Origin: a virus
Taxonomy: Duplodnaviria > Caudoviricetes
Length of the DNA stretch: 64,000 bases
Virus record (IMG/VR): IMGVR_UViG_3300028886_000036
Location: 64,001-128,000 of that record
Reading direction: 5' to 3' (one strand)
Below the pieces are notes generated by a model that ran no database searches, was not told where the DNA came from, and worked only from the letters and a program-made list of their open reading frames with translations. Shown here piece after piece: positions 1-64,000 of the stretch. Every line of letters starts with the position of its first letter. The first letter of the stretch is position 1. Made by a program: the position numbers and the translations under genes.

Positions 1-174
1 AAATATGAAGCAGAATCTAAAAGTAGAGGTAACACAAGCACAATATTTTATAATACTATTACAAGTCAAACAAGCTATATTACCAAATTACTTGAGAAAT
101 ATCATGGAAATGATGAAGCTAAGCGCACAGCCGTAAATAATACTAGAAAAGGCATGATAGAGGCTAAACATTAA
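1..174 (+). CDS. 3' end of a hypothetical protein (truncated by window start)
   Basis: Frame 1 is open from base 1 to TAA at 172-174, followed by an SD-like sequence and the ATG at 194. Confidence 0.6.
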   Translation, partial: KYEAESKSRGNTSTIFYNTITSQTSYITKLLEKYHGNDEAKRTAVNNTRKGMIEAKH

Positions 175-193
175 AGAAAGGATGTGTTAAAAT

Positions 194-3100
194 ATGGCTA
201 ATCCTGTTAAAGATGTTAACTCAGATAAAGAAGCTCGGATAAGCAAAATAAATGAAGAGCTATCTAACTTAAAGCATGAAATAGATACTAAATATGTTCC
301 TGCAGCAGAAAATTTAGGCACTGTATTGTCTGATTATGAAGCTTTTAAAACAGCTCAAAATAAATTTACCGAATTACAAAGTAGAGGAGTTTCATTTTAT
401 TCCGAAGAATGGAAAGAAAATGTAAGAAAAAGAGATGCAGCTTTATTAAGATTGAAACAAATTGGTAAAGATTATAGTGATAATCCCACTGTAAATTCTC
501 CATTGTATAACCAAATGATTAAAGATATGAACAGTGTTTCAGAAAACAAAAAAGTTGCTGACGCTACTTTAGCAACTGCTATGAACCGACAAGCAGAATT
601 AGAACAAGAAAAACAAAGTCTAGAGAAAGAGATTAATCCTCCGCAAGGTGAACAAGGGAATCCTCAGCCTAATCCATCTGACAATCCTCCGCAGGCTGAA
701 CAAGGAACTCCTTCGGCTAATCCAACTGACGATACTCAATCCGATACAGACAAAACAGTTTCAAATAGTGATAGAGAAAATTTAATTAATTCCGCTGCTT
801 CTCAATCTAGAAATTCGTTATTATCTCTAGCATCTGACTCATCTCTTGGTATAGACATAAACTCTATTGAGCCTCCGATGTTAGCAAATCAAGCTACCGA
901 TAAAGAAAAACTAGATAAAATGTTAGCTGAGAATGAAAAATCTGATGGGAAAAAAATATATTATGCTAAAGATATTTCTCCGGAAAAGGACGGCTCAGCT
1001 ATATCTGTTGTAAGAATAGATAAGGATAAGGAGAAAGATCATGAAAAGACAGAGCAAGCACTAAAAACTCAAGGTTATGAAAAACTTGAAAATAAAGATG
1101 GTAATATAAGCACTAAGTTTGTAGAAAAATATGAAGCTAATAAAGAAACTCAGGGAGTAAGTAAAGCCACTTCGGAAGAAGATTCTGCCCAAGATGCTGG
1201 ACAAAATGAAAAACCTGGAGGAGAAACGGCCACAACAGAATTAAGTTATAATGATAAGAAGAAAAAACTTGAGGATGAAGGTATTAAAGAATATAATAAA
1301 GATGCAAAGCTTACTATTGCTGGTCATAATGTTCCATATGTTAAAGTTAACGGTAGTAATAAGATCAGATTTCCTAAATATGATAAAGTGATGGGTTTAC
1401 CTCCTTTAAGAATTTTTACAAATGATCCAAAAAAACCATCTTCTAATATAGGCAATAATACATCGGATTTATTTGATGTTAATATTGATGCTAGCGATAG
1501 TAAAGATATTAAATTGGCTAAAGAATACTTTTTATATAATGTTGATGAAATGCTAGTAAATTCTTTCCCTATATTAACTATTCGACCGTTAGACTGTGAA
1601 AATTTGATGGGTACAAATGGAAATATTACTAAAGATAAAAAAACTCATGATGATATGAAACGAGATAGGAGATATAATATAGTTGATAATATTGTATATA
1701 AATTTGCAGTAACTACTACAAATAGTATTAATTATTCTCACCAAAATAATTTTGCTCAAAGTTCAACTGAAAGTAGTGGATTGGTGAGTAGTTTAAACGG
1801 TATGGGGAAATTCACTAGCGATTTAGTTGGTATAGGCCAAAATACTGCAGGGTTTGGTCATAATAATTTGATTAAGGATTTAACTAGTATGGGTTTAAAT
1901 TTAGGAGGAGATATTGACGAGGCAGTACGGCAATTTATAGCAGCTGGTGAAGAAGGGTCTAAAGGATTAGGTGCAGTAGGTAGCAAAATGGGCAAAACAG
2001 TAGCAGATATAGCTAATTTAGTAACATCTGTAGTAGGTGGAGGTAGAATAGACTTTCCTGATGTTTGGCAGGATTCTCAAACAAGTTTTCAGCAATCATT
2101 TACTATAGAATTAAGATCTCTTAATCCGGATCCAACTAGTGATCAATATTTTTATGATATAATATTACCCCTATATATTTTATTAACTATATCCTTACCA
2201 ACTGAAGGTAATGTATTTTCTTATAAAACTCCTCCTCTTATTACATGTAGTTTAGATGATTCTTTTATGGAGATCTTGTTAGGAGCAGTTACACAGATTA
2301 ACTGGTCATTTGATACTAAAGAGATTAACTTCAAAAAAGTTCCTTGGCATTGCCAAGTTAACATTACTATTAGGGATTTGTATTCAGTAATGAGCCAAGC
2401 GACATATACTACTAAAAATGAGAAATATGTCAAAGATAGTAATAGAGAAATCATGACCAAGGAAAAGTATTTTGAAAATTTTATTAGAACTAAAGACAAA
2501 AAGATACCTAATGAAAAATACTATCTTACTGAATTTGCAAAGATTCCAGCATATATGAATGCTCTTGAGCAAAGGATGAATAAGGAACAAAAAGTTGCTG
2601 ATGAAGAAAAGATGAAAAATTCTGTAAATGGTGGAGATAAAAGTTCGTCTCAACAACCTGAAGGGAACGTGTCTGGAAACAGCGGAGAAACTGGGAAAGA
2701 TACCAGTAATGCCCCAAAAAAAGAAGAAATCAAAACCGATCCTAAAACCGGTAAGAAAACTTTAATATCTTCAATAGGAGGATTTGTTACTGGAATTACT
2801 AAAGGAATAAGGAATGTAGTAGCTAGTGTTAATAAAGTTATCACACCTGTTAGACAGATAATAAATACTGGAGCCACTGTTCTTAATGCAGCAAATAACG
2901 TTAAATGCGCTATTAAATGTGTAGGTCAAACTGCTAATTTACCTGGGTTACTTAATGGATCTTTTGCTGCATCAGTAGGATTAGCTTTTGAAAATTTAGG
3001 TAAAGCTGGAAATGTATTAAATGGATTATCTGGCGGAGTATTAGGCTCCGTTACAAAGTCTGTAGGCGGTATTTGTACTACTCTATCTGAACTTGGGAGA

Positions 3101-3859
3101 TCTGCATTAGTACTAGATTTGCCTGAATATGTTTCTAAAGATGGCAAGACAATTCAATTAAATGATCCATTTAAAGTTGCATCATCAACAATGAGAGCTA
3201 CTGGATTAATGGTAAGCAATATTTTAAATACTGTTCAGGGTGCTAAAATGATTGGTAATATAACTAAATCATCTGACCCATTAGCTACTTTAACAACTTA
3301 TGTAAATGCCGCTAATAAAATAGTAGGCGAAGTTGATTTTACAGATAGATTGCTTAATGTTGCTAAAGGATCTGCTATAGAAACTGGTCAGTATACTGCT
3401 GGTCAATTAGCCTCTAATGCAACTATACAAGAAAGATTTAGGCATGTTGCCAATACAGTTTCTGGTCAAGCAGCTAGTGTAGCATCTACTATGTTTAATA
3501 CTACACTGGCAGAATATATGATGCAACAACAATGGTTTAATACATATTTCCAATCTACTAATAATAATGCTGATCCAAGTAATCCTGTTAATATTAAAGA
3601 CTTTAAGTATAAGGATGAAATAAAAGCTGCTATTGATTATGCAAATGGTAAAACAGATTCTGTAATAACTCCAGAGGTTAGTTGGAATGCAGTTAAAGAT
3701 GCTGTAATGGATAATATAGATGGATCAATACAAGACTTTAGTAAAGGTGTAAAAGAATTTGCTAATACTACTGGAGATATACTAATTAAATCTGGCTTCT
3801 CTGGAGTAGTTAACACTGCTGGAACACCATTTGATGTTATATTCATGGAAAACAAATAA
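194..3859 (+). CDS. Large hypothetical, probably virion/baseplate-associated protein
   Basis: 1221 aa ORF with N-terminal coiled coil, low-complexity linkers and a central globular segment (RIDFPDVWQDS..SFTIEL..YKTPPLITC) loosely reminiscent of tail-tube-fold baseplate proteins; function inferred from context. Confidence 0.55.
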   Translation: MANPVKDVNSDKEARISKINEELSNLKHEIDTKYVPAAENLGTVLSDYEAFKTAQNKFTELQSRGVSFYSEEWKENVRKRDAALLRLKQIGKDYSDNPTVNSPLYNQMIKDMNSVSENKKVADATLATAMNRQAELEQEKQSLEKEINPPQGEQGNPQPNPSDNPPQAEQGTPSANPTDDTQSDTDKTVSNSDRENLINSAASQSRNSLLSLASDSSLGIDINSIEPPMLANQATDKEKLDKMLAENEKSDGKKIYYAKDISPEKDGSAISVVRIDKDKEKDHEKTEQALKTQGYEKLENKDGNISTKFVEKYEANKETQGVSKATSEEDSAQDAGQNEKPGGETATTELSYNDKKKKLEDEGIKEYNKDAKLTIAGHNVPYVKVNGSNKIRFPKYDKVMGLPPLRIFTNDPKKPSSNIGNNTSDLFDVNIDASDSKDIKLAKEYFLYNVDEMLVNSFPILTIRPLDCENLMGTNGNITKDKKTHDDMKRDRRYNIVDNIVYKFAVTTTNSINYSHQNNFAQSSTESSGLVSSLNGMGKFTSDLVGIGQNTAGFGHNNLIKDLTSMGLNLGGDIDEAVRQFIAAGEEGSKGLGAVGSKMGKTVADIANLVTSVVGGGRIDFPDVWQDSQTSFQQSFTIELRSLNPDPTSDQYFYDIILPLYILLTISLPTEGNVFSYKTPPLITCSLDDSFMEILLGAVTQINWSFDTKEINFKKVPWHCQVNITIRDLYSVMSQATYTTKNEKYVKDSNREIMTKEKYFENFIRTKDKKIPNEKYYLTEFAKIPAYMNALEQRMNKEQKVADEEKMKNSVNGGDKSSSQQPEGNVSGNSGETGKDTSNAPKKEEIKTDPKTGKKTLISSIGGFVTGITKGIRNVVASVNKVITPVRQIINTGATVLNAANNVKCAIKCVGQTANLPGLLNGSFAASVGLAFENLGKAGNVLNGLSGGVLGSVTKSVGGICTTLSELGRSALVLDLPEYVSKDGKTIQLNDPFKVASSTMRATGLMVSNILNTVQGAKMIGNITKSSDPLATLTTYVNAANKIVGEVDFTDRLLNVAKGSAIETGQYTAGQLASNATIQERFRHVANTVSGQAASVASTMFNTTLAEYMMQQQWFNTYFQSTNNNADPSNPVNIKDFKYKDEIKAAIDYANGKTDSVITPEVSWNAVKDAVMDNIDGSIQDFSKGVKEFANTTGDILIKSGFSGVVNTAGTPFDVIFMENK

Positions 3860-3888
3860 AGACTAGGAGAAATCCTAGTCTTTTTTTA
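3859..3888 (+). terminator. Rho-independent terminator
   Basis: AAGACTAGGA-GAAA-TCCTAGTCTT hairpin followed by a T-run. Confidence 0.9.
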
Positions 3889-3942
3889 TATGTACTAAAA
3901 TTAGTTTGAAAGTATTTTTGTTAAAACTGACCCAAAAAATTC

Positions 3943-3960
3943 TGAACAAAGATTGAGGGA
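3943..3960 (+). promoter_or_regulatory. Candidate phage late-promoter motif (variant TGAACAAAGATTGAGGGA)
   Basis: Variant of the TGAACAAATA..GAGA motif; intergenic, downstream of a terminator. Confidence 0.5.
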
Positions 3961-4079
3961 AATTGTCAGAAAATTCTATACAATTTAGTTAAACTTCTTT
4001 TGATTATAAATCTATTTAACTGAGTGCGCATAAGTGAAATAGGTTTGTAATAAATATATAACAAAGGAGTTGTTGCTTT

Positions 4080-5433
4080 ATGGAGTATGCAAGTCGCGGA
4101 GTTGCAGGCACAGGGCTTGGTCTGGGTATTTAATAGATGCCCTTAAAACCTTTTCTACTTGACAAGTAGGGTAAAAGATTCTATAATCTCCTTAGTACTT
4201 AAGAAAGGAGACTTTACGTGTGAATTTACAAGAAGAATTTAGACCTATTGAAGGCTATGAAGGTTTGTATGAAATAGGATCGTTTGGAACTGTAGTTTCT
4301 TTAAGAAGATACGGAATTCCTGGGAGATATATTTTAAAAAAAGTTAAGACTAAATCTGGTTATGTAAGAGTGAAATTATGTAGATCTGGCAAATGTAAAA
4401 GTGTTGAAATTCATAGGCTTGTTGCAAAGGCATTTATCCCTAACCCTAATGGGTTTAATCAAGTTAATCATAAGGATGGGGATAAGATAAATAATCGAAT
4501 GGATAATTTAGAATGGTGTACAGGTCAACAGAATTCAAAGCATGCGTATGATAATAACTTAGGTGGAACAAAAAACCGGACGTTGTTACAATTAGGTAAT
4601 ATGAATAAATATAAAATGTATCTATTAGTTATATTGATAAATGATCTTGGAAGTCTATACATATTTAAGTCGATTAAAGAAGCTTCAAGGTTTATAAACA
4701 AGTCTAGAACGGCACTTATAGATAGTATACTGAATAAGTATAACTTGCGCGGATATAAAATTTATGGGTATAAACGTAAAGATTTAGAACAGTTTGCTAA
4801 CGGGGAACCCTTACCAGAAGTGCTGAAGGGAATCCCGTGGGAAAGTTATCTTAATGATAACCAATCCTGTAACGACTATCCCTCAGAAGGGGAGTAGGGC
4901 TGATTTTGTCACAGTTCGAAATGGGTTTGCTTAACTAATGTTAAGTTAAGAGATAGTCTGAGCCACTAGAAATAGTGGATAACTCGATCGCTGGTACAGC
5001 GCTTGGCCTTCTTGATATGGCTGGTGGTTTAACTGGTCTTTTAGGTAATAGGAATTCTGATCCTGGCGATAAACCCGTCACTAGATATGAGATGGGTCTT
5101 TTCCAGCAGATCAATGATAAGAATATTGAGATTAGTGAACTTAAGAGTAACAGATATACTGATGCGGTTGCTAGTGGTTTACAGCAGCAGATTAGTGGTC
5201 AGTTAGCTTGGAATGCTACACAGAACGCTACTCTGGGTGCTCTTCAGGGTCAGATTGCTCAGTTACAGAGTATGACTAGAATTGTTGTTCCTAATGAGAA
5301 CGTTTCACCCGGGTGGGGTAGAACAGCTGTAATGCCTGTTTCTTCATTACCACCGTATTTTGTTCCTTATCCTACTCCTCCTATTCCTACATCTAGCACG
5401 CCAGAAGCTACTGGCACTACTACAGGCGGTTAA
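4080..5433 (+). CDS. Gly-rich phage protein split by a group I intron (exon1 4080-4127, exon2 4987-5433; 164 aa spliced)
   Basis: SD AAGGAG precedes ATG 4080; exon1 MEYASRGVAGTGLGLG joins in frame to IAGTALGLLDMAGG; the track ORF 4975..5433 is essentially exon2. Confidence 0.85.
4159..4187 (+). promoter_or_regulatory. sigma70/sigmaA consensus promoter inside the intron, upstream of the HNH gene
   Basis: TTGACA-17 nt-TATAAT, perfect consensus. Confidence 0.8.
4220..4897 (+). CDS. NUMOD4-HNH homing endonuclease (intron-encoded)
   Basis: EEFRPIEGYEGLYEIGSFG (NUMOD4) and HRLVAKAFIPNP..VNHKDGDKINNRMDNLEW (HNH); SD AAGGAG; its 3' end overlaps the intron core. Confidence 0.92.
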   Translation: MNLQEEFRPIEGYEGLYEIGSFGTVVSLRRYGIPGRYILKKVKTKSGYVRVKLCRSGKCKSVEIHRLVAKAFIPNPNGFNQVNHKDGDKINNRMDNLEWCTGQQNSKHAYDNNLGGTKNRTLLQLGNMNKYKMYLLVILINDLGSLYIFKSIKEASRFINKSRTALIDSILNKYNLRGYKIYGYKRKDLEQFANGEPLPEVLKGIPWESYLNDNQSCNDYPSEGE

Positions 5434-5449
5434 TAACATATTGTAAAGA

Positions 5450-5492
5450 GAGGAGATTGTCCTTCTTATTAATTAGGGAGGATGATCTCCTC
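5450..5492 (+). other. Long intergenic stem-loop without a U-tract
   Basis: GAGGAGATTGTCCTTCT ... AGGGAGGATGATCTCCTC imperfect inverted repeat. Confidence 0.55.
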
Positions 5493-5521
5493 CCACCTAT
5501 ATCTAATAGAGGTGATATATT

Positions 5522-5890
5522 ATGTTAACCAAGAATCAAATAGTTAATGGTCTTACCAAATATATAGAAACTGAAGTGATATCTAAAATAGAAGATAAAG
5601 CTTTACAAATTATATTAGCTATAGGAGTTACTGCATTGAATAGGAATCATGATTTGATTAATGCTGTTTTAGATAATCAGTTTATATCATATTTAGTTAA
5701 AAAGAATGAAGAGGATAAATATGATTTAGATGAGTTATTTGATATAATAGATGATACATTAAAGACCTATGGTAAGTTACCAATAACTATTCCAGCAATC
5801 AAGTTTATTTCACCTACTGAAAAGACATTAAGATTCTCTACAGAAGATGTTAATAGACTTAGATCTTTAATGGAGCAAGGAGGGATGTAA
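5522..5890 (+). CDS. Hypothetical phage protein
   Basis: 122 aa ORF with SD GAGGTG. Confidence 0.75.
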   Translation: MLTKNQIVNGLTKYIETEVISKIEDKALQIILAIGVTALNRNHDLINAVLDNQFISYLVKKNEEDKYDLDELFDIIDDTLKTYGKLPITIPAIKFISPTEKTLRFSTEDVNRLRSLMEQGGM

Positions 5891-5893
5891 AAT

Positions 5894-6265
5894 ATGGCGG
5901 ACAATATTAAAGTTCTTAAAGCAAACGGTTCCAACGGCAGTTCGTTATTGGATGCTTTATCTAATATGGAGAATATTGGAATGGATCATGAAGAGGGACA
6001 TATAGATGATAATCATAAGGAAGAGCATAGCTTTATTGATATAGTTAAGCAAAGAGCTGTTGAAGAATATGATGATGTAGTTACTTATATGGAGTTAGCT
6101 GAGATGACTGAAGAGAAAGAGTTTTGTAAGTTACTTAAAGATATAGCTCATGATGAATGGACACACGGAATGGTTTTAGAGCATATTATAATGCATTCTA
6201 AAGAAATGCCGAAAGATATTAAGGATGCTAAAGCTAATGCTGAAGAGGTTATGAATAAAAAGTAA
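5894..6265 (+). CDS. Ferritin-like/rubrerythrin-type helical protein
   Basis: RAVEEYDDVVTY..LLKDIAHDEWTHGMVL, an E..ExxH half di-iron motif; His-rich N-terminus. Confidence 0.6.
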   Translation: MADNIKVLKANGSNGSSLLDALSNMENIGMDHEEGHIDDNHKEEHSFIDIVKQRAVEEYDDVVTYMELAEMTEEKEFCKLLKDIAHDEWTHGMVLEHIIMHSKEMPKDIKDAKANAEEVMNKK

Positions 6266-6278
6266 TATTGTTTAAAAC

Positions 6279-6321
6279 ACAAGAAGTCTAGGGGATATAC
6301 TCCTAGGCTTCTTGTTTATTT
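6279..6321 (+). terminator. Rho-independent terminator
   Basis: ACAAGAAGTCTAGGGG..CTCCTAGGCTTCTTGT hairpin with T-rich tail. Confidence 0.8.
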
Positions 6322-6323
6322 CT

Positions 6324-6340
6324 TGAACAAATAAGGAGAA
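6324..6340 (+). promoter_or_regulatory. Candidate phage late-promoter motif TGAACAAATAAGGAGAA
   Basis: Copy of the recurring motif immediately after a terminator. Confidence 0.6.
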
Positions 6341-6375
6341 TATTTTTATAGTTTCAAGAAAGAAGGTGTGTTACT

Positions 6376-8310
6376 ATTGCATTATTAAGTAATATCCAGA
6401 TCACAAAAGATCCTAATAGAGTTGGTCAAAGATTAACAATAACTGGTTTGAATATTTATGAATTAAAAAGGGATATACGGGTATTCTTTGGTAGAAACAT
6501 ACCAAAAATAACTACATCGGGTATCTCAATGACATATCATATATTCAGTATTGTAGTTAGAGGAGTATTTTTTGGAACTACACAAATCAGTTTTGAAGAG
6601 TTTTTTGTTGTAGAAGTTAAAAAAGTATTTGAATGGTTATATGAAGCGTTTAAAAGATCTTCATATAAAGAAGTTATAAACTTATTAGCACAAAACCCTA
6701 GAATAATTGCTTTAGAAAAGCCGATGGAAGAAGTTCCAAGTGAAGCAGCTAATAAGTTAAATAACTTAGGTGTTGAGCTTAAAGATTACCAAAAAGAGTT
6801 TTTATATTACTATTGGAATGCTACTCATAAAGTTGGTTTGAATGGATTTATAATGGCTTTTGAACAAGGATTGGGTAAAACATTTACAGCTATTTCTGCA
6901 GTATATGCATTAGACCTTTTTCCATGTATAATTACTGCACCTAAAAGTACATTATTATCTTGGAAAAGAAGCATAGAAACATTATTACCAGAAAAGTTCT
7001 TAAGAGAAGATGTTATAAATATTGGTACTAATAAATTTACAATATGTAATTATGAAGCTCTAGAAAAAGTACCTATGTATTTAACATCAACGCCTAAGTG
7101 TATGATAGTTGATGAAATACAAAATTTTAGGTATATGAATACTGCTAGAGTGCAGAATGTAATTAATCTACAGGCTACATATAATATAGAAAACGTAATG
7201 GCTTTATCTGGAACACCTATTAAGGCTCTAGCATCAGAGTTTGTACCAGTAATGACTTTAATAGACCCAATGTTTAGAGATTCTACTATGGCACAAACTA
7301 TATTTAAGCACTTATATAATAGTGGCAAATATGATAATATAGCTTCAGCAGTTTTACAGGAAAGACTAAAACTGTATATGATTAGAAAAGAAGCTAGTAA
7401 AGAGTTAGATTTACCAGATAAGAAAAAATATGATATTACTTTAGAAGTATCTAATATAGAACCATATACACTTACTACAGTAATGAGAAATGTTCAAAAT
7501 TATGTTGCTACCGAACTTGAGAAAAGACCTAAAAATGAGGTAGTTAAGTTATATGAAAATATTGAAAGATTATTATCACAGCTACCTAGATCTGAAATGT
7601 TTAGAGATGACTATTTAAGCTATTATTTAAATATGGTTAAAAAGTTAGAGAAAATGGATGTAAGACATCCACAATATAAAGATCTGATGGAAAATGTTAG
7701 GAATTTTGAAAAAGAAGTTAAAGACTTTAATAGTGCGTTATATAAGGAATTAAGTTCTACTAGAAGAAACATTACATCATATAAGTTTATCTTACTTGGT
7801 AGAGCTTTGGGTGAGTATTTTGTTAGAGGTAAAATTAGATTACTTTGTGATGTAGTTAGAGAGAATTTGAAAAGTATTACAGATATAGTTAATAAAGCAC
7901 ATAAAAAAGTATTAATATTTAGTACTTTTAAAGAACCATTAATGCTTCTTAATCAAGAGCTAGATAAAGCTGGTATTAAAAGTTTGTATGTTGATTCAGC
8001 AGCTAGTTATAATAAAAATTTTGAAGCTTTTGAAAAAGATCCTAACACTAGAGTTATATTAGGTAGTATCCAAGCTATTGGTACTGGAACAGATGGTTTA
8101 CAGAAATGTTGTGATACAATTATCTTTTTAAATCGACCATTTAGAGGAACCGATTTACAACAAGCTGAAGCTAGAATACATAGACAAGGACAAGACAGTA
8201 CTTGTCATATTTATTATGTAAATGTTGATCCAAGACATCCTAATGTCTTATCTCACGAACAAAAGATCTTAGATTGGTCTAATGATATGAGAAAGATTGC
8301 TGGATTATAA
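6376..8310 (+). CDS. SNF2-family (SF2) helicase; probable ATT start at 6376 (track start 6448)
   Basis: EQGLGKT (motif I), IVDEIQ (II), LSGTP (III), QAEARIHRQGQ (VI); SD GAAGGTG 7 nt before an in-frame ATT. Confidence 0.85.
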   Translation: MALLSNIQITKDPNRVGQRLTITGLNIYELKRDIRVFFGRNIPKITTSGISMTYHIFSIVVRGVFFGTTQISFEEFFVVEVKKVFEWLYEAFKRSSYKEVINLLAQNPRIIALEKPMEEVPSEAANKLNNLGVELKDYQKEFLYYYWNATHKVGLNGFIMAFEQGLGKTFTAISAVYALDLFPCIITAPKSTLLSWKRSIETLLPEKFLREDVINIGTNKFTICNYEALEKVPMYLTSTPKCMIVDEIQNFRYMNTARVQNVINLQATYNIENVMALSGTPIKALASEFVPVMTLIDPMFRDSTMAQTIFKHLYNSGKYDNIASAVLQERLKLYMIRKEASKELDLPDKKKYDITLEVSNIEPYTLTTVMRNVQNYVATELEKRPKNEVVKLYENIERLLSQLPRSEMFRDDYLSYYLNMVKKLEKMDVRHPQYKDLMENVRNFEKEVKDFNSALYKELSSTRRNITSYKFILLGRALGEYFVRGKIRLLCDVVRENLKSITDIVNKAHKKVLIFSTFKEPLMLLNQELDKAGIKSLYVDSAASYNKNFEAFEKDPNTRVILGSIQAIGTGTDGLQKCCDTIIFLNRPFRGTDLQQAEARIHRQGQDSTCHIYYVNVDPRHPNVLSHEQKILDWSNDMRKIAGL

Positions 8311-8337
8311 TCTTATATATAAAGGAGATGGTAAATT

Positions 8338-9477
8338 ATGTCAGTTGCTTTTCCTTTACAGAATGAACAAGGAGAAAGTTTAGTTACTAAAAAAGATAAC
8401 GCTAAAACTAGAGTAAATTATGAAAGACATAATGATCAGATAGATACACTTGAAAGAAGAGATTTATTTTTATTAGATTTCTTAAGTAAGTTTGATGCTT
8501 TACCTATTGGTGCTATATTACCAACATCTATTCCTTATGCTGCTAATAAAATGCCAGATGGATGGGTATGGGCGGATGGTCATAAATATGGTAAAACTGA
8601 TAACACTGAAAACCCAAGACCAAATCTTTGGAATGCTATTAAAAACACTAATGCTGTTGCTACATTAGATGAGTTTGAAGCTTTCTGTGCAGCTAATGGT
8701 TATGTGTCACAATCCGGTGAACCTGATGGAATAGTTCCATTTGGTAAATATGTTGATATGGGTGAAAATAATGACTATTTCTGTGTTCCAACACTTAACG
8801 ATGTTTTCTTAATGAGTGTTACATCTAGAAATAGAAAGGGTAGATTGAGTGGTAATTATGAAAAAGACTCTATTGGTGAACACACTCACAATGTTTCAGC
8901 ATATCCAGTTAATGGTGCTAATTTAAATACTACTAAACCAATTGGAGTTGCCTTAACTGATCAGATCACTGAAAAATTTGATACAACTGTTGATCCTCAT
9001 TATAAAAAGGATCTTGCTCAGTATACATCTGAAAATAATAATAATGCTGGCACTGAAACTAAACCAAAATTAATTTCATATCAGTTTATGATTAAGGCTG
9101 ACTTTACTTCTTTTGATTTAGCTAATACAGTTGATACAGATTGTGCTTCAGTTGGTGGGTATAAGCCAAATATTACAGCTCCAGATAGTGACAATTTAGC
9201 TGAAAGAATTTTCCCAGTGCCTAATCCAGAAACTGGTAAAATAGGGTCAGATTGGTTTGATACGGAAGGTTTGGCATTACAAGTTTTAAATGCAGCTGAA
9301 GGTCAAATTAATAATATTATAAATGATACAGCGGTTCTTAAGTCTGATACATTAGAGAGTTGGGGAGATCCTAATAGTAATCCTCAAAATAAAGTTCCTA
9401 TTGCAGATAGTGAAGGTAAAATAGATTCGAGATATTTAAGAACTGTTACTACAGCTCAAATAGAGAGCTTATTCTAA
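8338..9477 (+). CDS. Tail-collar domain protein (short tail fibre-like)
   Basis: LPIGAILP..MPDGWVWADG..VPTLNDVFL..IGEHTH..ETKPKLISYQFMIKA. Confidence 0.75.
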   Translation: MSVAFPLQNEQGESLVTKKDNAKTRVNYERHNDQIDTLERRDLFLLDFLSKFDALPIGAILPTSIPYAANKMPDGWVWADGHKYGKTDNTENPRPNLWNAIKNTNAVATLDEFEAFCAANGYVSQSGEPDGIVPFGKYVDMGENNDYFCVPTLNDVFLMSVTSRNRKGRLSGNYEKDSIGEHTHNVSAYPVNGANLNTTKPIGVALTDQITEKFDTTVDPHYKKDLAQYTSENNNNAGTETKPKLISYQFMIKADFTSFDLANTVDTDCASVGGYKPNITAPDSDNLAERIFPVPNPETGKIGSDWFDTEGLALQVLNAAEGQINNIINDTAVLKSDTLESWGDPNSNPQNKVPIADSEGKIDSRYLRTVTTAQIESLF

Positions 9478-9498
9478 ACTATTGGTAGGTGATTAATT

Positions 9499-12400
9499 AT
9501 GCCTACTAAATTAAAGATAAAACAAATTTATCCCGAACCTATTTCAACTTCAGAAGTTGAAAATAATTATGTTGATTTAAATACTGTACAAGTTATTACG
9601 GAAGAAAAACATTTCCAAAAAAGTTTTACATTAACAAGAGATACTTCTACATTTAATTGGCAAGATATTGTTAAATTTAATGGAGAGCCAGTAGAAGGTG
9701 ATTATAATAGAGTTGGTTCAATTAGATTCTCTACTAATCTAACTACTCAAGCTCACACTGTTGCATTAAATGCAATTACTAAAGGAGAATCTGATACTAA
9801 CGCAACTTTCGGAACTATTTCTGTAAGCATATTACCGGATAAAACTGTTTCTACTTATGCACCAACTCCAGCTACTTCAGATAATTCTACTCAAATAGCT
9901 ACAACAGCCTATGTTAAGTCTAATTTATCAAGTTATTTACCACTTGCTGGTGGTACAACTACGGGATCGATAAAATGCGTAGCTAAAAATTTAGGGTCTA
10001 CTTACGTTAATGCAGCTAAAGACACTGGAGCTATTATAAGTATGACAAATACAGATAGTTTTGGTGCTTGGCTAAGTGGATATACTAAATCATATAAAGT
10101 CGCTTTAGCTACTTATCCTGGTACTAATGAAGAGGTTCAATTATATTCTATAACTAAAGATAATGTAACTGCCGGTACAAATACTGCGAATAAATTTTTG
10201 AGATGGAATGCTAGTACAGGTGCTTTAATTGCCGACAGTTTTAGTGGAGCTTTAACAGGAAATGTTACAGGAAATTGCTCTGGTACGGCAGCTAATGTTA
10301 CAGGCACAGTTGCTATAGCTAATGGTGGTACCGGAGCTACTACAAGATTAAATGCGTGTAAGGCTTTAACTAACGAGAATGTTGGATCATCACCAAATTA
10401 TTTTATTACTATGACATCTTCATGGGGTAAATTTGGATATACTTCAATAGCAGATGCTAAAACTGCATTAGGCCTTAAATCTGCGGCATATACTGAAAGT
10501 TCAGCATATGCTACTTCAGGTCACACACATAGTTATTTACCATTATCTGGGGGTACTCTAACAGGTGCTCTTAGTACTAACTCAGATATAAACTTAACTG
10601 ATGGAAAAATTATGGTAACTACTAATAGTACTGTAGCTGAGCACACTACATCGATAATACAAGCCACTACTGGAACTAATGATTCATGGCGAATAGCTTC
10701 AGGAGCAACGGCTGCAAATGCTGGTTTCATGGAAATAGCTACAGCGGATGATGGAACTGAACCAATCTATGTAAGACAATATAGTGGAACATATACAACT
10801 TTAAAAAGAACTGCTACTATATTAGATGCTTCTGGTAATACATCATTTCCAGGCACAGTTACAGCTCCAACATTTAGTGGCAGCTTAAGTGGAACAGCAT
10901 CTTATGCGTATAATATAGCTGCACAAAAAATTTCAAGCCTAACTAAAGGAACAAAACCAAGTTCAACTGTATGGACATCTAGTTGGCTTAAATGCGATAG
11001 TGCTGGTACGGCTACAGCTAATAGATTAGGTGAATTAAGATCCTTTGTAGATTCAAGTGGAACTACCGGTTATGAAATGCTTTCTTATGATTATACATCT
11101 GGAGCTACTAGTGCAGGAACACTTGGAATTTATAAACCATTAGGCGGTACTGCATATACAGCTGCTCCTACTCCAGCCACTTCTGATAATAGTACAAAAA
11201 TAGCTACTACTGCGTATGTTAAAGCTCAAGGATATATTACTTCGTCAGGAAGTATAACTGGAAATGCTTCTACAGCTACTGAATTTTCAGCAAGTAAGTC
11301 TGTTACATTAACTGGTGCTATTACAGGAACTGCATCAAGTAAAGCTGGGTGGTCTGTTGCGACATCCAGAAAATCGTGTAATGTCGGACAATCTGGATCA
11401 TCTACTACTAATCCTTGGTATAAAGTGGCTACGGTTGATTTGTCTTCAACAGCTAATTATGACGCTTCAATAGATTTATTGGTTGAAGATACATATAGCA
11501 GCCATAAATATGGTATATTAAAAGCACATATTAGAACTGATGGTGACAAAAAAGTTGCAACTACTGCAACGGAGTTAACATGGTTGACACATACGGGATT
11601 TACTTTAGCCGATTTTGTTTTAGTATGCCCCACAACTGCAGGTCCTACCTGTGAATTATGGACCAAAATAGCTACTGGATATATGTATAGAAAATTTACA
11701 GTTTTATCTGAAGGTAATCGAAGCACATTTAGTAATAGTCTGTGGACACTCTTAAATGCCTCTTCTGCTGGTCAAGCTGCTAGTATAACAACTTCTGGAA
11801 CTCAGATTGTTTCAACTAATGCGAACGTTGCTAATAACGCCGCAAATGTTACAGGTACCGTTGCTATAGCTAATGGTGGTACCGGAGCTACCACTAGATT
11901 AAATGCAGCTAAGGCACTAACAAACGAAAATGTTGGTTCCTCCCCAAATTATTTTATTACTATGACTACTTCATGGGGAAAATTTGGGTATACATCTGTA
12001 GCGGATGCTAAAACTGCTTTAGGTCTTAAATCAGCTGCATATACTGAAAGTTCGGCATACGCTACTTCAGGGCATACACATAGTTATCTTCCGCTTTCTG
12101 GAGGAACATTAACTAATAGCTTTTATATACAATCTTCTGGAATTACTAGAGGCACTGCCCCATCTGCTAATAAGTTCATGACTTGGGGATGTAAAGACTC
12201 TGCAGGCGCCTATATTGGGGCGTTTGAAGCAGGATATTATACTAATAAATCTTCTAAAGTGGCTATGTATGCATATAATACAACTGCCGCTACTGGTAAT
12301 AATATAGGTAGTTTAGGCATAGGATGTGATACTTCTGGTAATGTTTATACGTGGGGGCCAACACCAGCCGCAACTGATAATAGTACTAAGCTAGCTACTA

Positions 12401-12846
12401 CAGCTTTCGTTAATAGTAGATTACCATATGAAGTTGGTACTTGGACCCCAACGATGTCTGGAAGTACTACTGCTGGAGCTTTTACTTATTCATATACTGG
12501 CAGTGGTAAAAGATGTTTTTATGTTAAATTCGGTAAATTAATATTTTTAAGAGCAGCATTTATGTATACTATTACAACTGCCCCAGCTGGAGAAGTTAGA
12601 ATAAATGGAGCACCATATGTTTCAAATAGTTATTTTTCTGCTCTAGCAGGTGGTAACACTAGACGTTGGGACACTACACAGATCGGTTATAATAAATCAT
12701 ATTTAATTGCACGAATTAGAAAAGTAGATGGTACAAGTGCGCAGACTACTATTAATTGGGGGTCGAGTGATACAAATACTACGTGGTCTAATGCAGTTAA
12801 TTCAACGGACTGGATTATATTTAGTATTTGGTATGAGACATCGTAG
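9499..12846 (+). CDS. Tail fibre protein
   Basis: T/S/A/G-rich; repeated APTPATSDNSTKIATTAYV and YLPLxGGT fibre motifs; HTH metal-binding motifs; C-terminal YEVGTWTP..YVKFGKLIF receptor-binding-like domain. Confidence 0.85.
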   Translation: MPTKLKIKQIYPEPISTSEVENNYVDLNTVQVITEEKHFQKSFTLTRDTSTFNWQDIVKFNGEPVEGDYNRVGSIRFSTNLTTQAHTVALNAITKGESDTNATFGTISVSILPDKTVSTYAPTPATSDNSTQIATTAYVKSNLSSYLPLAGGTTTGSIKCVAKNLGSTYVNAAKDTGAIISMTNTDSFGAWLSGYTKSYKVALATYPGTNEEVQLYSITKDNVTAGTNTANKFLRWNASTGALIADSFSGALTGNVTGNCSGTAANVTGTVAIANGGTGATTRLNACKALTNENVGSSPNYFITMTSSWGKFGYTSIADAKTALGLKSAAYTESSAYATSGHTHSYLPLSGGTLTGALSTNSDINLTDGKIMVTTNSTVAEHTTSIIQATTGTNDSWRIASGATAANAGFMEIATADDGTEPIYVRQYSGTYTTLKRTATILDASGNTSFPGTVTAPTFSGSLSGTASYAYNIAAQKISSLTKGTKPSSTVWTSSWLKCDSAGTATANRLGELRSFVDSSGTTGYEMLSYDYTSGATSAGTLGIYKPLGGTAYTAAPTPATSDNSTKIATTAYVKAQGYITSSGSITGNASTATEFSASKSVTLTGAITGTASSKAGWSVATSRKSCNVGQSGSSTTNPWYKVATVDLSSTANYDASIDLLVEDTYSSHKYGILKAHIRTDGDKKVATTATELTWLTHTGFTLADFVLVCPTTAGPTCELWTKIATGYMYRKFTVLSEGNRSTFSNSLWTLLNASSAGQAASITTSGTQIVSTNANVANNAANVTGTVAIANGGTGATTRLNAAKALTNENVGSSPNYFITMTTSWGKFGYTSVADAKTALGLKSAAYTESSAYATSGHTHSYLPLSGGTLTNSFYIQSSGITRGTAPSANKFMTWGCKDSAGAYIGAFEAGYYTNKSSKVAMYAYNTTAATGNNIGSLGIGCDTSGNVYTWGPTPAATDNSTKLATTAFVNSRLPYEVGTWTPTMSGSTTAGAFTYSYTGSGKRCFYVKFGKLIFLRAAFMYTITTAPAGEVRINGAPYVSNSYFSALAGGNTRRWDTTQIGYNKSYLIARIRKVDGTSAQTTINWGSSDTNTTWSNAVNSTDWIIFSIWYETS
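10288..10563 (+). repeat. Fibre module, copy 1 (~92 aa)
   Basis: AANVTGTVAIANGGTGATTRLNA...GHTHSYLPLSGGTLT; near-identical copy at 11839-12114 and a diverged copy at ~46760-47043. Confidence 0.85.
11839..12114 (+). repeat. Fibre module, copy 2
   Basis: About three amino-acid differences from copy 1 but many synonymous changes. Confidence 0.85.
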
Positions 12847-12917
12847 AATTAATTAAAATATAACAAGAATATAACAATAAATTAAAACTTTAAAGTAAAG
12901 TGTGGTGATGAGATAAT

Positions 12918-15900
12918 ATGGCAATTGGAAGTGTTTGGGCAGATGTTCCTGTAGTTAGGGGTAGTGATGAGTATGGTATTGGCGCTGATTTTATTACAGC
13001 CCAAGTTAATACAGAACAAAACGAAGCTTTACAATCTAGAGATATTTACTTACTTAACAAGTTTAAAGAGTATTATGATAAAGCTCACATAGATAACTTA
13101 TTCAGTAGATACAGTACTAATCTTGATTGGAAGGAAACTTTAAATAGTTATGAAGATATTATTGAGAAATACCCTGCTGGATTAAACTGGAAATCTGATG
13201 TTAATACTTATAGTGACTTATTTACGTTGCCAGCTGAAAATGATGCTGTAGTTAATGTAAAAGATGTTCAGGACAAGTATTATTTTATTTATTTTAAACC
13301 AGATGAAGATTCTGAAGGCGCTTGGACTCAGATAGATCCTAATGCTTATAATAATAATATAGTTGAGGAGCTTCCAGCATACCCATACATTTATTTAAAT
13401 GGGTATTGGCAAGAGTTAAATATAGATGAGTTTTCTGAATTAGAACAGTCTAAATTTTTACCGAAAGGATCTGTAAGTAGTTATGGTGAAATAGCCACTA
13501 CTTATCCCGAACCAGAAGATTATTGGGTAGTTAATGTAGTAGATCCTAATAAAGACTTCTTATTCAAAGGACAAGTAGATTATTATGAAGATATAGCTAC
13601 TGAATATCCAGAACCGGAACATAATTGGTTGGTAGAAGTTATCAATCCAGATAATAATTGTACTTATAAGTATAATGAAGAAAACAATAAATGGGAAAGA
13701 TTTGGTGAAAAGTATAAACCAGAAGATGGATGGGTTGTTAATACTATAGACACTAATTATACTTATAGATATGATATAGAAAGTGACTCTTGGATTGCAA
13801 TTAGTGCTAATGCTATTCCTTTAGCTACTGAAGAAAATGATGGTTTATTAAGTAAAGAAGATTATGCCTATATTAGACAAATAGAGGGAGAAATACTTCC
13901 TAATATCTATTTGGCTATAAATGAATTAGAGCAAAAGATGTTCCCATTAGGAACTATAGTTCCTTATGCTTTTGATACAAACACTCCTCCACCTGGTTTT
14001 GTTTTTGCTGAAGGCTTATTATTAAGACGTGACGAATATCCTGATATGTGGGAAAGATTATATAAAGAACCTACAGATGATGATCCTGGATATGATTTTA
14101 CAGTTGCTGATTATTTAAAAGATGAATATCCAGGTAAATTTACAAATGGTGATGGAGAGACTACATTTAGAACTCCTGATTTAAGAGGATGTTTCTTAAG
14201 AGGATTAGATTTAGGTAAAGGCTATGAAAAATATGAAAGACCATTTGGCTCTTATCAAAACGATGGAATAGGAGAACACGATTATGAATTAGAAGTTACT
14301 GGAGTTGGATCTGTAGACGAACCTGCAATTGAAGGCCATAGATTAACTATAGCTGGAACAACACCTAATGCTATTTCAGAAACTTCTATAATAAAAGTTC
14401 ATACTTCTGCAGATGCTGAAACTAGACCAAAGAATATCGCTGTTAGGTTTATAGTTAAAGTTATTCCAACTGAAAACTTACCAACAATGGCAGATAATAA
14501 TGCTCCTACTATTGTTGTACCTATAGATGCTGATACTCTTAATGGACATCCTTCATCTATATCTGCTACTCCGGGAGCAATACCAGTTGCAGACAATAAT
14601 GGTAAATTAGATAACTCTTGGTTTAATTTAGATTCTATCTCTACAGAAAACTTTGTTCAAAGAAATGAAGTTTCTAGAAAAGATGCTTCTCCAGCAGAAT
14701 CTTCTAATTTAATTCCAGTATTGAATGACTCTGGGTATGCTGATGGATGGATTAGTTTAGTTACTGAAGAAGATGTTGATAAATGGATTAGATTCTTTAG
14801 TAATGATAATTATGATATTTCAGAAGAATCTTATGATGATTCAAGAGATCTTGAAAAGAACTTCTTAACACAAAAGAAATTTGTTAAGTTCTTAATTGGC
14901 TTAAAAGAGTTTATTAATACATTTAAACAGCATTATACTACTGAAGATATAACTCCTACTAATGAGCGTGGATATATTTCTAATGCTGAAAGAATTAAGT
15001 ATAGTGATAAATACACCAAGAATGAGACATATGAACTATTATATAATTTCTTATTAAGTTATATACCATTATCAGATGCTACTACTATACCAACTCCTGG
15101 TAAAATACCTATTGCTTTAGATGATGGTAAGTTAGATCCAGGTTGGATGTCAGATCTTTTCCTTAATAAGATAGGTGAAGATGGTGATACTGGTTATGCC
15201 GAAATAAGTGGTAGTAAAGATGTTCATATTAGAGGTGGTATAGTTGATAACACCTTAACTGGTTCTGTCAACTTACAAGGCGGTGGAACTTATAGCGTAT
15301 CATCAATATCTCCAGCTAAAGCAGTTGTATCAGGATATGATGCAGTTGAAAATAGGGGCGGTAATGTTGAGATATATGCTGGAAATGGTGGAGAAAACTT
15401 ATCATCTATTGGTGGATCAATAATATTACAATCTGGTTCTGGTAATTCTTATAATGGTACGGTAGATATTAACAATATTAAAGTAAACAAGAATAACACT
15501 ATTTATACTAATGAATTGAATTTAAGATTACAACAAAATGATGGTATTAACAATACTAACTATTTAGAATTAACCAATTCTGGGTTATCTTATGTGCATG
15601 ATAATTTAGTTAATGATAGTGATGATTTTGAGTTTACTCTTAATAATAATGGTACTGTAACTACTAATAGACCTAATGTATCTAATGGATTAACAATTCT
15701 TAATAATAACGCATTAGTTCCATTTGAGAATCTTCCTAAAACAGCTTTAGTTAATAATCTGGGAGATATTCTTCAGAACCAAGTTATAAATACCAATTTA
15801 GGTAATGTAATAGTTGCAGATATTGATCAGTCTACTACATTAACTATTGATGATGGTGTTTATACAAATGAAGCTAAAGAACTTACATTTGTTCTTACTA

Positions 15901-17009
15901 TGAAAGGCTTGTATAACATTACTTGGCCTGTCAATGTTAATTGGATGTCTGGTGTTAAACCTAGTATTGATTATGGTGAAACGGCTATTATAAAATTATT
16001 TAGAGTAGATAATGGTGAATGGATTGGATGGAAAGTAGGAGATAGTGTAAGTACTACTGGTACTTCTAAAGAAATTATAATAGATAAATATGAGGAACCA
16101 TTAAATGATTTTACTGGTACTGTACATAAGTATATTAGCAATATAACTTGGGCATCTGGTCAAGAACCACCTAAAGAAGATAGTTCAGTTTATATTGAAA
16201 CTAACGATATTGCCCCTGGAGAATCTGCTAATATTGTTGTTAGAGTTCCTTCAGATGCATATGGTACTATTACAGTTACTGTTACTAATGCAGACACCAC
16301 TGATGAAGTATACAATGAAACTATAACTCTTATAAATACAAGTAATACAATTGTTATACCCAATTTAACAATTGGTGATTATTTAATTGAAGCTACATAT
16401 TCTGGTAATGAATTCTATAATAGTAGTAGCGTTAACGCAGCTCTTTCAGTAAAGAAGCTGGATACATCTATTATTATATCTGCTCCTACAGAGGCTACAG
16501 TTAATGATAGATTAACAGTAGCTGTCAATGTTGCTGAAGATGCTACTGGAAGAATACTGATTAATATGCAGGATGAAGAGAATGCTAGTGCAAATATGAC
16601 TAATAATAGAATTCAAGAGAATGGTACTGTAACTGCTACAGTAAGAGCTGTGTATGGTGGTATTAATATTATTACTGCAGATTACACAGGAGATGATAGA
16701 TACAACAGTGCTCATGCTGAACAGATTGTTATGGTTGAAAAGTTACCTACATCGTGCTCAATTGATGCAGATAATATTACCGCTGGAGAAGATGCTTATA
16801 TTACTGTTAACGTAACTCCAATTGAAGCTACTGGTGATGTTACTATATCTCTTGATACAGGAGAAACTAGAGTAGCTGAGATAGTAAGTGGCAGTGTTAA
16901 CTTTGCTATATCAGATTTAGAAGTTGGCAATAGAGTTATTACAGCAGAGTTTAGTGGTGATAGAAAGTATAGCTCCAGCACTAATACAGCAGAATTTACA
17001 GTGAGTTAA
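12918..17009 (+). CDS. Tail fibre/collar protein with C-terminal Ig-like repeats
   Basis: FPLGTIVPY..PPGFVFAEG..TFRTPDLRGCFLRG..ETRPKNIAVRFIVK collar domain; three C-terminal Ig-like repeats (ATYSGNEFYNSS / ADYTGDDRYNSA / AEFSGDRKYSSS). Confidence 0.8.
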   Translation: MAIGSVWADVPVVRGSDEYGIGADFITAQVNTEQNEALQSRDIYLLNKFKEYYDKAHIDNLFSRYSTNLDWKETLNSYEDIIEKYPAGLNWKSDVNTYSDLFTLPAENDAVVNVKDVQDKYYFIYFKPDEDSEGAWTQIDPNAYNNNIVEELPAYPYIYLNGYWQELNIDEFSELEQSKFLPKGSVSSYGEIATTYPEPEDYWVVNVVDPNKDFLFKGQVDYYEDIATEYPEPEHNWLVEVINPDNNCTYKYNEENNKWERFGEKYKPEDGWVVNTIDTNYTYRYDIESDSWIAISANAIPLATEENDGLLSKEDYAYIRQIEGEILPNIYLAINELEQKMFPLGTIVPYAFDTNTPPPGFVFAEGLLLRRDEYPDMWERLYKEPTDDDPGYDFTVADYLKDEYPGKFTNGDGETTFRTPDLRGCFLRGLDLGKGYEKYERPFGSYQNDGIGEHDYELEVTGVGSVDEPAIEGHRLTIAGTTPNAISETSIIKVHTSADAETRPKNIAVRFIVKVIPTENLPTMADNNAPTIVVPIDADTLNGHPSSISATPGAIPVADNNGKLDNSWFNLDSISTENFVQRNEVSRKDASPAESSNLIPVLNDSGYADGWISLVTEEDVDKWIRFFSNDNYDISEESYDDSRDLEKNFLTQKKFVKFLIGLKEFINTFKQHYTTEDITPTNERGYISNAERIKYSDKYTKNETYELLYNFLLSYIPLSDATTIPTPGKIPIALDDGKLDPGWMSDLFLNKIGEDGDTGYAEISGSKDVHIRGGIVDNTLTGSVNLQGGGTYSVSSISPAKAVVSGYDAVENRGGNVEIYAGNGGENLSSIGGSIILQSGSGNSYNGTVDINNIKVNKNNTIYTNELNLRLQQNDGINNTNYLELTNSGLSYVHDNLVNDSDDFEFTLNNNGTVTTNRPNVSNGLTILNNNALVPFENLPKTALVNNLGDILQNQVINTNLGNVIVADIDQSTTLTIDDGVYTNEAKELTFVLTMKGLYNITWPVNVNWMSGVKPSIDYGETAIIKLFRVDNGEWIGWKVGDSVSTTGTSKEIIIDKYEEPLNDFTGTVHKYISNITWASGQEPPKEDSSVYIETNDIAPGESANIVVRVPSDAYGTITVTVTNADTTDEVYNETITLINTSNTIVIPNLTIGDYLIEATYSGNEFYNSSSVNAALSVKKLDTSIIISAPTEATVNDRLTVAVNVAEDATGRILINMQDEENASANMTNNRIQENGTVTATVRAVYGGINIITADYTGDDRYNSAHAEQIVMVEKLPTSCSIDADNITAGEDAYITVNVTPIEATGDVTISLDTGETRVAEIVSGSVNFAISDLEVGNRVITAEFSGDRKYSSSTNTAEFTVS

Positions 17010-17011
17010 TA

Positions 17012-17524
17012 ATGGGAACTCTTAGATATTTAAGAAAGGACTATCTTAGAGGTGATATTTTTAAGTCTATGAATGATAAGAGGTCTAATAAAATTAGACT
17101 TCCTAATGAAAACTTAGATCTTAATTCATCGCCAGTTCAGATAGATCCTCAAACGCAGTATCCTAATGTAGTATTTATTGATAATGTATTAGATAGTGAA
17201 GTCAACTATACTATGTTATATAATGCTAAAGTTGGTACTATAGTTCCAATTAAACTTGATGATGTATCTAATATGAAAAGTGACTGGATTAAATGCGATG
17301 GTAGTACTTATAATAAAGAACAATATCCTATGCTATTTGATTTATTGAAAGATGCTTTCTATAATGTAGATCTTAATGGTAACGAGACTCCAGTTTATAC
17401 TGATGAGTTTGTAGTACCTAAGATAGATAATAAGAAACTAGAGGATACTGAAGTAGTTTTTATGATCAAGGCAAAAGGTAGAGAAAAAGGTAATTACTAT
17501 TTAAAGAGAGATAATCAAACTTAA
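17012..17524 (+). CDS. Tail-collar domain protein
   Basis: VGTIVP..DWIKCDGSTYNKEQYPMLF..FVVPKI..FMIKA. Confidence 0.75.
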   Translation: MGTLRYLRKDYLRGDIFKSMNDKRSNKIRLPNENLDLNSSPVQIDPQTQYPNVVFIDNVLDSEVNYTMLYNAKVGTIVPIKLDDVSNMKSDWIKCDGSTYNKEQYPMLFDLLKDAFYNVDLNGNETPVYTDEFVVPKIDNKKLEDTEVVFMIKAKGREKGNYYLKRDNQT

Positions 17525-17537
17525 TCTCAATAAACAC

Positions 17538-17569
17538 AGACACTAGCTGTAACTGGCTAGTGTCTTTTT
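17538..17569 (+). terminator. Rho-independent terminator
   Basis: AGACACTAGC..GCTAGTGTCT hairpin followed by TTTT. Confidence 0.85.
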
Positions 17570-17575
17570 CTATTC

Positions 17576-17592
17576 TGAACAAATATGGAGAA
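17576..17592 (+). promoter_or_regulatory. Candidate phage late-promoter motif TGAACAAATATGGAGAA
   Basis: Recurring motif right after a terminator. Confidence 0.6.
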
Positions 17593-17630
17593 CTTTAATA
17601 TTGTCCTATAGTGGTGCTACTTAAAGCACT

Positions 17631-18131
17631 TTGATTAACTCCCATATAGGAGGGATGAAAGGAGAAATGCAATTACTTAAAAATAAAATACTTCTAGTAA
17701 AAGAATTAGCTCTTAGACTTTATCATAAAGCTAAGGGAGATAAAGTTGATGGGGAAGGTCTGCCGCCAATGTTAGACAAACCAAAGAAGTCTATTGAGTA
17801 TAGTAACCTGGTTAGAAGAATGCTGTTATTTATATTTACAGCACAATGGACTATGTTACTGCTTACTTCAGAAAGAATGTATTTAAAGCATGGAGATATT
17901 GGTGCTAATTGGACCAAATTACTTATAGCTATTGTTGGAATGATGTCTGTTATATTAGGTTTTTACTTTAGCGGTCAGTATTCAGATAGAAATAGCGAAG
18001 AATTTAAAAAACTCAAAGAGTATGATAATGATAGATTTGATGAATACAAAGAAGAAGTAAAAGAATTTGCAGAGGATACTAGTGTAACTCCTAAAGCAGT
18101 TTTAGATGAAGATAAAGAGGATGATGAATAA
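17631..18131 (+). CDS. Two-TM membrane protein, holin-like; true start probably a downstream ATG
   Basis: Two hydrophobic helices (MLLFIFTAQWTMLLL; LLIAIVGMMSVILGFYF) and an acidic C-terminal tail. Confidence 0.5.
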   Translation: MINSHIGGMKGEMQLLKNKILLVKELALRLYHKAKGDKVDGEGLPPMLDKPKKSIEYSNLVRRMLLFIFTAQWTMLLLTSERMYLKHGDIGANWTKLLIAIVGMMSVILGFYFSGQYSDRNSEEFKKLKEYDNDRFDEYKEEVKEFAEDTSVTPKAVLDEDKEDDE

Positions 18132-18925
18132 TGTTTAATAAATTACAGCAATGGTTATTGAAATTAATAGGTAGTAGATTTTCATCAGTATCTATTATAA
18201 TGGTCCTTGGGTTCTTATGTTACTATTTTAATATTTCTGCAGCTACCTTGTTTGAATGGTATCATGGGGATATTAGTAAACTTACTGTTGCACTTAGCGT
18301 TGGAGCTTTAGTTTCATTATATATTTCTGCGGATCTCATTATGAGTAGATTAAAACATATAGGTGATAAAGTAGATCGTCATGATGTGGTATTTAATTCA
18401 GCCGCATCTATTAATGAAGATAATAAAAAGAATTTAAAAGTGGTCCTTAAAAAGATTGACAGTATAATACAAGAACTTGGCAATAGTTCCAATGTAGTTA
18501 TTATACTGATACAGCAAAGCATCTATTTAGTTAGACCATCAATAGATATAGTTGCTAGCCAATATTTAGGTTTATCTGGAACTTTGAATGATCTTCAAAA
18601 ACAAGCCTTAAGAAAGCATATTGATAATGAGAAGATTAAATTTATTAGAAATATGTCTTACTTTGTTACTAGATTCTTTGATCCAGATTTAAGAACTACT
18701 ATGTTCAATCAAATGATTAAAACTAGTATTGACAAGGCCTTTGAAAGATGCTATGATGGTTTAGTAGAAATTTTAGATAATGGGGATACTGATTATGCTT
18801 CCAAATTATCTAAAGTTAGAGTAGTTGAAGATCAAATTGTACAAGACTTATTAAAAGGCGTTCTAAATATCGATTATGATATGATAGATCCTAAATTTAA
18901 AAGTAGGATGCCTGTTGACTTATAA
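18131..18925 (+). CDS. Membrane protein with two N-terminal TM segments
   Basis: Hydrophobic N-terminal helices; TAATG overlap with the upstream gene. Confidence 0.65.
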   Translation: MFNKLQQWLLKLIGSRFSSVSIIMVLGFLCYYFNISAATLFEWYHGDISKLTVALSVGALVSLYISADLIMSRLKHIGDKVDRHDVVFNSAASINEDNKKNLKVVLKKIDSIIQELGNSSNVVIILIQQSIYLVRPSIDIVASQYLGLSGTLNDLQKQALRKHIDNEKIKFIRNMSYFVTRFFDPDLRTTMFNQMIKTSIDKAFERCYDGLVEILDNGDTDYASKLSKVRVVEDQIVQDLLKGVLNIDYDMIDPKFKSRMPVDL

Positions 18926-18943
18926 GAAAGACGGTGATATAAT

Positions 18944-19234
18944 ATGCCAGGAGCTGCAAGATTAGGTGATAGTTGCACTGGTCATGGTTGATTTCCCAGT
19001 AGAGTTAACGTAGAAGGAAGTCACGATGTATATATAAATGGTATTCCAGCACATCGACAAGGAGATGGTTGGGCAGTCCATTGTTGTGGAAAATCCTGAC
19101 ACGGTAGCTCATTAGCTGCAGGTGCAGCTAGGGTATATGTTAATGGTAAACAATTGGGTTATATTGGTGCTCCAGTAGCCTGTGGGAGTTCAGTTTCTTC
19201 GGGTTCAAGCGATGTAATAGTTAATCCAGCTTAA
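18944..19234 (+). CDS. PAAR-repeat spike-tip protein (T4 gp5.4-like) with two in-frame TGA (putative selenocysteine) at codons 16 and 52
   Basis: MPGAARLGDSCTGHG*FPSRVNVEGSHDVYINGIPAHRQGDGWAVHCCGKS*HGSSLAAGAARVYVNGKQLGYIGAPVACGSSVSSGSSDVIVNPA; three PAAR-type repeats; SD GGTGA upstream; fills the gap between neighbouring genes; absent from the ORF track. Confidence 0.88.
19113..19130 (+). promoter_or_regulatory. Bacterial SECIS-like hairpin downstream of the second TGA
   Basis: TAGCTGC-AGGT-GCAGCTA perfect 7-bp stem starting 13 nt after TGA 19097-19099, with a GGU-containing loop. Confidence 0.65.
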
Positions 19235-19249
19235 GAAAGGAAGATTTAT

Positions 19250-19954
19250 ATGAGTTTTGTATTGCATGAGATATCAAACAATCTATTATTGAATGAAGAG
19301 GATATTCGTAATCTATTGCACAATCAAGTAATTGAAGATGCTAATAGAAATTTAGGTCTTAAAAAGTATAATGTTAATGCTACTGATATATGTGGATGTA
19401 TAAAGGCTCTATATTTTAAATTTAAGAATATAGAGCCATCTAATCCTCCATCCTATCCTTATTCTCCAATAGTACTTAATGTTGGTTCTGTTATACATAC
19501 TATAGTAGAAATGCTTTTAAAGCCAGAAGAAAAAGAAGTTTCTATTAGGTGTAGTCTACATGGTTTTAATTTGAATATGAGAGCAGATGCTATATATCAT
19601 AATAAGGTACTTCATGAATACAAAACTATTGATAATATAGATGAGAAAACTACTTGTAAAGAAGATCATTTAAAGCAAGCAGTAATTTATACGTATCTAT
19701 TAAATACCTATTGTAATAGATCTATTGAATGGATACAAATTATCTATATTGCTAGAGGTAAAGTTAATGTCAAGGTGTTTAACATACAAGTAACACCAGA
19801 ATTGATGTCTAAAGTAAAAGATAGATTAGACAGACAATTAAGTTATTTAAGAACTTGTTTAGATAGTAATACTGTACCTTCATTTGAAAATGAATTTTGT
19901 AAATGCAGTAAATTCTGTGAGTATTATGAGTTCTGTAAATCATTATCATCATAA
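19250..19954 (+). CDS. Cas4-like PD-(D/E)xK exonuclease
   Basis: ATDICGC..GSVIH..RADAI..EYKT..HLKQAVIY and C-terminal C-x-C-xxx-C-x5-C (probable Fe-S ligands). Confidence 0.75.
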   Translation: MSFVLHEISNNLLLNEEDIRNLLHNQVIEDANRNLGLKKYNVNATDICGCIKALYFKFKNIEPSNPPSYPYSPIVLNVGSVIHTIVEMLLKPEEKEVSIRCSLHGFNLNMRADAIYHNKVLHEYKTIDNIDEKTTCKEDHLKQAVIYTYLLNTYCNRSIEWIQIIYIARGKVNVKVFNIQVTPELMSKVKDRLDRQLSYLRTCLDSNTVPSFENEFCKCSKFCEYYEFCKSLSS

Positions 19955-19975
19955 TATAGAAAGGATGTCTTATTA

Positions 19976-20584
19976 ATGCTTTTTGGATTAGAGTTCAAGG
20001 ATCTTAGTAAGTTTTTTATTAGGCTGGATGATGTTAGTCTGGAGAATATCATCCCACTTAAAACTGAACAAGAATATACTGGTTGGAGATTTACATTTAG
20101 TGATGAGGTAGTGTGGTTGCCAATTGGTAATGTTAATGAAGTACTAGATTATGCAGTTGCTTTTAAACTGTTGTCTAATGCTGGATTGTATAATGTATTT
20201 AATGACTATACTGTGTATGGTGATGATGTTGGATTAGTAAATAAAGTTCTTTCTATCACAAATAAAGATATTGTTAAGAATATGACCAATAATAAAAACA
20301 TTGAGATCAATCTTAACACTATTACTCCAATGCATATTGAAGAAGAATCTGTTGAAAAAACCAAACATGTTGGAGTTTTCTTTGATGACTGTATTGATTA
20401 TTTAGTTCATGATGATACTTTAGATGAAATCTATTTAATGACTAAAGGAAATGCAGTAGATATTGCTGGCTATTTGTTTTCTTTGCAGATGGCTACCTTT
20501 AGAAAAGATAGACAAGTTCTTTGTGAAAGAGTATGGCTTTGCAACGATCTTGCATTAATGAAGTTTAAGATTGTAAGAAGTTAA
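19976..20584 (+). CDS. Hypothetical protein
   Basis: 202 aa ORF with SD AAGGA. Confidence 0.7.
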   Translation: MLFGLEFKDLSKFFIRLDDVSLENIIPLKTEQEYTGWRFTFSDEVVWLPIGNVNEVLDYAVAFKLLSNAGLYNVFNDYTVYGDDVGLVNKVLSITNKDIVKNMTNNKNIEINLNTITPMHIEEESVEKTKHVGVFFDDCIDYLVHDDTLDEIYLMTKGNAVDIAGYLFSLQMATFRKDRQVLCERVWLCNDLALMKFKIVRS

Positions 20585-20590
20585 AAATAA

Positions 20591-20630
20591 AAACCCTAGA
20601 AGAGATGTAAAGTCTCCTCTAGGGTTTATT
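20591..20630. terminator. Bidirectional terminator between convergent genes
   Basis: AAACCCTAGA..TCTAGGGTTT hairpin flanked by A- and T-rich tracts. Confidence 0.75.
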
Positions 20631-20631
20631 A

Positions 20632-20946
20632 TTATCCTAACGTATTTTTATACCTGCTGCACATTCTAAAGAAAGTATAAGATATACTGCACATTATTAA
20701 AGAAGTGTGCATCTTTTTGTTATTGAAATCACACTCTTTTGAACAAACACCATTACACCATTTAAAGTGCCTAATAGAACTTTTTATAATATACGTATTG
20801 TATGGACACTGGTAGTTATCTACGCTATGTGTTTCAGAGAAAGTTTTTTTAGGTTCACATCTCTTACAGGTAGTAAACTTTAAACAATTATTTAACATAA
20901 TTGCAGCGCAGAATAATCTAAAACTAATTACTTGATTAGGAGTCAT
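20632..20946 (-). CDS. Small Cys-rich hypothetical protein
   Basis: 104 aa; LNNCLKFTTCKRC motif shared with other minus-strand cassette genes. Confidence 0.6.
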   Translation of the reverse strand: MTPNQVISFRLFCAAIMLNNCLKFTTCKRCEPKKTFSETHSVDNYQCPYNTYIIKSSIRHFKWCNGVCSKECDFNNKKMHTSLIMCSISYTFFRMCSRYKNTLG

Positions 20947-20953
20947 TTAATGA

Positions 20954-21406
20954 TTACTCATTAACTTTATCATCCTTATTTACAACCAACCTAATAGTTG
21001 CAACATATTCTACGTTTTCATTAGTAGCATTACAAAAATCTTCTTTACGGTTATCTTCAAGTAGTCTATCCCACCAATTTAAAGTTCCTTGAGAAGTCAT
21101 CACAAAATATACTTTATCACTGATATAAATAAGATCTTGTTCTAGACCTTCAATAAGTTCTTCAGAGACATTAGTCTCATCAGCATAATATTTTGTGTAC
21201 TTGATTTCTTTAGTGGCACTATCAAATTTGGTACCAATAAACCTGTTTTCACCATTGATGAAATCAATAAATACTTTCTTCAGTTCTTCAAAGTTATTTG
21301 CATAATAAGTCTTTGTAAATCCATTATCATAAGTAGTATTCTTATCAAAATCATAGCTATAACCATTAATCTTAATCTTAAACTTGAAGTTGTTGTTCTC
21401 AGTCAT
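20954..21406 (-). CDS. Hypothetical protein (start at ATG 21406, not 21526)
   Basis: SD GGAGGA before MTENNNFKFK; this start removes the overlap with the upstream gene. Confidence 0.7.
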   Translation of the reverse strand: MTENNNFKFKIKINGYSYDFDKNTTYDNGFTKTYYANNFEELKKVFIDFINGENRFIGTKFDSATKEIKYTKYYADETNVSEELIEGLEQDLIYISDKVYFVMTSQGTLNWWDRLLEDNRKEDFCNATNENVEYVATIRLVVNKDDKVNE

Positions 21407-21431
21407 TGTTAACAATCCTCCTGGTTTGATT

Positions 21432-21866
21432 TTATTTAAAGTTAAGCAATTTACCCAAAGATAATTTACATTCAGATGTAGTATTATTAGCGCCTTTAAA
21501 TTTACAAAAACTACAGTCATAGACATTATTGTAGCACCAATATGATACAGCGCTACAGTAATTAGCTAATATTGGTAAATCTATATGTGATTTACCTAGG
21601 TTTGGATCATATGCATAGTAAAGGAAATGCCCTGCAATTTTTAACTCTCTGTGTTTGTACTGCCATTCTTCAGGAGGGCTTTTTAAAGTACAACAGCCAC
21701 ATACATTAAACTTACAGGTACTACATCCTTTATACAAACAATGGTTATTTAAACAAATATACATTAACTTATTAGCTATATTGATATTGTTCCATAACAC
21801 TTTTTTATTAGTTGAAGTCATATGTTTTTTAAAGAAGTCTCTAAGCACGATGTACAATCCTCTCAA
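21432..21866 (-). CDS. Small Cys-rich hypothetical protein
   Basis: LNNHCLYKGCSTCKF..CSFCKF motifs; exact start uncertain. Confidence 0.6.
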   Translation of the reverse strand: MRGLYIVLRDFFKKHMTSTNKKVLWNNINIANKLMYICLNNHCLYKGCSTCKFNVCGCCTLKSPPEEWQYKHRELKIAGHFLYYAYDPNLGKSHIDLPILANYCSAVSYWCYNNVYDCSFCKFKGANNTTSECKLSLGKLLNFK

Positions 21867-22261
21867 TCAAATGGTTTATTTTCATAAATTACAAATCTAA
21901 ATATGTTGCGCAATTCTTTTACACTTCCAGTTATATCTCCACAAGATGGTCCATTGCTTCCAATAGGACGCCTATAATAAAAGCATAAATTACAGGCTGG
22001 TAAGTTACAACTTTTCTTGAAGAAGTAGTTATTCATTAAGTTATTGAGTTTAGTTCTAATCTTGTCATTATCTTGTTTACTTAAGCATGCGTTGAATTCG
22101 TCTGGAGTAATACCAAATAAGCACCTTCTTCTATTAGTAATTGGAATAACCATATTATAAACATTACATTCAAATACACAGTTATAACAATGATCATTAT
22201 TAAGACAAATATTATACAACATTATTTGAAGTACAACCTGTTTTCTTTTTGAACAAATTAT
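21863..22261 (-). CDS. Small Cys-rich hypothetical protein; probable ATA start at 22261
   Basis: SD AGGAGGT 7 nt before an in-frame ATA; YNICLNNDHCYNC motif. Confidence 0.6.
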   Translation of the reverse strand: MICSKRKQVVLQIMLYNICLNNDHCYNCVFECNVYNMVIPITNRRRCLFGITPDEFNACLSKQDNDKIRTKLNNLMNNYFFKKSCNLPACNLCFYYRRPIGSNGPSCGDITGSVKELRNIFRFVIYENKPFD

Positions 22262-22267
22262 AGAGAA
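22250..22267 (+). promoter_or_regulatory. Candidate phage late-promoter motif TGAACAAATTATAGAGAA
   Basis: Recurring motif upstream of the plus-strand gene at 22363. Confidence 0.5.
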
Positions 22268-22305
22268 TACCTCCTGATTGAGTATTAGAAAGATGGAGAA
22301 CACTG

Positions 22306-22320
22306 ATATAATATATTTAT
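22306..22320 (-). promoter_or_regulatory. ATAAATATATTATAT motif heading minus-strand cassette 1 (candidate early promoter)
   Basis: Identical 15-mer at 36203-36217 heads minus-strand cassette 2. Confidence 0.5.
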
Positions 22321-22362
22321 AAAAGTATAGATAACTTAATAAAAGGAAAGAGGTGATGTAAA

Positions 22363-22965
22363 ATACCTACTATAAAGAAACTAAAAATTAAAGTAGACCC
22401 AGATATGACACCGCAAGAAGTTGGTGATGAAATGAGTAAAGGTCTACATATGATGAAACATTTTGAAAAAGAAATGAATCATCATCCATTTGGTCATAAG
22501 TTAATAGCTATTGGTAAACCTATGATGCTTGGAGGGTTACATAATGCAATGGGAATGATGGAACCAGAAGTAATGCATCATATGTGCCATCATAGAGGAC
22601 ATCATCATTGTAAATCACTTGTTAACAATATTGTTAAAGGGATTATACTGTTTCTTATTTGGAAGATATTTGAAAGTATTGATAATAGATGCTGTGGAAT
22701 GTGTGAAAGTGAATGTATTAGAAAGTTTAAGAATGATTTAAATGAGTGTTATAGTAAAATTAGAAAGGTTAACAGTTTATTGAATGAAAGTTATTTAGGG
22801 TTAAGTAAAGAAAGTAGAATTGCTATGAAAATTAAAGGGTTAAAAATGCTTGAAGATTATGTAAATAACATTAGAAATCAAACTAAAGATTCTAGAAATG
22901 CTAAGGGTATTGATATCTACAGAGCATTTAATGATGCTAGAGTTAATATGTTTGTTATGGAATAG
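22363..22965 (+). CDS. His/Met-rich hypothetical protein; probable ATA start at 22363
   Basis: SD GAGGTG 7 nt before ATA-CCT-ACT (MPTIKKLKIK), in frame with track ORF 22405; one hydrophobic segment. Confidence 0.65.
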   Translation: MPTIKKLKIKVDPDMTPQEVGDEMSKGLHMMKHFEKEMNHHPFGHKLIAIGKPMMLGGLHNAMGMMEPEVMHHMCHHRGHHHCKSLVNNIVKGIILFLIWKIFESIDNRCCGMCESECIRKFKNDLNECYSKIRKVNSLLNESYLGLSKESRIAMKIKGLKMLEDYVNNIRNQTKDSRNAKGIDIYRAFNDARVNMFVME

Positions 22966-22979
22966 AGGTCTTAGTAAAA

Positions 22980-24320
22980 ATGAAATATAAACTTAAATTG
23001 AAAGAAGATAATTTGCCATATTTTGAAAAACTTAGAAAAGCCGTTAATGATACATATAATTCAGATCTTCAAGCATATGCAAAGCCATTATTAAAGAAAG
23101 CCGATTTATATAATAGCCTTGGATATTCTAGAAAAGCAATGGATATACTTGATAAGTATGAATATAGTATAAAAAAATTTGCCGGGCTTGGTAATGTTAA
23201 ACTTCCAAATGGTCAGATGAGTAACTCTGTGTTAGACAGAATAAACAAACTTAAAAGTGCTTTAAGTTTAGGAAATCAAAACTTAGCTAGGAACATTTCT
23301 AGAGACCCGGAACAAATAATAGGAAAGTCTTCGAATCCGTTGTCACTTAATGCAATACCAAATTTTGATAATACATATACCCCAAGTAATTTTAATGATA
23401 TAAAAGCTAACAATGCTATGAGAATGAGTCAATACTATAGAGATATAGCAGCTAATCCAAAGGATCAAAAGTTTTATATAAATAGGATATCTAAATTGAA
23501 TGATATTAATAATGCTGAAAGAGATTCTATTTCTTTAGTAGATAGTGAAGATGCACAACAAGGTATTAAAATACAAAATAGTATTGATAAAGCTAACAGC
23601 GATTTGTCTATGAAAAAGTGGCAGGATCAGATTAATGCTGAAGAAGCTAAAAAAGCAGCTGAGCATGAAAAATTACTTGCTAAGCAGCGTTCTAATGAAA
23701 TTGTTAGAGAAAAGCAACAGAAAGATTTAGGAGATAAGTCTTCTGCAAAAGCTAGCGAAATTAAAGAAAAGAATCTTAATCGTGACTCTTCGTCTAATAA
23801 TATCGTATCTAATAATTCATCTAGTAGTCAATCTAGTTCTCCTTCGGATTCTACTGATTGGGGAAAGGTTGCAATTTATACTATTGTAGCTATTATAGTA
23901 GCTTATATCGTTTATAAGATAGTAAAGTGGCTATATAATTGGTATAAGAAAAGAAAGTCTAATAAAACTTATGAGTCATTTTATAGTGTATCAAGTTTTA
24001 TAATTTGCGAAGCGGATGAAACTCATCAAGTTGGAAGTATTTATAATATAATGATGAGTCCTATTATAAAATTTTTTAAAAGTGTTTTTAAAGGTATTAG
24101 TGCTATTATATCGTTTATAATGAAAACTATAGCATGGGGTGCTAGTAAATTATATAAATGGTTTACTAGCATTTTTAAGAGTAATAATTCAACAGAAGAA
24201 CTTAAAGACCAATATAATAATACTATATCTAGAATAAACAAGATAGCAAATACTAGTGTTCTTAAAGATAAAGTGTCTAATGTAGTTAAATCTATGCCAA
24301 AACTAAGTGAGTATATGTAA
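22980..24320 (+). CDS. Hypothetical protein with a TM helix and coiled coil
   Basis: 446 aa; VAIYTIVAIIVAYIVY hydrophobic helix. Confidence 0.7.
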   Translation: MKYKLKLKEDNLPYFEKLRKAVNDTYNSDLQAYAKPLLKKADLYNSLGYSRKAMDILDKYEYSIKKFAGLGNVKLPNGQMSNSVLDRINKLKSALSLGNQNLARNISRDPEQIIGKSSNPLSLNAIPNFDNTYTPSNFNDIKANNAMRMSQYYRDIAANPKDQKFYINRISKLNDINNAERDSISLVDSEDAQQGIKIQNSIDKANSDLSMKKWQDQINAEEAKKAAEHEKLLAKQRSNEIVREKQQKDLGDKSSAKASEIKEKNLNRDSSSNNIVSNNSSSSQSSSPSDSTDWGKVAIYTIVAIIVAYIVYKIVKWLYNWYKKRKSNKTYESFYSVSSFIICEADETHQVGSIYNIMMSPIIKFFKSVFKGISAIISFIMKTIAWGASKLYKWFTSIFKSNNSTEELKDQYNNTISRINKIANTSVLKDKVSNVVKSMPKLSEYM

Positions 24321-24368
24321 AATGAAGTACAAATTTAAAAGCTTCGTTCACCAGCATAAATACACATC

Positions 24369-24397
24369 TTGATTTTGATCTAGAGCTGTGCTATAAT
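24369..24397 (+). promoter_or_regulatory. sigmaA-type promoter
   Basis: TTGATT-17 nt-TATAAT with an extended -10 TG. Confidence 0.6.
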
Positions 24398-24434
24398 AAC
24401 CTCATCTAAATTTGGATGAAGGGAAGAGATCAGA

Positions 24435-25391
24435 ATGGGTTTAAACTTGTTTCAGTTTTTGAAATCAATATGCAACTTTAAACTGCTCTCTTCTACTGGG
24501 AATATCCAATCAGATTTAGATTATTACTATAATCAAACATATCAAGATACAAACCAAATGCTAGTGGATTTTAGTTCAGTATATAATGAGTTTTGGAAAG
24601 AAGTAAACATCCCTAAAATTAGTTCGTCCAATGCTCTTAATATTAAACTAGTTAATCCAGAACAAGGTTGTTACAAACATATAATGAAGATAGACTTTAA
24701 GAGAGCTTTTACCAACTACGTAGTACAATTGATGAATGCTGATGAGCTATCTCTTTATAATTATTATTGTAACAAAGTGTCTAGAATGTATATGTTTGAA
24801 TCTAGTAAGAAGTATTTGTATAACTACTTCTTGACCAACATTATAGACAACAATAAGTTGAAAGAGTTAAGATACAATGTCTATGAAGATGTGTTGTATT
24901 TAGCATCTCATTATGGTGATATAATCAAGTCTGAAGTTGATGGTTGTTATGTCCAAACCAATAGGGAAGATTGTGCTTATTATGATGTATATGGTGAGTA
25001 TAATACTAAACTATATGATAATATTTACTTTGTAGATAAACTACAGATAATGCAAAGAAAAGACAAGGTGCAAATTAAAGGTATCACTAAGAATACTCCA
25101 AATATAGTATATAAGTTGTTTAGAGATATAGTTAAAGAGAAAGATGATAGAGTTATCTATAATTATTTCACTGATAAGAGCATTCATATTTCTGATTGGT
25201 TTCATAAAAGTGATGATGGTAACTCTATTAAGATCATGTTAAAGAACATGACAGTTAATGCTAAAACTGAAACTTATGAGGATATCAAGAAGATACAGAA
25301 ATATAGTGAGTATATTAACAGAGATAAATATTTTGATAGTGTAAAGAATACTTTGATCAGACTAATGAACCAAATTATTCTGAACAAATAG
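24435..25391 (+). CDS. Short family-B DNA polymerase-like protein (palm motifs only)
   Basis: KIDFKRAFTNY (motif A-like), SKKYLYNYF (motif B-like), IIKSEVDGCYV (motif C-like), then IKG. Confidence 0.5.
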   Translation: MGLNLFQFLKSICNFKLLSSTGNIQSDLDYYYNQTYQDTNQMLVDFSSVYNEFWKEVNIPKISSSNALNIKLVNPEQGCYKHIMKIDFKRAFTNYVVQLMNADELSLYNYYCNKVSRMYMFESSKKYLYNYFLTNIIDNNKLKELRYNVYEDVLYLASHYGDIIKSEVDGCYVQTNREDCAYYDVYGEYNTKLYDNIYFVDKLQIMQRKDKVQIKGITKNTPNIVYKLFRDIVKEKDDRVIYNYFTDKSIHISDWFHKSDDGNSIKIMLKNMTVNAKTETYEDIKKIQKYSEYINRDKYFDSVKNTLIRLMNQIILNK

Positions 25392-25396
25392 TAGAC
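25381..25396 (+). promoter_or_regulatory. Candidate phage late-promoter motif TGAACAAATAGTAGAC
   Basis: Recurring motif overlapping the stop codon of the upstream gene. Confidence 0.5.
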
Positions 25397-25484
25397 CATA
25401 TAAAGGCTACTTTTCATTCATTACCTTGGGTGGGGTAAGAGATGAATTGTGGTCTTTTTTATTGTATGGTACTAAAAAATTCTT

Positions 25485-26561
25485 TTGAAACTTAATGTGT
25501 ATAAGAGAGGAGGTGAGAAGCAGAAAACTATGTTTAATATTTGGTTTGATAATTATAAGAACTTAGAAGAGTATATAACTGAGTTTGCTGAGAATGATAT
25601 GATACTTCCAGTATTAGCAGAATCTATTAGTGCTCAATTAGGCAATGGTATATTGGTTAGACACTTTCCTTTCTGGAGAAGGAATATGCCTGTTATTTTT
25701 GATATAGAAAACAATAAAGTGTATATCAATTATAGTAAGATAGAACTATTTATACCGTTGTTTAGAAAGATGAATATCTTAAAAGATGAAAAAGATAGGT
25801 TCAAAAGTATTTATAAGAATGAATTTGCTGATATAATGTCTGGATTATTTTATTACGGGATTCATGCTTATAATATTAAGAATAGAGGAGTTCTGATTAA
25901 AGATCAGTTAACGTTAACTTGGTATAAGAACTTCTTTCATTCGTTAATGGTGTCTTATTCTTCTCCAACATCAAAGGGTAATGCATTCTCTCTTAAAATG
26001 AATACTGCTTTATCTAGACAAGTCTCTGAATTACTTTACAGACCATTTTTACAGATTGTATTTCAGTATTATGAAAACTTAACTTATAAAGGTGTTTCAT
26101 TTAATGAAGATCAAGAAAAACGATTAGACTTTATGTTTACACAATTAAACCAACAGGTAGTAGATCAGTTAAACACTTGGAACTATTCTAATGTGGATAT
26201 TAATACTTATAAAGAGTGGTTTAGTAGCTTTATAAAAGAGTTTAAAATTTGCTTTAAAAATAACGATACTATTATACTTAAACAAGATCAAGACTTTATG
26301 GATATCCAAAAGTTTGAAGTATTGAATTTAAGATCTTTACAAAATGCGTATTATTATGTAAAGCCTTATATGGCGGAAAATGTTAAAGAACTTGAGACTG
26401 GTTTAAAACATAGATATCCTGCTCCACCTTTCAGAGAGTTGTATTCTTTAGCAGAGCCATTAGCTCAAACTTTAGCAGTTGGTGCATATGAGCTTAAAAA
26501 ACTCAAGACTGCAGAAGATTTACAGACATTGGCAGCTAGAGGATTAGCTACATTAAGTTAA
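25485..26561 (+). CDS. Hypothetical protein (start likely ATG 25530)
   Basis: 358 aa ORF; SD GGAGGTG lies inside the 5' part of the track ORF. Confidence 0.7.
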   Translation: MKLNVYKRGGEKQKTMFNIWFDNYKNLEEYITEFAENDMILPVLAESISAQLGNGILVRHFPFWRRNMPVIFDIENNKVYINYSKIELFIPLFRKMNILKDEKDRFKSIYKNEFADIMSGLFYYGIHAYNIKNRGVLIKDQLTLTWYKNFFHSLMVSYSSPTSKGNAFSLKMNTALSRQVSELLYRPFLQIVFQYYENLTYKGVSFNEDQEKRLDFMFTQLNQQVVDQLNTWNYSNVDINTYKEWFSSFIKEFKICFKNNDTIILKQDQDFMDIQKFEVLNLRSLQNAYYYVKPYMAENVKELETGLKHRYPAPPFRELYSLAEPLAQTLAVGAYELKKLKTAEDLQTLAARGLATLS

Positions 26562-26597
26562 TAATAGATTTATGTAACATTGATTAGTTAATAGTAG

Positions 26598-26633
26598 CTC
26601 CCAGTTTTTAAATAAAGACTAGGGAGATTTTTT
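26598..26633 (+). terminator. Rho-independent terminator
   Basis: CTCCCAGTTTTTA..TAAAGACTAGGGAG followed by a T-run. Confidence 0.65.
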
Positions 26634-26662
26634 GTTATGTGTTTAGAAAGTGAGAGATTTTA

Positions 26663-27838
26663 TTGTTAGATAAAACTGTAACTGAAGGAACTAAATGGGT
26701 AGTTTATATACACACTTTCCCTAATAATAAAAAGTATGTTGGTATAACCAGTTTAGACGTTACTGAAAGATGGGGTAAAAATGGGTGTGGGTATAGGGGT
26801 CAAACAATAATATATAGGGCTATTAAAAAGTACGGTTGGGATAATATTAAGCACGAAGTAGTTATGTACAATCTTACTGAAGATGAAGCTTGTAAAATAG
26901 AGACATCTTTAATTAAAGAGCTAAATACTACTAATAGAGACTATGGATATAATATATTACCTGGTGGCAAATCTATGCCAATAACAGATAGATCTAAGCC
27001 AGTAATATGTCTTAATACTTTAGAGGTATTTAAATCTGAGAAAGAAGCAACAGAAAAATTAGGTCTTCCTAGAGGTAAAATAGGTTGTGTATGTAATGGA
27101 ACTAGACAACATTGTGGGAAAGATAAGAATGGTATACCATTAAAATTCGCTCATTATGAAGAAGGGAAAAACTATGAAAGGTATGTCTATTCTCCACCTA
27201 ATAGAACTGAAAAGCAAATTCTATTTGCTTCTTCAATTAAGAGGAAGGTTATATGTTTAAATACTTTACAAGTGTTTGATGGTGTTGGAGAAGCTGCAAA
27301 ATTATACAACATTAGTACCGGAAATATATCGAGAGCGTGTAAGGGTAATAGTAGATATGCTGGAAAAGACCCAATTACAGGCGAATCTTTATCTTGGGAG
27401 TATTACGATAAAGATAAAGTTTATGAAAAAAGTGCTTATAAATATAAAAACAACTCATATAGAGAAATTATATGTTTGAATACATTAAAGAGATATCCTT
27501 CAATATCTGAGGCTGGAAGGGTTCTAGGTATTATGGCCGATTCTATATGTAGAAGCTTGAAAGATTCCAACAAGAGAGTTGGTTTATTAGGCAAAGATGG
27601 ATATAGGTATTCTTTTTCATATTATGATTCTTCTAAAAAATATATTAAACTTCCTTTATTTAAAAAGTATCCTTCTGTATACTGTACAACTTTAAACAAG
27701 ATATATGAGGATATAAGAGATGCTATTAAAGATACTGGTATTAAAAGAAGCTATATATTAGATATATGTAATGGTAAAAGAGGTTACAGTTTTTCAAAAA
27801 GTTACAATAAAAAGTTAGTTTTTAAATACAATGTATAA
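26663..27838 (+). CDS. Free-standing GIY-YIG homing endonuclease with NUMOD1-like repeats
   Basis: VVYIHTFPNNKKYVGIT..RAIKKYGWDN..E..GYN; four VICLNT..F.S..EA repeats. Confidence 0.88.
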   Translation: MLDKTVTEGTKWVVYIHTFPNNKKYVGITSLDVTERWGKNGCGYRGQTIIYRAIKKYGWDNIKHEVVMYNLTEDEACKIETSLIKELNTTNRDYGYNILPGGKSMPITDRSKPVICLNTLEVFKSEKEATEKLGLPRGKIGCVCNGTRQHCGKDKNGIPLKFAHYEEGKNYERYVYSPPNRTEKQILFASSIKRKVICLNTLQVFDGVGEAAKLYNISTGNISRACKGNSRYAGKDPITGESLSWEYYDKDKVYEKSAYKYKNNSYREIICLNTLKRYPSISEAGRVLGIMADSICRSLKDSNKRVGLLGKDGYRYSFSYYDSSKKYIKLPLFKKYPSVYCTTLNKIYEDIRDAIKDTGIKRSYILDICNGKRGYSFSKSYNKKLVFKYNV

Positions 27839-27862
27839 TTCATTATAAAGGGTGTGATTACA

Positions 27863-30145
27863 ATACCTGCAAATAATATATTTCCTGGAGTTTATGTAAG
27901 TATTCAGGATAACTCAAACTATGTCGAAGCTATTCCAGGAGCCATAGGATTTATGTGCTTGCTCTCTGAAAAGGGCCCAGATAATAAACCAGTGATGGTT
28001 ACTAGTGTTTCTGACTTAATTTCTAAGTATGGTGAGCCATTAATTCGCCGTTATGGTCAGGGTTGGTATGTTGCTAAAGAGTATTTAGATACTTTAGGTA
28101 ATCTTTGGGTTATGAGAGTTCTTCCAAAGAATGCTACTTATGCTACATTAGCTCTTAAGCTTACACAGAATCCTGATGTAATTACCACATATAAGAGAAC
28201 CATTAAAAAAGATGAGAAGGATAATGATGTTGAAGTTCTTACTATGATTTCAAGAAAAACTACTGATGATGTAGTTCTTACTGTTGAAGATCTTAACAAG
28301 AAGCCTTTAACCGATCTTTTAGCCAAGGTTCCAACTGGTAAAAATGTTATTTTCCCAGCATCTGAAATTAATAGACCTGCCGAATATGAAAATGATATTA
28401 CTCTTATGGGTGCTGAAGCCGGTAACGCTGCTGGTGAAGATGAAAGAGACGGTGGAGAAACTGTTTTCAATTCACCTATACTTGGAAGTACTACACTTAG
28501 ACTTGATGGTCTTACATTAAGTCAGTATGCTTTCTCTGCAGATTATTCCGGGGTTTCTGATATTGAAATTAGAAATTGTAGAATACTTGGGCTTTCTGGT
28601 GCTACAGTTGAAGTTCCTGAAGAATTTTCTACTCAAGAAGCTCCTGTTGAGGAAGTAGAAGATCTTCCATTTGACACCAAGACTTTAACTGAAAGAAGTT
28701 TCTCATTTGTTAATGTTGAACTTGAAGATATTCATACAGTTCCTTCAATGGATTCTCTTCTTAATGGTGAGAATAATGCTGCTGATATTATCTTCTATCC
28801 ATATGGTAGAGGCGAGTATTATAATAGACTTGGCCTTAAGCTCACTAAGGCTAGAAAGTCTTACGATAATGCATTTATTTTAGATATCTACGAGCTTGGA
28901 GATGACTCCGCTTACGCTAATTTAGTTGAGTCTTTCACTGTTTCATTTGATATTGACGCAAAGGATATTTCTGGTTCGTCCTTATTTATTAAGGATGTTC
29001 TTGATATGTACTCAGATTATATCAAGTGCGAAGTTAGTGAAAATAGTGAGTACTTCGGTCATTATGAAGAAAATTCTGAAGAGGTTATTGCTCGTACTCC
29101 TGGGGATAGTTCTACAAAGTACGACTATGAGACTTTAGAAGTTAATTATGATGATTTAGCTATGGCCGAGATTGAATATCTCTCTGGTGGTAAAGATGGC
29201 ACTATGTATGACAAGAACGGTAATCTTGATTGGAATGCTGAAGTTGACGTTGACGACACTGGTAAGAAGAAAGAAAATATGGTTATGGCTTTATCAAATG
29301 CTTACTGTGGATTAAATGTCAATCCCGAGACTGGCGAGTATAACGATGAGATTACTGATACTGAAAATATGGACTTCACAGTTGTCTTTGATGCCGGTTG
29401 GCCTACTCCAGTTAAGGATGCTATAGTCGATCTTTGCGATTCAAGACAAAGCTGCTTTGGTTTCTTAGATAACGGTGTTGCTGCTGAAAATGGTAATAGA
29501 TCAGCAAAACACGCTATTGATAAGAGACTTACAGATCATAATTATAATGATTATAGAGTTGCGTTATATGAGCCATATACAAAGTTATATGATTCATTTA
29601 CCGGTACTTATTTCTGGGCTACTCCTATGATCCATGTTGCGTCATGCTTTACTAGAACTGCTAGAGATAAGAATATCTGGTGGGCTGCTGCAGGCCTTAC
29701 TAGAGGAGCATGTGCCGGTATTAAGGACTATAGATACAAGCTTGCTGGTGGTTATAAGGATATGTTCAAGGAAGATGAGCTTAATCCTATTATGAGATTT
29801 AACCAGGGCGGAGATTGTATCTGGGGCAATTGGACTACTCAGCAAACCCCATCTGCTCTTAAGAATATCCACGTTGTTCTTTGCTTACAGTATATTCATA
29901 GAGTTCTTGAAAGAAATCTTAAGCAGTATGTGTACGAGTTTAATGATGAATATACTTATGCTAAGATTAAAGACACTGTTAATGCTTTCTTATCTGATCT
30001 TGCTTCAGAAAGAGCATTAGAGAGCTTTAGTGTTAACGTTGGCGCTACAGAGTATCAGAAGAGAAATAATCAATGCAAGGTTGATATTGATCTTAAGATT
30101 ACTGGCGTTATTGAAATTATCAACGTTTCACTTAATGTTAACTAA
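27863..30145 (+). CDS. Contractile tail sheath protein (probable ATA start 27863; track start 27854)
   Basis: PANNIFPGVYV N-terminus, SEKGPDNKP, WWAAAGLTRG, ELNPI..IWGNWT..ALKNIHV..YVYEFND. Confidence 0.92.
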   Translation: MPANNIFPGVYVSIQDNSNYVEAIPGAIGFMCLLSEKGPDNKPVMVTSVSDLISKYGEPLIRRYGQGWYVAKEYLDTLGNLWVMRVLPKNATYATLALKLTQNPDVITTYKRTIKKDEKDNDVEVLTMISRKTTDDVVLTVEDLNKKPLTDLLAKVPTGKNVIFPASEINRPAEYENDITLMGAEAGNAAGEDERDGGETVFNSPILGSTTLRLDGLTLSQYAFSADYSGVSDIEIRNCRILGLSGATVEVPEEFSTQEAPVEEVEDLPFDTKTLTERSFSFVNVELEDIHTVPSMDSLLNGENNAADIIFYPYGRGEYYNRLGLKLTKARKSYDNAFILDIYELGDDSAYANLVESFTVSFDIDAKDISGSSLFIKDVLDMYSDYIKCEVSENSEYFGHYEENSEEVIARTPGDSSTKYDYETLEVNYDDLAMAEIEYLSGGKDGTMYDKNGNLDWNAEVDVDDTGKKKENMVMALSNAYCGLNVNPETGEYNDEITDTENMDFTVVFDAGWPTPVKDAIVDLCDSRQSCFGFLDNGVAAENGNRSAKHAIDKRLTDHNYNDYRVALYEPYTKLYDSFTGTYFWATPMIHVASCFTRTARDKNIWWAAAGLTRGACAGIKDYRYKLAGGYKDMFKEDELNPIMRFNQGGDCIWGNWTTQQTPSALKNIHVVLCLQYIHRVLERNLKQYVYEFNDEYTYAKIKDTVNAFLSDLASERALESFSVNVGATEYQKRNNQCKVDIDLKITGVIEIINVSLNVN

Positions 30146-30169
30146 TTGGGAAGGATGGTGAGAATATAA

Positions 30170-30874
30170 ATGGCTATTAATCCTTTTGTTAATGGTTTAG
30201 GTTTTAGCAAGTATAATTACCCAGATAGTATGAGAGGTATGTTTGGTGGAGAAAAGTTCTTTATGGATCCCTATACTTCGGGATATCATTTTATGTATTT
30301 CTTCCCACCAGATACTATCGGCAATGAAGTTGGTCAGTTTTTAACTACAGTATGTCAGGCAGTTACAATCCCTGGAATTACTGTTCAGCCCATTGAGTAT
30401 AATGGTCTCAATGATATGAAATGGTATGTTCCTGGTATTACTAATCTTGAAAGAAACACTGTTGACTGCACATTTGTTGAGTATGCTGGTCTTCCTATTA
30501 CCCAGATTATGGGTAGATGGGTTACTATTTTCAGAAATATTCTTTACGGTATCTCTGATCCATCAGCTCAGAACACATATTCTCAGGGTGCTTATAAGGG
30601 TAAGGCAGTTTATGCTACTACTCTTCCCGATGGATTAACTGTTCAGTTTGCTGCAGTTTTCACCGGTGTGTTCCCAACCAAGATTCCTACAGACTTATTT
30701 GAGTCTAACAGAGCTCAGCAGGAAAAGAAAGAAATTCAGATTTCTTTCCAGTTTGACCAGATGCTTACTGGTACTGCTGCGGAGTCATATGCGGCCTCAT
30801 TAGTTGCTGCTACTAGAAATCAGGCTATTAGTACCTCTGATAGCATTTATGCTGTTGAAACTTCTAGTAACTAA
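30170..30874 (+). CDS. Tail tube protein
   Basis: Directly follows the sheath; CQAVTIPG..WYVPG..FTGVFPT..ISFQFD tube-like pattern. Confidence 0.75.
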   Translation: MAINPFVNGLGFSKYNYPDSMRGMFGGEKFFMDPYTSGYHFMYFFPPDTIGNEVGQFLTTVCQAVTIPGITVQPIEYNGLNDMKWYVPGITNLERNTVDCTFVEYAGLPITQIMGRWVTIFRNILYGISDPSAQNTYSQGAYKGKAVYATTLPDGLTVQFAAVFTGVFPTKIPTDLFESNRAQQEKKEIQISFQFDQMLTGTAAESYAASLVAATRNQAISTSDSIYAVETSSN

Positions 30875-30893
30875 TTATTAAGTAACACTAATT

Positions 30894-30937
30894 ATAGTGT
30901 ATAGCTCATTCATTGGGCTATACACTATTTTATTTTT
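30894..30937 (+). terminator. Rho-independent terminator
   Basis: ATAGTGTATAGCTCA..TGGGCTATACACTAT hairpin followed by a T-run. Confidence 0.85.
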
Positions 30938-30963
30938 AAAGAAAGAGGTGGTGAGACTAGAAT

Positions 30964-33900
30964 ATGCCTAATGCATCACCAACAACAAAAGTAATACCTT
31001 CGTTTGATCCTTTTGATGTAAAAGAACAGCTTGTTGAACTTGCGCAAGATTATTTTAATCTTGATGAAATTGATACTTATGAATCTGGATTTATGGGGTA
31101 TCTTATTCAAGCTTTAACTTATTTAACTTCAGATGTGTTATATCAGAATGCTTTTGCATATAATGAAGCTTTTTTAAATAGAGCATTATTAAGGTCTTCA
31201 GTAACTAACATAGCCACACAATTAGACTATAAAATTAAAAGTGCTACGCCAGCATCAGGTACTTTAACTATAGCAGTGCCTATTGATTTAAATGAACAAA
31301 CTTCAATTAAAATTTCAGCCGGAACTAATATAGCTGCTGGAGATATACCATATAAAGTATATAATACATATTATATTAAACAGAATAGTAATGGATTACA
31401 TGTAACTTCATATAATCCAGATACAGGTATAGTTGAAGCTATACCATATAATATAGAAATGTATGATGGGCAAGTTACGGTTGTGTTTGGAATACAGATT
31501 TGGCAGATCAATATTTATACTTATGATTTTTCATTTGAGAATCCTACCTTATATCAGTTTTATAAAACTAGTTTTACTGGCTTTGAAGGAGAAGTATATA
31601 AAGTATTAGTTGAGGTAGAGGAAGAAAAATATAAAGAAGTGGCATCAATATATCAGTCAGGATTTGATAGCAGAGAATATGAAATGGAATTAATGAGTAT
31701 TGAGGATAATGAATATAAGGTTACATTAAAATTCGGAAACGGTATTTATGGTTATCAGCCTAAAAATGGTGCTGAAGGTAGAGTAACTATTTATACTACT
31801 CTTGGATCTAAGGGAAATATATCTTCTGGTGTAGCTAGATTTGATGAAAGATTAATTAATACTCTTAATGCTACAGAGGGAGAATTAGAAGTATTAAGTA
31901 CAAATAGATTAGCTATACAGAATGGTAGAGATGCAGAAACTCTTGAAGAAATTAAGAAGCATACAATTGAATCTATTAGTTCTGCTAAAAGACTTGTTAC
32001 TAAAGAAGACTATCAAGGCTATGCTGGAGTAACTGGATTAACTAATATAATTGCTCTTCCTATGCTTAACAGAAGAGATGTAGTTGGTAATGATATTACT
32101 ATTTATAATGCATTATATGATGATGACTTTAAATTAGTCCCAACAGCGTCTATTCCAGTTAGATTAGACAGTTCTAATAGTTATATACCTAAAGGATCTA
32201 GTATTATAGGATTTGATGGGAATACATACTGTTGTCCATTTGATATAGTTTATGATGATTCATATGATGTTCCAACTACTCAGTATATTTATAACTTGGC
32301 AAGCACAAATGTTGCACCTATTCTTTTTACAGATACAACGCCAGACGATGTTGAAATGGCTGTAAGAATGATGCAAGCTAGGATATATCCAAATAGAGAA
32401 GAGATTGGATATACTGCTGAAATAGTCAAGTTAGATAATATGAACCCAGAGTGCATATCTGCAAAATTGTTTATTGCTAATAATCCAGAAGTTTTAGATT
32501 TAAAGTTTACTCAGCAATATAACAATAATACGGTCATGAACATGTCTAGTGATTTATTGCCATATAATCATTTACCGGTAGGAGAGTTTGATTGGAAAGT
32601 TGTATTATATTATACCTATCCAAATACTGATGAGCCAGTTTATTATGCCACATATACAGGTAAATTTAACTTATTTGAAAATGGTGAAGTGGTTGATAAT
32701 GTAATAGATGTTCCACTTACTCCAAATGTACCAGAAATATATGCGACTATTCCAGAAGCTACATTTACATTAACTGATGATAGAAAATCAGGGTATTTTA
32801 AAGTTCCAATAGTTATACTAAATGAATATGATTATTTTGATAATAAGATAGATACTAGTACTTTTTATATTCAGTGTGAAATAGAAGATAAGGAGTACAA
32901 ATTAGTTTTAAGTAGTATTAGTGATGGAAGATATGTGTATAATTCTAAATACATTTTCTTATCTGACTTACCAGTTGGAGAGTTTGAGGTTAAATTCAAT
33001 TTATTTATGAAAGATGCTAACGGAAATTTTTCAGAACCAATTACAACATATAATGCAAATATAACTGTAATGACGGATGGGAAAAGAGTTTTGGATACCA
33101 TATCAGATACCACTACTAAAGAAAGTACAGAGCCACAGATAGAATTAGTTCATTTAGGGTTATCATCAATAGATATCTCATCGCCAGATAACGGTGATAG
33201 TTATGTGTTTATATGCAATATTACTAAATTGCCACAAAACGCATCTTCTAGCATTTCAGTTAATTTAACTATGACAACTAATAGCTATGATTTAACTAAT
33301 GAACGAGAATACTATATGGAATATACTGGTGATATGATTGAAGTAACGGATGATGATGGAAAGGCTAAATCATCTATGTGTGTATTTACTTCGCCAAAAA
33401 TAAAAGCTAATACTATCCCAACTGGACAAGTTACATTTAAGATTAGTTTAAAATATAACGGAGCTAATATAACTACTTATAAGCAATCGTGTATCTTTAA
33501 ACAAGATATCTCTAGAATTATTAGATCAGATGTCCATAAGTTTAGTGATGGATTATACTATGCATGTAATGTTCCAGTAATACTTAAAGATTGGTATGAT
33601 AGTCACATAGAGTATCTTGATCAAGAAATTTTATCTAGATTCTTATACTTAAGTGAAAACTTTAATACTTATGGAATGCTTACTGATAGAATAAACATTA
33701 AGTTTGTAAGAACTTGTGGTCAATCAGTTAATATGAGACTTAATAACTACATGCCAAATCCAGTTAAAAGCTATCCAGATGATTTTAGTATTGATCTTCC
33801 TGTTAAGATCTATGTTAAATTATATGTTTCAGAAGATATTACAACTGATATAAATGATTTGATAACTGAAGCTAAAAACGTTATATACACTTTCTTACAG

Positions 33901-34131
33901 CTTAAATCTGGATTCAATACCAATATCTATAGATCTGAATTAGCTAGATACTTACATGATACTTTAGAGGATATTTTATTCTGTGAAGTAGTCGAGCCTA
34001 CTGACGAAATAATCTATAGCTATGATATTGATAAGATACCTAGATCTCAATATGAAGTGTTGTATCAGTATTGCCCAGAATATATCTGGTTTGATAAAGA
34101 CAATATTGTGGTTGATGTAAAGCTTATGTAA
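30964..34131 (+). CDS. Baseplate wedge protein (T4 gp6-like)
   Basis: NEAFLNRALLRSSV..LDY; KFGNGIYGYQP; TTLGSKGNI; NGRDAETLEEIK..RLVTKEDY. Confidence 0.85.
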   Translation: MPNASPTTKVIPSFDPFDVKEQLVELAQDYFNLDEIDTYESGFMGYLIQALTYLTSDVLYQNAFAYNEAFLNRALLRSSVTNIATQLDYKIKSATPASGTLTIAVPIDLNEQTSIKISAGTNIAAGDIPYKVYNTYYIKQNSNGLHVTSYNPDTGIVEAIPYNIEMYDGQVTVVFGIQIWQINIYTYDFSFENPTLYQFYKTSFTGFEGEVYKVLVEVEEEKYKEVASIYQSGFDSREYEMELMSIEDNEYKVTLKFGNGIYGYQPKNGAEGRVTIYTTLGSKGNISSGVARFDERLINTLNATEGELEVLSTNRLAIQNGRDAETLEEIKKHTIESISSAKRLVTKEDYQGYAGVTGLTNIIALPMLNRRDVVGNDITIYNALYDDDFKLVPTASIPVRLDSSNSYIPKGSSIIGFDGNTYCCPFDIVYDDSYDVPTTQYIYNLASTNVAPILFTDTTPDDVEMAVRMMQARIYPNREEIGYTAEIVKLDNMNPECISAKLFIANNPEVLDLKFTQQYNNNTVMNMSSDLLPYNHLPVGEFDWKVVLYYTYPNTDEPVYYATYTGKFNLFENGEVVDNVIDVPLTPNVPEIYATIPEATFTLTDDRKSGYFKVPIVILNEYDYFDNKIDTSTFYIQCEIEDKEYKLVLSSISDGRYVYNSKYIFLSDLPVGEFEVKFNLFMKDANGNFSEPITTYNANITVMTDGKRVLDTISDTTTKESTEPQIELVHLGLSSIDISSPDNGDSYVFICNITKLPQNASSSISVNLTMTTNSYDLTNEREYYMEYTGDMIEVTDDDGKAKSSMCVFTSPKIKANTIPTGQVTFKISLKYNGANITTYKQSCIFKQDISRIIRSDVHKFSDGLYYACNVPVILKDWYDSHIEYLDQEILSRFLYLSENFNTYGMLTDRINIKFVRTCGQSVNMRLNNYMPNPVKSYPDDFSIDLPVKIYVKLYVSEDITTDINDLITEAKNVIYTFLQLKSGFNTNIYRSELARYLHDTLEDILFCEVVEPTDEIIYSYDIDKIPRSQYEVLYQYCPEYIWFDKDNIVVDVKLM

Positions 34132-34135
34132 AAAC

Positions 34136-34178
34136 AAAAAGAAGGAGAGCTGCCCCGCAACAGCCCTCCTTCTTTTTT
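34136..34178. terminator. Bidirectional terminator
   Basis: AAAAAGAAGGAG..CTCCTTCTTTTT between convergent genes. Confidence 0.8.
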
Positions 34179-34512
34179 ATTCAATCGGATATACTTCTAT
34201 AGGGATTATCTGCTCACCCTTATACCGCCAACCTGGAGAGCATACCCTAAACTTCTTAACGTCTCCTGGACCCCAGGATATTGTGGTGTGAGAACAGGAG
34301 TATACCCCTAAACGAAACACAGGTGATTCATATTTAATCTCAATTTCTTTTCCTACAACTTCAATTGGTTCTATATTGTTATCTTTTAAAAACTTACAAA
34401 ACATTTTTTCGCCAACTGTGCCTTTTCGATGATCATACATGTAGTCCAGCAAAAATCCATATTTCGCACTGTTAAGTGTCCGCAATAGTTCTTTTACTTC
34501 TTTAACATCCAC
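34177..34512 (-). CDS. Hypothetical protein
   Basis: 111 aa; SD AGGGGG before GTG. Confidence 0.65.
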   Translation of the reverse strand: MDVKEVKELLRTLNSAKYGFLLDYMYDHRKGTVGEKMFCKFLKDNNIEPIEVVGKEIEIKYESPVFRLGVYSCSHTTISWGPGDVKKFRVCSPGWRYKGEQIIPIEVYPIE

Positions 34513-34553
34513 AGCAATACCCCCTAAAGGATTAAGATACTTTGATTATATAC

Positions 34554-34883
34554 TTATAAAAAGTATTGCTCAGTTTTCATATCTTTATTCTTTAACAAAG
34601 CTTTCTTCAATATAGTTAACTTGCAAATATTCTTGCTTTGAATTACACAACTACTTCCACATCTATATGTAATCCCTTCCGAACTATGACACGTGATTTC
34701 ATCAAATCTAGCACATATCTGGCCATATCGATACTCTATATAATATGGTCTCCAAAGAATTAGTTTACATCTTGAAGATGATGTATCTCTATATTCACAA
34801 TCGGTATTACATTTAGTTTTACTAAAACATACATTCAATGTTCTAATAAGATATGCTATTACTATTGATTTATTACTTGGCAT
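34554..34883 (-). CDS. Small Cys-rich hypothetical protein
   Basis: LNVCFSKTKCNTDC motif; part of a tightly packed cassette. Confidence 0.6.
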   Translation of the reverse strand: MPSNKSIVIAYLIRTLNVCFSKTKCNTDCEYRDTSSSRCKLILWRPYYIEYRYGQICARFDEITCHSSEGITYRCGSSCVIQSKNICKLTILKKALLKNKDMKTEQYFL

Positions 34884-35103
34884 AATATCTGAACCACCTT
34901 ATTACAAGATCTATAGCAAGTTCTATATTAAATACCAGTTCAAGTGTTGTTATGCTATTTCTATTTGAGAAGCATCCATACTTTAACGGAACTCCTAATA
35001 CTTTATGCCAAAAATATATTGGCCTATTAATTAATGGAAGAGTCTTAATAGTTATATTATTAACACAAACATACGCTAATAAGTTTTTAGATAGTCTTTT
35101 CAT
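34873..35103 (-). CDS. Small hypothetical protein
   Basis: Overlap-coupled to neighbours; YVCVNN motif. Confidence 0.5.
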   Translation of the reverse strand: MKRLSKNLLAYVCVNNITIKTLPLINRPIYFWHKVLGVPLKYGCFSNRNSITTLELVFNIELAIDLVIRWFRYYAK

Positions 35104-35482
35104 ATAAACTCTTTATAGACTTAAACTTTTTAGCATAGTATCTTTTTAGATATGCCACTTTGCAATTCTCATCAGCACCCATAAGACTAATAAGTAAAGT
35201 CCCACTAACTTTAGTTACTTTATGATCTTCAAATTGAGCTTCTTTAAGTTCAGTAAGAAACTTATATGCGAATTTATACTTGGTTTTACTAAATATAGTA
35301 ATCATTCTATCAAGATCATATCCATTGTCATACCTGTCTTCAAAGTTATATATAATATGCATTCTGATCTTAGACCATTGTTCATATGGCATATTATAAT
35401 AACCTTTTCTATCCATAAACACAAACAATATATCAAACTTTCTAGCAACAGAGTTAATACAGTAACAGTTTAGTTTAGCCAT
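35087..35482 (-). CDS. Hypothetical protein
   Basis: 131 aa; SD GGAGTG. Confidence 0.6.
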   Translation of the reverse strand: MAKLNCYCINSVARKFDILFVFMDRKGYYNMPYEQWSKIRMHIIYNFEDRYDNGYDLDRMITIFSKTKYKFAYKFLTELKEAQFEDHKVTKVSGTLLISLMGADENCKVAYLKRYYAKKFKSIKSLYEKTI

Positions 35483-35486
35483 ATAA

Positions 35487-35696
35487 TCACTCCCTAACTA
35501 TTGGGCATACCCAGGTTGATCCCATTTTTATAGGACAAAACTTTATAAATCTTACAGTACAATCTGATTCATTTTGATAACTTCTTAATATCTTAAATGC
35601 AGAATTATCCCTTGGTACTGAATTACAAACTTTAAACATACACATGTTAACACTACAAATATAGACAAAAGCGTCTTTTGATTCTAACTTGCTCAT
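35487..35696 (-). CDS. Small Cys-rich hypothetical protein
   Basis: YICSVNMCMFKVC motif; SD GGAG. Confidence 0.55.
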   Translation of the reverse strand: MSKLESKDAFVYICSVNMCMFKVCNSVPRDNSAFKILRSYQNESDCTVRFIKFCPIKMGSTWVCPIVRE

Positions 35697-35697
35697 A

Positions 35698-35931
35698 TTA
35701 ACTCCAATCCAATAACTCTTTTAGCACACTATGAAACCCAACAAACCTAGTAAATTTTTCATAATGTGTTATAGGGCACGTATCTGTAAGAATATATCCA
35801 ATAGCACTACAATGTCTACATGAAAGTAACTTACTAGACTTTTTATAGTCTAATGAACACCTAACAGTATCATTCTTCATACATCTATTTAGAGCTATAA
35901 CATGTACTAGTAATAATTTATCTTTAGTCAT
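35698..35931 (-). CDS. Small Cys-rich hypothetical protein
   Basis: LNRCMKNDTVRC..CRHC; SD GGAGGT. Confidence 0.6.
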   Translation of the reverse strand: MTKDKLLLVHVIALNRCMKNDTVRCSLDYKKSSKLLSCRHCSAIGYILTDTCPITHYEKFTRFVGFHSVLKELLDWS

Positions 35932-35933
35932 AC

Positions 35934-36170
35934 TTACCTCCTTATTTTAATCGCTTTACTAACAACATCAAAGTTAAAGTATTCAGTAAATAACTTAAAG
36001 TTCTTTAATATAGGCATCTTATCTAAATTAGGGAACGCATATTGAATACTTTTACACCAACAACATAATTTTTTATCTTTGCCTGGAACGAACTCACATC
36101 TTTTACTTGATAGGCATTGATTGTACAAGATATTTTTAAAAGCTAGTTCTTCTGCTTTACTGGCCTTCAT
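35934..36170 (-). CDS. Small Cys-rich hypothetical protein (start ATG 36170)
   Basis: SD GGAGGT before MKASKAEE; YNQCLSSKRC..CCWC. Confidence 0.6.
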   Translation of the reverse strand: MKASKAEELAFKNILYNQCLSSKRCEFVPGKDKKLCCWCKSIQYAFPNLDKMPILKNFKLFTEYFNFDVVSKAIKIRR

Positions 36171-36202
36171 ACTTAAATACCTCCAAAGACAGGATAGCAT
36201 TA

Positions 36203-36217
36203 ATATAATATATTTAT
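36203..36217 (-). promoter_or_regulatory. ATAAATATATTATAT motif heading minus-strand cassette 2
   Basis: Identical to 22306-22320. Confidence 0.5.
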
Positions 36218-36231
36218 GAAAAACCAGTTGT

Positions 36232-36260
36232 AGTATAACATTATACTACATTATAGTCAA
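36232..36260 (-). promoter_or_regulatory. sigmaA-type promoter overlapped by a palindrome
   Basis: TTGACT-17 nt-TATACT on the minus strand; inverted repeat TGTAGTATAA-CA-TTATACTACA at 36229-36250. Confidence 0.6.
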
Positions 36261-36271
36261 CTTTTTTAGTC

Positions 36272-36290
36272 TGAACAAATATATAGAGAA
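36272..36290 (+). promoter_or_regulatory. Candidate phage late-promoter motif TGAACAAATATATAGAGAA
   Basis: Recurring motif at the start of the fibre region. Confidence 0.6.
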
Positions 36291-36319
36291 CTCTTACAAA
36301 AGAAAGGGGAGAAGTTAAT

Positions 36320-38503
36320 TTGTTACCAAATATAGTATATAGCGGTTTTAGAAATGATAACGATTGGGATCGTGCTCAAACTAGAACATTAGATCCATAT
36401 TCTTTATTAAAATCCGATTCTTTAAATCAAATTAACACTATCTATGGAAATAATACCATACTTAAAGGTATGGAGATGAAGATTACACCCGATACAGAGA
36501 GTCAAATTTTTAATATAACTATAAAGCCTGGTTGTTGTATTAAAGATAAAGTATTGATACAGTTTAATAAAGATACTTCTATTCTTATAAATTATCGGGA
36601 AGAAAATTTTAGGGAGCTAGTTAAAGATAGCTCAATAATGATAGTTGTTAATTATAAGTATGAAAAAGTTGTACCAGCCCCAATAGCAAAAATAGAAGTT
36701 ATACAGGAAGATGATTATGATCCTGAAATTCATCTTGGTTTATGCCGTATATTCTTTGATTCAGAAGGAAACTACACAGATATAGTAAGACTTATAACTC
36801 CAAAAGATAACATACTCTATGAAGAAATTTTACAGGAAATAAACTCAACAGCATCTTCAGCAGTATACAATGTTTTAGGTGAGTTAGGTGCAGATGGCAT
36901 TGGAGAATTATTAGGCACTTACATTAGAGTTAAAGGCACAGCTATTTCTGGAGATTATCCAGATAAGAACTATTTCTTATGTGATTCTATTCCTAAAGTA
37001 GAAGCAGTTTTAAGTGATGAGTTAGGTACAGTTTGGAGAAACTCTTTACACATTATAACTACCTTTGAGGCTAATAATAAATACTACCATAACGATTATA
37101 TCTTAAAGTTAGATCCTAATACCTATAATGAAGAAACTCCGTCTTGGAATGTGTATACTCAAGTTTTAAATACAGATACTAAAGTAAATTCTTATTTACC
37201 ATATTCAGATATAATAGTGTATGAAGATAGAGAGAGATATTATGTTTATGCTTGGTTTAAAGGAACTATTTATGGTTCTATAGAAGTTTATGAAACTGAG
37301 TTTAATTCTGATCAAGTAATAGTTAAGAATATTTCAAAAGAAGAACCCAATGAATCAGTTATGACAGAAGTATTAAAAGTATCAGATCGTCTTACTCCAC
37401 ATGCTATTATTAAAGCTAGTTTTAATAATAATAAGACTACTAGAACTAACACTACTACATTAGATTTAGATGAAACTACTACTAGAGATGATGCTACTAT
37501 GAGAAATGCTAATAATATACCTAGTAGTTATCGAGTTATTAAAACTAATACTTATATTAATAATTGTTTAATCTGGAATGAAAGTAATGATGGAAGTGGT
37601 AGCGGATTAGATGCAGATTTATTAGATGGCAGAGAAGGTTCGTGGTATGCTTCTATGGATAACATTATAGATCTTGAAGTTAGAGTGCAAGAAAAATTAG
37701 ATGCTTTAACTGAAGAAGTGGCTGCAGTTAGAAAGATAGCTGAAGATGCTATTCCAAAAGCAGAAAAGCATAAGCCATCTGGAGTGGCTATTTTAACTAA
37801 TAGTGATGGCACATATTTAGATGATTATGAGCCGGATGTAGTTAAAGAATGGACTCCTGAAGAATTAGAAGAGCATACTAAAACAGATAGTGCTCCTACT
37901 GGTGGGGCTTTAGTAGGAAAAGTTGTTCCACAATCAGAGCTTTATATTTATAGAATGTTTGGGGACGAAACTCATCCAGAAAGTGTTGAGTTTACATATT
38001 CTAATAAGAATCCCACTGGAACTAATAGAATTAATTGTGAAGGTCACTTCCATGCTACAAAAGTTTATAACCCAGCCTATAAGGATATTGCAGAAGTTTT
38101 TGAAGCTAATCAGGATTGTTCAATGTCTAATTGCTTAAGAAAGATAATGTCATTAGATACATCATCTGGTTTACTTAGAAAATGTAGACCCACTGATTAT
38201 ACTGTAGTTGGAGTTTGCTCAGATACTTATGGGTATTTACTTGGTGCTTCGGAAACCGACATTACGCAATCTGGTCATTTATTGCCTATAGGATTAGCTG
38301 GAACTGTTTGGGTCGATATTGAAAATACATTAGAGCCAGATGTCAATTATTTAGGCTGCTTAATAGGTGTAGGGGACAACGGTAAAGGTAGAATAATGGC
38401 TAGAACTGATAAGAGATATTGTGTTGGTATGGTAGTTGAATGTAACCCAGATGAAAATTCAAAAAGAGTCAAGATTCTTTTAGGGAATCGTTGGACTGTT
38501 TAA
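36320..38503 (+). CDS. Baseplate/tail-fibre protein with a C-terminal chaperone-like domain
   Basis: WNESNDGSGSGLDADLLDG fibre motif; C-terminal ATKVYNPAYKDIAEVFE..VVGVCSD..PIGLAGTVWV. Confidence 0.7.
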   Translation: MLPNIVYSGFRNDNDWDRAQTRTLDPYSLLKSDSLNQINTIYGNNTILKGMEMKITPDTESQIFNITIKPGCCIKDKVLIQFNKDTSILINYREENFRELVKDSSIMIVVNYKYEKVVPAPIAKIEVIQEDDYDPEIHLGLCRIFFDSEGNYTDIVRLITPKDNILYEEILQEINSTASSAVYNVLGELGADGIGELLGTYIRVKGTAISGDYPDKNYFLCDSIPKVEAVLSDELGTVWRNSLHIITTFEANNKYYHNDYILKLDPNTYNEETPSWNVYTQVLNTDTKVNSYLPYSDIIVYEDRERYYVYAWFKGTIYGSIEVYETEFNSDQVIVKNISKEEPNESVMTEVLKVSDRLTPHAIIKASFNNNKTTRTNTTTLDLDETTTRDDATMRNANNIPSSYRVIKTNTYINNCLIWNESNDGSGSGLDADLLDGREGSWYASMDNIIDLEVRVQEKLDALTEEVAAVRKIAEDAIPKAEKHKPSGVAILTNSDGTYLDDYEPDVVKEWTPEELEEHTKTDSAPTGGALVGKVVPQSELYIYRMFGDETHPESVEFTYSNKNPTGTNRINCEGHFHATKVYNPAYKDIAEVFEANQDCSMSNCLRKIMSLDTSSGLLRKCRPTDYTVVGVCSDTYGYLLGASETDITQSGHLLPIGLAGTVWVDIENTLEPDVNYLGCLIGVGDNGKGRIMARTDKRYCVGMVVECNPDENSKRVKILLGNRWTV

Positions 38504-38520
38504 AAGGAGAGATATAAAAT

Positions 38521-39171
38521 ATGATTATCTATAGATCAATTGAAGATACAACTAAAACCATTCGCATGAGTGATCTTAAGAAAATGTATCCTAATATTTC
38601 ATTTCCAAAAGAAGTTACTAACGAACAGTTAGAGTTTTTAAATATACCTTATACTGCTGAAGAGTATGTTCCTCCTACTCCTCCAGAGCCTACTCTTGAA
38701 CAGATTAAAGCTGAAAAAGCTAGAGCAATTCAGAATAGATCAAATATTCTTATGGAGCAGATTAGTGATGGTTATACTGATGGTGAAATTAAAACATTTG
38801 AACAGCAGAACTTGGGAGCTTTAGACATTCTTAATGGTACTTATAATAGCGAGAATGCTATGTTTGTTATAGCTCTTCTTAAAAATAGGCTTGCAAAAGC
38901 AGATGTTACTAACGAAGAGATTGTAGCTTTTGCTAACAAGATTAGAACTAATTATACTAATGCATCTGCATATACTTCATTAGTGGTTGGAACACAGCAG
39001 CATCTTGAACTTCTTGTTAGAGAAGCTGAAACTAAAGAAGAGGTGGAGGCTATTGATGCTTATTTTACCCCAGTTGTTCCTGATGTTCCAGCTGCAGAAC
39101 CAGAAGAAGATGAAGACGAAATAGTGGAAGAAACAGATCCAGAGGATACTAACAAAGGGCCTACTGAATAA
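38521..39171 (+). CDS. Tail fibre assembly chaperone-like protein
   Basis: YPNISFP..PTLEQIKAEK..EIKTFEQQ..AETKEEVEAI pattern typical of fibre-associated chaperones. Confidence 0.6.
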   Translation: MIIYRSIEDTTKTIRMSDLKKMYPNISFPKEVTNEQLEFLNIPYTAEEYVPPTPPEPTLEQIKAEKARAIQNRSNILMEQISDGYTDGEIKTFEQQNLGALDILNGTYNSENAMFVIALLKNRLAKADVTNEEIVAFANKIRTNYTNASAYTSLVVGTQQHLELLVREAETKEEVEAIDAYFTPVVPDVPAAEPEEDEDEIVEETDPEDTNKGPTE

Positions 39172-39181
39172 TAAACTATAC

Positions 39182-39225
39182 AAGAAGAACACTGTGCTAG
39201 AAATAGTATAGTGTTCTTCTTTTTT
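39182..39225 (+). terminator. Rho-independent terminator
   Basis: AAGAAGAACACTGTGCTA-GAAA-TAGTATAGTGTTCTTCTT followed by a T-run. Confidence 0.85.
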
Positions 39226-39228
39226 ATT

Positions 39229-39245
39229 TGAACAAATATAGAGAA
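39229..39245 (+). promoter_or_regulatory. Candidate phage late-promoter motif TGAACAAATATAGAGAA
   Basis: Recurring motif right after a terminator. Confidence 0.6.
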
Positions 39246-39268
39246 TTTAAACAACAAAGAGGTGAATC

Positions 39269-39715
39269 TTGGTGCCCAGTATAAAAAAGACAGAAGAAGC
39301 ATTAGCTAAAGTAATTAAGGAATATATTATACCTAGCACTGCTGGCAATGCTGGTAAAGTATTATCTACATTAGATGGAACAACACTCTCGTGGGAGGGT
39401 GTTGATAATATTTTACCCACTCAATCTTCTGAAACTGAAAATAAGATATTAGTGAGCGATGGAGCTAATGTTTCTTGGAAGGCTATCAAAATGAAGCACT
39501 TTACTATTTATGCTGAAGCTAACCAAACAACCATCCCAACCAGTTCTTACAATATAAATGCATTTATGCAACTAGATGTTTTTAAGGATGGTATTAAGTT
39601 AATTGAGGGATCTGAAAATGATTACACCTATAACACTACTACTAAGGCAATTACATTAACTACACCATTACTTGATACAGACATTATAATGCTTGCATAT
39701 TTAGTTTTTGAATAA
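39269..39715 (+). CDS. Small tail-associated protein
   Basis: PSTAGNAGKVLSTLDGTTLSW repeats and a VFKDGIKL..DYTY..ITLT beta-domain shared with fibre proteins. Confidence 0.7.
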   Translation: MVPSIKKTEEALAKVIKEYIIPSTAGNAGKVLSTLDGTTLSWEGVDNILPTQSSETENKILVSDGANVSWKAIKMKHFTIYAEANQTTIPTSSYNINAFMQLDVFKDGIKLIEGSENDYTYNTTTKAITLTTPLLDTDIIMLAYLVFE

Positions 39716-39730
39716 AGGAGGCGATGATAT

Positions 39731-42700
39731 TTGTCAACAATTTTAAGACACACTTTAGATGACACTGCAATCACTAAAGAGTTTCATGAAAGAATATTAA
39801 CTATAGATGATACTTGTGATTCTGCTGAAGTTAATAAAATTCCTGTAGCTAATCAGCATGGATATCTTGATAGAAGCTGGTTACAAGATTATAACAGTTT
39901 TAAAATTAGAGATCTTCAAACTGTTGTTAATGATTATGTTACTGATTTAGACGATATTGAATATGTTCATTTAATAAATTTGGGTAGTAGAATAAGTGTT
40001 CAATTAACCTCACCAGATGAAATTGATGAGAGTTTACCATATAGAAAAGCTTTAATCTATAGATTTGTAGTTAAAAGTAATTCAGATGATTATACTATTA
40101 CTTGGACTTCTAATAAGCCTAATTATAATATAGTTTGGAATACTTATTCAGAGTCAGCACCAGAGTTAGATGCTAATGGAACTTACTTTGAGTTTATAAG
40201 TACTGATAATGGCTTAACTTGGTACGGAACCAGCTCTAATATGACTGACTATGATATTCACGATTATTATAACAAAACTACATCTGATGATAGATTTGTT
40301 CACTATACTGATACAGAATTATTAGTACCAGATATGACTAATATGGCTGGTAAATATCTTGTTAATAATGGATTAGAGTCATATTGGGCAGATTATAAAA
40401 AGTTAATATATGTTAGTTATCCAAGTACTGATGTAACATCAATAACAGTTCCGCAAGAATATATTCAAGATGCTACTATTACAGATATTTTTAGAAATGG
40501 AGTCTTATTAACTGAATCTGATGACTATGCTAAAAATAATTCTACTGGTGTAATAACATTTACAGATATAATACGGGCTGGTGAAAAGATTTCTGTATTT
40601 ACAGAGACTAGTGTTAAAGCACATTCTTATAGCGCATTTAACAATCTTGAATTAACTAATAGTACTGCAGATACTCCAGATACATCTGATAATAGTGACA
40701 AGATCGCCACTACAGCATATGTTAATAATAAACTAGCCGAATATAATTTAAGTAGTACTTTGGCATCTTTAGATTCTCCAGCGTTTAATGGAATACCTAC
40801 TGCTCCAACTGCTGCTGCGGGTACAAATACTAACCAAATTGCTACTACAGAGTTTGTAAATACTGCTATAACAAATAATACAACAACTACTACAACTGCT
40901 ATAAACAACGCTATTAATAATTTAAAAGATAATGCGCCTTCTGATTTAGATACTTTAGGGAAAATTGCTACTGCTATTGATAATGATCCAAATTTCTCAA
41001 TCAATATTCATAATGAATTAGATAACAAATTAAATACTAGCATTTCAGAAGTTGGAGAAGGTAATGGAGTAGCCAATGTTTCTGAAGAAAACGGAAGTTT
41101 AATTATCACTAAAGTTAATTTTAGTTTAGCTGATCATGATCATGGAGATGCATATTTAGCAGCTACTCCTAATGTAGGATCTGGTGTTACCCCAATTTAT
41201 ACTGATGAAAGCGGACAGCTCGTTGCTTCTTCATCTACAGTTGGAGATTCTCAAACTCCAGTATATTTACAAGATGGTGTTTTAACAGCTGTTAGTGCAA
41301 GTATAAGTTTAGCAAATCACAATCACGATGATCTTTATACACCATTATCTGAAAATGTTGGGTCTAATATAAAGCATATTTATTCCAATGAGAATGGTCA
41401 ACTTGTTGAATCAGATGCTACTGTTGGAGATAATTTAACTCCTGTATATCTTGATAATGGTGAATTAAAAGTTATTTCTGGGAGCGTAAGTTTATCAAAT
41501 CATGACCACGATAACAAATATGCGCCACTTTCATTAAATGCTGGTTCTAATATAAAACATATTTATTCTGACGAAGAAGGGCATTTCCTAGAATCAGATG
41601 CTACTGTTGGTGACGAATTAACCCCAGTATATTTAAATAATGGAGAAATAACTGCAATTTCAGGTAGTGTAAGTTTATCCAATCATAATCACGACGATAG
41701 GTATACTCCGTTAGCTTCAGATGTAGGATCTGGAATCAATCCAATCTATACTGATGAGTTTGGTGGATTAATTAGATCTACTGCTACTGTTGGAGATGAT
41801 GTGACTCCTGTTTATTTAAACAACGGAGAAATAACTGCTTTCCCAGTTAGTGTAAGCTTATCTACACACGATCATGATGATAGATATGTTGCAATTAGAA
41901 CCAATGTTGGTTCTAACACTACACCGGTTTTCTTAAATGGAAATGGAGTAATAACTGCATCCTCTGCTTCGATAGGAAATAATTCAGTTCCTGTATATAT
42001 GGATAGTGGAAGTATTACAGCTTTTACTGAAAGTATAGGTAATGAAACCACTCCTGTATTTATTGATTCAGGAATAATTACAGCCTTCTATGCTGATATA
42101 GGAGATAATGATACTCCAGTATATATTGATGATGGATCTATAGTTAGTACAGGTAAGCACTTTAGCGATTACCTCCCATTAACTGGTGGAGAAGTTACTG
42201 GTACCTTAACATTAACTAATGAAACCTTACCATTAGTAATAGGAGAATCTTTGGCTGAAGATCACCTTGAAATAACTTCATCATCTATTCAAGCAAAAAC
42301 CGGAGATGTTGAATCTGATATATCAATAAACCCCGATGGTGGGGCTGTTACATTTGGTAATAGTGAAACAGGGACTGTTGTTATAAATAATGGAACAATT
42401 CATGCTGACAACATAGTCGGTGAAATAACAGGAGTTATTGATAGAGCTAATAAAGACAGTAATGGGGACATTATTGTAAATACGTATGCTCATTTGGATT
42501 CACCCGATTTAGTTGGAACACCAACTGCACCTACTGCAGAATCTGGCGATAACTCTAATACAATAGCTACTACTGCTTATGTAGATAATGCTATTTCAGA
42601 ATTAATAGATTCATCGCCAAATGCATTAAATACTTTAAATGAGCTTGCTTCAGCATTAAATAACGATTCTAACTTTGCTACTAATGTTTTTAACGCTATT

Positions 42701-45055
42701 AATAATAAAGCAGATAAATTCTCGGACGATATAAGGTTAATAGATACAACGCCTAATACTGGTTTAGATGAAACATTTACCGGAGAACGTTATGATAATA
42801 ATATTAGAGGTTATGCTGTTGATTCAACTAATCTAATTGGTACTATAAGATTTAGATCTAATGCCAATGCTGATGGAGATATAGTTAAATTTATAAGAAT
42901 GTATGTTGGCGATAGTTCTATTTCGGTTAATTCTAGATATGATCACGAAACAGAAACTACAACATATTATACAGAAACTCAAACTCCTGATTTATCAGAT
43001 AATAGTACTAAAATAGCTACTACTGAATTTGTTAAATCAGTAACAAACAATATATTACCAGATCAAACTAACAATGCTAATAAATATCTTACTACTGATG
43101 GTACAACTGCTTCTTGGGCAAGTGTTGATGCTTTGCCGTCTCAATCTGGAAATGCAGGTAAGTATTTAGTTACTAACGGTACAACTGCTTCTTGGGAGGA
43201 TATTACTAATACTGAAGTTAAGATTAGTTCTATACATTATCCTTCAGAAGGAGAAACTACAATTACCTTAACTGGCTCAGATGTACTTCCAAGTGATGTC
43301 AGTAAGTATGCTATAGCAGTATATAGAGATGGCATATATCTTAATCCAACTATTGATTATAATTTTAATCATAATACTAATGTACTAACTTTTACTGTTC
43401 CGTTTGAAATAGACGAGATAGTAACTGTAATATTCTCTTACATTAGTTCTGATACACAGGCTTCGTTAGATCTTGATATAGATGAATATGAGGCCGGAGA
43501 TAATATTACTTTTGTCAATAATCCTACTACTGGTAAAGTTACAATTAATGCAGCAGCAAGCACTGCAACTGATTCAACTAAATTAGGTGGAGTTGAAGCA
43601 TCTAATTATGCATTATTAAGTTCACCTGAATTAACAGGAACACCTACGGCTCCAACTGCTGCTGCAGGCACTAGTACTACGCAGATAGCCACAACAGCAT
43701 TTGTTACTGGTGCTATTTCAGATTTAGTTAGTGGCGCTCCTTCCACATTAGACACTCTGAAAGAAATTGCTGATGTATTAAATGATAGTAGTACTGGTAT
43801 AGGTGCAATTAATACCGCATTAGAAGGCAAACTTAATACAAATATCACTACGACCGGATCTGGTAATGCTATTACTGCAATTACTGATTCTAATGGCAAT
43901 ATTACTGCAACTAAAGGAAGTACTTTTAGTTTAAGTACACATAATCATACAGGAACATACTTACCCTTAAATAACGGTATTTCTGAAGGAAATTATATAG
44001 CTTTTAAAGGTAGTCATGAAGAAGGAGTAGCTCCTAGTGCTACCATAGAAAAGTATATTACTTTTAGAGATGCCAATAGCCATAATATGGGGTCTTTGTA
44101 TTTTACTTATAATACAGATATGTCCTCATCAATGGCATTAAGAGCGTATAAAACTACTATAGCAAATGATGCCGGCAAGCAAGGACAGTTAGGAATAGGA
44201 TGGACTGCTGATAATAAAGTCTACACAGTAGCGCCTACTCCTGCAACTTCTGATAATAGCACACAGATAGCTACTACAGCGTTTGTTAAAGCTCAAGGAT
44301 ATACAACCGCTTCTGGACATAATCATGATAGTGCTTATACAGCTAAAGCAGAGTCAAAAGGTTCAGCCACGCAAGGCATTTATACTGATAGTAATGGAGC
44401 CATCCAAGCTATGACTTATTCTTTGAATAAGACAGTTCCATCTGATGCCATATTTACGGATACTAATACTAAAGTTAACGTTACTCTTGGAACTACTACT
44501 AAAGCTTATTTACTTGGTACTTCAACTACCCCTACAAGTACTGCTGCCGGGGTTACTGCAATTTCAGACACAGGAGTATATTTAGATACTACTGCTGGTA
44601 TGTTAACTGCTACAACATTTAAAGGAAATTTAAGTGGTAATTTAACTGCAACAGCACCTACAGCTCCTACAGCAACAACTACTACTAACAACACTCAGAT
44701 AGCTACAACTGCTTATGTTAATAATAGATTTGCTAATTCTACAGAAAATGTTAAAGCCTTAACTTCTGCTGCAACAATTGCTATTAACCCAACAGAGAGT
44801 AGCTTATTTACATTAACATTATCTAGGAATGCTACTATTAATATATCAACAATTTCTAATGGATACTATACTACTAATGGTGCAGTAATTACATTATTTA
44901 TGCCAGCACATAATTATACTATCTCGTGGGGATCTAGTATTTCTTGGGTAGAAGGTAGTGCACCTGATTTAAGTGAAGGATATAATATAATAACATTTGC
45001 TTCACCAAATGGCGGTACAACTTGGTATGGTAGTGCCCTTTCAGTTAGTTCATAA
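39731..45055 (+). CDS. Long tail fibre protein
   Basis: SPAFNGIPTAPTA..TNQIATTEFV and APSDLDTLGKIATAI motifs; HxH repeats. Confidence 0.88.
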   Translation: MSTILRHTLDDTAITKEFHERILTIDDTCDSAEVNKIPVANQHGYLDRSWLQDYNSFKIRDLQTVVNDYVTDLDDIEYVHLINLGSRISVQLTSPDEIDESLPYRKALIYRFVVKSNSDDYTITWTSNKPNYNIVWNTYSESAPELDANGTYFEFISTDNGLTWYGTSSNMTDYDIHDYYNKTTSDDRFVHYTDTELLVPDMTNMAGKYLVNNGLESYWADYKKLIYVSYPSTDVTSITVPQEYIQDATITDIFRNGVLLTESDDYAKNNSTGVITFTDIIRAGEKISVFTETSVKAHSYSAFNNLELTNSTADTPDTSDNSDKIATTAYVNNKLAEYNLSSTLASLDSPAFNGIPTAPTAAAGTNTNQIATTEFVNTAITNNTTTTTTAINNAINNLKDNAPSDLDTLGKIATAIDNDPNFSINIHNELDNKLNTSISEVGEGNGVANVSEENGSLIITKVNFSLADHDHGDAYLAATPNVGSGVTPIYTDESGQLVASSSTVGDSQTPVYLQDGVLTAVSASISLANHNHDDLYTPLSENVGSNIKHIYSNENGQLVESDATVGDNLTPVYLDNGELKVISGSVSLSNHDHDNKYAPLSLNAGSNIKHIYSDEEGHFLESDATVGDELTPVYLNNGEITAISGSVSLSNHNHDDRYTPLASDVGSGINPIYTDEFGGLIRSTATVGDDVTPVYLNNGEITAFPVSVSLSTHDHDDRYVAIRTNVGSNTTPVFLNGNGVITASSASIGNNSVPVYMDSGSITAFTESIGNETTPVFIDSGIITAFYADIGDNDTPVYIDDGSIVSTGKHFSDYLPLTGGEVTGTLTLTNETLPLVIGESLAEDHLEITSSSIQAKTGDVESDISINPDGGAVTFGNSETGTVVINNGTIHADNIVGEITGVIDRANKDSNGDIIVNTYAHLDSPDLVGTPTAPTAESGDNSNTIATTAYVDNAISELIDSSPNALNTLNELASALNNDSNFATNVFNAINNKADKFSDDIRLIDTTPNTGLDETFTGERYDNNIRGYAVDSTNLIGTIRFRSNANADGDIVKFIRMYVGDSSISVNSRYDHETETTTYYTETQTPDLSDNSTKIATTEFVKSVTNNILPDQTNNANKYLTTDGTTASWASVDALPSQSGNAGKYLVTNGTTASWEDITNTEVKISSIHYPSEGETTITLTGSDVLPSDVSKYAIAVYRDGIYLNPTIDYNFNHNTNVLTFTVPFEIDEIVTVIFSYISSDTQASLDLDIDEYEAGDNITFVNNPTTGKVTINAAASTATDSTKLGGVEASNYALLSSPELTGTPTAPTAAAGTSTTQIATTAFVTGAISDLVSGAPSTLDTLKEIADVLNDSSTGIGAINTALEGKLNTNITTTGSGNAITAITDSNGNITATKGSTFSLSTHNHTGTYLPLNNGISEGNYIAFKGSHEEGVAPSATIEKYITFRDANSHNMGSLYFTYNTDMSSSMALRAYKTTIANDAGKQGQLGIGWTADNKVYTVAPTPATSDNSTQIATTAFVKAQGYTTASGHNHDSAYTAKAESKGSATQGIYTDSNGAIQAMTYSLNKTVPSDAIFTDTNTKVNVTLGTTTKAYLLGTSTTPTSTAAGVTAISDTGVYLDTTAGMLTATTFKGNLSGNLTATAPTAPTATTTTNNTQIATTAYVNNRFANSTENVKALTSAATIAINPTESSLFTLTLSRNATINISTISNGYYTTNGAVITLFMPAHNYTISWGSSISWVEGSAPDLSEGYNIITFASPNGGTTWYGSALSVSS
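41110..42150 (+). repeat. Tandem ~60 aa His-containing repeats decaying into ~19 aa units within the fibre
   Basis: About five SLxxHxHDDxY..NVGS..IY.DE.G....ATVGD..TPVYL.NG units, then shorter IGN..TPVxID.G units; boundaries approximate. Confidence 0.75.
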
Positions 45056-45069
45056 GGGAGGTGAATAGA

Positions 45070-47709
45070 TTGGCTGATACTAATAAAACTAGAGTAACTA
45101 TTGAAATGATTAGTCCGACTATTTTATCCAAGGCAGAAATTGAAAGTTTATATGCTCCATTAATTTCTCCGGCATTATCTGGAACGCCAACTATTTCTAC
45201 AACTCCTGATAAGACAGATAATAGTCATAAAATAGCAGATACTGCATATGTTAAAAATAATTTAGCCGATTACTTACCATTAACTGGTGGAACTATTTCT
45301 AACAGTGGTGCCGTTAACGGATTAACAATCTATAGTCCAAAGAATAATTATGCTTTAAGATTTTCAAATGATGTAGATAAAGGAACTGCTCCTAGTTCTA
45401 ATAAGATACATGGAATAGAATTCTATGGATCAGACACTTCTGCAACTAATAAAAGATTATCCAATATAGATGCTGGTGTAACTACAGAAAATGCAAGTTA
45501 CATTACAATGGCAGCATATGGATGTAAAACTTCTACAGATACTACTAGATCTGTTATTGGGGCGTATGTAGATGCTAATGATAATATATACACATCTGCT
45601 CCAACTCCAGATACCAATGATAATAGTACTAAGATTGCTACTACAGCGTATACTAGAAAATATGCTGCAGCAACCTATCTACCCTTAACTGGTGGTACTA
45701 TAACAGGAAATATAGTCTATAAAAATGCTAATATAACCAGAGGAACAGCTCCTTCAGCATTAACTTATCATGATTTTGCATTTAAAGATTCAAATAATGA
45801 ATATATTGGATTACTTCGTACTGAATATGATACCAATAAATCATCTTTAGTTAGTTTAAAAACTTTTAATACAACAGTATCTGGTACTAGTAATAATATT
45901 GCTAGATTAGGAATCGGATGTGATGCTTCTGGGAATGCTTATACAGTTGCGCCTACTCCGGCTACAAATGATAACTCTACTAAAATAGCTACTACAGCAT
46001 ATACTAGAAGTTATACAAGTGCTACTTATTTACCATTGACAGGCGGAAATGTTTCTGGCAATATAAATAGAACGCATACTTATACAATAGGAACTGCACC
46101 TAGCTCAACTCAAGAATCAAAATATAGTTTTTTAGATTCAACTGGGCTTAATATGGGGACTGTTTATTTTACTTATAATACTGATAAATCGTCATTAATA
46201 TCTTTAAGAGCCTATAATACTACTACTAAAAATAGTAATGGTAACATTGGAATGCTAGGTATTGGAAGTAACTCTTCAGGAGCGGTGTATACTATAGCCC
46301 CTACCCCAGCTACAGCAGATAATAGTACTAAAATTGCTACTACTGCATATGTTAAAAGTAACTTAAATAGTTATTTACCATTAAGTGGTGGAGTTTTAAC
46401 TGGAGCTCTTCAGTGTAAAACTACTTATACTAATGGATCTGGAACAACATATACCAGTCCATTAATTCAATTTAACTCTTGCAATGCTAGTTATGGTAAT
46501 AATGTTGCTTTTGGTGGGTTAAGTAATACTATTGTTGGATCTGGCGAATCAGTAAATAGCCAGTTAACAGCTTTAGCTGGAGTTGAGGCAGAACAACTAT
46601 ATTTAGTTTCAGATTCAGTAATTAATTTCAAGGTTAATTGTAATACTTGGGCTAATGCTAAAACAATTACACTCAATACTAACGGGGAATTATCAGGATT
46701 AACCAAAGTAACTTCAACTAGCTTTGTAGGAACTCTAACTGGAAATTGCTCAGGAACATCTGCAAATGTAACTGGTACTGTTGCAATAGCTCATGGTGGA
46801 ACTGGAGCCACTACTAGATTAGAAGCTGTTAAAGCGTTAACCAATGAAAATGTTGGGACTGCGGCTACTCATTTCCTGACAATCACTACATCTTGGGGCA
46901 AGGCAGGATATAGTACAGTTGCTAATGTCAAGTCTATTTTAGGATTAGGAAGTGCCGCTTATACAGCTAGTACAGCTTATGCAGCTAGTAATCATAATCA
47001 TGACTCTACTTATCTGAAATTATCTGGTGGAACTATGACAGGTCAGTTGGTAATTAATAAAAATACAGGTCTTTCTGCTACAGCAGCAAATGCGTGCGCT
47101 TTAGTTATTGGTGGTACTCAAACTGCAGCCCATATAGAGATAGATCCTAATGAGATACAGGCTAAATCTAATGGTACTACTGCTACTGCATTATATCTTA
47201 ACAATGGTGGTGGAACAGTATATTTATCTAACGGAACAGCTATTTCAGCAGCTAATGGTACATTTACAGCAACTAAAATAGTTGGAGCTTATTATGCTGA
47301 CTATGCCGAATGGTTCCCTCGTGGCGAGGAAACAGAACCCGGTGATGTTATTGTATTAGATTTAGATTCTGATAAAGAACAATATATTAAATCTAGTAAA
47401 GATAATAAAAAGGTTGTTGGTGTTCATTCTGATAATTATAGCCATATAATAGGTGGTGAGCAAGCTCCTGAAGGAATTGATCACAAAGAATATAATGAGC
47501 CAAAGTATATTCCAGTAGCTTTATGTGGTAGAATTGAAACTAAATTTATAGGCGCAGCTAAAAAGGGAGATTATGTTGTTCCTTCTGATATACCTGGCGT
47601 AGCTAGAAGTTATAAAGAAACGGATAATCCTTTATCTGTATTTGGTATGCTGGTTGAAGAAGATAATTTAGTTGATACAATAAGAAGGTTAAAGGTTAAA
47701 TTAAAATAA
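45070..47709 (+). CDS. Tail fibre with a C-terminal intramolecular chaperone-like domain (TTG start 45070)
   Basis: SD GGAGGTG; three GTAPS..APTPxTxDNSTKIATTAY modules; C-terminal YYADYAEWFPR..PGDVI..VVGVHSD..PVALCGR. Confidence 0.85.
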   Translation: MADTNKTRVTIEMISPTILSKAEIESLYAPLISPALSGTPTISTTPDKTDNSHKIADTAYVKNNLADYLPLTGGTISNSGAVNGLTIYSPKNNYALRFSNDVDKGTAPSSNKIHGIEFYGSDTSATNKRLSNIDAGVTTENASYITMAAYGCKTSTDTTRSVIGAYVDANDNIYTSAPTPDTNDNSTKIATTAYTRKYAAATYLPLTGGTITGNIVYKNANITRGTAPSALTYHDFAFKDSNNEYIGLLRTEYDTNKSSLVSLKTFNTTVSGTSNNIARLGIGCDASGNAYTVAPTPATNDNSTKIATTAYTRSYTSATYLPLTGGNVSGNINRTHTYTIGTAPSSTQESKYSFLDSTGLNMGTVYFTYNTDKSSLISLRAYNTTTKNSNGNIGMLGIGSNSSGAVYTIAPTPATADNSTKIATTAYVKSNLNSYLPLSGGVLTGALQCKTTYTNGSGTTYTSPLIQFNSCNASYGNNVAFGGLSNTIVGSGESVNSQLTALAGVEAEQLYLVSDSVINFKVNCNTWANAKTITLNTNGELSGLTKVTSTSFVGTLTGNCSGTSANVTGTVAIAHGGTGATTRLEAVKALTNENVGTAATHFLTITTSWGKAGYSTVANVKSILGLGSAAYTASTAYAASNHNHDSTYLKLSGGTMTGQLVINKNTGLSATAANACALVIGGTQTAAHIEIDPNEIQAKSNGTTATALYLNNGGGTVYLSNGTAISAANGTFTATKIVGAYYADYAEWFPRGEETEPGDVIVLDLDSDKEQYIKSSKDNKKVVGVHSDNYSHIIGGEQAPEGIDHKEYNEPKYIPVALCGRIETKFIGAAKKGDYVVPSDIPGVARSYKETDNPLSVFGMLVEEDNLVDTIRRLKVKLK

Positions 47710-47732
47710 TAGAAAGCGAGTGACATTTCACT

Positions 47733-48848
47733 TTGAAAACTTATGAAAATGAAAGACATTTTTTAAGAAGAAATATAGACACTATTTTTTTAATGATGGG
47801 AAATGAATGCAATCTTAATTGTAGATATTGCTTACAGCATCCTTTAGTGGAACATCCGATTTCTCACGAAATAAATCCAGATATATACTATTTTATTGAG
47901 CAAGTTTGTAGGGAGAATATTCATCTTCCTTTAGATCTTCGTTTTTGGGGAGGAGAACCTTTAGTTTTTCTCCCCAATATTAAAAATGTAGTATATGAAA
48001 TAGAACAAAGAGATTTGCCAGTATCATTTAGTACAATGAGTAATGGTAAATTAGTAACTGAAGAATTAATAGAATATTTTAAAGAACATAACTTTAACTT
48101 TGCTATTAGTTGGGATGGAAGAAATAGTATAAAGACTAGAGGATATAATGCTTTTGAAGATAAGAAAGATATATTATTTCAGATGCCACATCTTTGTATA
48201 AGTGCTGTATTAAGTGCTTATGCATATCCTAAACAAATCTGTGAAGATTTTCAACAGCTAGATAATGAATATATGGAAAAAACTGGATACCACATTGGAA
48301 TGAATGTAGATGACATATTTAATACCGGAGATCTACCAGAAGATCTTTTAAATTTTGATTATGACAAGATAATATCTGAAATGATTGAGCTAACTAGCAT
48401 TTTTATAGAAGATAGACTCAACAATAATATGCCACCAGAACATTATGCTATAAACCATTATATTGGAAATATCTATGATTCTGTTAAGCATTTTTATAGT
48501 GCTGGAGACGATGCTACCTGGAATAATATCTGGTGTTGCTGCGGTAATGGTTATACAACTTTAAATCTTGGTATAGATGGAACATTATATCCATGTCATA
48601 ATACTAGTCATAGTGTAGGAAATATTAAAGATTCATATTTTCGTTATCTTAAAAATGTAATTAAGTATGATACTACATTTAGGCACCATTATGATAATAC
48701 GTGTAACGATTGCCCAGCAATAAGTTATTGTCATGGCGGATGTAAGTTAGTGTCTGATGAGAATAGGAATAAAACATATTGTAATTTAAAAAAAGCTATA
48801 GTTCTGCCTGTAATTCAGATGCTTACTGAATTAGGAACAGAACTATAA
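47733..48848 (+). CDS. Radical SAM/SPASM-domain enzyme
   Basis: CNLNCRYC (CxxxCxxC), FWGGEPL, SNG, ISWDG; SPASM CGNG..GTLYPCH..CNDC.....CHGGC..YC. Confidence 0.93.
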   Translation: MKTYENERHFLRRNIDTIFLMMGNECNLNCRYCLQHPLVEHPISHEINPDIYYFIEQVCRENIHLPLDLRFWGGEPLVFLPNIKNVVYEIEQRDLPVSFSTMSNGKLVTEELIEYFKEHNFNFAISWDGRNSIKTRGYNAFEDKKDILFQMPHLCISAVLSAYAYPKQICEDFQQLDNEYMEKTGYHIGMNVDDIFNTGDLPEDLLNFDYDKIISEMIELTSIFIEDRLNNNMPPEHYAINHYIGNIYDSVKHFYSAGDDATWNNIWCCCGNGYTTLNLGIDGTLYPCHNTSHSVGNIKDSYFRYLKNVIKYDTTFRHHYDNTCNDCPAISYCHGGCKLVSDENRNKTYCNLKKAIVLPVIQMLTELGTEL

Positions 48849-48866
48849 ACAAGGGGGAGTTGTTTT

Positions 48867-49271
48867 ATGGCTAAAAATGGTACTATAAATAAAACAACTT
48901 TTACCGATCAATCTAATATACAAGGCGGAACTTTAATATTAGCTAAAGCTATTCATGTTGCTGAATTGCGAACTGCTATTGGTAAACTTGAGCAATACTC
49001 TGTAAATGTAGATAATTGTGGTCAATGTGCTTGTCAGAATAAGTGTACTTGTCAATCCGATAAAGAATGTAGATGTGAATCATGTCAAGACGCATGCACA
49101 GAATGTACTTGTCAATCTGATAAGCAGTGTAGATGTGAATCATGCCAGGATGCGTGTATTGAATGTTCTTGTGAACAAGTTCGTTCTAATTCGTGTTCTA
49201 ATTGTGGATATAATAGTTGCGATTCTTGCTCAGGTGGAGACGATTGGGGAAGTAGCGGAGGTTATGAATAA
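48867..49271 (+). CDS. Cys-rich repeat protein 1 (21 Cys); candidate radical SAM substrate
   Basis: N-terminal KAIHVAELRTAI, tandem 20-aa CTCQSDKxCRCESCQDACxE repeats, C-terminal CSGGDDWGS; SD AAGGGGGAG. Confidence 0.8.
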   Translation: MAKNGTINKTTFTDQSNIQGGTLILAKAIHVAELRTAIGKLEQYSVNVDNCGQCACQNKCTCQSDKECRCESCQDACTECTCQSDKQCRCESCQDACIECSCEQVRSNSCSNCGYNSCDSCSGGDDWGSSGGYE

Positions 49272-49712
49272 ATGGCTACTTGGACAGATTCTACATTAAG
49301 TAATAAAATAAAAATTAAAGCTGTTCATGTCAATGAAGTTAAAAACGCAATTCAATCTCTTATAGATAAAGCTAAATTGTCATCTACAGTATCAATAGGC
49401 ACTATAAACACTAGTAAAAAAGTACTTGAATCTAATATTTCAAAGTTACAAAAATCTATAAATGCATTAGAAACCAACTTTTCTGGAAATTGTGCAAAAA
49501 CTCAATGTACTTCAAAATGTGAATCTTGTCAAGATTCGTGTACACAATGTAAGTGCCAATCTGATAAAGAATGTAAGTGCCAATCTTGTCAGGATACTTG
49601 TAAACAGTGTATATGCCAAACGGACAAATGTCAAAAATGCCAATCGCAATGTCAATGTTATGATGGATGCTATGACGGTTGCAGTGGCGGAGATGATTAT
49701 GGTTCTGAATAG
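49272..49712 (+). CDS. Cys-rich repeat protein 2 (19 Cys); candidate radical SAM substrate
   Basis: IKAVHVNEVKNAI, CxCQSDKECxCQSCQDxC repeats, C-terminal CSGGDDYGS. Confidence 0.8.
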   Translation: MATWTDSTLSNKIKIKAVHVNEVKNAIQSLIDKAKLSSTVSIGTINTSKKVLESNISKLQKSINALETNFSGNCAKTQCTSKCESCQDSCTQCKCQSDKECKCQSCQDTCKQCICQTDKCQKCQSQCQCYDGCYDGCSGGDDYGSE

Positions 49713-49735
49713 CTAGTATAGAGAGAAGGTCGGTT

Positions 49736-50308
49736 ATTATAATATCTTTAAAACCCTGGTATTCTAAACTACATTTAAAAGTATTAGATACCATAAATAA
49801 AGACATTTATAAGTTTATATATCACATTTCATTAAGAAACGACTATCTTGGTCTTGTTATGAAATGGGATCAATCATGTATTGAAATAATAAAAGAAACA
49901 TTGTTATTTAAAGATATATTTTATAATATAGAGATTTCTAGTATTGAGGATTATGAAAGTATTAATCTTTCATGTAAAGGAAATACACACAAGTTTCATT
50001 ATTTTTGTGAAGTATCTAAATATAATGATCTAAAAAGTATCCCATGTTTAGGGGTATATATGAGCAATGGAAAGTTTCCTTATAATGTTAGGGAATCCAT
50101 AATAAATAAGGGTGAAAATCTTAAAAGAGCTATGTTTAAGTTTAGTTCTATAGAAGATTATATTAGGTTAAATGATTATACTTTATTTTTAGATACTGAA
50201 GGAAATGTATATGACAATGTTCTTTTTATAAACAATGTATGCAATATTTTCAATGACAACATTGATGTAAAGTTGTTTGACTACATAAGAAAGAGAGTGA
50301 GCGTATGA
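49736..50308 (+). CDS. Hypothetical protein, possibly a degenerate rSAM/SPASM-like accessory; probable ATT/ATA start ~49736
   Basis: Frame is open 41 codons upstream of the track ATG 49859, with SD GAAGGT; C-terminal LFLDTEGNVY..VCNIF resembles SPASM strands lacking Cys. Confidence 0.5.
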   Translation: MIISLKPWYSKLHLKVLDTINKDIYKFIYHISLRNDYLGLVMKWDQSCIEIIKETLLFKDIFYNIEISSIEDYESINLSCKGNTHKFHYFCEVSKYNDLKSIPCLGVYMSNGKFPYNVRESIINKGENLKRAMFKFSSIEDYIRLNDYTLFLDTEGNVYDNVLFINNVCNIFNDNIDVKLFDYIRKRVSV

Positions 50309-51096
50309 TTAAAGTTATTAATAACACTTCATTAGTGTATGATATTACAAGAATACCACACATTAATCAGTATAGAGACATAACATTATATGCGTCAGAA
50401 ACAGAGGATCAGTTATATATAAAAGTTGCTTTTATATCTGGTACAGAAGCTTTTGAAAGCTATATCTTGGAGAAGACTTTTGATAAGAATGCTATTAAAG
50501 GTACATTATGTGATATAACTTTTATTAGATCTACATCATATTCGCCTTACAATATTTTTGTAATTGGTAGGAAGTTTAATCGTGTAGATGCTCCTTTAAG
50601 AAATCCAACTAATGAAAGAATATTTTCTTTTGCAACATTATATATAGCTAATAACGGCGATGTCTACATTATACCTAGGTGGAGACTTACACACACCAGT
50701 AATAAGTTTGATGGATGTGATTATTCTGAAGTTGCATTTAATGGTAGAACTCCACAAGAAATATTATTTGAGTTAGTACCAGAAACGGTAGATATCACTA
50801 AAGCGTGGTATATCAAAAAGGAAACTCTTGGTGACTCTATTGATACTAGAACATCTGTGACCTATTTAGAGAACCAAGTAGATGTTTTGTATAAGATTAT
50901 TGAAAAGCTTATAGCTGCTACAAATATAGATGTATCAGAATATGCTGACATTCTCGATGCTGTTGATAAAACTTCAGTAATGAATATTAACAGTATTGAA
51001 AAGATTGTAAATAAGATTAATAGAGATAAGAAATATATTAGAACTAAACAGAAAGAGTATCACGATAAATTAAAAGCAGCTGGGTTTGATGCCTAG
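50305..51096 (+). CDS. Hypothetical protein in the rSAM cluster
   Basis: ATGA-coupled to the upstream gene; helical C-terminus SVTYLENQVDVLYKII. Confidence 0.7.
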   Translation: MIKVINNTSLVYDITRIPHINQYRDITLYASETEDQLYIKVAFISGTEAFESYILEKTFDKNAIKGTLCDITFIRSTSYSPYNIFVIGRKFNRVDAPLRNPTNERIFSFATLYIANNGDVYIIPRWRLTHTSNKFDGCDYSEVAFNGRTPQEILFELVPETVDITKAWYIKKETLGDSIDTRTSVTYLENQVDVLYKIIEKLIAATNIDVSEYADILDAVDKTSVMNINSIEKIVNKINRDKKYIRTKQKEYHDKLKAAGFDA

Positions 51097-52009
51097 TTTA
51101 AAATTAAGAGTTGGAAGTAAGTGTAATCAGAACTGTAAGTTTTGTCATTCACATAAAGGGGATGAATATGTATTCAATCCTAAAATCATCCCCTTTATTA
51201 AATATAATGATTTTGATAATGTAACTTATGGCGGTGGGGAACCATTAGTATATTGGGATATTATTAAACTGATTGTTGAGTCTATACCAGACATTCATTA
51301 CACTATAGTTACAAACGGATCATTATTTAATGAGGAAATGTTAGAGTATTGTACTAAATACAACATTAGAATATACATTTCATTGACAGATTACACAAAT
51401 ATTTCCGACTATACCTATACATTAATAGGTAAAGTGCCACAACTTGGGACCGCAAAACTATATGATGGAACTAAAACTTTTCAAGAACTGGATAAATTAG
51501 TTGAAAACTTTAAGTTAAAAACTGGTAGAGATATAAATAGCTATTGGTATAACTTAATGCACACTACATGCAACAATCCTAGTATGGTTTACACTGATGA
51601 GATGAAAAAGCATTATATAGATAATATGAAAGAAAGGCTTAAGGATACATTATATTCTAAAAAAATAGGTTATCCTACTAAATGGTCATGCATGTCACAA
51701 GATCTTCACACATTTTTAGTAGGGAATAGAATTCAAGGATGCAATACATATAATCATACAACAATTAGTTTAGATGGCAGGTTTATGCCGTGCTCATATA
51801 TAGCAGAATATGGTGCTTCGATAGAAGATTTATATAATTATGATATTCCAAAGTTAAAATCTGAAAAGTGCTATGATTGTAATTTAGTATATAAGTGTCA
51901 TTCTTGTTATAAAACTTTAAACAATGATCAATGTGAAATTTATAATGAATTGTATAGTTATGTTGAGAAAATTTGTAACGAATACAATTTAGATATAGAT
52001 AAATTATAA
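51086..52009 (+). CDS. Second radical SAM/SPASM-type enzyme
   Basis: CNQNCKFC, YGGGEPL, VTNG; GC..ISLDGRFMPC..CYDC.....CHSC..QC. Confidence 0.92.
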   Translation: MMPSLKLRVGSKCNQNCKFCHSHKGDEYVFNPKIIPFIKYNDFDNVTYGGGEPLVYWDIIKLIVESIPDIHYTIVTNGSLFNEEMLEYCTKYNIRIYISLTDYTNISDYTYTLIGKVPQLGTAKLYDGTKTFQELDKLVENFKLKTGRDINSYWYNLMHTTCNNPSMVYTDEMKKHYIDNMKERLKDTLYSKKIGYPTKWSCMSQDLHTFLVGNRIQGCNTYNHTTISLDGRFMPCSYIAEYGASIEDLYNYDIPKLKSEKCYDCNLVYKCHSCYKTLNNDQCEIYNELYSYVEKICNEYNLDIDKL

Positions 52010-52025
52010 TAAGGAGGTGTAACAT

Positions 52026-55000
52026 TTGCCCGAAAAATTAAAAGAAAACTTATATAACTATCCAAACAACCCTAATCCAATTAACCCAGATTATCCTTTA
52101 GAAGCTATTTTAACTGAAGCACATATGCAAAATACTATTACTTCAGATATGGTATCTATAGTAGCTGCAAAAGGAAAAATCCCTATTGGAAATCCAGAGG
52201 ATAGTTATAAACTTGATAGTAGTTGGTTGGGAATAGATCCTGATGCATCTTATGCAGTAGACGCTACTACCACTAGAAAAGGTATTATAGAAATAGCTAC
52301 AGAAGCTGAAGCTAAAACTGGTACAGACACAGAAAGGGCAGTTACTCCAGCGGGTGTTAAAGCTAGTATTTTACAAAACACTCCTAAAGCTACTACAGCA
52401 CAATCTGGCGTAGTTACATTAACTAATCTTATAGATAATTCTCAAGATAAAGCTGTTACACCATATGCTATACAAAACTATTTAAGCAGTAGTAATTTTT
52501 CAAAAGCTTCATATACTGGATATGGGATAACCAAATTTGCTAGCACTACAAATGTTGCAAAAGTATTAACTGATTCAGCTACTAAACCAATTAATACACT
52601 TAAAAATGATACTAACTATAAAGAACAAGCTGTAGATCCATATTCATTGTATAATTATGTTTCTAATAATACAATGTATTTTAATGTTAACAAACAGTCT
52701 GTTGGTGGTATTATTTTTAGAGATTTAAGTGAAGACGATACAGCTACTAGAGTAACTGCTACTGAAAGAGCTAGACTATACGTTAATAAAGATAATGGCA
52801 ACACTTATTTAAAAGTTAATGGCAGAACTGCTACACTTTTAGATAATGCAGGTAATAGCGCTTTTCCTGTAAGCATTACAGCAAGTACGTCTGTAATTAC
52901 TCCATTAATTAAACAGTCAAACGGTAATGCTCCTAAATTAGGAACTAAAAAAATTGGAGATACAAATAAGCCTATTTATATTGCTAGCGATGGAACTATA
53001 TCAGAATGTAATAATATAGATACTGTTAATAACGCTACTAACGCTACTAATGCCACTAATGCTGATAAGGCTATTAAAGACGGTAACGGTAATATAATTA
53101 CAAGTACTTATCTTCCATTAGCTGGTGGAACTATGACTGGGCCAATTAAGGCAAAAACAACTTTTACGGATGCTAACGGGGCAGAAAAAAGCCATACGTA
53201 TAGTATTATAGATTTTAAAACAAGTGGGACAACAGCTGGAAATAATGTTGCATTTGGTGGTAACAGTAACGCCATTTTTGGCTCTGGTGAGTCTTTTATA
53301 AATCAATTAAATGCATTAGACGGAGTTGAAGCTGAAGATCTTTATTTGGTGTCTGATGGAAATATCCATGTAAAGATGAGCGAAAACAACTTTGCTAATT
53401 GCAGAGAAATATTTATAGATAAAAAATATGGTCAGATAACTACACCTAGCAATATTTTAACTAAATCTCCTGCTGTAGTTAGAGGCACTGCTCCAAGCTC
53501 TAATATAGAATTTTCTACATTTGATTTTAGAGATTGTGGAACAAGTTCCGGTAATCATAGAATAGGATTAGTTTCCACAGTTTATAAAACAGATAAATCC
53601 TCTTATACTGGTATGTATGCGTACGATACCACAGTTGCTACAGGTAATTCACCAGCAGATTGGTGGTTAGGTATTGGTTGCGATAAAAATGCTAAAGTTT
53701 ATACTCACGCTCCAACACCAGCAGCTACATCAAATGATACTAATATAGCCACTACAGCATTTGTTAAAACAGCTATATCTAATAATAACTCTAGCTATTT
53801 GCCATTGGCTGGAGGAACTATGACTGGACAGATTACCTCAAGTGTATCTTCCGCTTATTGGGTTGATATAGCGGCAAAGAGTTCAATAATTGCTTCAAAT
53901 AATACTTCTGGGGCTTATGGATGGTTAAGTGGTTATACAAAGAGTTATAGAGTTATGCTTGGTGCGTATCCCGGAAACGACGAGATGATACAGCTTTATT
54001 CATATACTAAAGCAAGAGCATCTGCAGGCGGAAAAACTAATAATACACCAACTAGCTATTTTACTTGGAATGCTGCAACTGGAGAAATCAGAAATTCTGG
54101 AGGAGCAACACTTTCAAGTACATTAAACATTGCACCAGGCGCAGCTAATAATTACTCCGAAGGAATTAGAATACAAAAAGCTACTAATAATTGGGCAACT
54201 ATAGTATTAGGATGTAAAGCAGGGACTGTTAACGGCAATCCAGCAACTAATGGCGGATGGTTTATTGGTAATAATACTTCTAATCAACTTGTTATAAATA
54301 ATACAGATTCTAGCACTGGAAAAGCTTCTATTTGGATAGATACTGATAAAAAAGTAACTATGACTGGAGCATGTAATGTAGTAGGCACTATAACTCAAAA
54401 TGGAACTGCAGTGTCTCTAAACGGTCATACACATTCTTATGCCGCTTCAAATCATAGTCACAGTGATTATTTACCATTAGCTGGCGGAACTATGACTGGT
54501 AATATTACTAGAAAAAACACATCAGTCACTAGAGGAACAGCTCCATCTTCTAATCAATATATGTCAACATATTATCAAGATTCAAAGGGGAATGCCATAG
54601 GATGCTTTGAAAGTGGATACTATAAAGATAAATCCGCTAAAACAGGTATGTATACTTATAATACTACAGTAGCATCTGGAGGAAGCGTAGGAAGTGTAGG
54701 AGTAGGTTGTGATAAAAATGGTAATGTTTATACATGGGCACCTACACCAGCATCTGGAGATAATAGCACAAAAATAGCCACAACAGCATTTGTTAAATCC
54801 GCTTTAGCTTCTGTAAAAGATGAAGTAGTTTCTAAAAAAACTGGATACTTTTATATAGGTGATGTAATTATACAGTATGGATATTATAATGGTCAAAAAG
54901 GTGAAGGAGACCAATATAATAAAGATAAAAACGAAATTCAACTTTTAGTTCCCATAAAGACAGTATATAGCTTAATGGCTACTAGTAGATCTAGAATTAA

Positions 55001-55166
55001 TAGATGGGATAAGGGTGGATGCATGATTACTAACAATGAGCTTAGATACGATAAAAATGGAAAGTTAGTTGCTTTTAAAATTAGTTGTGGAGATTATCAA
55101 GGATCTAGGGCTGGTGATAATACCGATTGGGGAGCTTATTGGATGGTAATAGGAACTAATTCATAG
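52026..55166 (+). CDS. Tail fibre protein
   Basis: ATTTRKGIIEIATEAEAKTGTDTERAVTP (T4 gp34/gp12-like repeat), shared RGTAPS modules, C-terminal IIQYG..YWMVIG domain. Confidence 0.87.
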   Translation: MPEKLKENLYNYPNNPNPINPDYPLEAILTEAHMQNTITSDMVSIVAAKGKIPIGNPEDSYKLDSSWLGIDPDASYAVDATTTRKGIIEIATEAEAKTGTDTERAVTPAGVKASILQNTPKATTAQSGVVTLTNLIDNSQDKAVTPYAIQNYLSSSNFSKASYTGYGITKFASTTNVAKVLTDSATKPINTLKNDTNYKEQAVDPYSLYNYVSNNTMYFNVNKQSVGGIIFRDLSEDDTATRVTATERARLYVNKDNGNTYLKVNGRTATLLDNAGNSAFPVSITASTSVITPLIKQSNGNAPKLGTKKIGDTNKPIYIASDGTISECNNIDTVNNATNATNATNADKAIKDGNGNIITSTYLPLAGGTMTGPIKAKTTFTDANGAEKSHTYSIIDFKTSGTTAGNNVAFGGNSNAIFGSGESFINQLNALDGVEAEDLYLVSDGNIHVKMSENNFANCREIFIDKKYGQITTPSNILTKSPAVVRGTAPSSNIEFSTFDFRDCGTSSGNHRIGLVSTVYKTDKSSYTGMYAYDTTVATGNSPADWWLGIGCDKNAKVYTHAPTPAATSNDTNIATTAFVKTAISNNNSSYLPLAGGTMTGQITSSVSSAYWVDIAAKSSIIASNNTSGAYGWLSGYTKSYRVMLGAYPGNDEMIQLYSYTKARASAGGKTNNTPTSYFTWNAATGEIRNSGGATLSSTLNIAPGAANNYSEGIRIQKATNNWATIVLGCKAGTVNGNPATNGGWFIGNNTSNQLVINNTDSSTGKASIWIDTDKKVTMTGACNVVGTITQNGTAVSLNGHTHSYAASNHSHSDYLPLAGGTMTGNITRKNTSVTRGTAPSSNQYMSTYYQDSKGNAIGCFESGYYKDKSAKTGMYTYNTTVASGGSVGSVGVGCDKNGNVYTWAPTPASGDNSTKIATTAFVKSALASVKDEVVSKKTGYFYIGDVIIQYGYYNGQKGEGDQYNKDKNEIQLLVPIKTVYSLMATSRSRINRWDKGGCMITNNELRYDKNGKLVAFKISCGDYQGSRAGDNTDWGAYWMVIGTNS

Positions 55167-55179
55167 GAGGTGAACAATC

Positions 55180-58100
55180 ATAGCTATTAAAACCGAATCT
55201 TCAAAAAGCATAAAATACAAACTTACTGAAGCTTATTTAGATAAAGTACTTACTACTGACAATATTGCATATGAAGCTAGTGATGTTACATTACCTGTAG
55301 CTGAAAACAATAAAGTAGTAGTTACCAACGATTATGGATTAGTAGATTATTCTTTTATAGAACCATACACCACTAGTGTATATGATACTGATACAGATAC
55401 ATCTATAGTAGTTACAAGTGGCGATACAGGAAGAATAAACAACTCATTGTTAAATACTACTAATTCTAAAACTAATGGAGCTAATAAAGTTGTTGTAACA
55501 GATAATGCTGGTTTAATAAATTATAACTTATTAAAAGCTTCTACTACTCCAACAGCAAGTTATATACCAATAGCAAATTCATCAAATAAACTTGATAATA
55601 ATTGGTTAAACAATGTTGTAAGTTCTAGTGGCGCTACTGATAAAAGTAAGTTTGTATTAACTAATTCTAGTGGTAAAATTAATAACAACTTATTAAATAC
55701 TACTACAACTCCAACTGCATCTTCTATTCCATTGAGTGATTCAAATGGTAAAATAAATGATGCTTGGTTAACTACTACAGTAACTTCTACACCTAATACA
55801 ATAGTTAAGTTGGATTCTACTGGAAAGTTAGATGCTTCATTAATTAAAACCGGGTTGTTCATCCCAATGACTGGTGGAGAACCTAGTGGTAATATTTTAG
55901 TAACTAGACCGGGAGATAGTGCTAATAAATCTTTAGATAATCTTAAATCTAAATATCCAAATTTCTACGGGTTTGGTGCTAATTCATATACAGATGGATT
56001 TTTAATCGGTTTAGATGGTTCTAGTAACTCTAATAATTATTTAGTAATAGCTACATTAGACGATGGTAATGAGCCAATTTATGTTAGACAATATGGTGGT
56101 ACACAAGGCTATCTAAATATGGCTAATAATGTAGCACATGAATTAACTTTAATGGATAAAGATGGATATACATCAGTTTTAAAGTTAACTTCTGCTAATG
56201 ATATTATTAGTACTAACGGAGGACTATCTGTTAAAAGTAACATTACATCAACTAATGGAAACTTATCAATAAATGGCACTTCTAGTTTAAAAGGAAATGT
56301 TAGTGTTGGAGAATCTACTTCAAAACCTGCCAATTTAACTGTATATGGTACAGGATATTTTGTTAGAACTACAGATGCTGCTGGAGCAACTAATAATAAA
56401 CCTGCTTTAATAGTTGGTGGTTTAGACACAGCTATGCATCTTGAGCTTGATGGTAATGAAATTCAAGCCAAGGCAGATGGAACTAACTATGGCACAATAG
56501 GTATTAATATTGATGGTGGAAATGTTTCTGTTGGTAATGATGATAAAAATTCAACAGTTACTTTAAGAAAAAACACAACTATAACTGGAACTGGTACTAT
56601 AGCCGGTAATACAACAATTGGCAATGACAATTCTAAAAGCACCCTTAAAGTATTTGGTGGGGTTACAGCAGATAATGGTTTAACTGTTAATAATGCTGTA
56701 TTAACTGCTAATAAGGGTGCTACTATTAAGGGCGCTGTACTTGATGCTCAAGCTGGAACTAAAACTACTACATTAAATGCTACTGGTGCTGCCACTTTAG
56801 GAAGTACTTTAAGTGTTACTGGTGCTAGTACATTAACTGGGGCTGTAGAAGCTAAAAACGGTATAAATGTAACTGGAGGTAATATTACAATTACTGCTGG
56901 TGCAAGTACAACTAGCGGTATTGCGAATTATATTAGGGGGCAAACTGCTGCTAATGACCATTGGAGAATTGCTGGAGGTGCTACGGCATCTAATTCTGGT
57001 TATCTAGAATTAGCTACTGCAGATGATTCAACAGAGCCAATTCATATTAGACAATATAGTGGAGATTTTGCTACTCTTAAACGCACTGCGACTTTGCTAG
57101 ACGGTTCTGGCAATACTACATTCCCAGGAACAGTAACTGCAGGAGGGTTATCAACTACTGGGGCAGTTTCTGTTGGCTCTCTAAAATCAACCGGCTTAGT
57201 AGAAGCTGGTAGCATGAAAAGCAATGGTACCTTTTCAGCCAGTGGCAATACAACTATTGGTGGTACTTTAGGAGTTACTGGAGCTACTACGTTAAGTAAT
57301 ACTTTAACAGTTACTAAATCTACTACATTAAACGATTCATTAACTGTATCAAAAGCTACTACTATTGGAGGATTACTTACTGCTAATGGTCATATAATTA
57401 TACCTAATGGTGGAAATGTTGTAAGTGCATCTTATAATAGTCCCCATTTAACATTAGGGTCAAGTACAGGAACACATATCGAAATAGATAATAATGAAAT
57501 AGCAGCTAAAGCAAGCGCTTCTGATGTTGGTGTTTTATATCTTCAAGATGGCGGTGGTAGTGTTAAGATTGGCGGTGGAGAAGGTACTGCCGACTTACAA
57601 GTATGTGGTAAGGTTCTTATAGATAATGGAAAAACTTTGAATATGAGAGCCGAAGATGGTAGTGAAAGAGTAGTCCTTAGAATATCTAGAACTGGCGGTC
57701 ATGGTGGTGGTGGTGACGATGTATTTTTAACCGGCGGCGGCAATATGACAGCTATATTTAGCGGAGATGCGTATGGTGACTGGTCTTCTTACGTTAATAA
57801 TAATTCTTTAGCTACTATTGAAGCAGAAGGATTATGGTCTGTTAAAGCTGCTGAGGAAAAGGATGCCAATGGTAATACAGTCATTAATAAGTATGTAGTA
57901 GGTGTTGGTAATGGTAAAGGTGGATATAGTGATGATTTATATTTAATGGCTGATAAAGACCTTATTATTCAAACTTGTATACATAAGTTTGATAGTCAAG
58001 CATCTGGATATTTTGGATATAAAAATAGAAAAAGTTTTGTGTTTGGTAATAGCGGTAATTTAACAGTTCCAGGTGTTGTAAAGTGTAATAATGGTTCAGC

Positions 58101-58374
58101 AGAGTTATTATCCGCTACTAAAGGAACAAATTATACAAAATTATCTAATGGTTTGATTATTCAATGGGGGTCTGGAGTCGAAAAGGGATCGGATCAAATA
58201 ATATCATTTCCAGTAGCGTTTAGTAACACTAAATATCAAGTTGTAATAGCTGCTACTGACTCATATGGCGGAGCTGACCCAACTTACGTAAAGTCTAAAG
58301 CTACAACAGGATTTTATGCTAGTAACGATTATTGGAGCAACATGACAATATATTGGATTGCTATAGGATATTAG
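55180..58374 (+). CDS. Tail fibre protein; ATA start at 55180 (89 codons upstream of the track start)
   Basis: SD GGAGGTG 7 nt before ATA; the extension has no stops and is paralogous to the N-terminus of 58392; C-terminal YTKLSNGLIIQWG..ISFPVAF..YWIAIGY receptor-binding domain. Confidence 0.85.
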   Translation: MAIKTESSKSIKYKLTEAYLDKVLTTDNIAYEASDVTLPVAENNKVVVTNDYGLVDYSFIEPYTTSVYDTDTDTSIVVTSGDTGRINNSLLNTTNSKTNGANKVVVTDNAGLINYNLLKASTTPTASYIPIANSSNKLDNNWLNNVVSSSGATDKSKFVLTNSSGKINNNLLNTTTTPTASSIPLSDSNGKINDAWLTTTVTSTPNTIVKLDSTGKLDASLIKTGLFIPMTGGEPSGNILVTRPGDSANKSLDNLKSKYPNFYGFGANSYTDGFLIGLDGSSNSNNYLVIATLDDGNEPIYVRQYGGTQGYLNMANNVAHELTLMDKDGYTSVLKLTSANDIISTNGGLSVKSNITSTNGNLSINGTSSLKGNVSVGESTSKPANLTVYGTGYFVRTTDAAGATNNKPALIVGGLDTAMHLELDGNEIQAKADGTNYGTIGINIDGGNVSVGNDDKNSTVTLRKNTTITGTGTIAGNTTIGNDNSKSTLKVFGGVTADNGLTVNNAVLTANKGATIKGAVLDAQAGTKTTTLNATGAATLGSTLSVTGASTLTGAVEAKNGINVTGGNITITAGASTTSGIANYIRGQTAANDHWRIAGGATASNSGYLELATADDSTEPIHIRQYSGDFATLKRTATLLDGSGNTTFPGTVTAGGLSTTGAVSVGSLKSTGLVEAGSMKSNGTFSASGNTTIGGTLGVTGATTLSNTLTVTKSTTLNDSLTVSKATTIGGLLTANGHIIIPNGGNVVSASYNSPHLTLGSSTGTHIEIDNNEIAAKASASDVGVLYLQDGGGSVKIGGGEGTADLQVCGKVLIDNGKTLNMRAEDGSERVVLRISRTGGHGGGGDDVFLTGGGNMTAIFSGDAYGDWSSYVNNNSLATIEAEGLWSVKAAEEKDANGNTVINKYVVGVGNGKGGYSDDLYLMADKDLIIQTCIHKFDSQASGYFGYKNRKSFVFGNSGNLTVPGVVKCNNGSAELLSATKGTNYTKLSNGLIIQWGSGVEKGSDQIISFPVAFSNTKYQVVIAATDSYGGADPTYVKSKATTGFYASNDYWSNMTIYWIAIGY

Positions 58375-58391
58375 TTTGAAGGTGATAACAA

Positions 58392-59144
58392 ATGGCTATA
58401 TTACAACCTAAAAATAAACCTACTAATCATATTCTTAAAGAAGAATGGTTAGATACAGTATTAACTATATCTGATACTGGAGATGCTGGAACACCAGAAG
58501 TATTAGTTGATTCCGATATTAATGGTAAAATTTCAGATAACTGGTTAAATGTTACCAAACAGAAGGTAACTACCTCAAGTAGTAATTATGATAGAAATGC
58601 TTCTGGTTATCTTGTAAAAGTTAATTTAAACAGCACAATAGATCCATCATTATTAAACTTATATCATTCAAATAGTAATACAGCAATAGTCAATTTAGAT
58701 TCAAATGGTCAAATACCGTTAAGTCTAATACCAAGTTCTACCTCTGGAGGAATTAGTGGAAGATTTGTAGAAACTAATTCAGATGGTAAAATTGACTATA
58801 GCTTTTTATCTATAACTGCAGATGTATTAGCAAATACTATAGTTAAAACAGATACTGATGGGTATATTAAAAGAAGTTTATTAGATATAACTAGAATAAT
58901 TAGAGTACTTAAAGTTACTGTTTCAGCTAATGCTAATTATAAGATTAATGATACTTCACAAAATTCTAACGCTAATTCTAGTGAAACTTTAAAGATACCT
59001 GAAAATAGAAAAGATCTATATGTATTTCACAATGGAATGCTTTTGATGGAGAATACCGACTATACACTTGCTACTAATGGTACATTTACATTTACAAATG
59101 GGTTATCAAACGGAGATGTTTTACAAATCATAGCCCTGAACTAG
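58392..59144 (+). CDS. Tail fibre adaptor-like protein
   Basis: GKIxxxWL/L repeats as in fibre N-termini; VFHNGMLL..DYT domain. Confidence 0.7.
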   Translation: MAILQPKNKPTNHILKEEWLDTVLTISDTGDAGTPEVLVDSDINGKISDNWLNVTKQKVTTSSSNYDRNASGYLVKVNLNSTIDPSLLNLYHSNSNTAIVNLDSNGQIPLSLIPSSTSGGISGRFVETNSDGKIDYSFLSITADVLANTIVKTDTDGYIKRSLLDITRIIRVLKVTVSANANYKINDTSQNSNANSSETLKIPENRKDLYVFHNGMLLMENTDYTLATNGTFTFTNGLSNGDVLQIIALN

Positions 59145-59159
59145 TGAAGAAAATAATTC

Positions 59160-59176
59160 TGAACAAATATTAGAGA
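59160..59176 (+). promoter_or_regulatory. Candidate phage late-promoter motif TGAACAAATATTAGAGA
   Basis: Recurring motif, followed by a 5' leader hairpin. Confidence 0.6.
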
Positions 59177-59244
59177 TAGTGAAGTATACTCCAGACTACT
59201 CTATTATCTCTAATACCTATCTTTTAAAATAAAGGAGGTGAGGA

Positions 59245-61194
59245 GTGCTGGCTTATACATATAAAGGAATACAAAATGTTACTAACCAGAATGTAGACCC
59301 TACTAATAAAACATATTTTATAGAGCATGCTGAAACATCGGCTAATCAAGTTATAGTAAATCAAGAAAGAAATATTAGACTTAATGAAGTATTAGCAGAC
59401 TTAGAAACCAGATTATCTGGTGATTCTATGTTACCTTCTCAAGCCGGTAATAGTGGTAAGTTTTTAACTACAAATGGATCATCTATGAGGTGGGCAGTTG
59501 TTGATGCCTTGCCTTCACAAACTAATAATGATGGTAAGATATTATATACTAATGGTACTAATTCTTATTGGGCTACTCCATTAGCTTTAACCTCTACAGA
59601 ATATCCAAAAGTATCTGTTGATAGTATAGGTTCCTATGGAAGTAGTAATGAAGCTGCTAGAGCAGATCATAGACATCCAATACCTGTTTATCATTTAGAA
59701 AGTTATAGCGTAGCTATTGGCGGAGAAACTGAAATGTATTTAACTGAACAACAGTATCCATCAAATGATAGACCTGTTGGATTCCATTTATATAGGAATG
59801 GGTTATTATTAACTCCAGATGTAGACTATACATTTGATGTTACTAATAGAAAGATTACATTTCAGAAAGCTTGTGAAGCTAGAGAAAATATTATTATAGT
59901 ATTAGGATATTTGCAAGGATATAATTCTCAGCAAACAGAGAGTAATATAGAGAATATATTAAATCAGATTTTAACTACTACAGATTTGCCATTGATGGAT
60001 GGAGAAGTTGCTATTGGTAATTCTACTAAAGCAGCTAATGCATTACACAGGCATCCTACAGATACTAGTAGAGCTCCTATATTCTCACCAAATTTTACAG
60101 GAACTCCTACATTAACTACTTCTCCAGGTCTTAATGATAATTCAAATAAAATAGCTACTACAGCATATGTAATGAATCAATTTGATCATTACAGTAGTAA
60201 TGTTGTTGATAATATCATACCAGATCAGACAGGTAAAGCTAATCTAGTTTTATCTACTGATGGAGAACATTTAAGATGGGTTCAAAATAAAAGTGCTCAA
60301 GAGCTTCCTGATTATAGTACTGCAACTTCAGGAGATGTTTTAGGTATCGATGAAGAAGGTCATCTTCATTGGACTGAAGTATCTTCACCCACTGGAATTC
60401 CAGATACTATTACAGCAGAAGCTAATGAAGTATTATCGTTAGATAGTAATAAAGAACCGATATGGAGACCTATATTAGAAATTCCTAGTATTTCACCACA
60501 GTTGCATGATAAAGTTCTTAGTAATGATGGATATGAATTATTTTGGAAGGATAATCCAAAGTTAAATGTTACATCAACAGTTGTTCCTGCTAATAGTGCT
60601 CCTAGAGCATATATTGGAGTTTCAGAAGAAGCTGCTAGAGCTGACCATGTGCATTTAAGTGATGAAACAAAGGCTGATATAGATTCACCTGAATTTACAG
60701 GCACTCCAACATCACCTACACCTAGTTTAAATGATAATTCCACTAAACTTGCTACAACAGAATTTGTTAATAGTAAAATTTCAAGCAGTGTTACAGAACT
60801 ACTTAATACTATAGATTATGATAATTTTATATTAAATGATGATTCAAGAGTTAGAACACTGACCAATGTTGTAGAAAAACTACAAGATCTTGGTAATCTT
60901 GATGAAACTATAAATGAAGTTACTATTGACTGGAGTTTGGGCAATGTTGCACAGTTAATGTGTACCAATAACCTTAGTATTAACTTTGAAGTTAATAGTA
61001 CTCAAAATAGCAATTTTAGAGAAGTTACACTTATTTTATATGCTGCTGATAGCTATATGATTGAATGGCCAGAAAATGTTCACTGGAACGATGTGAATGC
61101 ACCCACATTTGAGACAGTGATGTCTATAATTAAGTTTGTTACTATGAATAATGGTGACGAATGGTATGGAAGTGTATTTGGTAACTTCAATTAA
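59245..61194 (+). CDS. Tail fibre-like protein (start GTG 59245 or CTG 59248)
   Basis: LPSQAGNSGKFLTTNG, AARADHxH, SPxFTGTPT..DNSxKxATT motifs; C-terminal domain shared with 39731 and 12918. Confidence 0.8.
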   Translation: MLAYTYKGIQNVTNQNVDPTNKTYFIEHAETSANQVIVNQERNIRLNEVLADLETRLSGDSMLPSQAGNSGKFLTTNGSSMRWAVVDALPSQTNNDGKILYTNGTNSYWATPLALTSTEYPKVSVDSIGSYGSSNEAARADHRHPIPVYHLESYSVAIGGETEMYLTEQQYPSNDRPVGFHLYRNGLLLTPDVDYTFDVTNRKITFQKACEARENIIIVLGYLQGYNSQQTESNIENILNQILTTTDLPLMDGEVAIGNSTKAANALHRHPTDTSRAPIFSPNFTGTPTLTTSPGLNDNSNKIATTAYVMNQFDHYSSNVVDNIIPDQTGKANLVLSTDGEHLRWVQNKSAQELPDYSTATSGDVLGIDEEGHLHWTEVSSPTGIPDTITAEANEVLSLDSNKEPIWRPILEIPSISPQLHDKVLSNDGYELFWKDNPKLNVTSTVVPANSAPRAYIGVSEEAARADHVHLSDETKADIDSPEFTGTPTSPTPSLNDNSTKLATTEFVNSKISSSVTELLNTIDYDNFILNDDSRVRTLTNVVEKLQDLGNLDETINEVTIDWSLGNVAQLMCTNNLSINFEVNSTQNSNFREVTLILYAADSYMIEWPENVHWNDVNAPTFETVMSIIKFVTMNNGDEWYGSVFGNFN

Positions 61195-61200
61195 AAGCTA

Positions 61201-61228
61201 TTGACAAGTGAGATAAAACTGTTATAAT
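61201..61228 (+). promoter_or_regulatory. sigmaA-type promoter
   Basis: TTGACA-16 nt-TATAAT with an extended -10 TG. Confidence 0.7.
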
Positions 61229-61257
61229 AACAAGTAATCTCAAAAAAGAAAGGTCGT

Positions 61258-62067
61258 ATGTTTATGATTAGAGTTAAGCTTAGTGTTCCAGAAGTTGAAG
61301 ATCCTATTTTTGACGATGAAGTTACTATGAACAATATCGAAGACTTTGAAAAAAAGTTTGACGAAATGAATGTCTATGATAGCTTCAAAGGTTATAAAGA
61401 TAGGATAAGAAATGATGTGGAAAAAGATGATGGGCTTTACAATAAAGAATATGATATTACTAGAAATAGTTTCCATAGTAAGATGACTACAAATCTTAAA
61501 AAAGAAGAGATTTCTGAAAAGGATAAGAAGTTCCTTCAGCAGTGCAAGGAAAGTGATCTTTTTAAGAAAGCACCTAAAGAAGTTATGGATTTTCTTAATA
61601 GCTTGGACAATATTAAGTTGCCAGAAATTGATCCTAATGAAGAAATTTCATTCTGGGTTACTTATCAGGCTACATTCTTAACTGAGCTGTACTCACCAGA
61701 GTTTTTTAAGAGAAATCCTAATGAAGTCATTGACAATATAGATGATCTTTCAATTAAGATTGCTATTCCTAGATCTGAATTAAACACTAAAGATGCTTTT
61801 GGATTAGTTAAAAAGAAGTTTGTAAATGCACTGTTTACTACACTTAATATTGATCCAAATACTCTTGGTGAAGATTTTAAGGATTCTTTCTTGGCTAAAA
61901 CTGGTATTATCTATTTAGACATTATTGGCGTTGATCTTACTAGAGCTACTAGAGAGAAATGTATTGATGATAGTGATGTAGATGAATTTATTAAGAATCT
62001 CTATGATGAGATGACTAAAGATACTGATATCATTACTTATAGAAATATTGTGGGATTGATTAACTAA
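61258..62067 (+). CDS. Acidic hypothetical protein
   Basis: 269 aa ORF downstream of a sigmaA promoter. Confidence 0.7.
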   Translation: MFMIRVKLSVPEVEDPIFDDEVTMNNIEDFEKKFDEMNVYDSFKGYKDRIRNDVEKDDGLYNKEYDITRNSFHSKMTTNLKKEEISEKDKKFLQQCKESDLFKKAPKEVMDFLNSLDNIKLPEIDPNEEISFWVTYQATFLTELYSPEFFKRNPNEVIDNIDDLSIKIAIPRSELNTKDAFGLVKKKFVNALFTTLNIDPNTLGEDFKDSFLAKTGIIYLDIIGVDLTRATREKCIDDSDVDEFIKNLYDEMTKDTDIITYRNIVGLIN

Positions 62068-62070
62068 TAA

Positions 62071-62110
62071 TAAAACCCCTCCTCATTTTTAAGTGAGAAG
62101 GGGATTTTAT
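62071..62110. terminator. Bidirectional terminator
   Basis: TAAAACCCCTCCTCA..TGAGAAGGGGATTTTA between convergent genes. Confidence 0.65.
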
Positions 62111-62118
62111 TATCCTAA

Positions 62119-62808
62119 TTAAGCATACTCGTGAAGATCGTCAAGAAGCTTGTTATAGATATTTTTAATAGCTGTATAATATCTCTGCTGTTCTTTTTCT
62201 GGGACAGATAACCCACGATATCTTCGAGTTGCTTTCTGGTAATTGCCGTGTTCTATTGCCAGATATTTCTGGAAAACAATAATCCCAGCCTTAATAGATT
62301 TACTGGGGTCTGTATAAAGATCTTCAGATGTGATTCCGGCTTTAGCTAACTCCTTTTTATGATAACGCGGAATAACTTGTAAAAATCCGCGTGCGGAGCT
62401 AACTTTCGGATCAGCGGTAAGTCTATAACTGCTTTCTACCTGGGCCATAGCGGTAACCCACAAGGCAAGCTTAATATTGCCTTTGGTATGATTTAAAACC
62501 GCTGACGAGATGCTTGTGACATATACATCCCGAGTCATTCCCATACATTTGTACTTATTTCTGTTAAGAATTTGATTAATATGCTCTTCAACAACTACAT
62601 CAGAGCTGTCAATCATCTCCAATTTTGACAACTTTTTCCAGTCAAAAGATTTAGGCACCTCTTTTGGAGGTTCTATTTTCTTGTTGATTGGCGGGATGTT
62701 ATTTTGCGGCACTGGTGTTGTTTCATATTGATATAACTGCACCCCCGCATAAATTCCAAAAGAAATGACCGTAACAGCGATTGCATTGATGATTCTAATC
62801 ATACCCAA
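62119..62808 (-). CDS. SLT-domain lytic transglycosylase with an N-terminal membrane anchor
   Basis: AMAQVESSY..SSARGFLQVIP..LYTDPSKSIKAG..ATRRY; hydrophobic N-terminus. Confidence 0.85.
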   Translation of the reverse strand: MGMIRIINAIAVTVISFGIYAGVQLYQYETTPVPQNNIPPINKKIEPPKEVPKSFDWKKLSKLEMIDSSDVVVEEHINQILNRNKYKCMGMTRDVYVTSISSAVLNHTKGNIKLALWVTAMAQVESSYRLTADPKVSSARGFLQVIPRYHKKELAKAGITSEDLYTDPSKSIKAGIIVFQKYLAIEHGNYQKATRRYRGLSVPEKEQQRYYTAIKNIYNKLLDDLHEYA

Positions 62809-62905
62809 ATACCCCTTTCAAAGGTTAATTTCTCCCAAATAGGGAGATTGATACTACCACAATATATATACAACTAAAATTTTTTATAAACGGAGTGATA
62901 TAAAT

Positions 62906-63421
62906 ATGGATCCTAACGAAATCATTGATACCCCTACTGGCGATACCCCTACTGGCGATACCCCTACTGGCAATAACCCTGCGCAGCCTGATACAACCCC
63001 TGGCGCTACTGAAGGTGGCGAGGGCGAAGCTGCAGAGAGCACCGAAGTTTCTGCTGGAGCTGCTGCACTTGATTCACTTGAAAAGAAGTTTGCTGATATG
63101 ACTGCTACAGAGTGTGCTCTTGGCTTTGGCGATAGTCATTGCGATTGGAGAGCTCCTCTTGCTAAGGTTGCTGTTTTTGCTGCTGCTGAAGAAGCTGCTG
63201 ATGCGGCTAAGAAGTTTACTGTTGACTACGATTTAGATGGTACTGAAGAGGAGATGACTGGCCCAGCTATTGCTGCTGCTGTTCTTGAGAAGTTCCACAG
63301 CAAGACTCAGGGCAAGATTGATAAGGAAAAGGCTATGTCTGGCGAGAAGGAAGAAGAGAACAAGGAAGAAACTGGCAACTCAGGTGGGACCGGAAACGGT
63401 GACCCAGAGGGTACTGACTAA
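62906..63421 (+). CDS. Acidic low-complexity protein
   Basis: SD GGAGTG; DTPTG x3; core KKFADMTATE..GFGD..CD.RAPLAKV. Confidence 0.75.
   Translation: MDPNEIIDTPTGDTPTGDTPTGNNPAQPDTTPGATEGGEGEAAESTEVSAGAAALDSLEKKFADMTATECALGFGDSHCDWRAPLAKVAVFAAAEEAADAAKKFTVDYDLDGTEEEMTGPAIAAAVLEKFHSKTQGKIDKEKAMSGEKEEENKEETGNSGGTGNGDPEGTD
62927..62971 (+). repeat. Perfect 15-bp tandem repeat x3 (GATACCCCTACTGGC)
   Basis: Seen directly; encodes DTPTG x3. Confidence 0.9.
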
Positions 63422-63455
63422 TTTACTATATTAAATATAAAAGGATGTGATAGTT

Positions 63456-64000
63456 GTGTCTGCAGGTAAAATTGCTCTTGAAGAAACTGCTAAAAAATTT
63501 GCAGATATGACTGCCACTGAAGGTTTGTTTGGCTTTGGGGATCTATTTTGTGATCATAGATCCCCATTAGCTAAAGTTGAAGTTTTTAAAGCTGGTGAAA
63601 TTCCTTTAGATGAAGATGTTCAAACTTTATTAGATAAAGCTAAAGCATTACACAATAAAACTAATAGGAAGAAAGAATTAGATAAAAGGTTTTATGGTAT
63701 TGAGGATAAGGAGACTGAAGAGGACTCTACTGCTTCTCCAGACACTTCGATATCTACTACTGATGAGGGCAACGATACTCCAGATAGTAATGATAACCAA
63801 AATGAAACTGTTACACCTAATACTGACCAAGTCGTAGAAACACCAACAAACAATGATCCTAAACCGGAACCTGTAGTTGAACAAACTCCAGAGGAAGAAG
63901 AAACTCCAGAAAATTCTGATCCTGAAGAGTCAACTAAAGATGAGGTAGAGGATTTAATTAATGAGTTAGATGAATTCATTAATGGTAATAATTCACCTAA
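63456..64000 (+). CDS. Paralogue of 62906..63421, truncated by window end
   Basis: GTG start; SAGKIALEETAKKFADMTATEGLFGFGDLFCDHRSPLAKVEVF; frame open to base 64000; absent from the ORF track. Confidence 0.8.
   Translation, partial: MSAGKIALEETAKKFADMTATEGLFGFGDLFCDHRSPLAKVEVFKAGEIPLDEDVQTLLDKAKALHNKTNRKKELDKRFYGIEDKETEEDSTASPDTSISTTDEGNDTPDSNDNQNETVTPNTDQVVETPTNNDPKPEPVVEQTPEEEETPENSDPEESTKDEVEDLINELDEFINGNNSP

Follow-up and report, generated by a model that had tools for sequence, protein, structure and literature searches.

A PAAR spike-tip gene of a large bacteriophage with two in-frame UGA codons at cysteine positions encodes a candidate virion selenoprotein

The window, which here means the whole stretch of 64,000 nucleotides that was analysed, represents bases 64001-128000 of an IMG/VR virus record of 275,466 bp (32% G+C, CheckV completeness 100%). 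At 18944-19234 of its plus strand it carries an intact gene of 96 codons that opens with ATG at 18944 and closes with TAA at 19232-19234. A Shine-Dalgarno-like GGTGA (18933-18937, +) lies 6 nt ahead of the start codon, and the TGATATAATATG around it is unchanged across all relatives in an alignment of their DNA. The frame contains two UGA codons, namely codon 16 at 18989-18991 (+; TGHG*FP, or GHG-U-FP) and codon 52 at 19097-19099 (+; GKS-U-HG within HCCGKS*HG), each of which is a candidate selenocysteine (Sec) codon. Direct reading of the letters thus agrees with the first-pass annotation on the frame, the ribosome-binding site, both TGAs and the terminal TAA. The same gene also uses TGC, TGT and TGG in the ordinary way, with Trp43 written as TGG.

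The product of this gene matches the PAAR family in Pfam (PF05488, 51.8 bits with the cut-off at 27) and in PHROGs (phrog_281, E 8e-29), and by sequence it matches the PDB entries of P1 UpfC (9vyi, E 5e-14), VCA0105 (4jiv, E 3e-9) and T4 gp5.4 (E 3e-5). PF05488 has one match in the whole genome, which is this gene, and the intact second PAAR copy that the first-pass annotation had named as a point against its own reading is therefore lacking. Tail-fibre and collar genes are located immediately upstream (12918-17524) and a sheath gene lies at 27854-30145 of the same window. A conserved upstream neighbour of 264 aa is without a counterpart in Pfam, PHROGs and PDB, and no gp5/VgrG-type beta-helix spike gene was identified around the PAAR gene, among its tail-fibre, collar and sheath neighbours. 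The product is best explained as the putative PAAR protein that, as a monomer, forms the tip of the tail spike.

A protein search yielded 222 homologues, most of which have cysteine at both UGA positions, with the consensus GHGC[FWY]P and HCCGPxCHG, as the first-pass annotation had expected an alignment to reveal. Among 169 non-redundant homologues, position 16 is Cys or TGA in 134 and position 52 in 119. These residues are distributed in pairs: positions 16 and 48 are both Cys/Sec in 133 of the 169 homologues, one of them alone in 1+1 and neither in 34 (Fisher 2e-33), while positions 47 and 52 are both Cys/Sec in 119, one alone in none and neither in 50 (Fisher 4e-44); these Fisher values ignore phylogeny, and the pattern recurs over many sequence backgrounds. 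Each of the two pairs has been lost independently of the other. In the window gene, Cys47 and Cys48 are both encoded by TGT (19082-19087, +), and would be the partners of residues 52 and 16, respectively. Next to these pairs, His14 (18983-18985), His46 (19079-19081), His53 (19100-19102) and Cys80 (19181-19183, all +) are invariant in the homologue alignment and line up with the His and Cys residues of 4jiv, 4jiw and 9vyi, and by this alignment they seem to form the canonical three-His-plus-one-Cys metal site of the tip. Such a set of three His and one Cys binds Zn in PAAR proteins of type VI secretion systems (T6SS) and Fe in T4 gp5.4 (PMC10715212, PMC12407873). In the solved PAAR structures, position 16 is occupied by Gly and position 52 by Thr, Ser or Pro. 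The earlier suggestion that the cysteines at the two UGA positions belong to the canonical metal ligands has to be given up, since the ligands align to H14, H46, H53 and C80. Judged by the alignment, positions 16 and 52 are a subfamily-specific pairing of cysteines with C48 and C47, and the pairs 16-48 and 47-52 point to two cross-links, or to residue pairs that share a ligand, beside the canonical site.

Across the PAAR family, UGA was found at positions 16, 52, 48 and 80, all of which are Cys positions. The clade that includes the window gene (100/100 support) consists of Sec-type genes only, and within it six diverged lineages have retained UGA16 and two UGA52. TGA stands at codon 16 in L001-3, L004-6, L007, L056, L248 and L271, and at codon 52 in L001-3 and L004-6. 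L001, L002 and L003 are independent assemblies from other samples, about 99% identical in nucleotides, in which both TGAs recur, and L004-6 have both TGAs at 75% protein identity to the window. Codon 16 is likewise TGA in L007 (78% protein identity), L056 (68%) and L248/L271, where codon 52 encodes Ser, Val and Ser, respectively; in L007, L056 and L248 this Ser or Val at position 52 goes together with Arg47. In L244, and independently in L273/L274, codon 16 is TGT and the equivalent of codon 48 is TGA. This switch from U16/C48 to C16/U48 falls inside the window clade (100/100 support), with the U48 lineages nested within the U16 genes in a poorly resolved tree. In addition, two codons are TGA in L275-277, namely codon 16 and that of the metal-ligand Cys80. 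Outside the window clade, TGA at codon 16 occurs in at least 16 PAAR genes, on 12 phage contigs (11 from an IMG/VR scan for the pattern GHG-TGA-[WY]P, plus L024) and 4 contigs of species-representative metagenome-assembled genomes (MAGs) labelled Bacillota, Fretibacterium, Opitutia and Porticoccaceae. A DNA pattern specific to the window clade had no match in IMG/VR and retrieved a single further lineage, from metagenome contigs. An alternation of TGA and TGY among related phages, which had been proposed as a check on the first reading, does exist. In public catalogues the gene calls of the nearest homologues write the codon as Trp, while their DNA has TGA.

Downstream of UGA52 there is a SECIS-like hairpin (19112-19131, +) with a stem of 8 bp (19112-19119/19124-19131) and an AGGU loop (19120-19123) that begins 20 nt past the UGA, with an energy of -10.4 kcal/mol. 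The published consensus for bacterial SECIS elements (bSECIS) asks for a stem of 4-16 bp, a loop of 3-9 nt with G in the first two loop positions, a spacing of 16-37 nt and an energy <= -7.5 kcal/mol (PMC13188914), and in a simplified rule scan the hairpin agrees with it on all counts. Among random TGA sites of the same genome, a rule-conforming hairpin reaches -7.5 kcal/mol in 0.85% and -10 kcal/mol in 0.3%. The stem pair 19117:19126 varies by lineage between U-A, A-U and G-C, through compensatory synonymous changes, and the third base is invariant in only 3 of the 26 four-fold degenerate codons whose residue is conserved, two of which are Gly60, in the GGU of the loop, and Ala62, in the stem. 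An Rfam scan of 18800-19400 with E values up to 10 gave no match. The UGACACGG and the GCAGGU loop context are presumably common to UGA52 and E. coli fdhF.

The surroundings of UGA16 are of a different kind. In the window and in every other member of its clade, no local hairpin fitting the bSECIS rule follows this codon, and single-sequence folds of the RNA past it vary among lineages (z -0.7 to +0.4). Outside the clade, 14 of the 15 distinct U16 genes tested possess a 5-8 bp hairpin with its loop beginning 17-18 nt past the UGA, mostly of the form CC(C/U)UC-GGUC/GGUU/AGUU/GGCG-G(A/G)(A/G)GG. The loops are GGUC, GGUU, AGUU, AGUG, GGCG and AGUUCA, and the hairpins show compensatory changes at third codon positions; in L192 the best hairpin under the rule is found at 28 nt, and its sequence has the common stem at about 17 nt. 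None of 30 homologues with Cys16 reaches -7.5 kcal/mol. When synonymous codons were shuffled, these out-of-clade hairpins at site 16 gave a mildly significant difference (mean z -0.47 versus +0.27), which is not strong support because the peptide motif P-S-V/A-E/G-G encodes the stem by itself. UGA80 of L275 is followed by a stem of 8 bp with a GGU loop.

For the window clade, RNAalifold proposes a long-range helix on the plus strand, with a 5' strand at 19002-19017 (19002-19011 and 19015-19017) that begins 10 nt past UGA16 and a 3' strand at 19095-19110 (19095-19097 and 19101-19110) that stops 1 nt short of the AGGU hairpin. The helix is a consensus of five lineages, and then of six with L248 added later. 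Scored on the same six lineages from which it was derived, 94% of the cells are paired and 6 pairs are altered on both sides, with a covariation score of 0.443 compared to 0.257 for shuffles, none of 500 of which attains the observed value, while controls slid along the alignment are 29-50% paired. It is also present in the single-sequence minimum free energy (MFE) structure of the window, over a stretch of 147 nt (-49.4 kcal/mol, z -4.0). In L007, L056 and L248, where codon 16 is the sole UGA, the hairpin and the helix are both kept. In the U48 lineages L244 and L273, the G-rich 3' strand pairs locally with a C-rich insertion 11-13 nt past UGA48, and the resulting local hairpin abuts the AGGU hairpin. 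The 5' strand of the closing helix would always begin 10-13 nt past the UGA being recoded. Between the UGA and the AGGU hairpin, the enclosed RNA would be a domain of about 100 nt for UGA16 and a 23-nt hairpin for UGA48 of the sister lineages, and for UGA52 it would amount to 0 nt. From this folding model we suggest, tentatively and as somewhat less probable than its opposite, that a single hairpin bound by SelB serves any UGA located 10-13 nt upstream of the closing helix. We know of no bacterial precedent for a SECIS that acts across a closed domain of 100 nt.

Given these features, the best reading of both UGAs is that they are probably decoded as selenocysteine through SelB of the host. 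Selenocysteine had already been put forward in the first-pass annotation, and we retain it with fairly high confidence in view of the Cys sites, their conservation, the hairpin and the unchanged genetic code. According to this model, the Sec machinery of the infected cell (tRNA-Sec, SelA, SelD and SelB) would read both codons as selenocysteine, with SelB recruited by the single AGGU-loop hairpin at 19112-19131. For UGA52 the hairpin would stand at the canonical distance, while for UGA16 the helix would seal the intervening stretch of about 100 nt, such that the hairpin might emerge right past the edge of a ribosome that has UGA16 in its A site. In the folded protein, Sec16 would pair with Cys48 and Sec52 with Cys47, adjoining the His/Cys ligands of the tip metal site, and we speculate that these Sec/Cys pairs are most likely joined as two selenenylsulfide cross-links, or else act as shared soft ligands, and thereby stiffen the tip. 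The full combination, in which one hairpin serves several UGAs, two Sec staples are formed with Cys48 and Cys47, and selenium is a structural component of the virion, is a bolder proposal that we regard as possible and rather more doubtful than not.

The machinery for such decoding would have to come from the host. We did not find selA, selB or selD in the phage genome, and a tRNA-Sec model run against it matched nothing except tRNA-Leu(UAA), at 35 bits and below the cut-off, so that the search for sel genes suggested by the first-pass annotation leaves any Sec insertion dependent on the machinery of the infected cell. The sample labels of the relatives (STEW19, XIEF21 and TONG22), read from their names, suggest ruminant gut metagenomes as their source, so that the phage itself is probably of ruminant gut origin, and a tblastn search of the sheath against isolates gave best matches below 28% identity. 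Of the four MAGs with a U16 PAAR gene, a small sample in which contigs may be mis-binned, SelB exceeds the curated cut-off in three and falls short of it in one, and tRNA-Sec is above its cut-off in two, with a third at 46.3 against 47. For comparison, SelD is present in only about a third of sequenced bacteria (PMC5029168).

The strongest competing explanation is programmed leaky termination, in which near-cognate tRNAs (Trp, sometimes Cys or Arg) would read the UGAs at low frequency, stimulated by the RNA structure, and would limit the supply of a protein of which each virion requires one copy. Of the stop codons UGA is the leakiest, UGA16 in the window clade is without a canonical local SECIS, and public gene callers already write TGA as Trp here; moreover, a virion needs one PAAR monomer (PMC12407873). 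The distribution of the codons speaks a different language, as the UGAs occupy Cys positions only, four of them, and never those of Trp or other residues, and they swap between the members of a covarying Cys pair, where a Trp would break the pair; Trp read-through does not predict a UGA that shifts among four Cys positions. In addition, the hairpins have the loop with G-G/U and the spacing typical of bSECIS elements, and very little product would be expected from a frame with two successive leaky stops. We therefore consider leaky termination unlikely.

Closer to the selenocysteine reading in its mechanics, although even less likely than leaky termination, is a SelB- and SECIS-dependent insertion of cysteine by a Cys-charged tRNA that resembles tRNA-Sec. 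Cys-charged tRNAs of this kind have been described in some bacteria, and such decoding would fit all sequence features, including the UGAs at Cys sites, the SECIS-like hairpins and the SelB of the MAGs. Against it stand the rarity of these tRNAs and the retention of TGA over a dS of more than 1, when a one-base change to TGY would have ended the cost of recoding.

A third explanation, that the gene is a decaying pseudogene or the TGAs a sequencing error in a phage that does without its tip protein, would require a single base change from TGY to TGA, and T4 gp5.4 is indeed not essential in the laboratory (PMC12407873). It is contradicted by the selection analysis and retains very little probability. 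Between the lineages of the window clade dS amounts to 0.8-1.7 and dN/dS to 0.11-0.23, while pN/pS is below 1 in all comparisons, mostly 0.1-0.4, for the segments ahead of, between and past the TGAs, with values of 0.15-0.38 downstream of both. The low dN/dS together with the low pN/pS in all three segments indicates that the whole frame is translated. The gene is free of other lesions in all of seven lineages, the 16 further genes with TGA at codon 16 outside the clade are intact, and the TGAs are not an assembly artefact, as both are present in the independent assemblies L001-L003 and are kept in diverged lineages too.

With regard to the genetic code, the 285 ORFs of the genome end in TAA (192), TAG (59) or TGA (34, 12%), and those closed by TGA include some of 654-759 aa. 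When TGA was read as sense, in the window with code 4 and across the whole 275,466-bp genome, no other convincing gene opened. Among the eight tRNA genes of the phage there is none with anticodon UCA and no suppressor tRNA, and at the loci of the relatives the adjoining genes are intact under the standard code, often with a TGA end. TGA is thus an ordinary stop in this phage and no other gene needs read-through, in line with the site-specific recoding without a change of code that had been proposed at the outset. Genome-wide reassignment of UGA in phage or host (code 4, Trp, or code 25, Gly), which could draw on the Gly16 of the solved PAARs (GHGGFP) and on the closure of just 2 of the 46 large ORFs of the window by TGA, is the least probable explanation of all and is already contradicted by the 34 TGA-closed ORFs, the lack of any other gene that profits from TGA as sense, the missing UCA-anticodon tRNA, the use of TGA as stop in the relatives and the TGG codon of Trp43.

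If the UGAs are indeed read as selenocysteine, the consequences for the phage should be looked for in infection. The claim that virion completion depends on selenium appears overstated, as T4 gp5.4 is not needed for assembly and is important for infection (PMC12407873), so that a shortage of selenium would likely yield less infective rather than incomplete particles. Two Sec insertions within 96 codons would be inefficient, yet one PAAR copy per virion suffices. We searched the literature for phage or PAAR selenoproteins and for any selenium-containing protein of phage particles and found none, and phages and PAAR proteins are absent from the reviews, predictor and database of the bacterial selenoproteome that were consulted (PMC13188914, PMC12013277, PMC13326102).

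Selenocysteine in this gene would extend the use of this amino acid to bacterial viruses and to a non-catalytic, mechanical role, and would tie phage infectivity to a trace-element pathway and the selenium supply of the host. To our knowledge, nearly all known prokaryotic selenoproteins are cellular redox enzymes. Such phages would be limited to Sec-competent hosts, a restriction that could be useful as a host-range marker. In addition, the family represents a natural experiment, with candidate Sec at either partner of a Cys pair or at a metal-ligand Cys, in which selenium and sulfur might be compared. The service of two UGAs by one hairpin at a distance, if true, would alter the rule that a bacterial SECIS directly follows its UGA. 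Public catalogues conceal genes of this type as Trp-containing or split ORFs.

Among known systems, the PAAR tips T4 gp5.4 (4KU0/5IV5), P1 UpfC (9VYI) and VCA0105 (4JIV) have about 95 aa, three PAAR-like repeats and the three-His-plus-one-Cys set in common with the present protein, whereas they lack the two extra Cys pairs, and none has been reported with Sec. Stop-codon-recoded phages, in which TAG or TGA is reassigned, likewise have an in-frame stop in a late structural gene, a large genome and a gut-type habitat. Their hallmarks, namely many in-frame stops, a suppressor tRNA and a codon lost as stop, are absent here, where one gene only is concerned, no suppressor tRNA is encoded and TGA still serves as stop (12%). 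The selenoproteins of eukaryotic viruses, such as the glutathione-peroxidase homologues of poxviruses, also represent viral genes that use the Sec machinery of the host, but they are captured host redox enzymes with a SECIS in the 3'-UTR (PMC6769590), in contrast to a virion protein of a bacterial virus with an element inside the ORF. There is also a likeness to bacterial Sec-UGA/SECIS pairs, with that of E. coli fdhF as the prototype, which also place an in-frame UGA at a Cys position of the homologues and, 16-37 nt past it and within the ORF, a stem-loop with G-G/U in a small apical loop (PMC13188914). Unlike these, the carrier here is a phage genome without any Sec genes, its product belongs to the structure of the virion and is no redox enzyme, and two UGAs 108 nt apart are accompanied by one SECIS-like hairpin only, which UGA16, and UGA48 in the sister lineages, would appear to reach through a closed helix on which the consensus model is silent. 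The two UGAs within one gene, the pairing of the residues, the swap of the candidate Sec between partners and its occurrence at a metal-ligand Cys, as well as the putative shared-hairpin architecture, are new in the present analysis. Taken together, the recoding resembles the usual insertion of Sec in bacteria, whereas its carrier and the role of its product do not.

In-frame TGA also occupies other cysteine positions among relatives of the window PAAR gene. The low-GC PAAR gene of locus L275 (580-873), like those of L276 and L277, carries TGA at codon 16 and at the codon of the metal-ligand cysteine (reference position 80), and in L275 a hairpin whose 8-bp stem closes a GGU loop lies downstream of this second TGA. 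The L275 lineage has Gly in place of Cys11, and the next gene after its PAAR gene is GPW_gp25. Two sister lineages (L244, 130-429; L273, 511-825) encode Cys at position 16 and have TGA at codon 48, after which an insertion of 3 or 8 codons forms a hairpin that stacks directly on the conserved AGGU hairpin, the SECIS-like element downstream of UGA52 in the window gene.

Upstream of UGA16, the third base of Gly13 (GGT, window 18980-18982), three codons 5' of the candidate selenocysteine site, is invariant across five lineages, making it the sole such four-fold codon besides the two in the AGGU hairpin (Gly60 and Ala62). This invariance may reflect an upstream context effect. As a stop, TGA is used in just two large window ORFs, and in both the stop codon overlaps the start codon of the next gene (ATGA at 50305-50308 and TTGA at 21863-21866).

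The gene immediately 3' of the PAAR gene (window 19250-19954) matches phrog_1706, annotated as 'CRISPR/Cas system associated' (E 2e-24), and holds the same place in L004 and L005. Elsewhere in the window, a homing-endonuclease-like ORF (26663-27838; phrog_314, GIY-YIG/HNH-type hits) lies directly 5' of the tail sheath gene (27854-30145), and a radical SAM domain protein (47733-48848; phrog_1802, E 9e-25) is encoded amid large structural-region ORFs. Beyond the window, the genome carries eight tRNA genes (207811-228916; Ser-UGA, Gln-UUG, Asn-GUU, Thr-UGU, Leu-UAA, Ile-UAU, Pro-UGG and Arg-UCU), nearly all of which decode A-ending codons, hinting at a host of higher G+C content than the phage.

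Seven homologous PAAR proteins (P0002-P0005, P0013, P0054 and P0121) are entries in public metagenome gene catalogues translated with TGA as Trp, and the candidate selenocysteine sites thus appear there as tryptophan. Gene calling under code 11 would split and miss the underlying genes.

Follow-up and report, generated by a model that had tools for sequence, protein, structure and literature searches.

The closest described counterpart of the element reported here is the SECIS of the E. coli gene fdhF, which lies inside the open reading frame directly after UGA140 and is bound by SelB. This element has a bulged U in its upper stem and a GGUC loop, and its G23 and U24 stand at a fixed distance from the UGA. 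The fdhF gene codes for a redox enzyme, and the selenoproteins known to us are redox enzymes of cells together with a few enzymes of animal viruses.

For bacterial SECIS elements in general, a consensus has been published, which comprises an apical loop of 3–9 nt on an upper stem of 4–16 bp (PMC13188914, Figure 2A). It furthermore includes a G within the first two positions of the loop, with G or U as its usual successor, a distance of 16–37 nt from the UGA to the apical loop and a minimum free energy of at most −7.5 kcal/mol (PMC13188914). The same 2026 review of the prokaryotic selenoproteome mentions neither phages nor viruses nor PAAR proteins (PMC13188914), and in a full-text literature search no phage virion selenoprotein and no phage SECIS element were found.

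The protein concerned is a PAAR spike-tip protein. Structures of PAAR proteins have been solved for VCA0105 of V. cholerae (4JIV), c1882 of E. coli (4JIW), gp5.4 of phage T4 (4KU0, 5IV5) and UpfC (9VYI). The phage protein is similar over its full length to 9VYI, 4JIV, 4JIW and 4KU0, with E-values from 5e-14 to 3e-5. The two closest solved proteins, UpfC and VCA0105, have glycine at position 16, threonine or aspartate and aspartate or lysine at positions 47 and 48, and threonine or serine at position 52. The invariant residues His14, His46, His53 and Cys80 of the phage protein align with the stretches which hold the metal ligands in the solved PAARs, and by this analogy we take them to be metal ligands as well. 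The four extra Cys/Sec positions are, judged from the alignment, an addition of the subfamily. We know of no solved or described PAAR member that contains selenocysteine (Sec).

In the phage gene, a stem-loop likewise lies within the reading frame (18944-19234), immediately 3′ of the in-frame UGA of codon 52. The fdhF sequence used for the comparison was verified in 5,419 E. coli genomes. Both elements have the UGA-C context, their first 8 nt (UGACACGG) are identical, and both have a GCAGGU apex closed by a G-C and a C-G pair, in which the loop GGU is exposed. They differ in the position of this GGU, which is found at +25 to +27 in the phage and one codon earlier, at +22 to +24, in fdhF. The phage element has an AGGU tetraloop on a perfect stem of 7–8 bp, whereas that of fdhF has a GGUC loop on an A-U pair and a bulged U, and it is located in a structural gene instead of a gene for a redox enzyme. 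The term fdhF-like, used in an earlier note on this DNA, is thus apt for the shared UGACACGG and GCAGGU but not for the loop, which is 3 nt further from the UGA, nor for the bulged U, which is absent; in these two points the hairpin departs from the fdhF type. It is proposed that the phage element works like that of fdhF and is no copy of it.

The PAAR gene and its in-frame UGA codons

The analyzed window is a stretch of 64,000 nt of phage DNA (positions 64,001 to 128,000 of the IMG/VR record IMGVR_UViG_3300028886_000036). The virus record has a length of 275,466 bp, a GC content of 32% and a completeness rated at 100%, and the sample names of the relatives of this phage suggest ruminant gut metagenomes. 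The PAAR gene (Table 1) lies in a 324-nt stretch which the table-11 ORF map leaves empty; a 264-codon gene precedes it, and a gene for a Cas4-like nuclease follows. Its ORF matches PF05488 (E 1e-13, 51.8 bits against a curated cut-off of 27) and phrog_281 (E 8e-29). A blastn search of the PAAR locus against cultured phages gave no match.

Table 1. Features of the PAAR locus, with positions in the window.
Feature	Position	Strand	Basis
Shine-Dalgarno-like GGTGAT, ATG 5 nt downstream	18933-18938	+	direct reading
PAAR spike-tip gene, 96 codons, two in-frame TGA codons, TAA stop	18944-19234	+	translation
First in-frame UGA, codon 16, putative Sec partnered with Cys48	18989-18991	+	alignment
Codons of Cys47 and Cys48 (TGT TGT), putative partners of Sec52 and Sec16	19082-19087	+	covariation
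Second in-frame UGA, codon 52, context UGA-C	19097-19099	+	direct reading, alignment
Spacer between UGA52 and hairpin, 13 nt, CACGGTAGCTCAT	19100-19112	+	direct reading
Hairpin 5′ arm, UAGCUGC	19113-19119	+	direct reading, folding
Apical tetraloop, AGGU	19120-19123	+	direct reading, folding
Hairpin 3′ arm, GCAGCUA	19124-19130	+	direct reading, folding

The upstream neighbor (18131-18925) has no match in Pfam or PHROG, and genes of 264-273 codons are also located directly upstream of PAAR in the relatives L017, L018, L022 and L113. The downstream neighbor (19250-19954) matches phrog_1706, a Cas4-like nuclease listed as ‘CRISPR/Cas system associated’ (E 2e-24). In L017, a gene of 234 codons, the same length as the Cas4-like gene of the window, directly follows PAAR. 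Public gene calls of UGA-bearing PAAR genes (P0002-P0005, P0013, P0054, P0121, P0122, P0125 and P0131) are found on short contigs only; they were made with code 4, and Trp is written at their TGA positions. On long contigs, the PAAR gene is absent from the annotations.

Table-11 ORFs account for 92% of the 275-kb genome. TGA is the terminator of 42 of the 281 long ORFs, and TGG encodes Trp 900 times in about 85,000 codons of the phage, in which no other credible in-frame TGA was found. Among the 38 coding gaps of the genome, the PAAR gene is the sole plausible TGA-interrupted gene. The recoding is therefore local, and code 4 or 25 is ruled out by the TGA terminators, the table-11 coverage and the TGG usage. 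Since independent assemblies of relatives from many samples carry identical TGAs and since purifying selection acts past each of them (dN/dS 0.06-0.28 at a dS of at least about 1, in each of the three segments delimited by the UGAs), the full-length PAAR protein is made. A pseudogene, sequencing errors or a phage-wide TGA sense codon (table 4 or 25) could be considered, as gene callers read TGA as Trp in the relatives, but all of these are very improbable: besides the shared TGAs, the selection downstream of them and the use of TGA as terminator, the homologues have Cys and not Trp or Gly at the TGA columns.

At both UGA positions, Cys is found in most homologues, in the contexts GHGCFPPR (16) and PSCHGSS (52). 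UGA16 is conserved in 6 distinct relatives, TGA16 being kept in L017-L020, L022-L024, L112 and L113. Both UGAs are thus conserved codons at Cys positions which are translated through. In the wider family, TGA at the Cys columns 16, 48, 52 and 80 goes back to at least six independent events. The lineages are the jumbo clade, L006 (60% GC, column 16), L091/L106 and L021/L115 (both column 48) and L117-L120 (column 16, in L117 additionally at the invariant Cys80). Cys codons make up about 26% of the codons which are one mutation away from TGA, and the chance that six or seven independent events all land on Cys is 3e-4 to 8e-5 if TGA is assumed to originate by random single-base changes.

The UGA48 genes L091 and L106 were added by a metagenome scan, which otherwise found homologues of at most 66% identity and no member of the close clade. 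DNA pattern scans for further TGA16 genes gave 7 chance matches and no PAAR gene on viral contigs, no match on viral contigs with a second pattern, and at least 120 chance matches on genome contigs, with no PAAR gene among the matches listed.

The PAAR subfamily shows two strictly covarying Cys pairs (window 18974-19183, codons 11, 16, 47, 48, 52 and 80; 262 homologues). Counted over 262 distinct sequences with kinship ignored, Cys16 covaries with Cys48 ([[217,0],[1,44]], Fisher 2e-49) and Cys47 with Cys52 ([[184,14],[0,64]], Fisher 1e-47). Every UGA at columns 16, 48, 47 or 52 retains its partner Cys (patterns UCCU, URCS, CCUC, CTUS, UTCT and UCCC), and codon 52 is never UGA where the 47-52 pair is missing. 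From the sequences, this is what a residue obliged to partner a cysteine would show, and selenocysteine is the known way of encoding such a residue by UGA. The 16-48 and 47-52 pairs probably form a cross-link each, or else a second metal site, at the apex of the spike. The sole exception to the 16-48 rule is L121:2001-2291 from a phage of 69% GC, in which a genuine TGG (Trp) occupies column 16 and Cys48 is kept; Trp is therefore tolerated at column 16.

Downstream of UGA16 (18989-19045), neither single folds nor a model scan revealed a hairpin in the clade that fits the SECIS model or is conserved, and in the jumbo clade nothing conserved after this codon emerged from consensus folds, whether of 81 nt or of the entire gene, so that the SECIS model accounts for part of the recoding only. 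One hairpin serving both UGAs was ruled out, since L113 retains UGA16 without the hairpin.

The hairpin downstream of UGA52

The hairpin (19113-19130) consists of a perfect 7-bp stem, or 8 bp when U19112.G19131 is counted. A perfect, GC-rich stem 13 nt after the UGA in an AT-rich genome had been noticed before, and the coordinates as well as the GC content (57% in the stem, 32% in the genome) bear this out. The hairpin is real: folding, which had been named as a check, returns it as the minimum-energy structure in RNAfold, with −16.6 kcal/mol for 49 nt and −10.4 kcal/mol for the hairpin alone. In a shuffle test it reaches a z of −1.8 to −2.0, with 7 of 200 shuffles as good, and the authentic fdhF SECIS of E. 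coli is weaker in the same test (z −0.9).

All four points of the published bacterial consensus agree with the earlier reading of this hairpin as a SECIS. The loop AGGU has 4 nt on a stem of 7–8 bp and carries G at its second position, followed by another G; the distance from UGA52 to the apical loop is 20 nt (the 13-nt spacer plus the 5′ arm), and the energy of −10.4 kcal/mol lies below the limit of −7.5 kcal/mol. A UGA on a Cys position with conserved protein downstream, which is a further criterion, is found in the PAAR gene as well. The consensus model of bSECISearch (PMC13188914) is permissive, as 0.8% of the TGA triplets of the genome pass it, and UGA16 fails to fit even this model. Among 10,306 genomic TGA triplets, a hairpin of this model follows in 0.8% at −7.5 kcal/mol or below and in 0.3% at −10 kcal/mol or below, so that such a structure is rare by chance. 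A scan of 18700-19500 against Rfam with E up to 10, which is a weak test for short bacterial SECIS elements, gave no SECIS family and only a chance match to Histone3.

The hairpin had also been expected to distinguish TGA-containing from Cys-containing homologues. It was found in every relative with TGA52, including a compensatory change from U-A to A-U, and only 2.9% of 69 homologues with Cys52 have a SECIS-model hairpin of −7.5 kcal/mol or below. The close clade consists of 8 distinct sequences, which form one clade in the tree (support 100/99). The window and L022-L024 have both UGA16 and UGA52 and a perfect 7-bp stem, and L017 and L018 have the same two UGAs and 7 bp with one U.G pair and the swap from U-A to A-U. 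L021 and L115, which have UGA48, carry a perfect 7-bp hairpin identical in stem and loop sequence to that of the window despite synonymous saturation. The remaining members have UGA16 only: L019 with a perfect 7-bp stem and A-U at the swapped pair, L020 and L112 with 5 bp and an A.C mismatch adjoining the loop, and L113 without a hairpin. These four have lost the 47-52 pair (Arg47, a residue other than Cys at 52); codon 52 of L019 encodes Ser, yet its hairpin is perfect. L020, L112 and L113 form a supported subclade, and L019 is placed beside L018 without clear support.

In these 8 sequences, with L019 as an exception, the stem thus appears to persist in lineages that have a UGA at most about 45 nt upstream of it and to decay with divergence in those whose sole UGA is at a distance of 121 nt; across the relatives, hairpin and nearby UGA tend to go together. 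The loop is AGGU in 7 of the 7 clade members which retain the stem, with the closing pairs opened in two of them, and CGGA in the hairpin-less L113. At columns 9/18, three sequences have a U-A pair, three have A-U and one has G-C. Among the 8 sequences, covariation is confined to this pair, whose score is reached in 5 of 500 shuffles.

In L021 and L115, UGA48 and the loop are 41-44 nt apart, which is outside the range of 16–37 nt. Both UGA48 genes have a 3-codon insertion, and in each (L021:274-340 and L115, codons 53-72) the 23 nt between UGA48 and the AGGU hairpin fold as a second hairpin of different sequence. This second hairpin may shorten the effective distance between UGA48 and the loop.

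The encoded peptide is L-A-A-G-A-A-R-V in the hairpin clade and L-A-A-G-S-x-x-V in the wider family, a departure to which the earlier note had already pointed. AGAAR is confined to the hairpin-bearing clade, and the other approximately 90 homologues have GSxxV. Such a clade-specific departure is a prediction of the idea that the RNA constrains the protein, and we infer from the alignment that an RNA requirement forced the AGAAR peptide. Given L-A-A-G-A-A-R, five of the seven pairs are automatic; a single sequence therefore proves little. The remaining two pairs, at wobble positions, form by chance with a probability of about 0.21 per lineage, and both are kept in four or five lineages, for which the chance is about 2e-3 to 5e-4 if the lineages are independent.

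A coupling of UGA with a hairpin carrying a G[G/U] loop recurs in the PAAR family. In the P2-like rumen phage L117 (L117:823-870), a 9-bp hairpin, GUUGCUACU-GGU-AGUAGCAAU, starts about 9 nt downstream of UGA80. L119 and L120, with 74% DNA identity to L117, have TGT at column 80 and lack the hairpin. Their peptide is the VATGSSN of L117, but the serines are encoded by UCA UCU in place of the AGU AGC from which the L117 hairpin is built. In L006 (L006:961-1010), the hairpin CCCUC-GGUC-GAGGG has its loop 17 nt from UGA16; in L091, GUUCGC-AGUUA-GCGAGC lies 22 nt after UGA48, and the WPP-type lineages have a hairpin in common whose GU occupies identical alignment columns. Of the TGAs at columns 16 and 48 in independent phage lineages of 28-60% GC (L006; L091, L106; L119, L120), several are followed by hairpins with GGUC, AGUUA or GUU loops at SECIS-like spacing.

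Decoding of the UGA codons

On these comparisons, it is fairly probable that the hairpin at 19113-19130 is a bacterial-type SECIS located within the coding sequence of the phage PAAR gene. A ribosome at UGA52 would then meet the AGGU apical stem 20 nt downstream, bound by host SelB carrying Sec-tRNA(Sec); Sec would be inserted at UGA52, and translation would continue. Both the binding of SelB and the identity of the inserted residue, Sec and neither Cys nor Trp, are what we infer. The protein would carry Sec16 and Sec52 beside their partners Cys48 and Cys47, adjoining His14, His46, His53 and Cys80, and Sec16-Cys48 and Cys47-Sec52 would form selenenylsulfide links or paired metal ligands near the His/Cys metal site at the apex of the spike. 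The phage has 8 tRNAs, none with a UCA anticodon, its best match to RF01852 (tRNA-Sec) is a tRNA-Leu gene below the cut-off, and a search for SelA, SelB and SelD in the phage found none. Since the phage lacks its own Sec machinery, that of the host must be borrowed.

The stem could instead be a by-product of the peptide, because Ala-Ala-Gly-Ala-Ala (GCN GCN GGU GCN GCN) is nearly self-complementary; the peptide would be kept for structural reasons, and the UGAs would be read, as Sec or otherwise, without the stem. The five pairs that follow from the peptide, the chance of about 21% for the others, the hairpin of L019 in the absence of UGA52 and the evident decoding of UGA16 without such a hairpin all speak for it. 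It is nevertheless unlikely, as it does not account for an AGAAR restricted to the UGA-bearing clade when some 90 other homologues do with GSxxV, nor for compensatory changes which keep third positions complementary at saturated dS, nor for a decay of the stem only where no UGA is near. L117 and L119 moreover show the same coupling of UGA and hairpin with an unchanged peptide.

Still less likely is a general stimulator of readthrough or pausing, with UGA52 read inefficiently by a near-cognate tRNA for Trp or Cys. About one copy of a PAAR spike tip is needed per virion, so that a low yield could suffice and might even set the low stoichiometry of PAAR. Downstream structures are known to raise the readthrough of stop codons, termination is weak in the UGA-C context, the homologue L121 carries a real Trp at column 16, and no Sec machinery is visible in the phage. 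Against these points stand at least six independent TGAs that all fall on Cys columns (about 3e-4 by chance) and a partner Cys retained in every UGA-bearing sequence. The G[G/U] loop motif at SECIS spacing in several lineages argues against mere readthrough as well, and very little full-length protein would come from a gene with two successive leaky stops. The reading as a SECIS is therefore preferred here.

Probable selenium at the tip of the spike

The PAAR protein is, judged from its sequence, probably a selenium-containing protein of the virus particle. The more detailed assumption of a true virion selenoprotein, with Sec16-Cys48 and Cys47-Sec52 as selenenylsulfide staples or Se/S metal ligands, made with host SelB and arisen independently in several unrelated phage lineages at columns 16, 48, 52 and 80, is given slightly less than an even chance. 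The lower redox potential of Se-S bonds would suit a reducing habitat, and such links would presumably withstand the strongly reducing rumen, whereas disulfides would not. New in this study are the gene with two UGAs, the paired-Cys rule and the decay of the hairpin after the loss of UGA.

If true, phages can recode UGA locally by means of the SelB pathway of their host, and their infectivity would depend on the selenium supply and the Sec machinery of that host. Sec would have a structural role and not a catalytic one, by cross-linking a membrane-piercing tip or binding metal there. Gene callers would systematically miss or mistranslate such genes, as seen here in the gap of the table-11 map and in the Trp residues of the databases. 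As it has only 96 residues and occurs in nature with Sec, with Cys or with neither at four positions, this protein would be a convenient system for asking why Sec replaces Cys.
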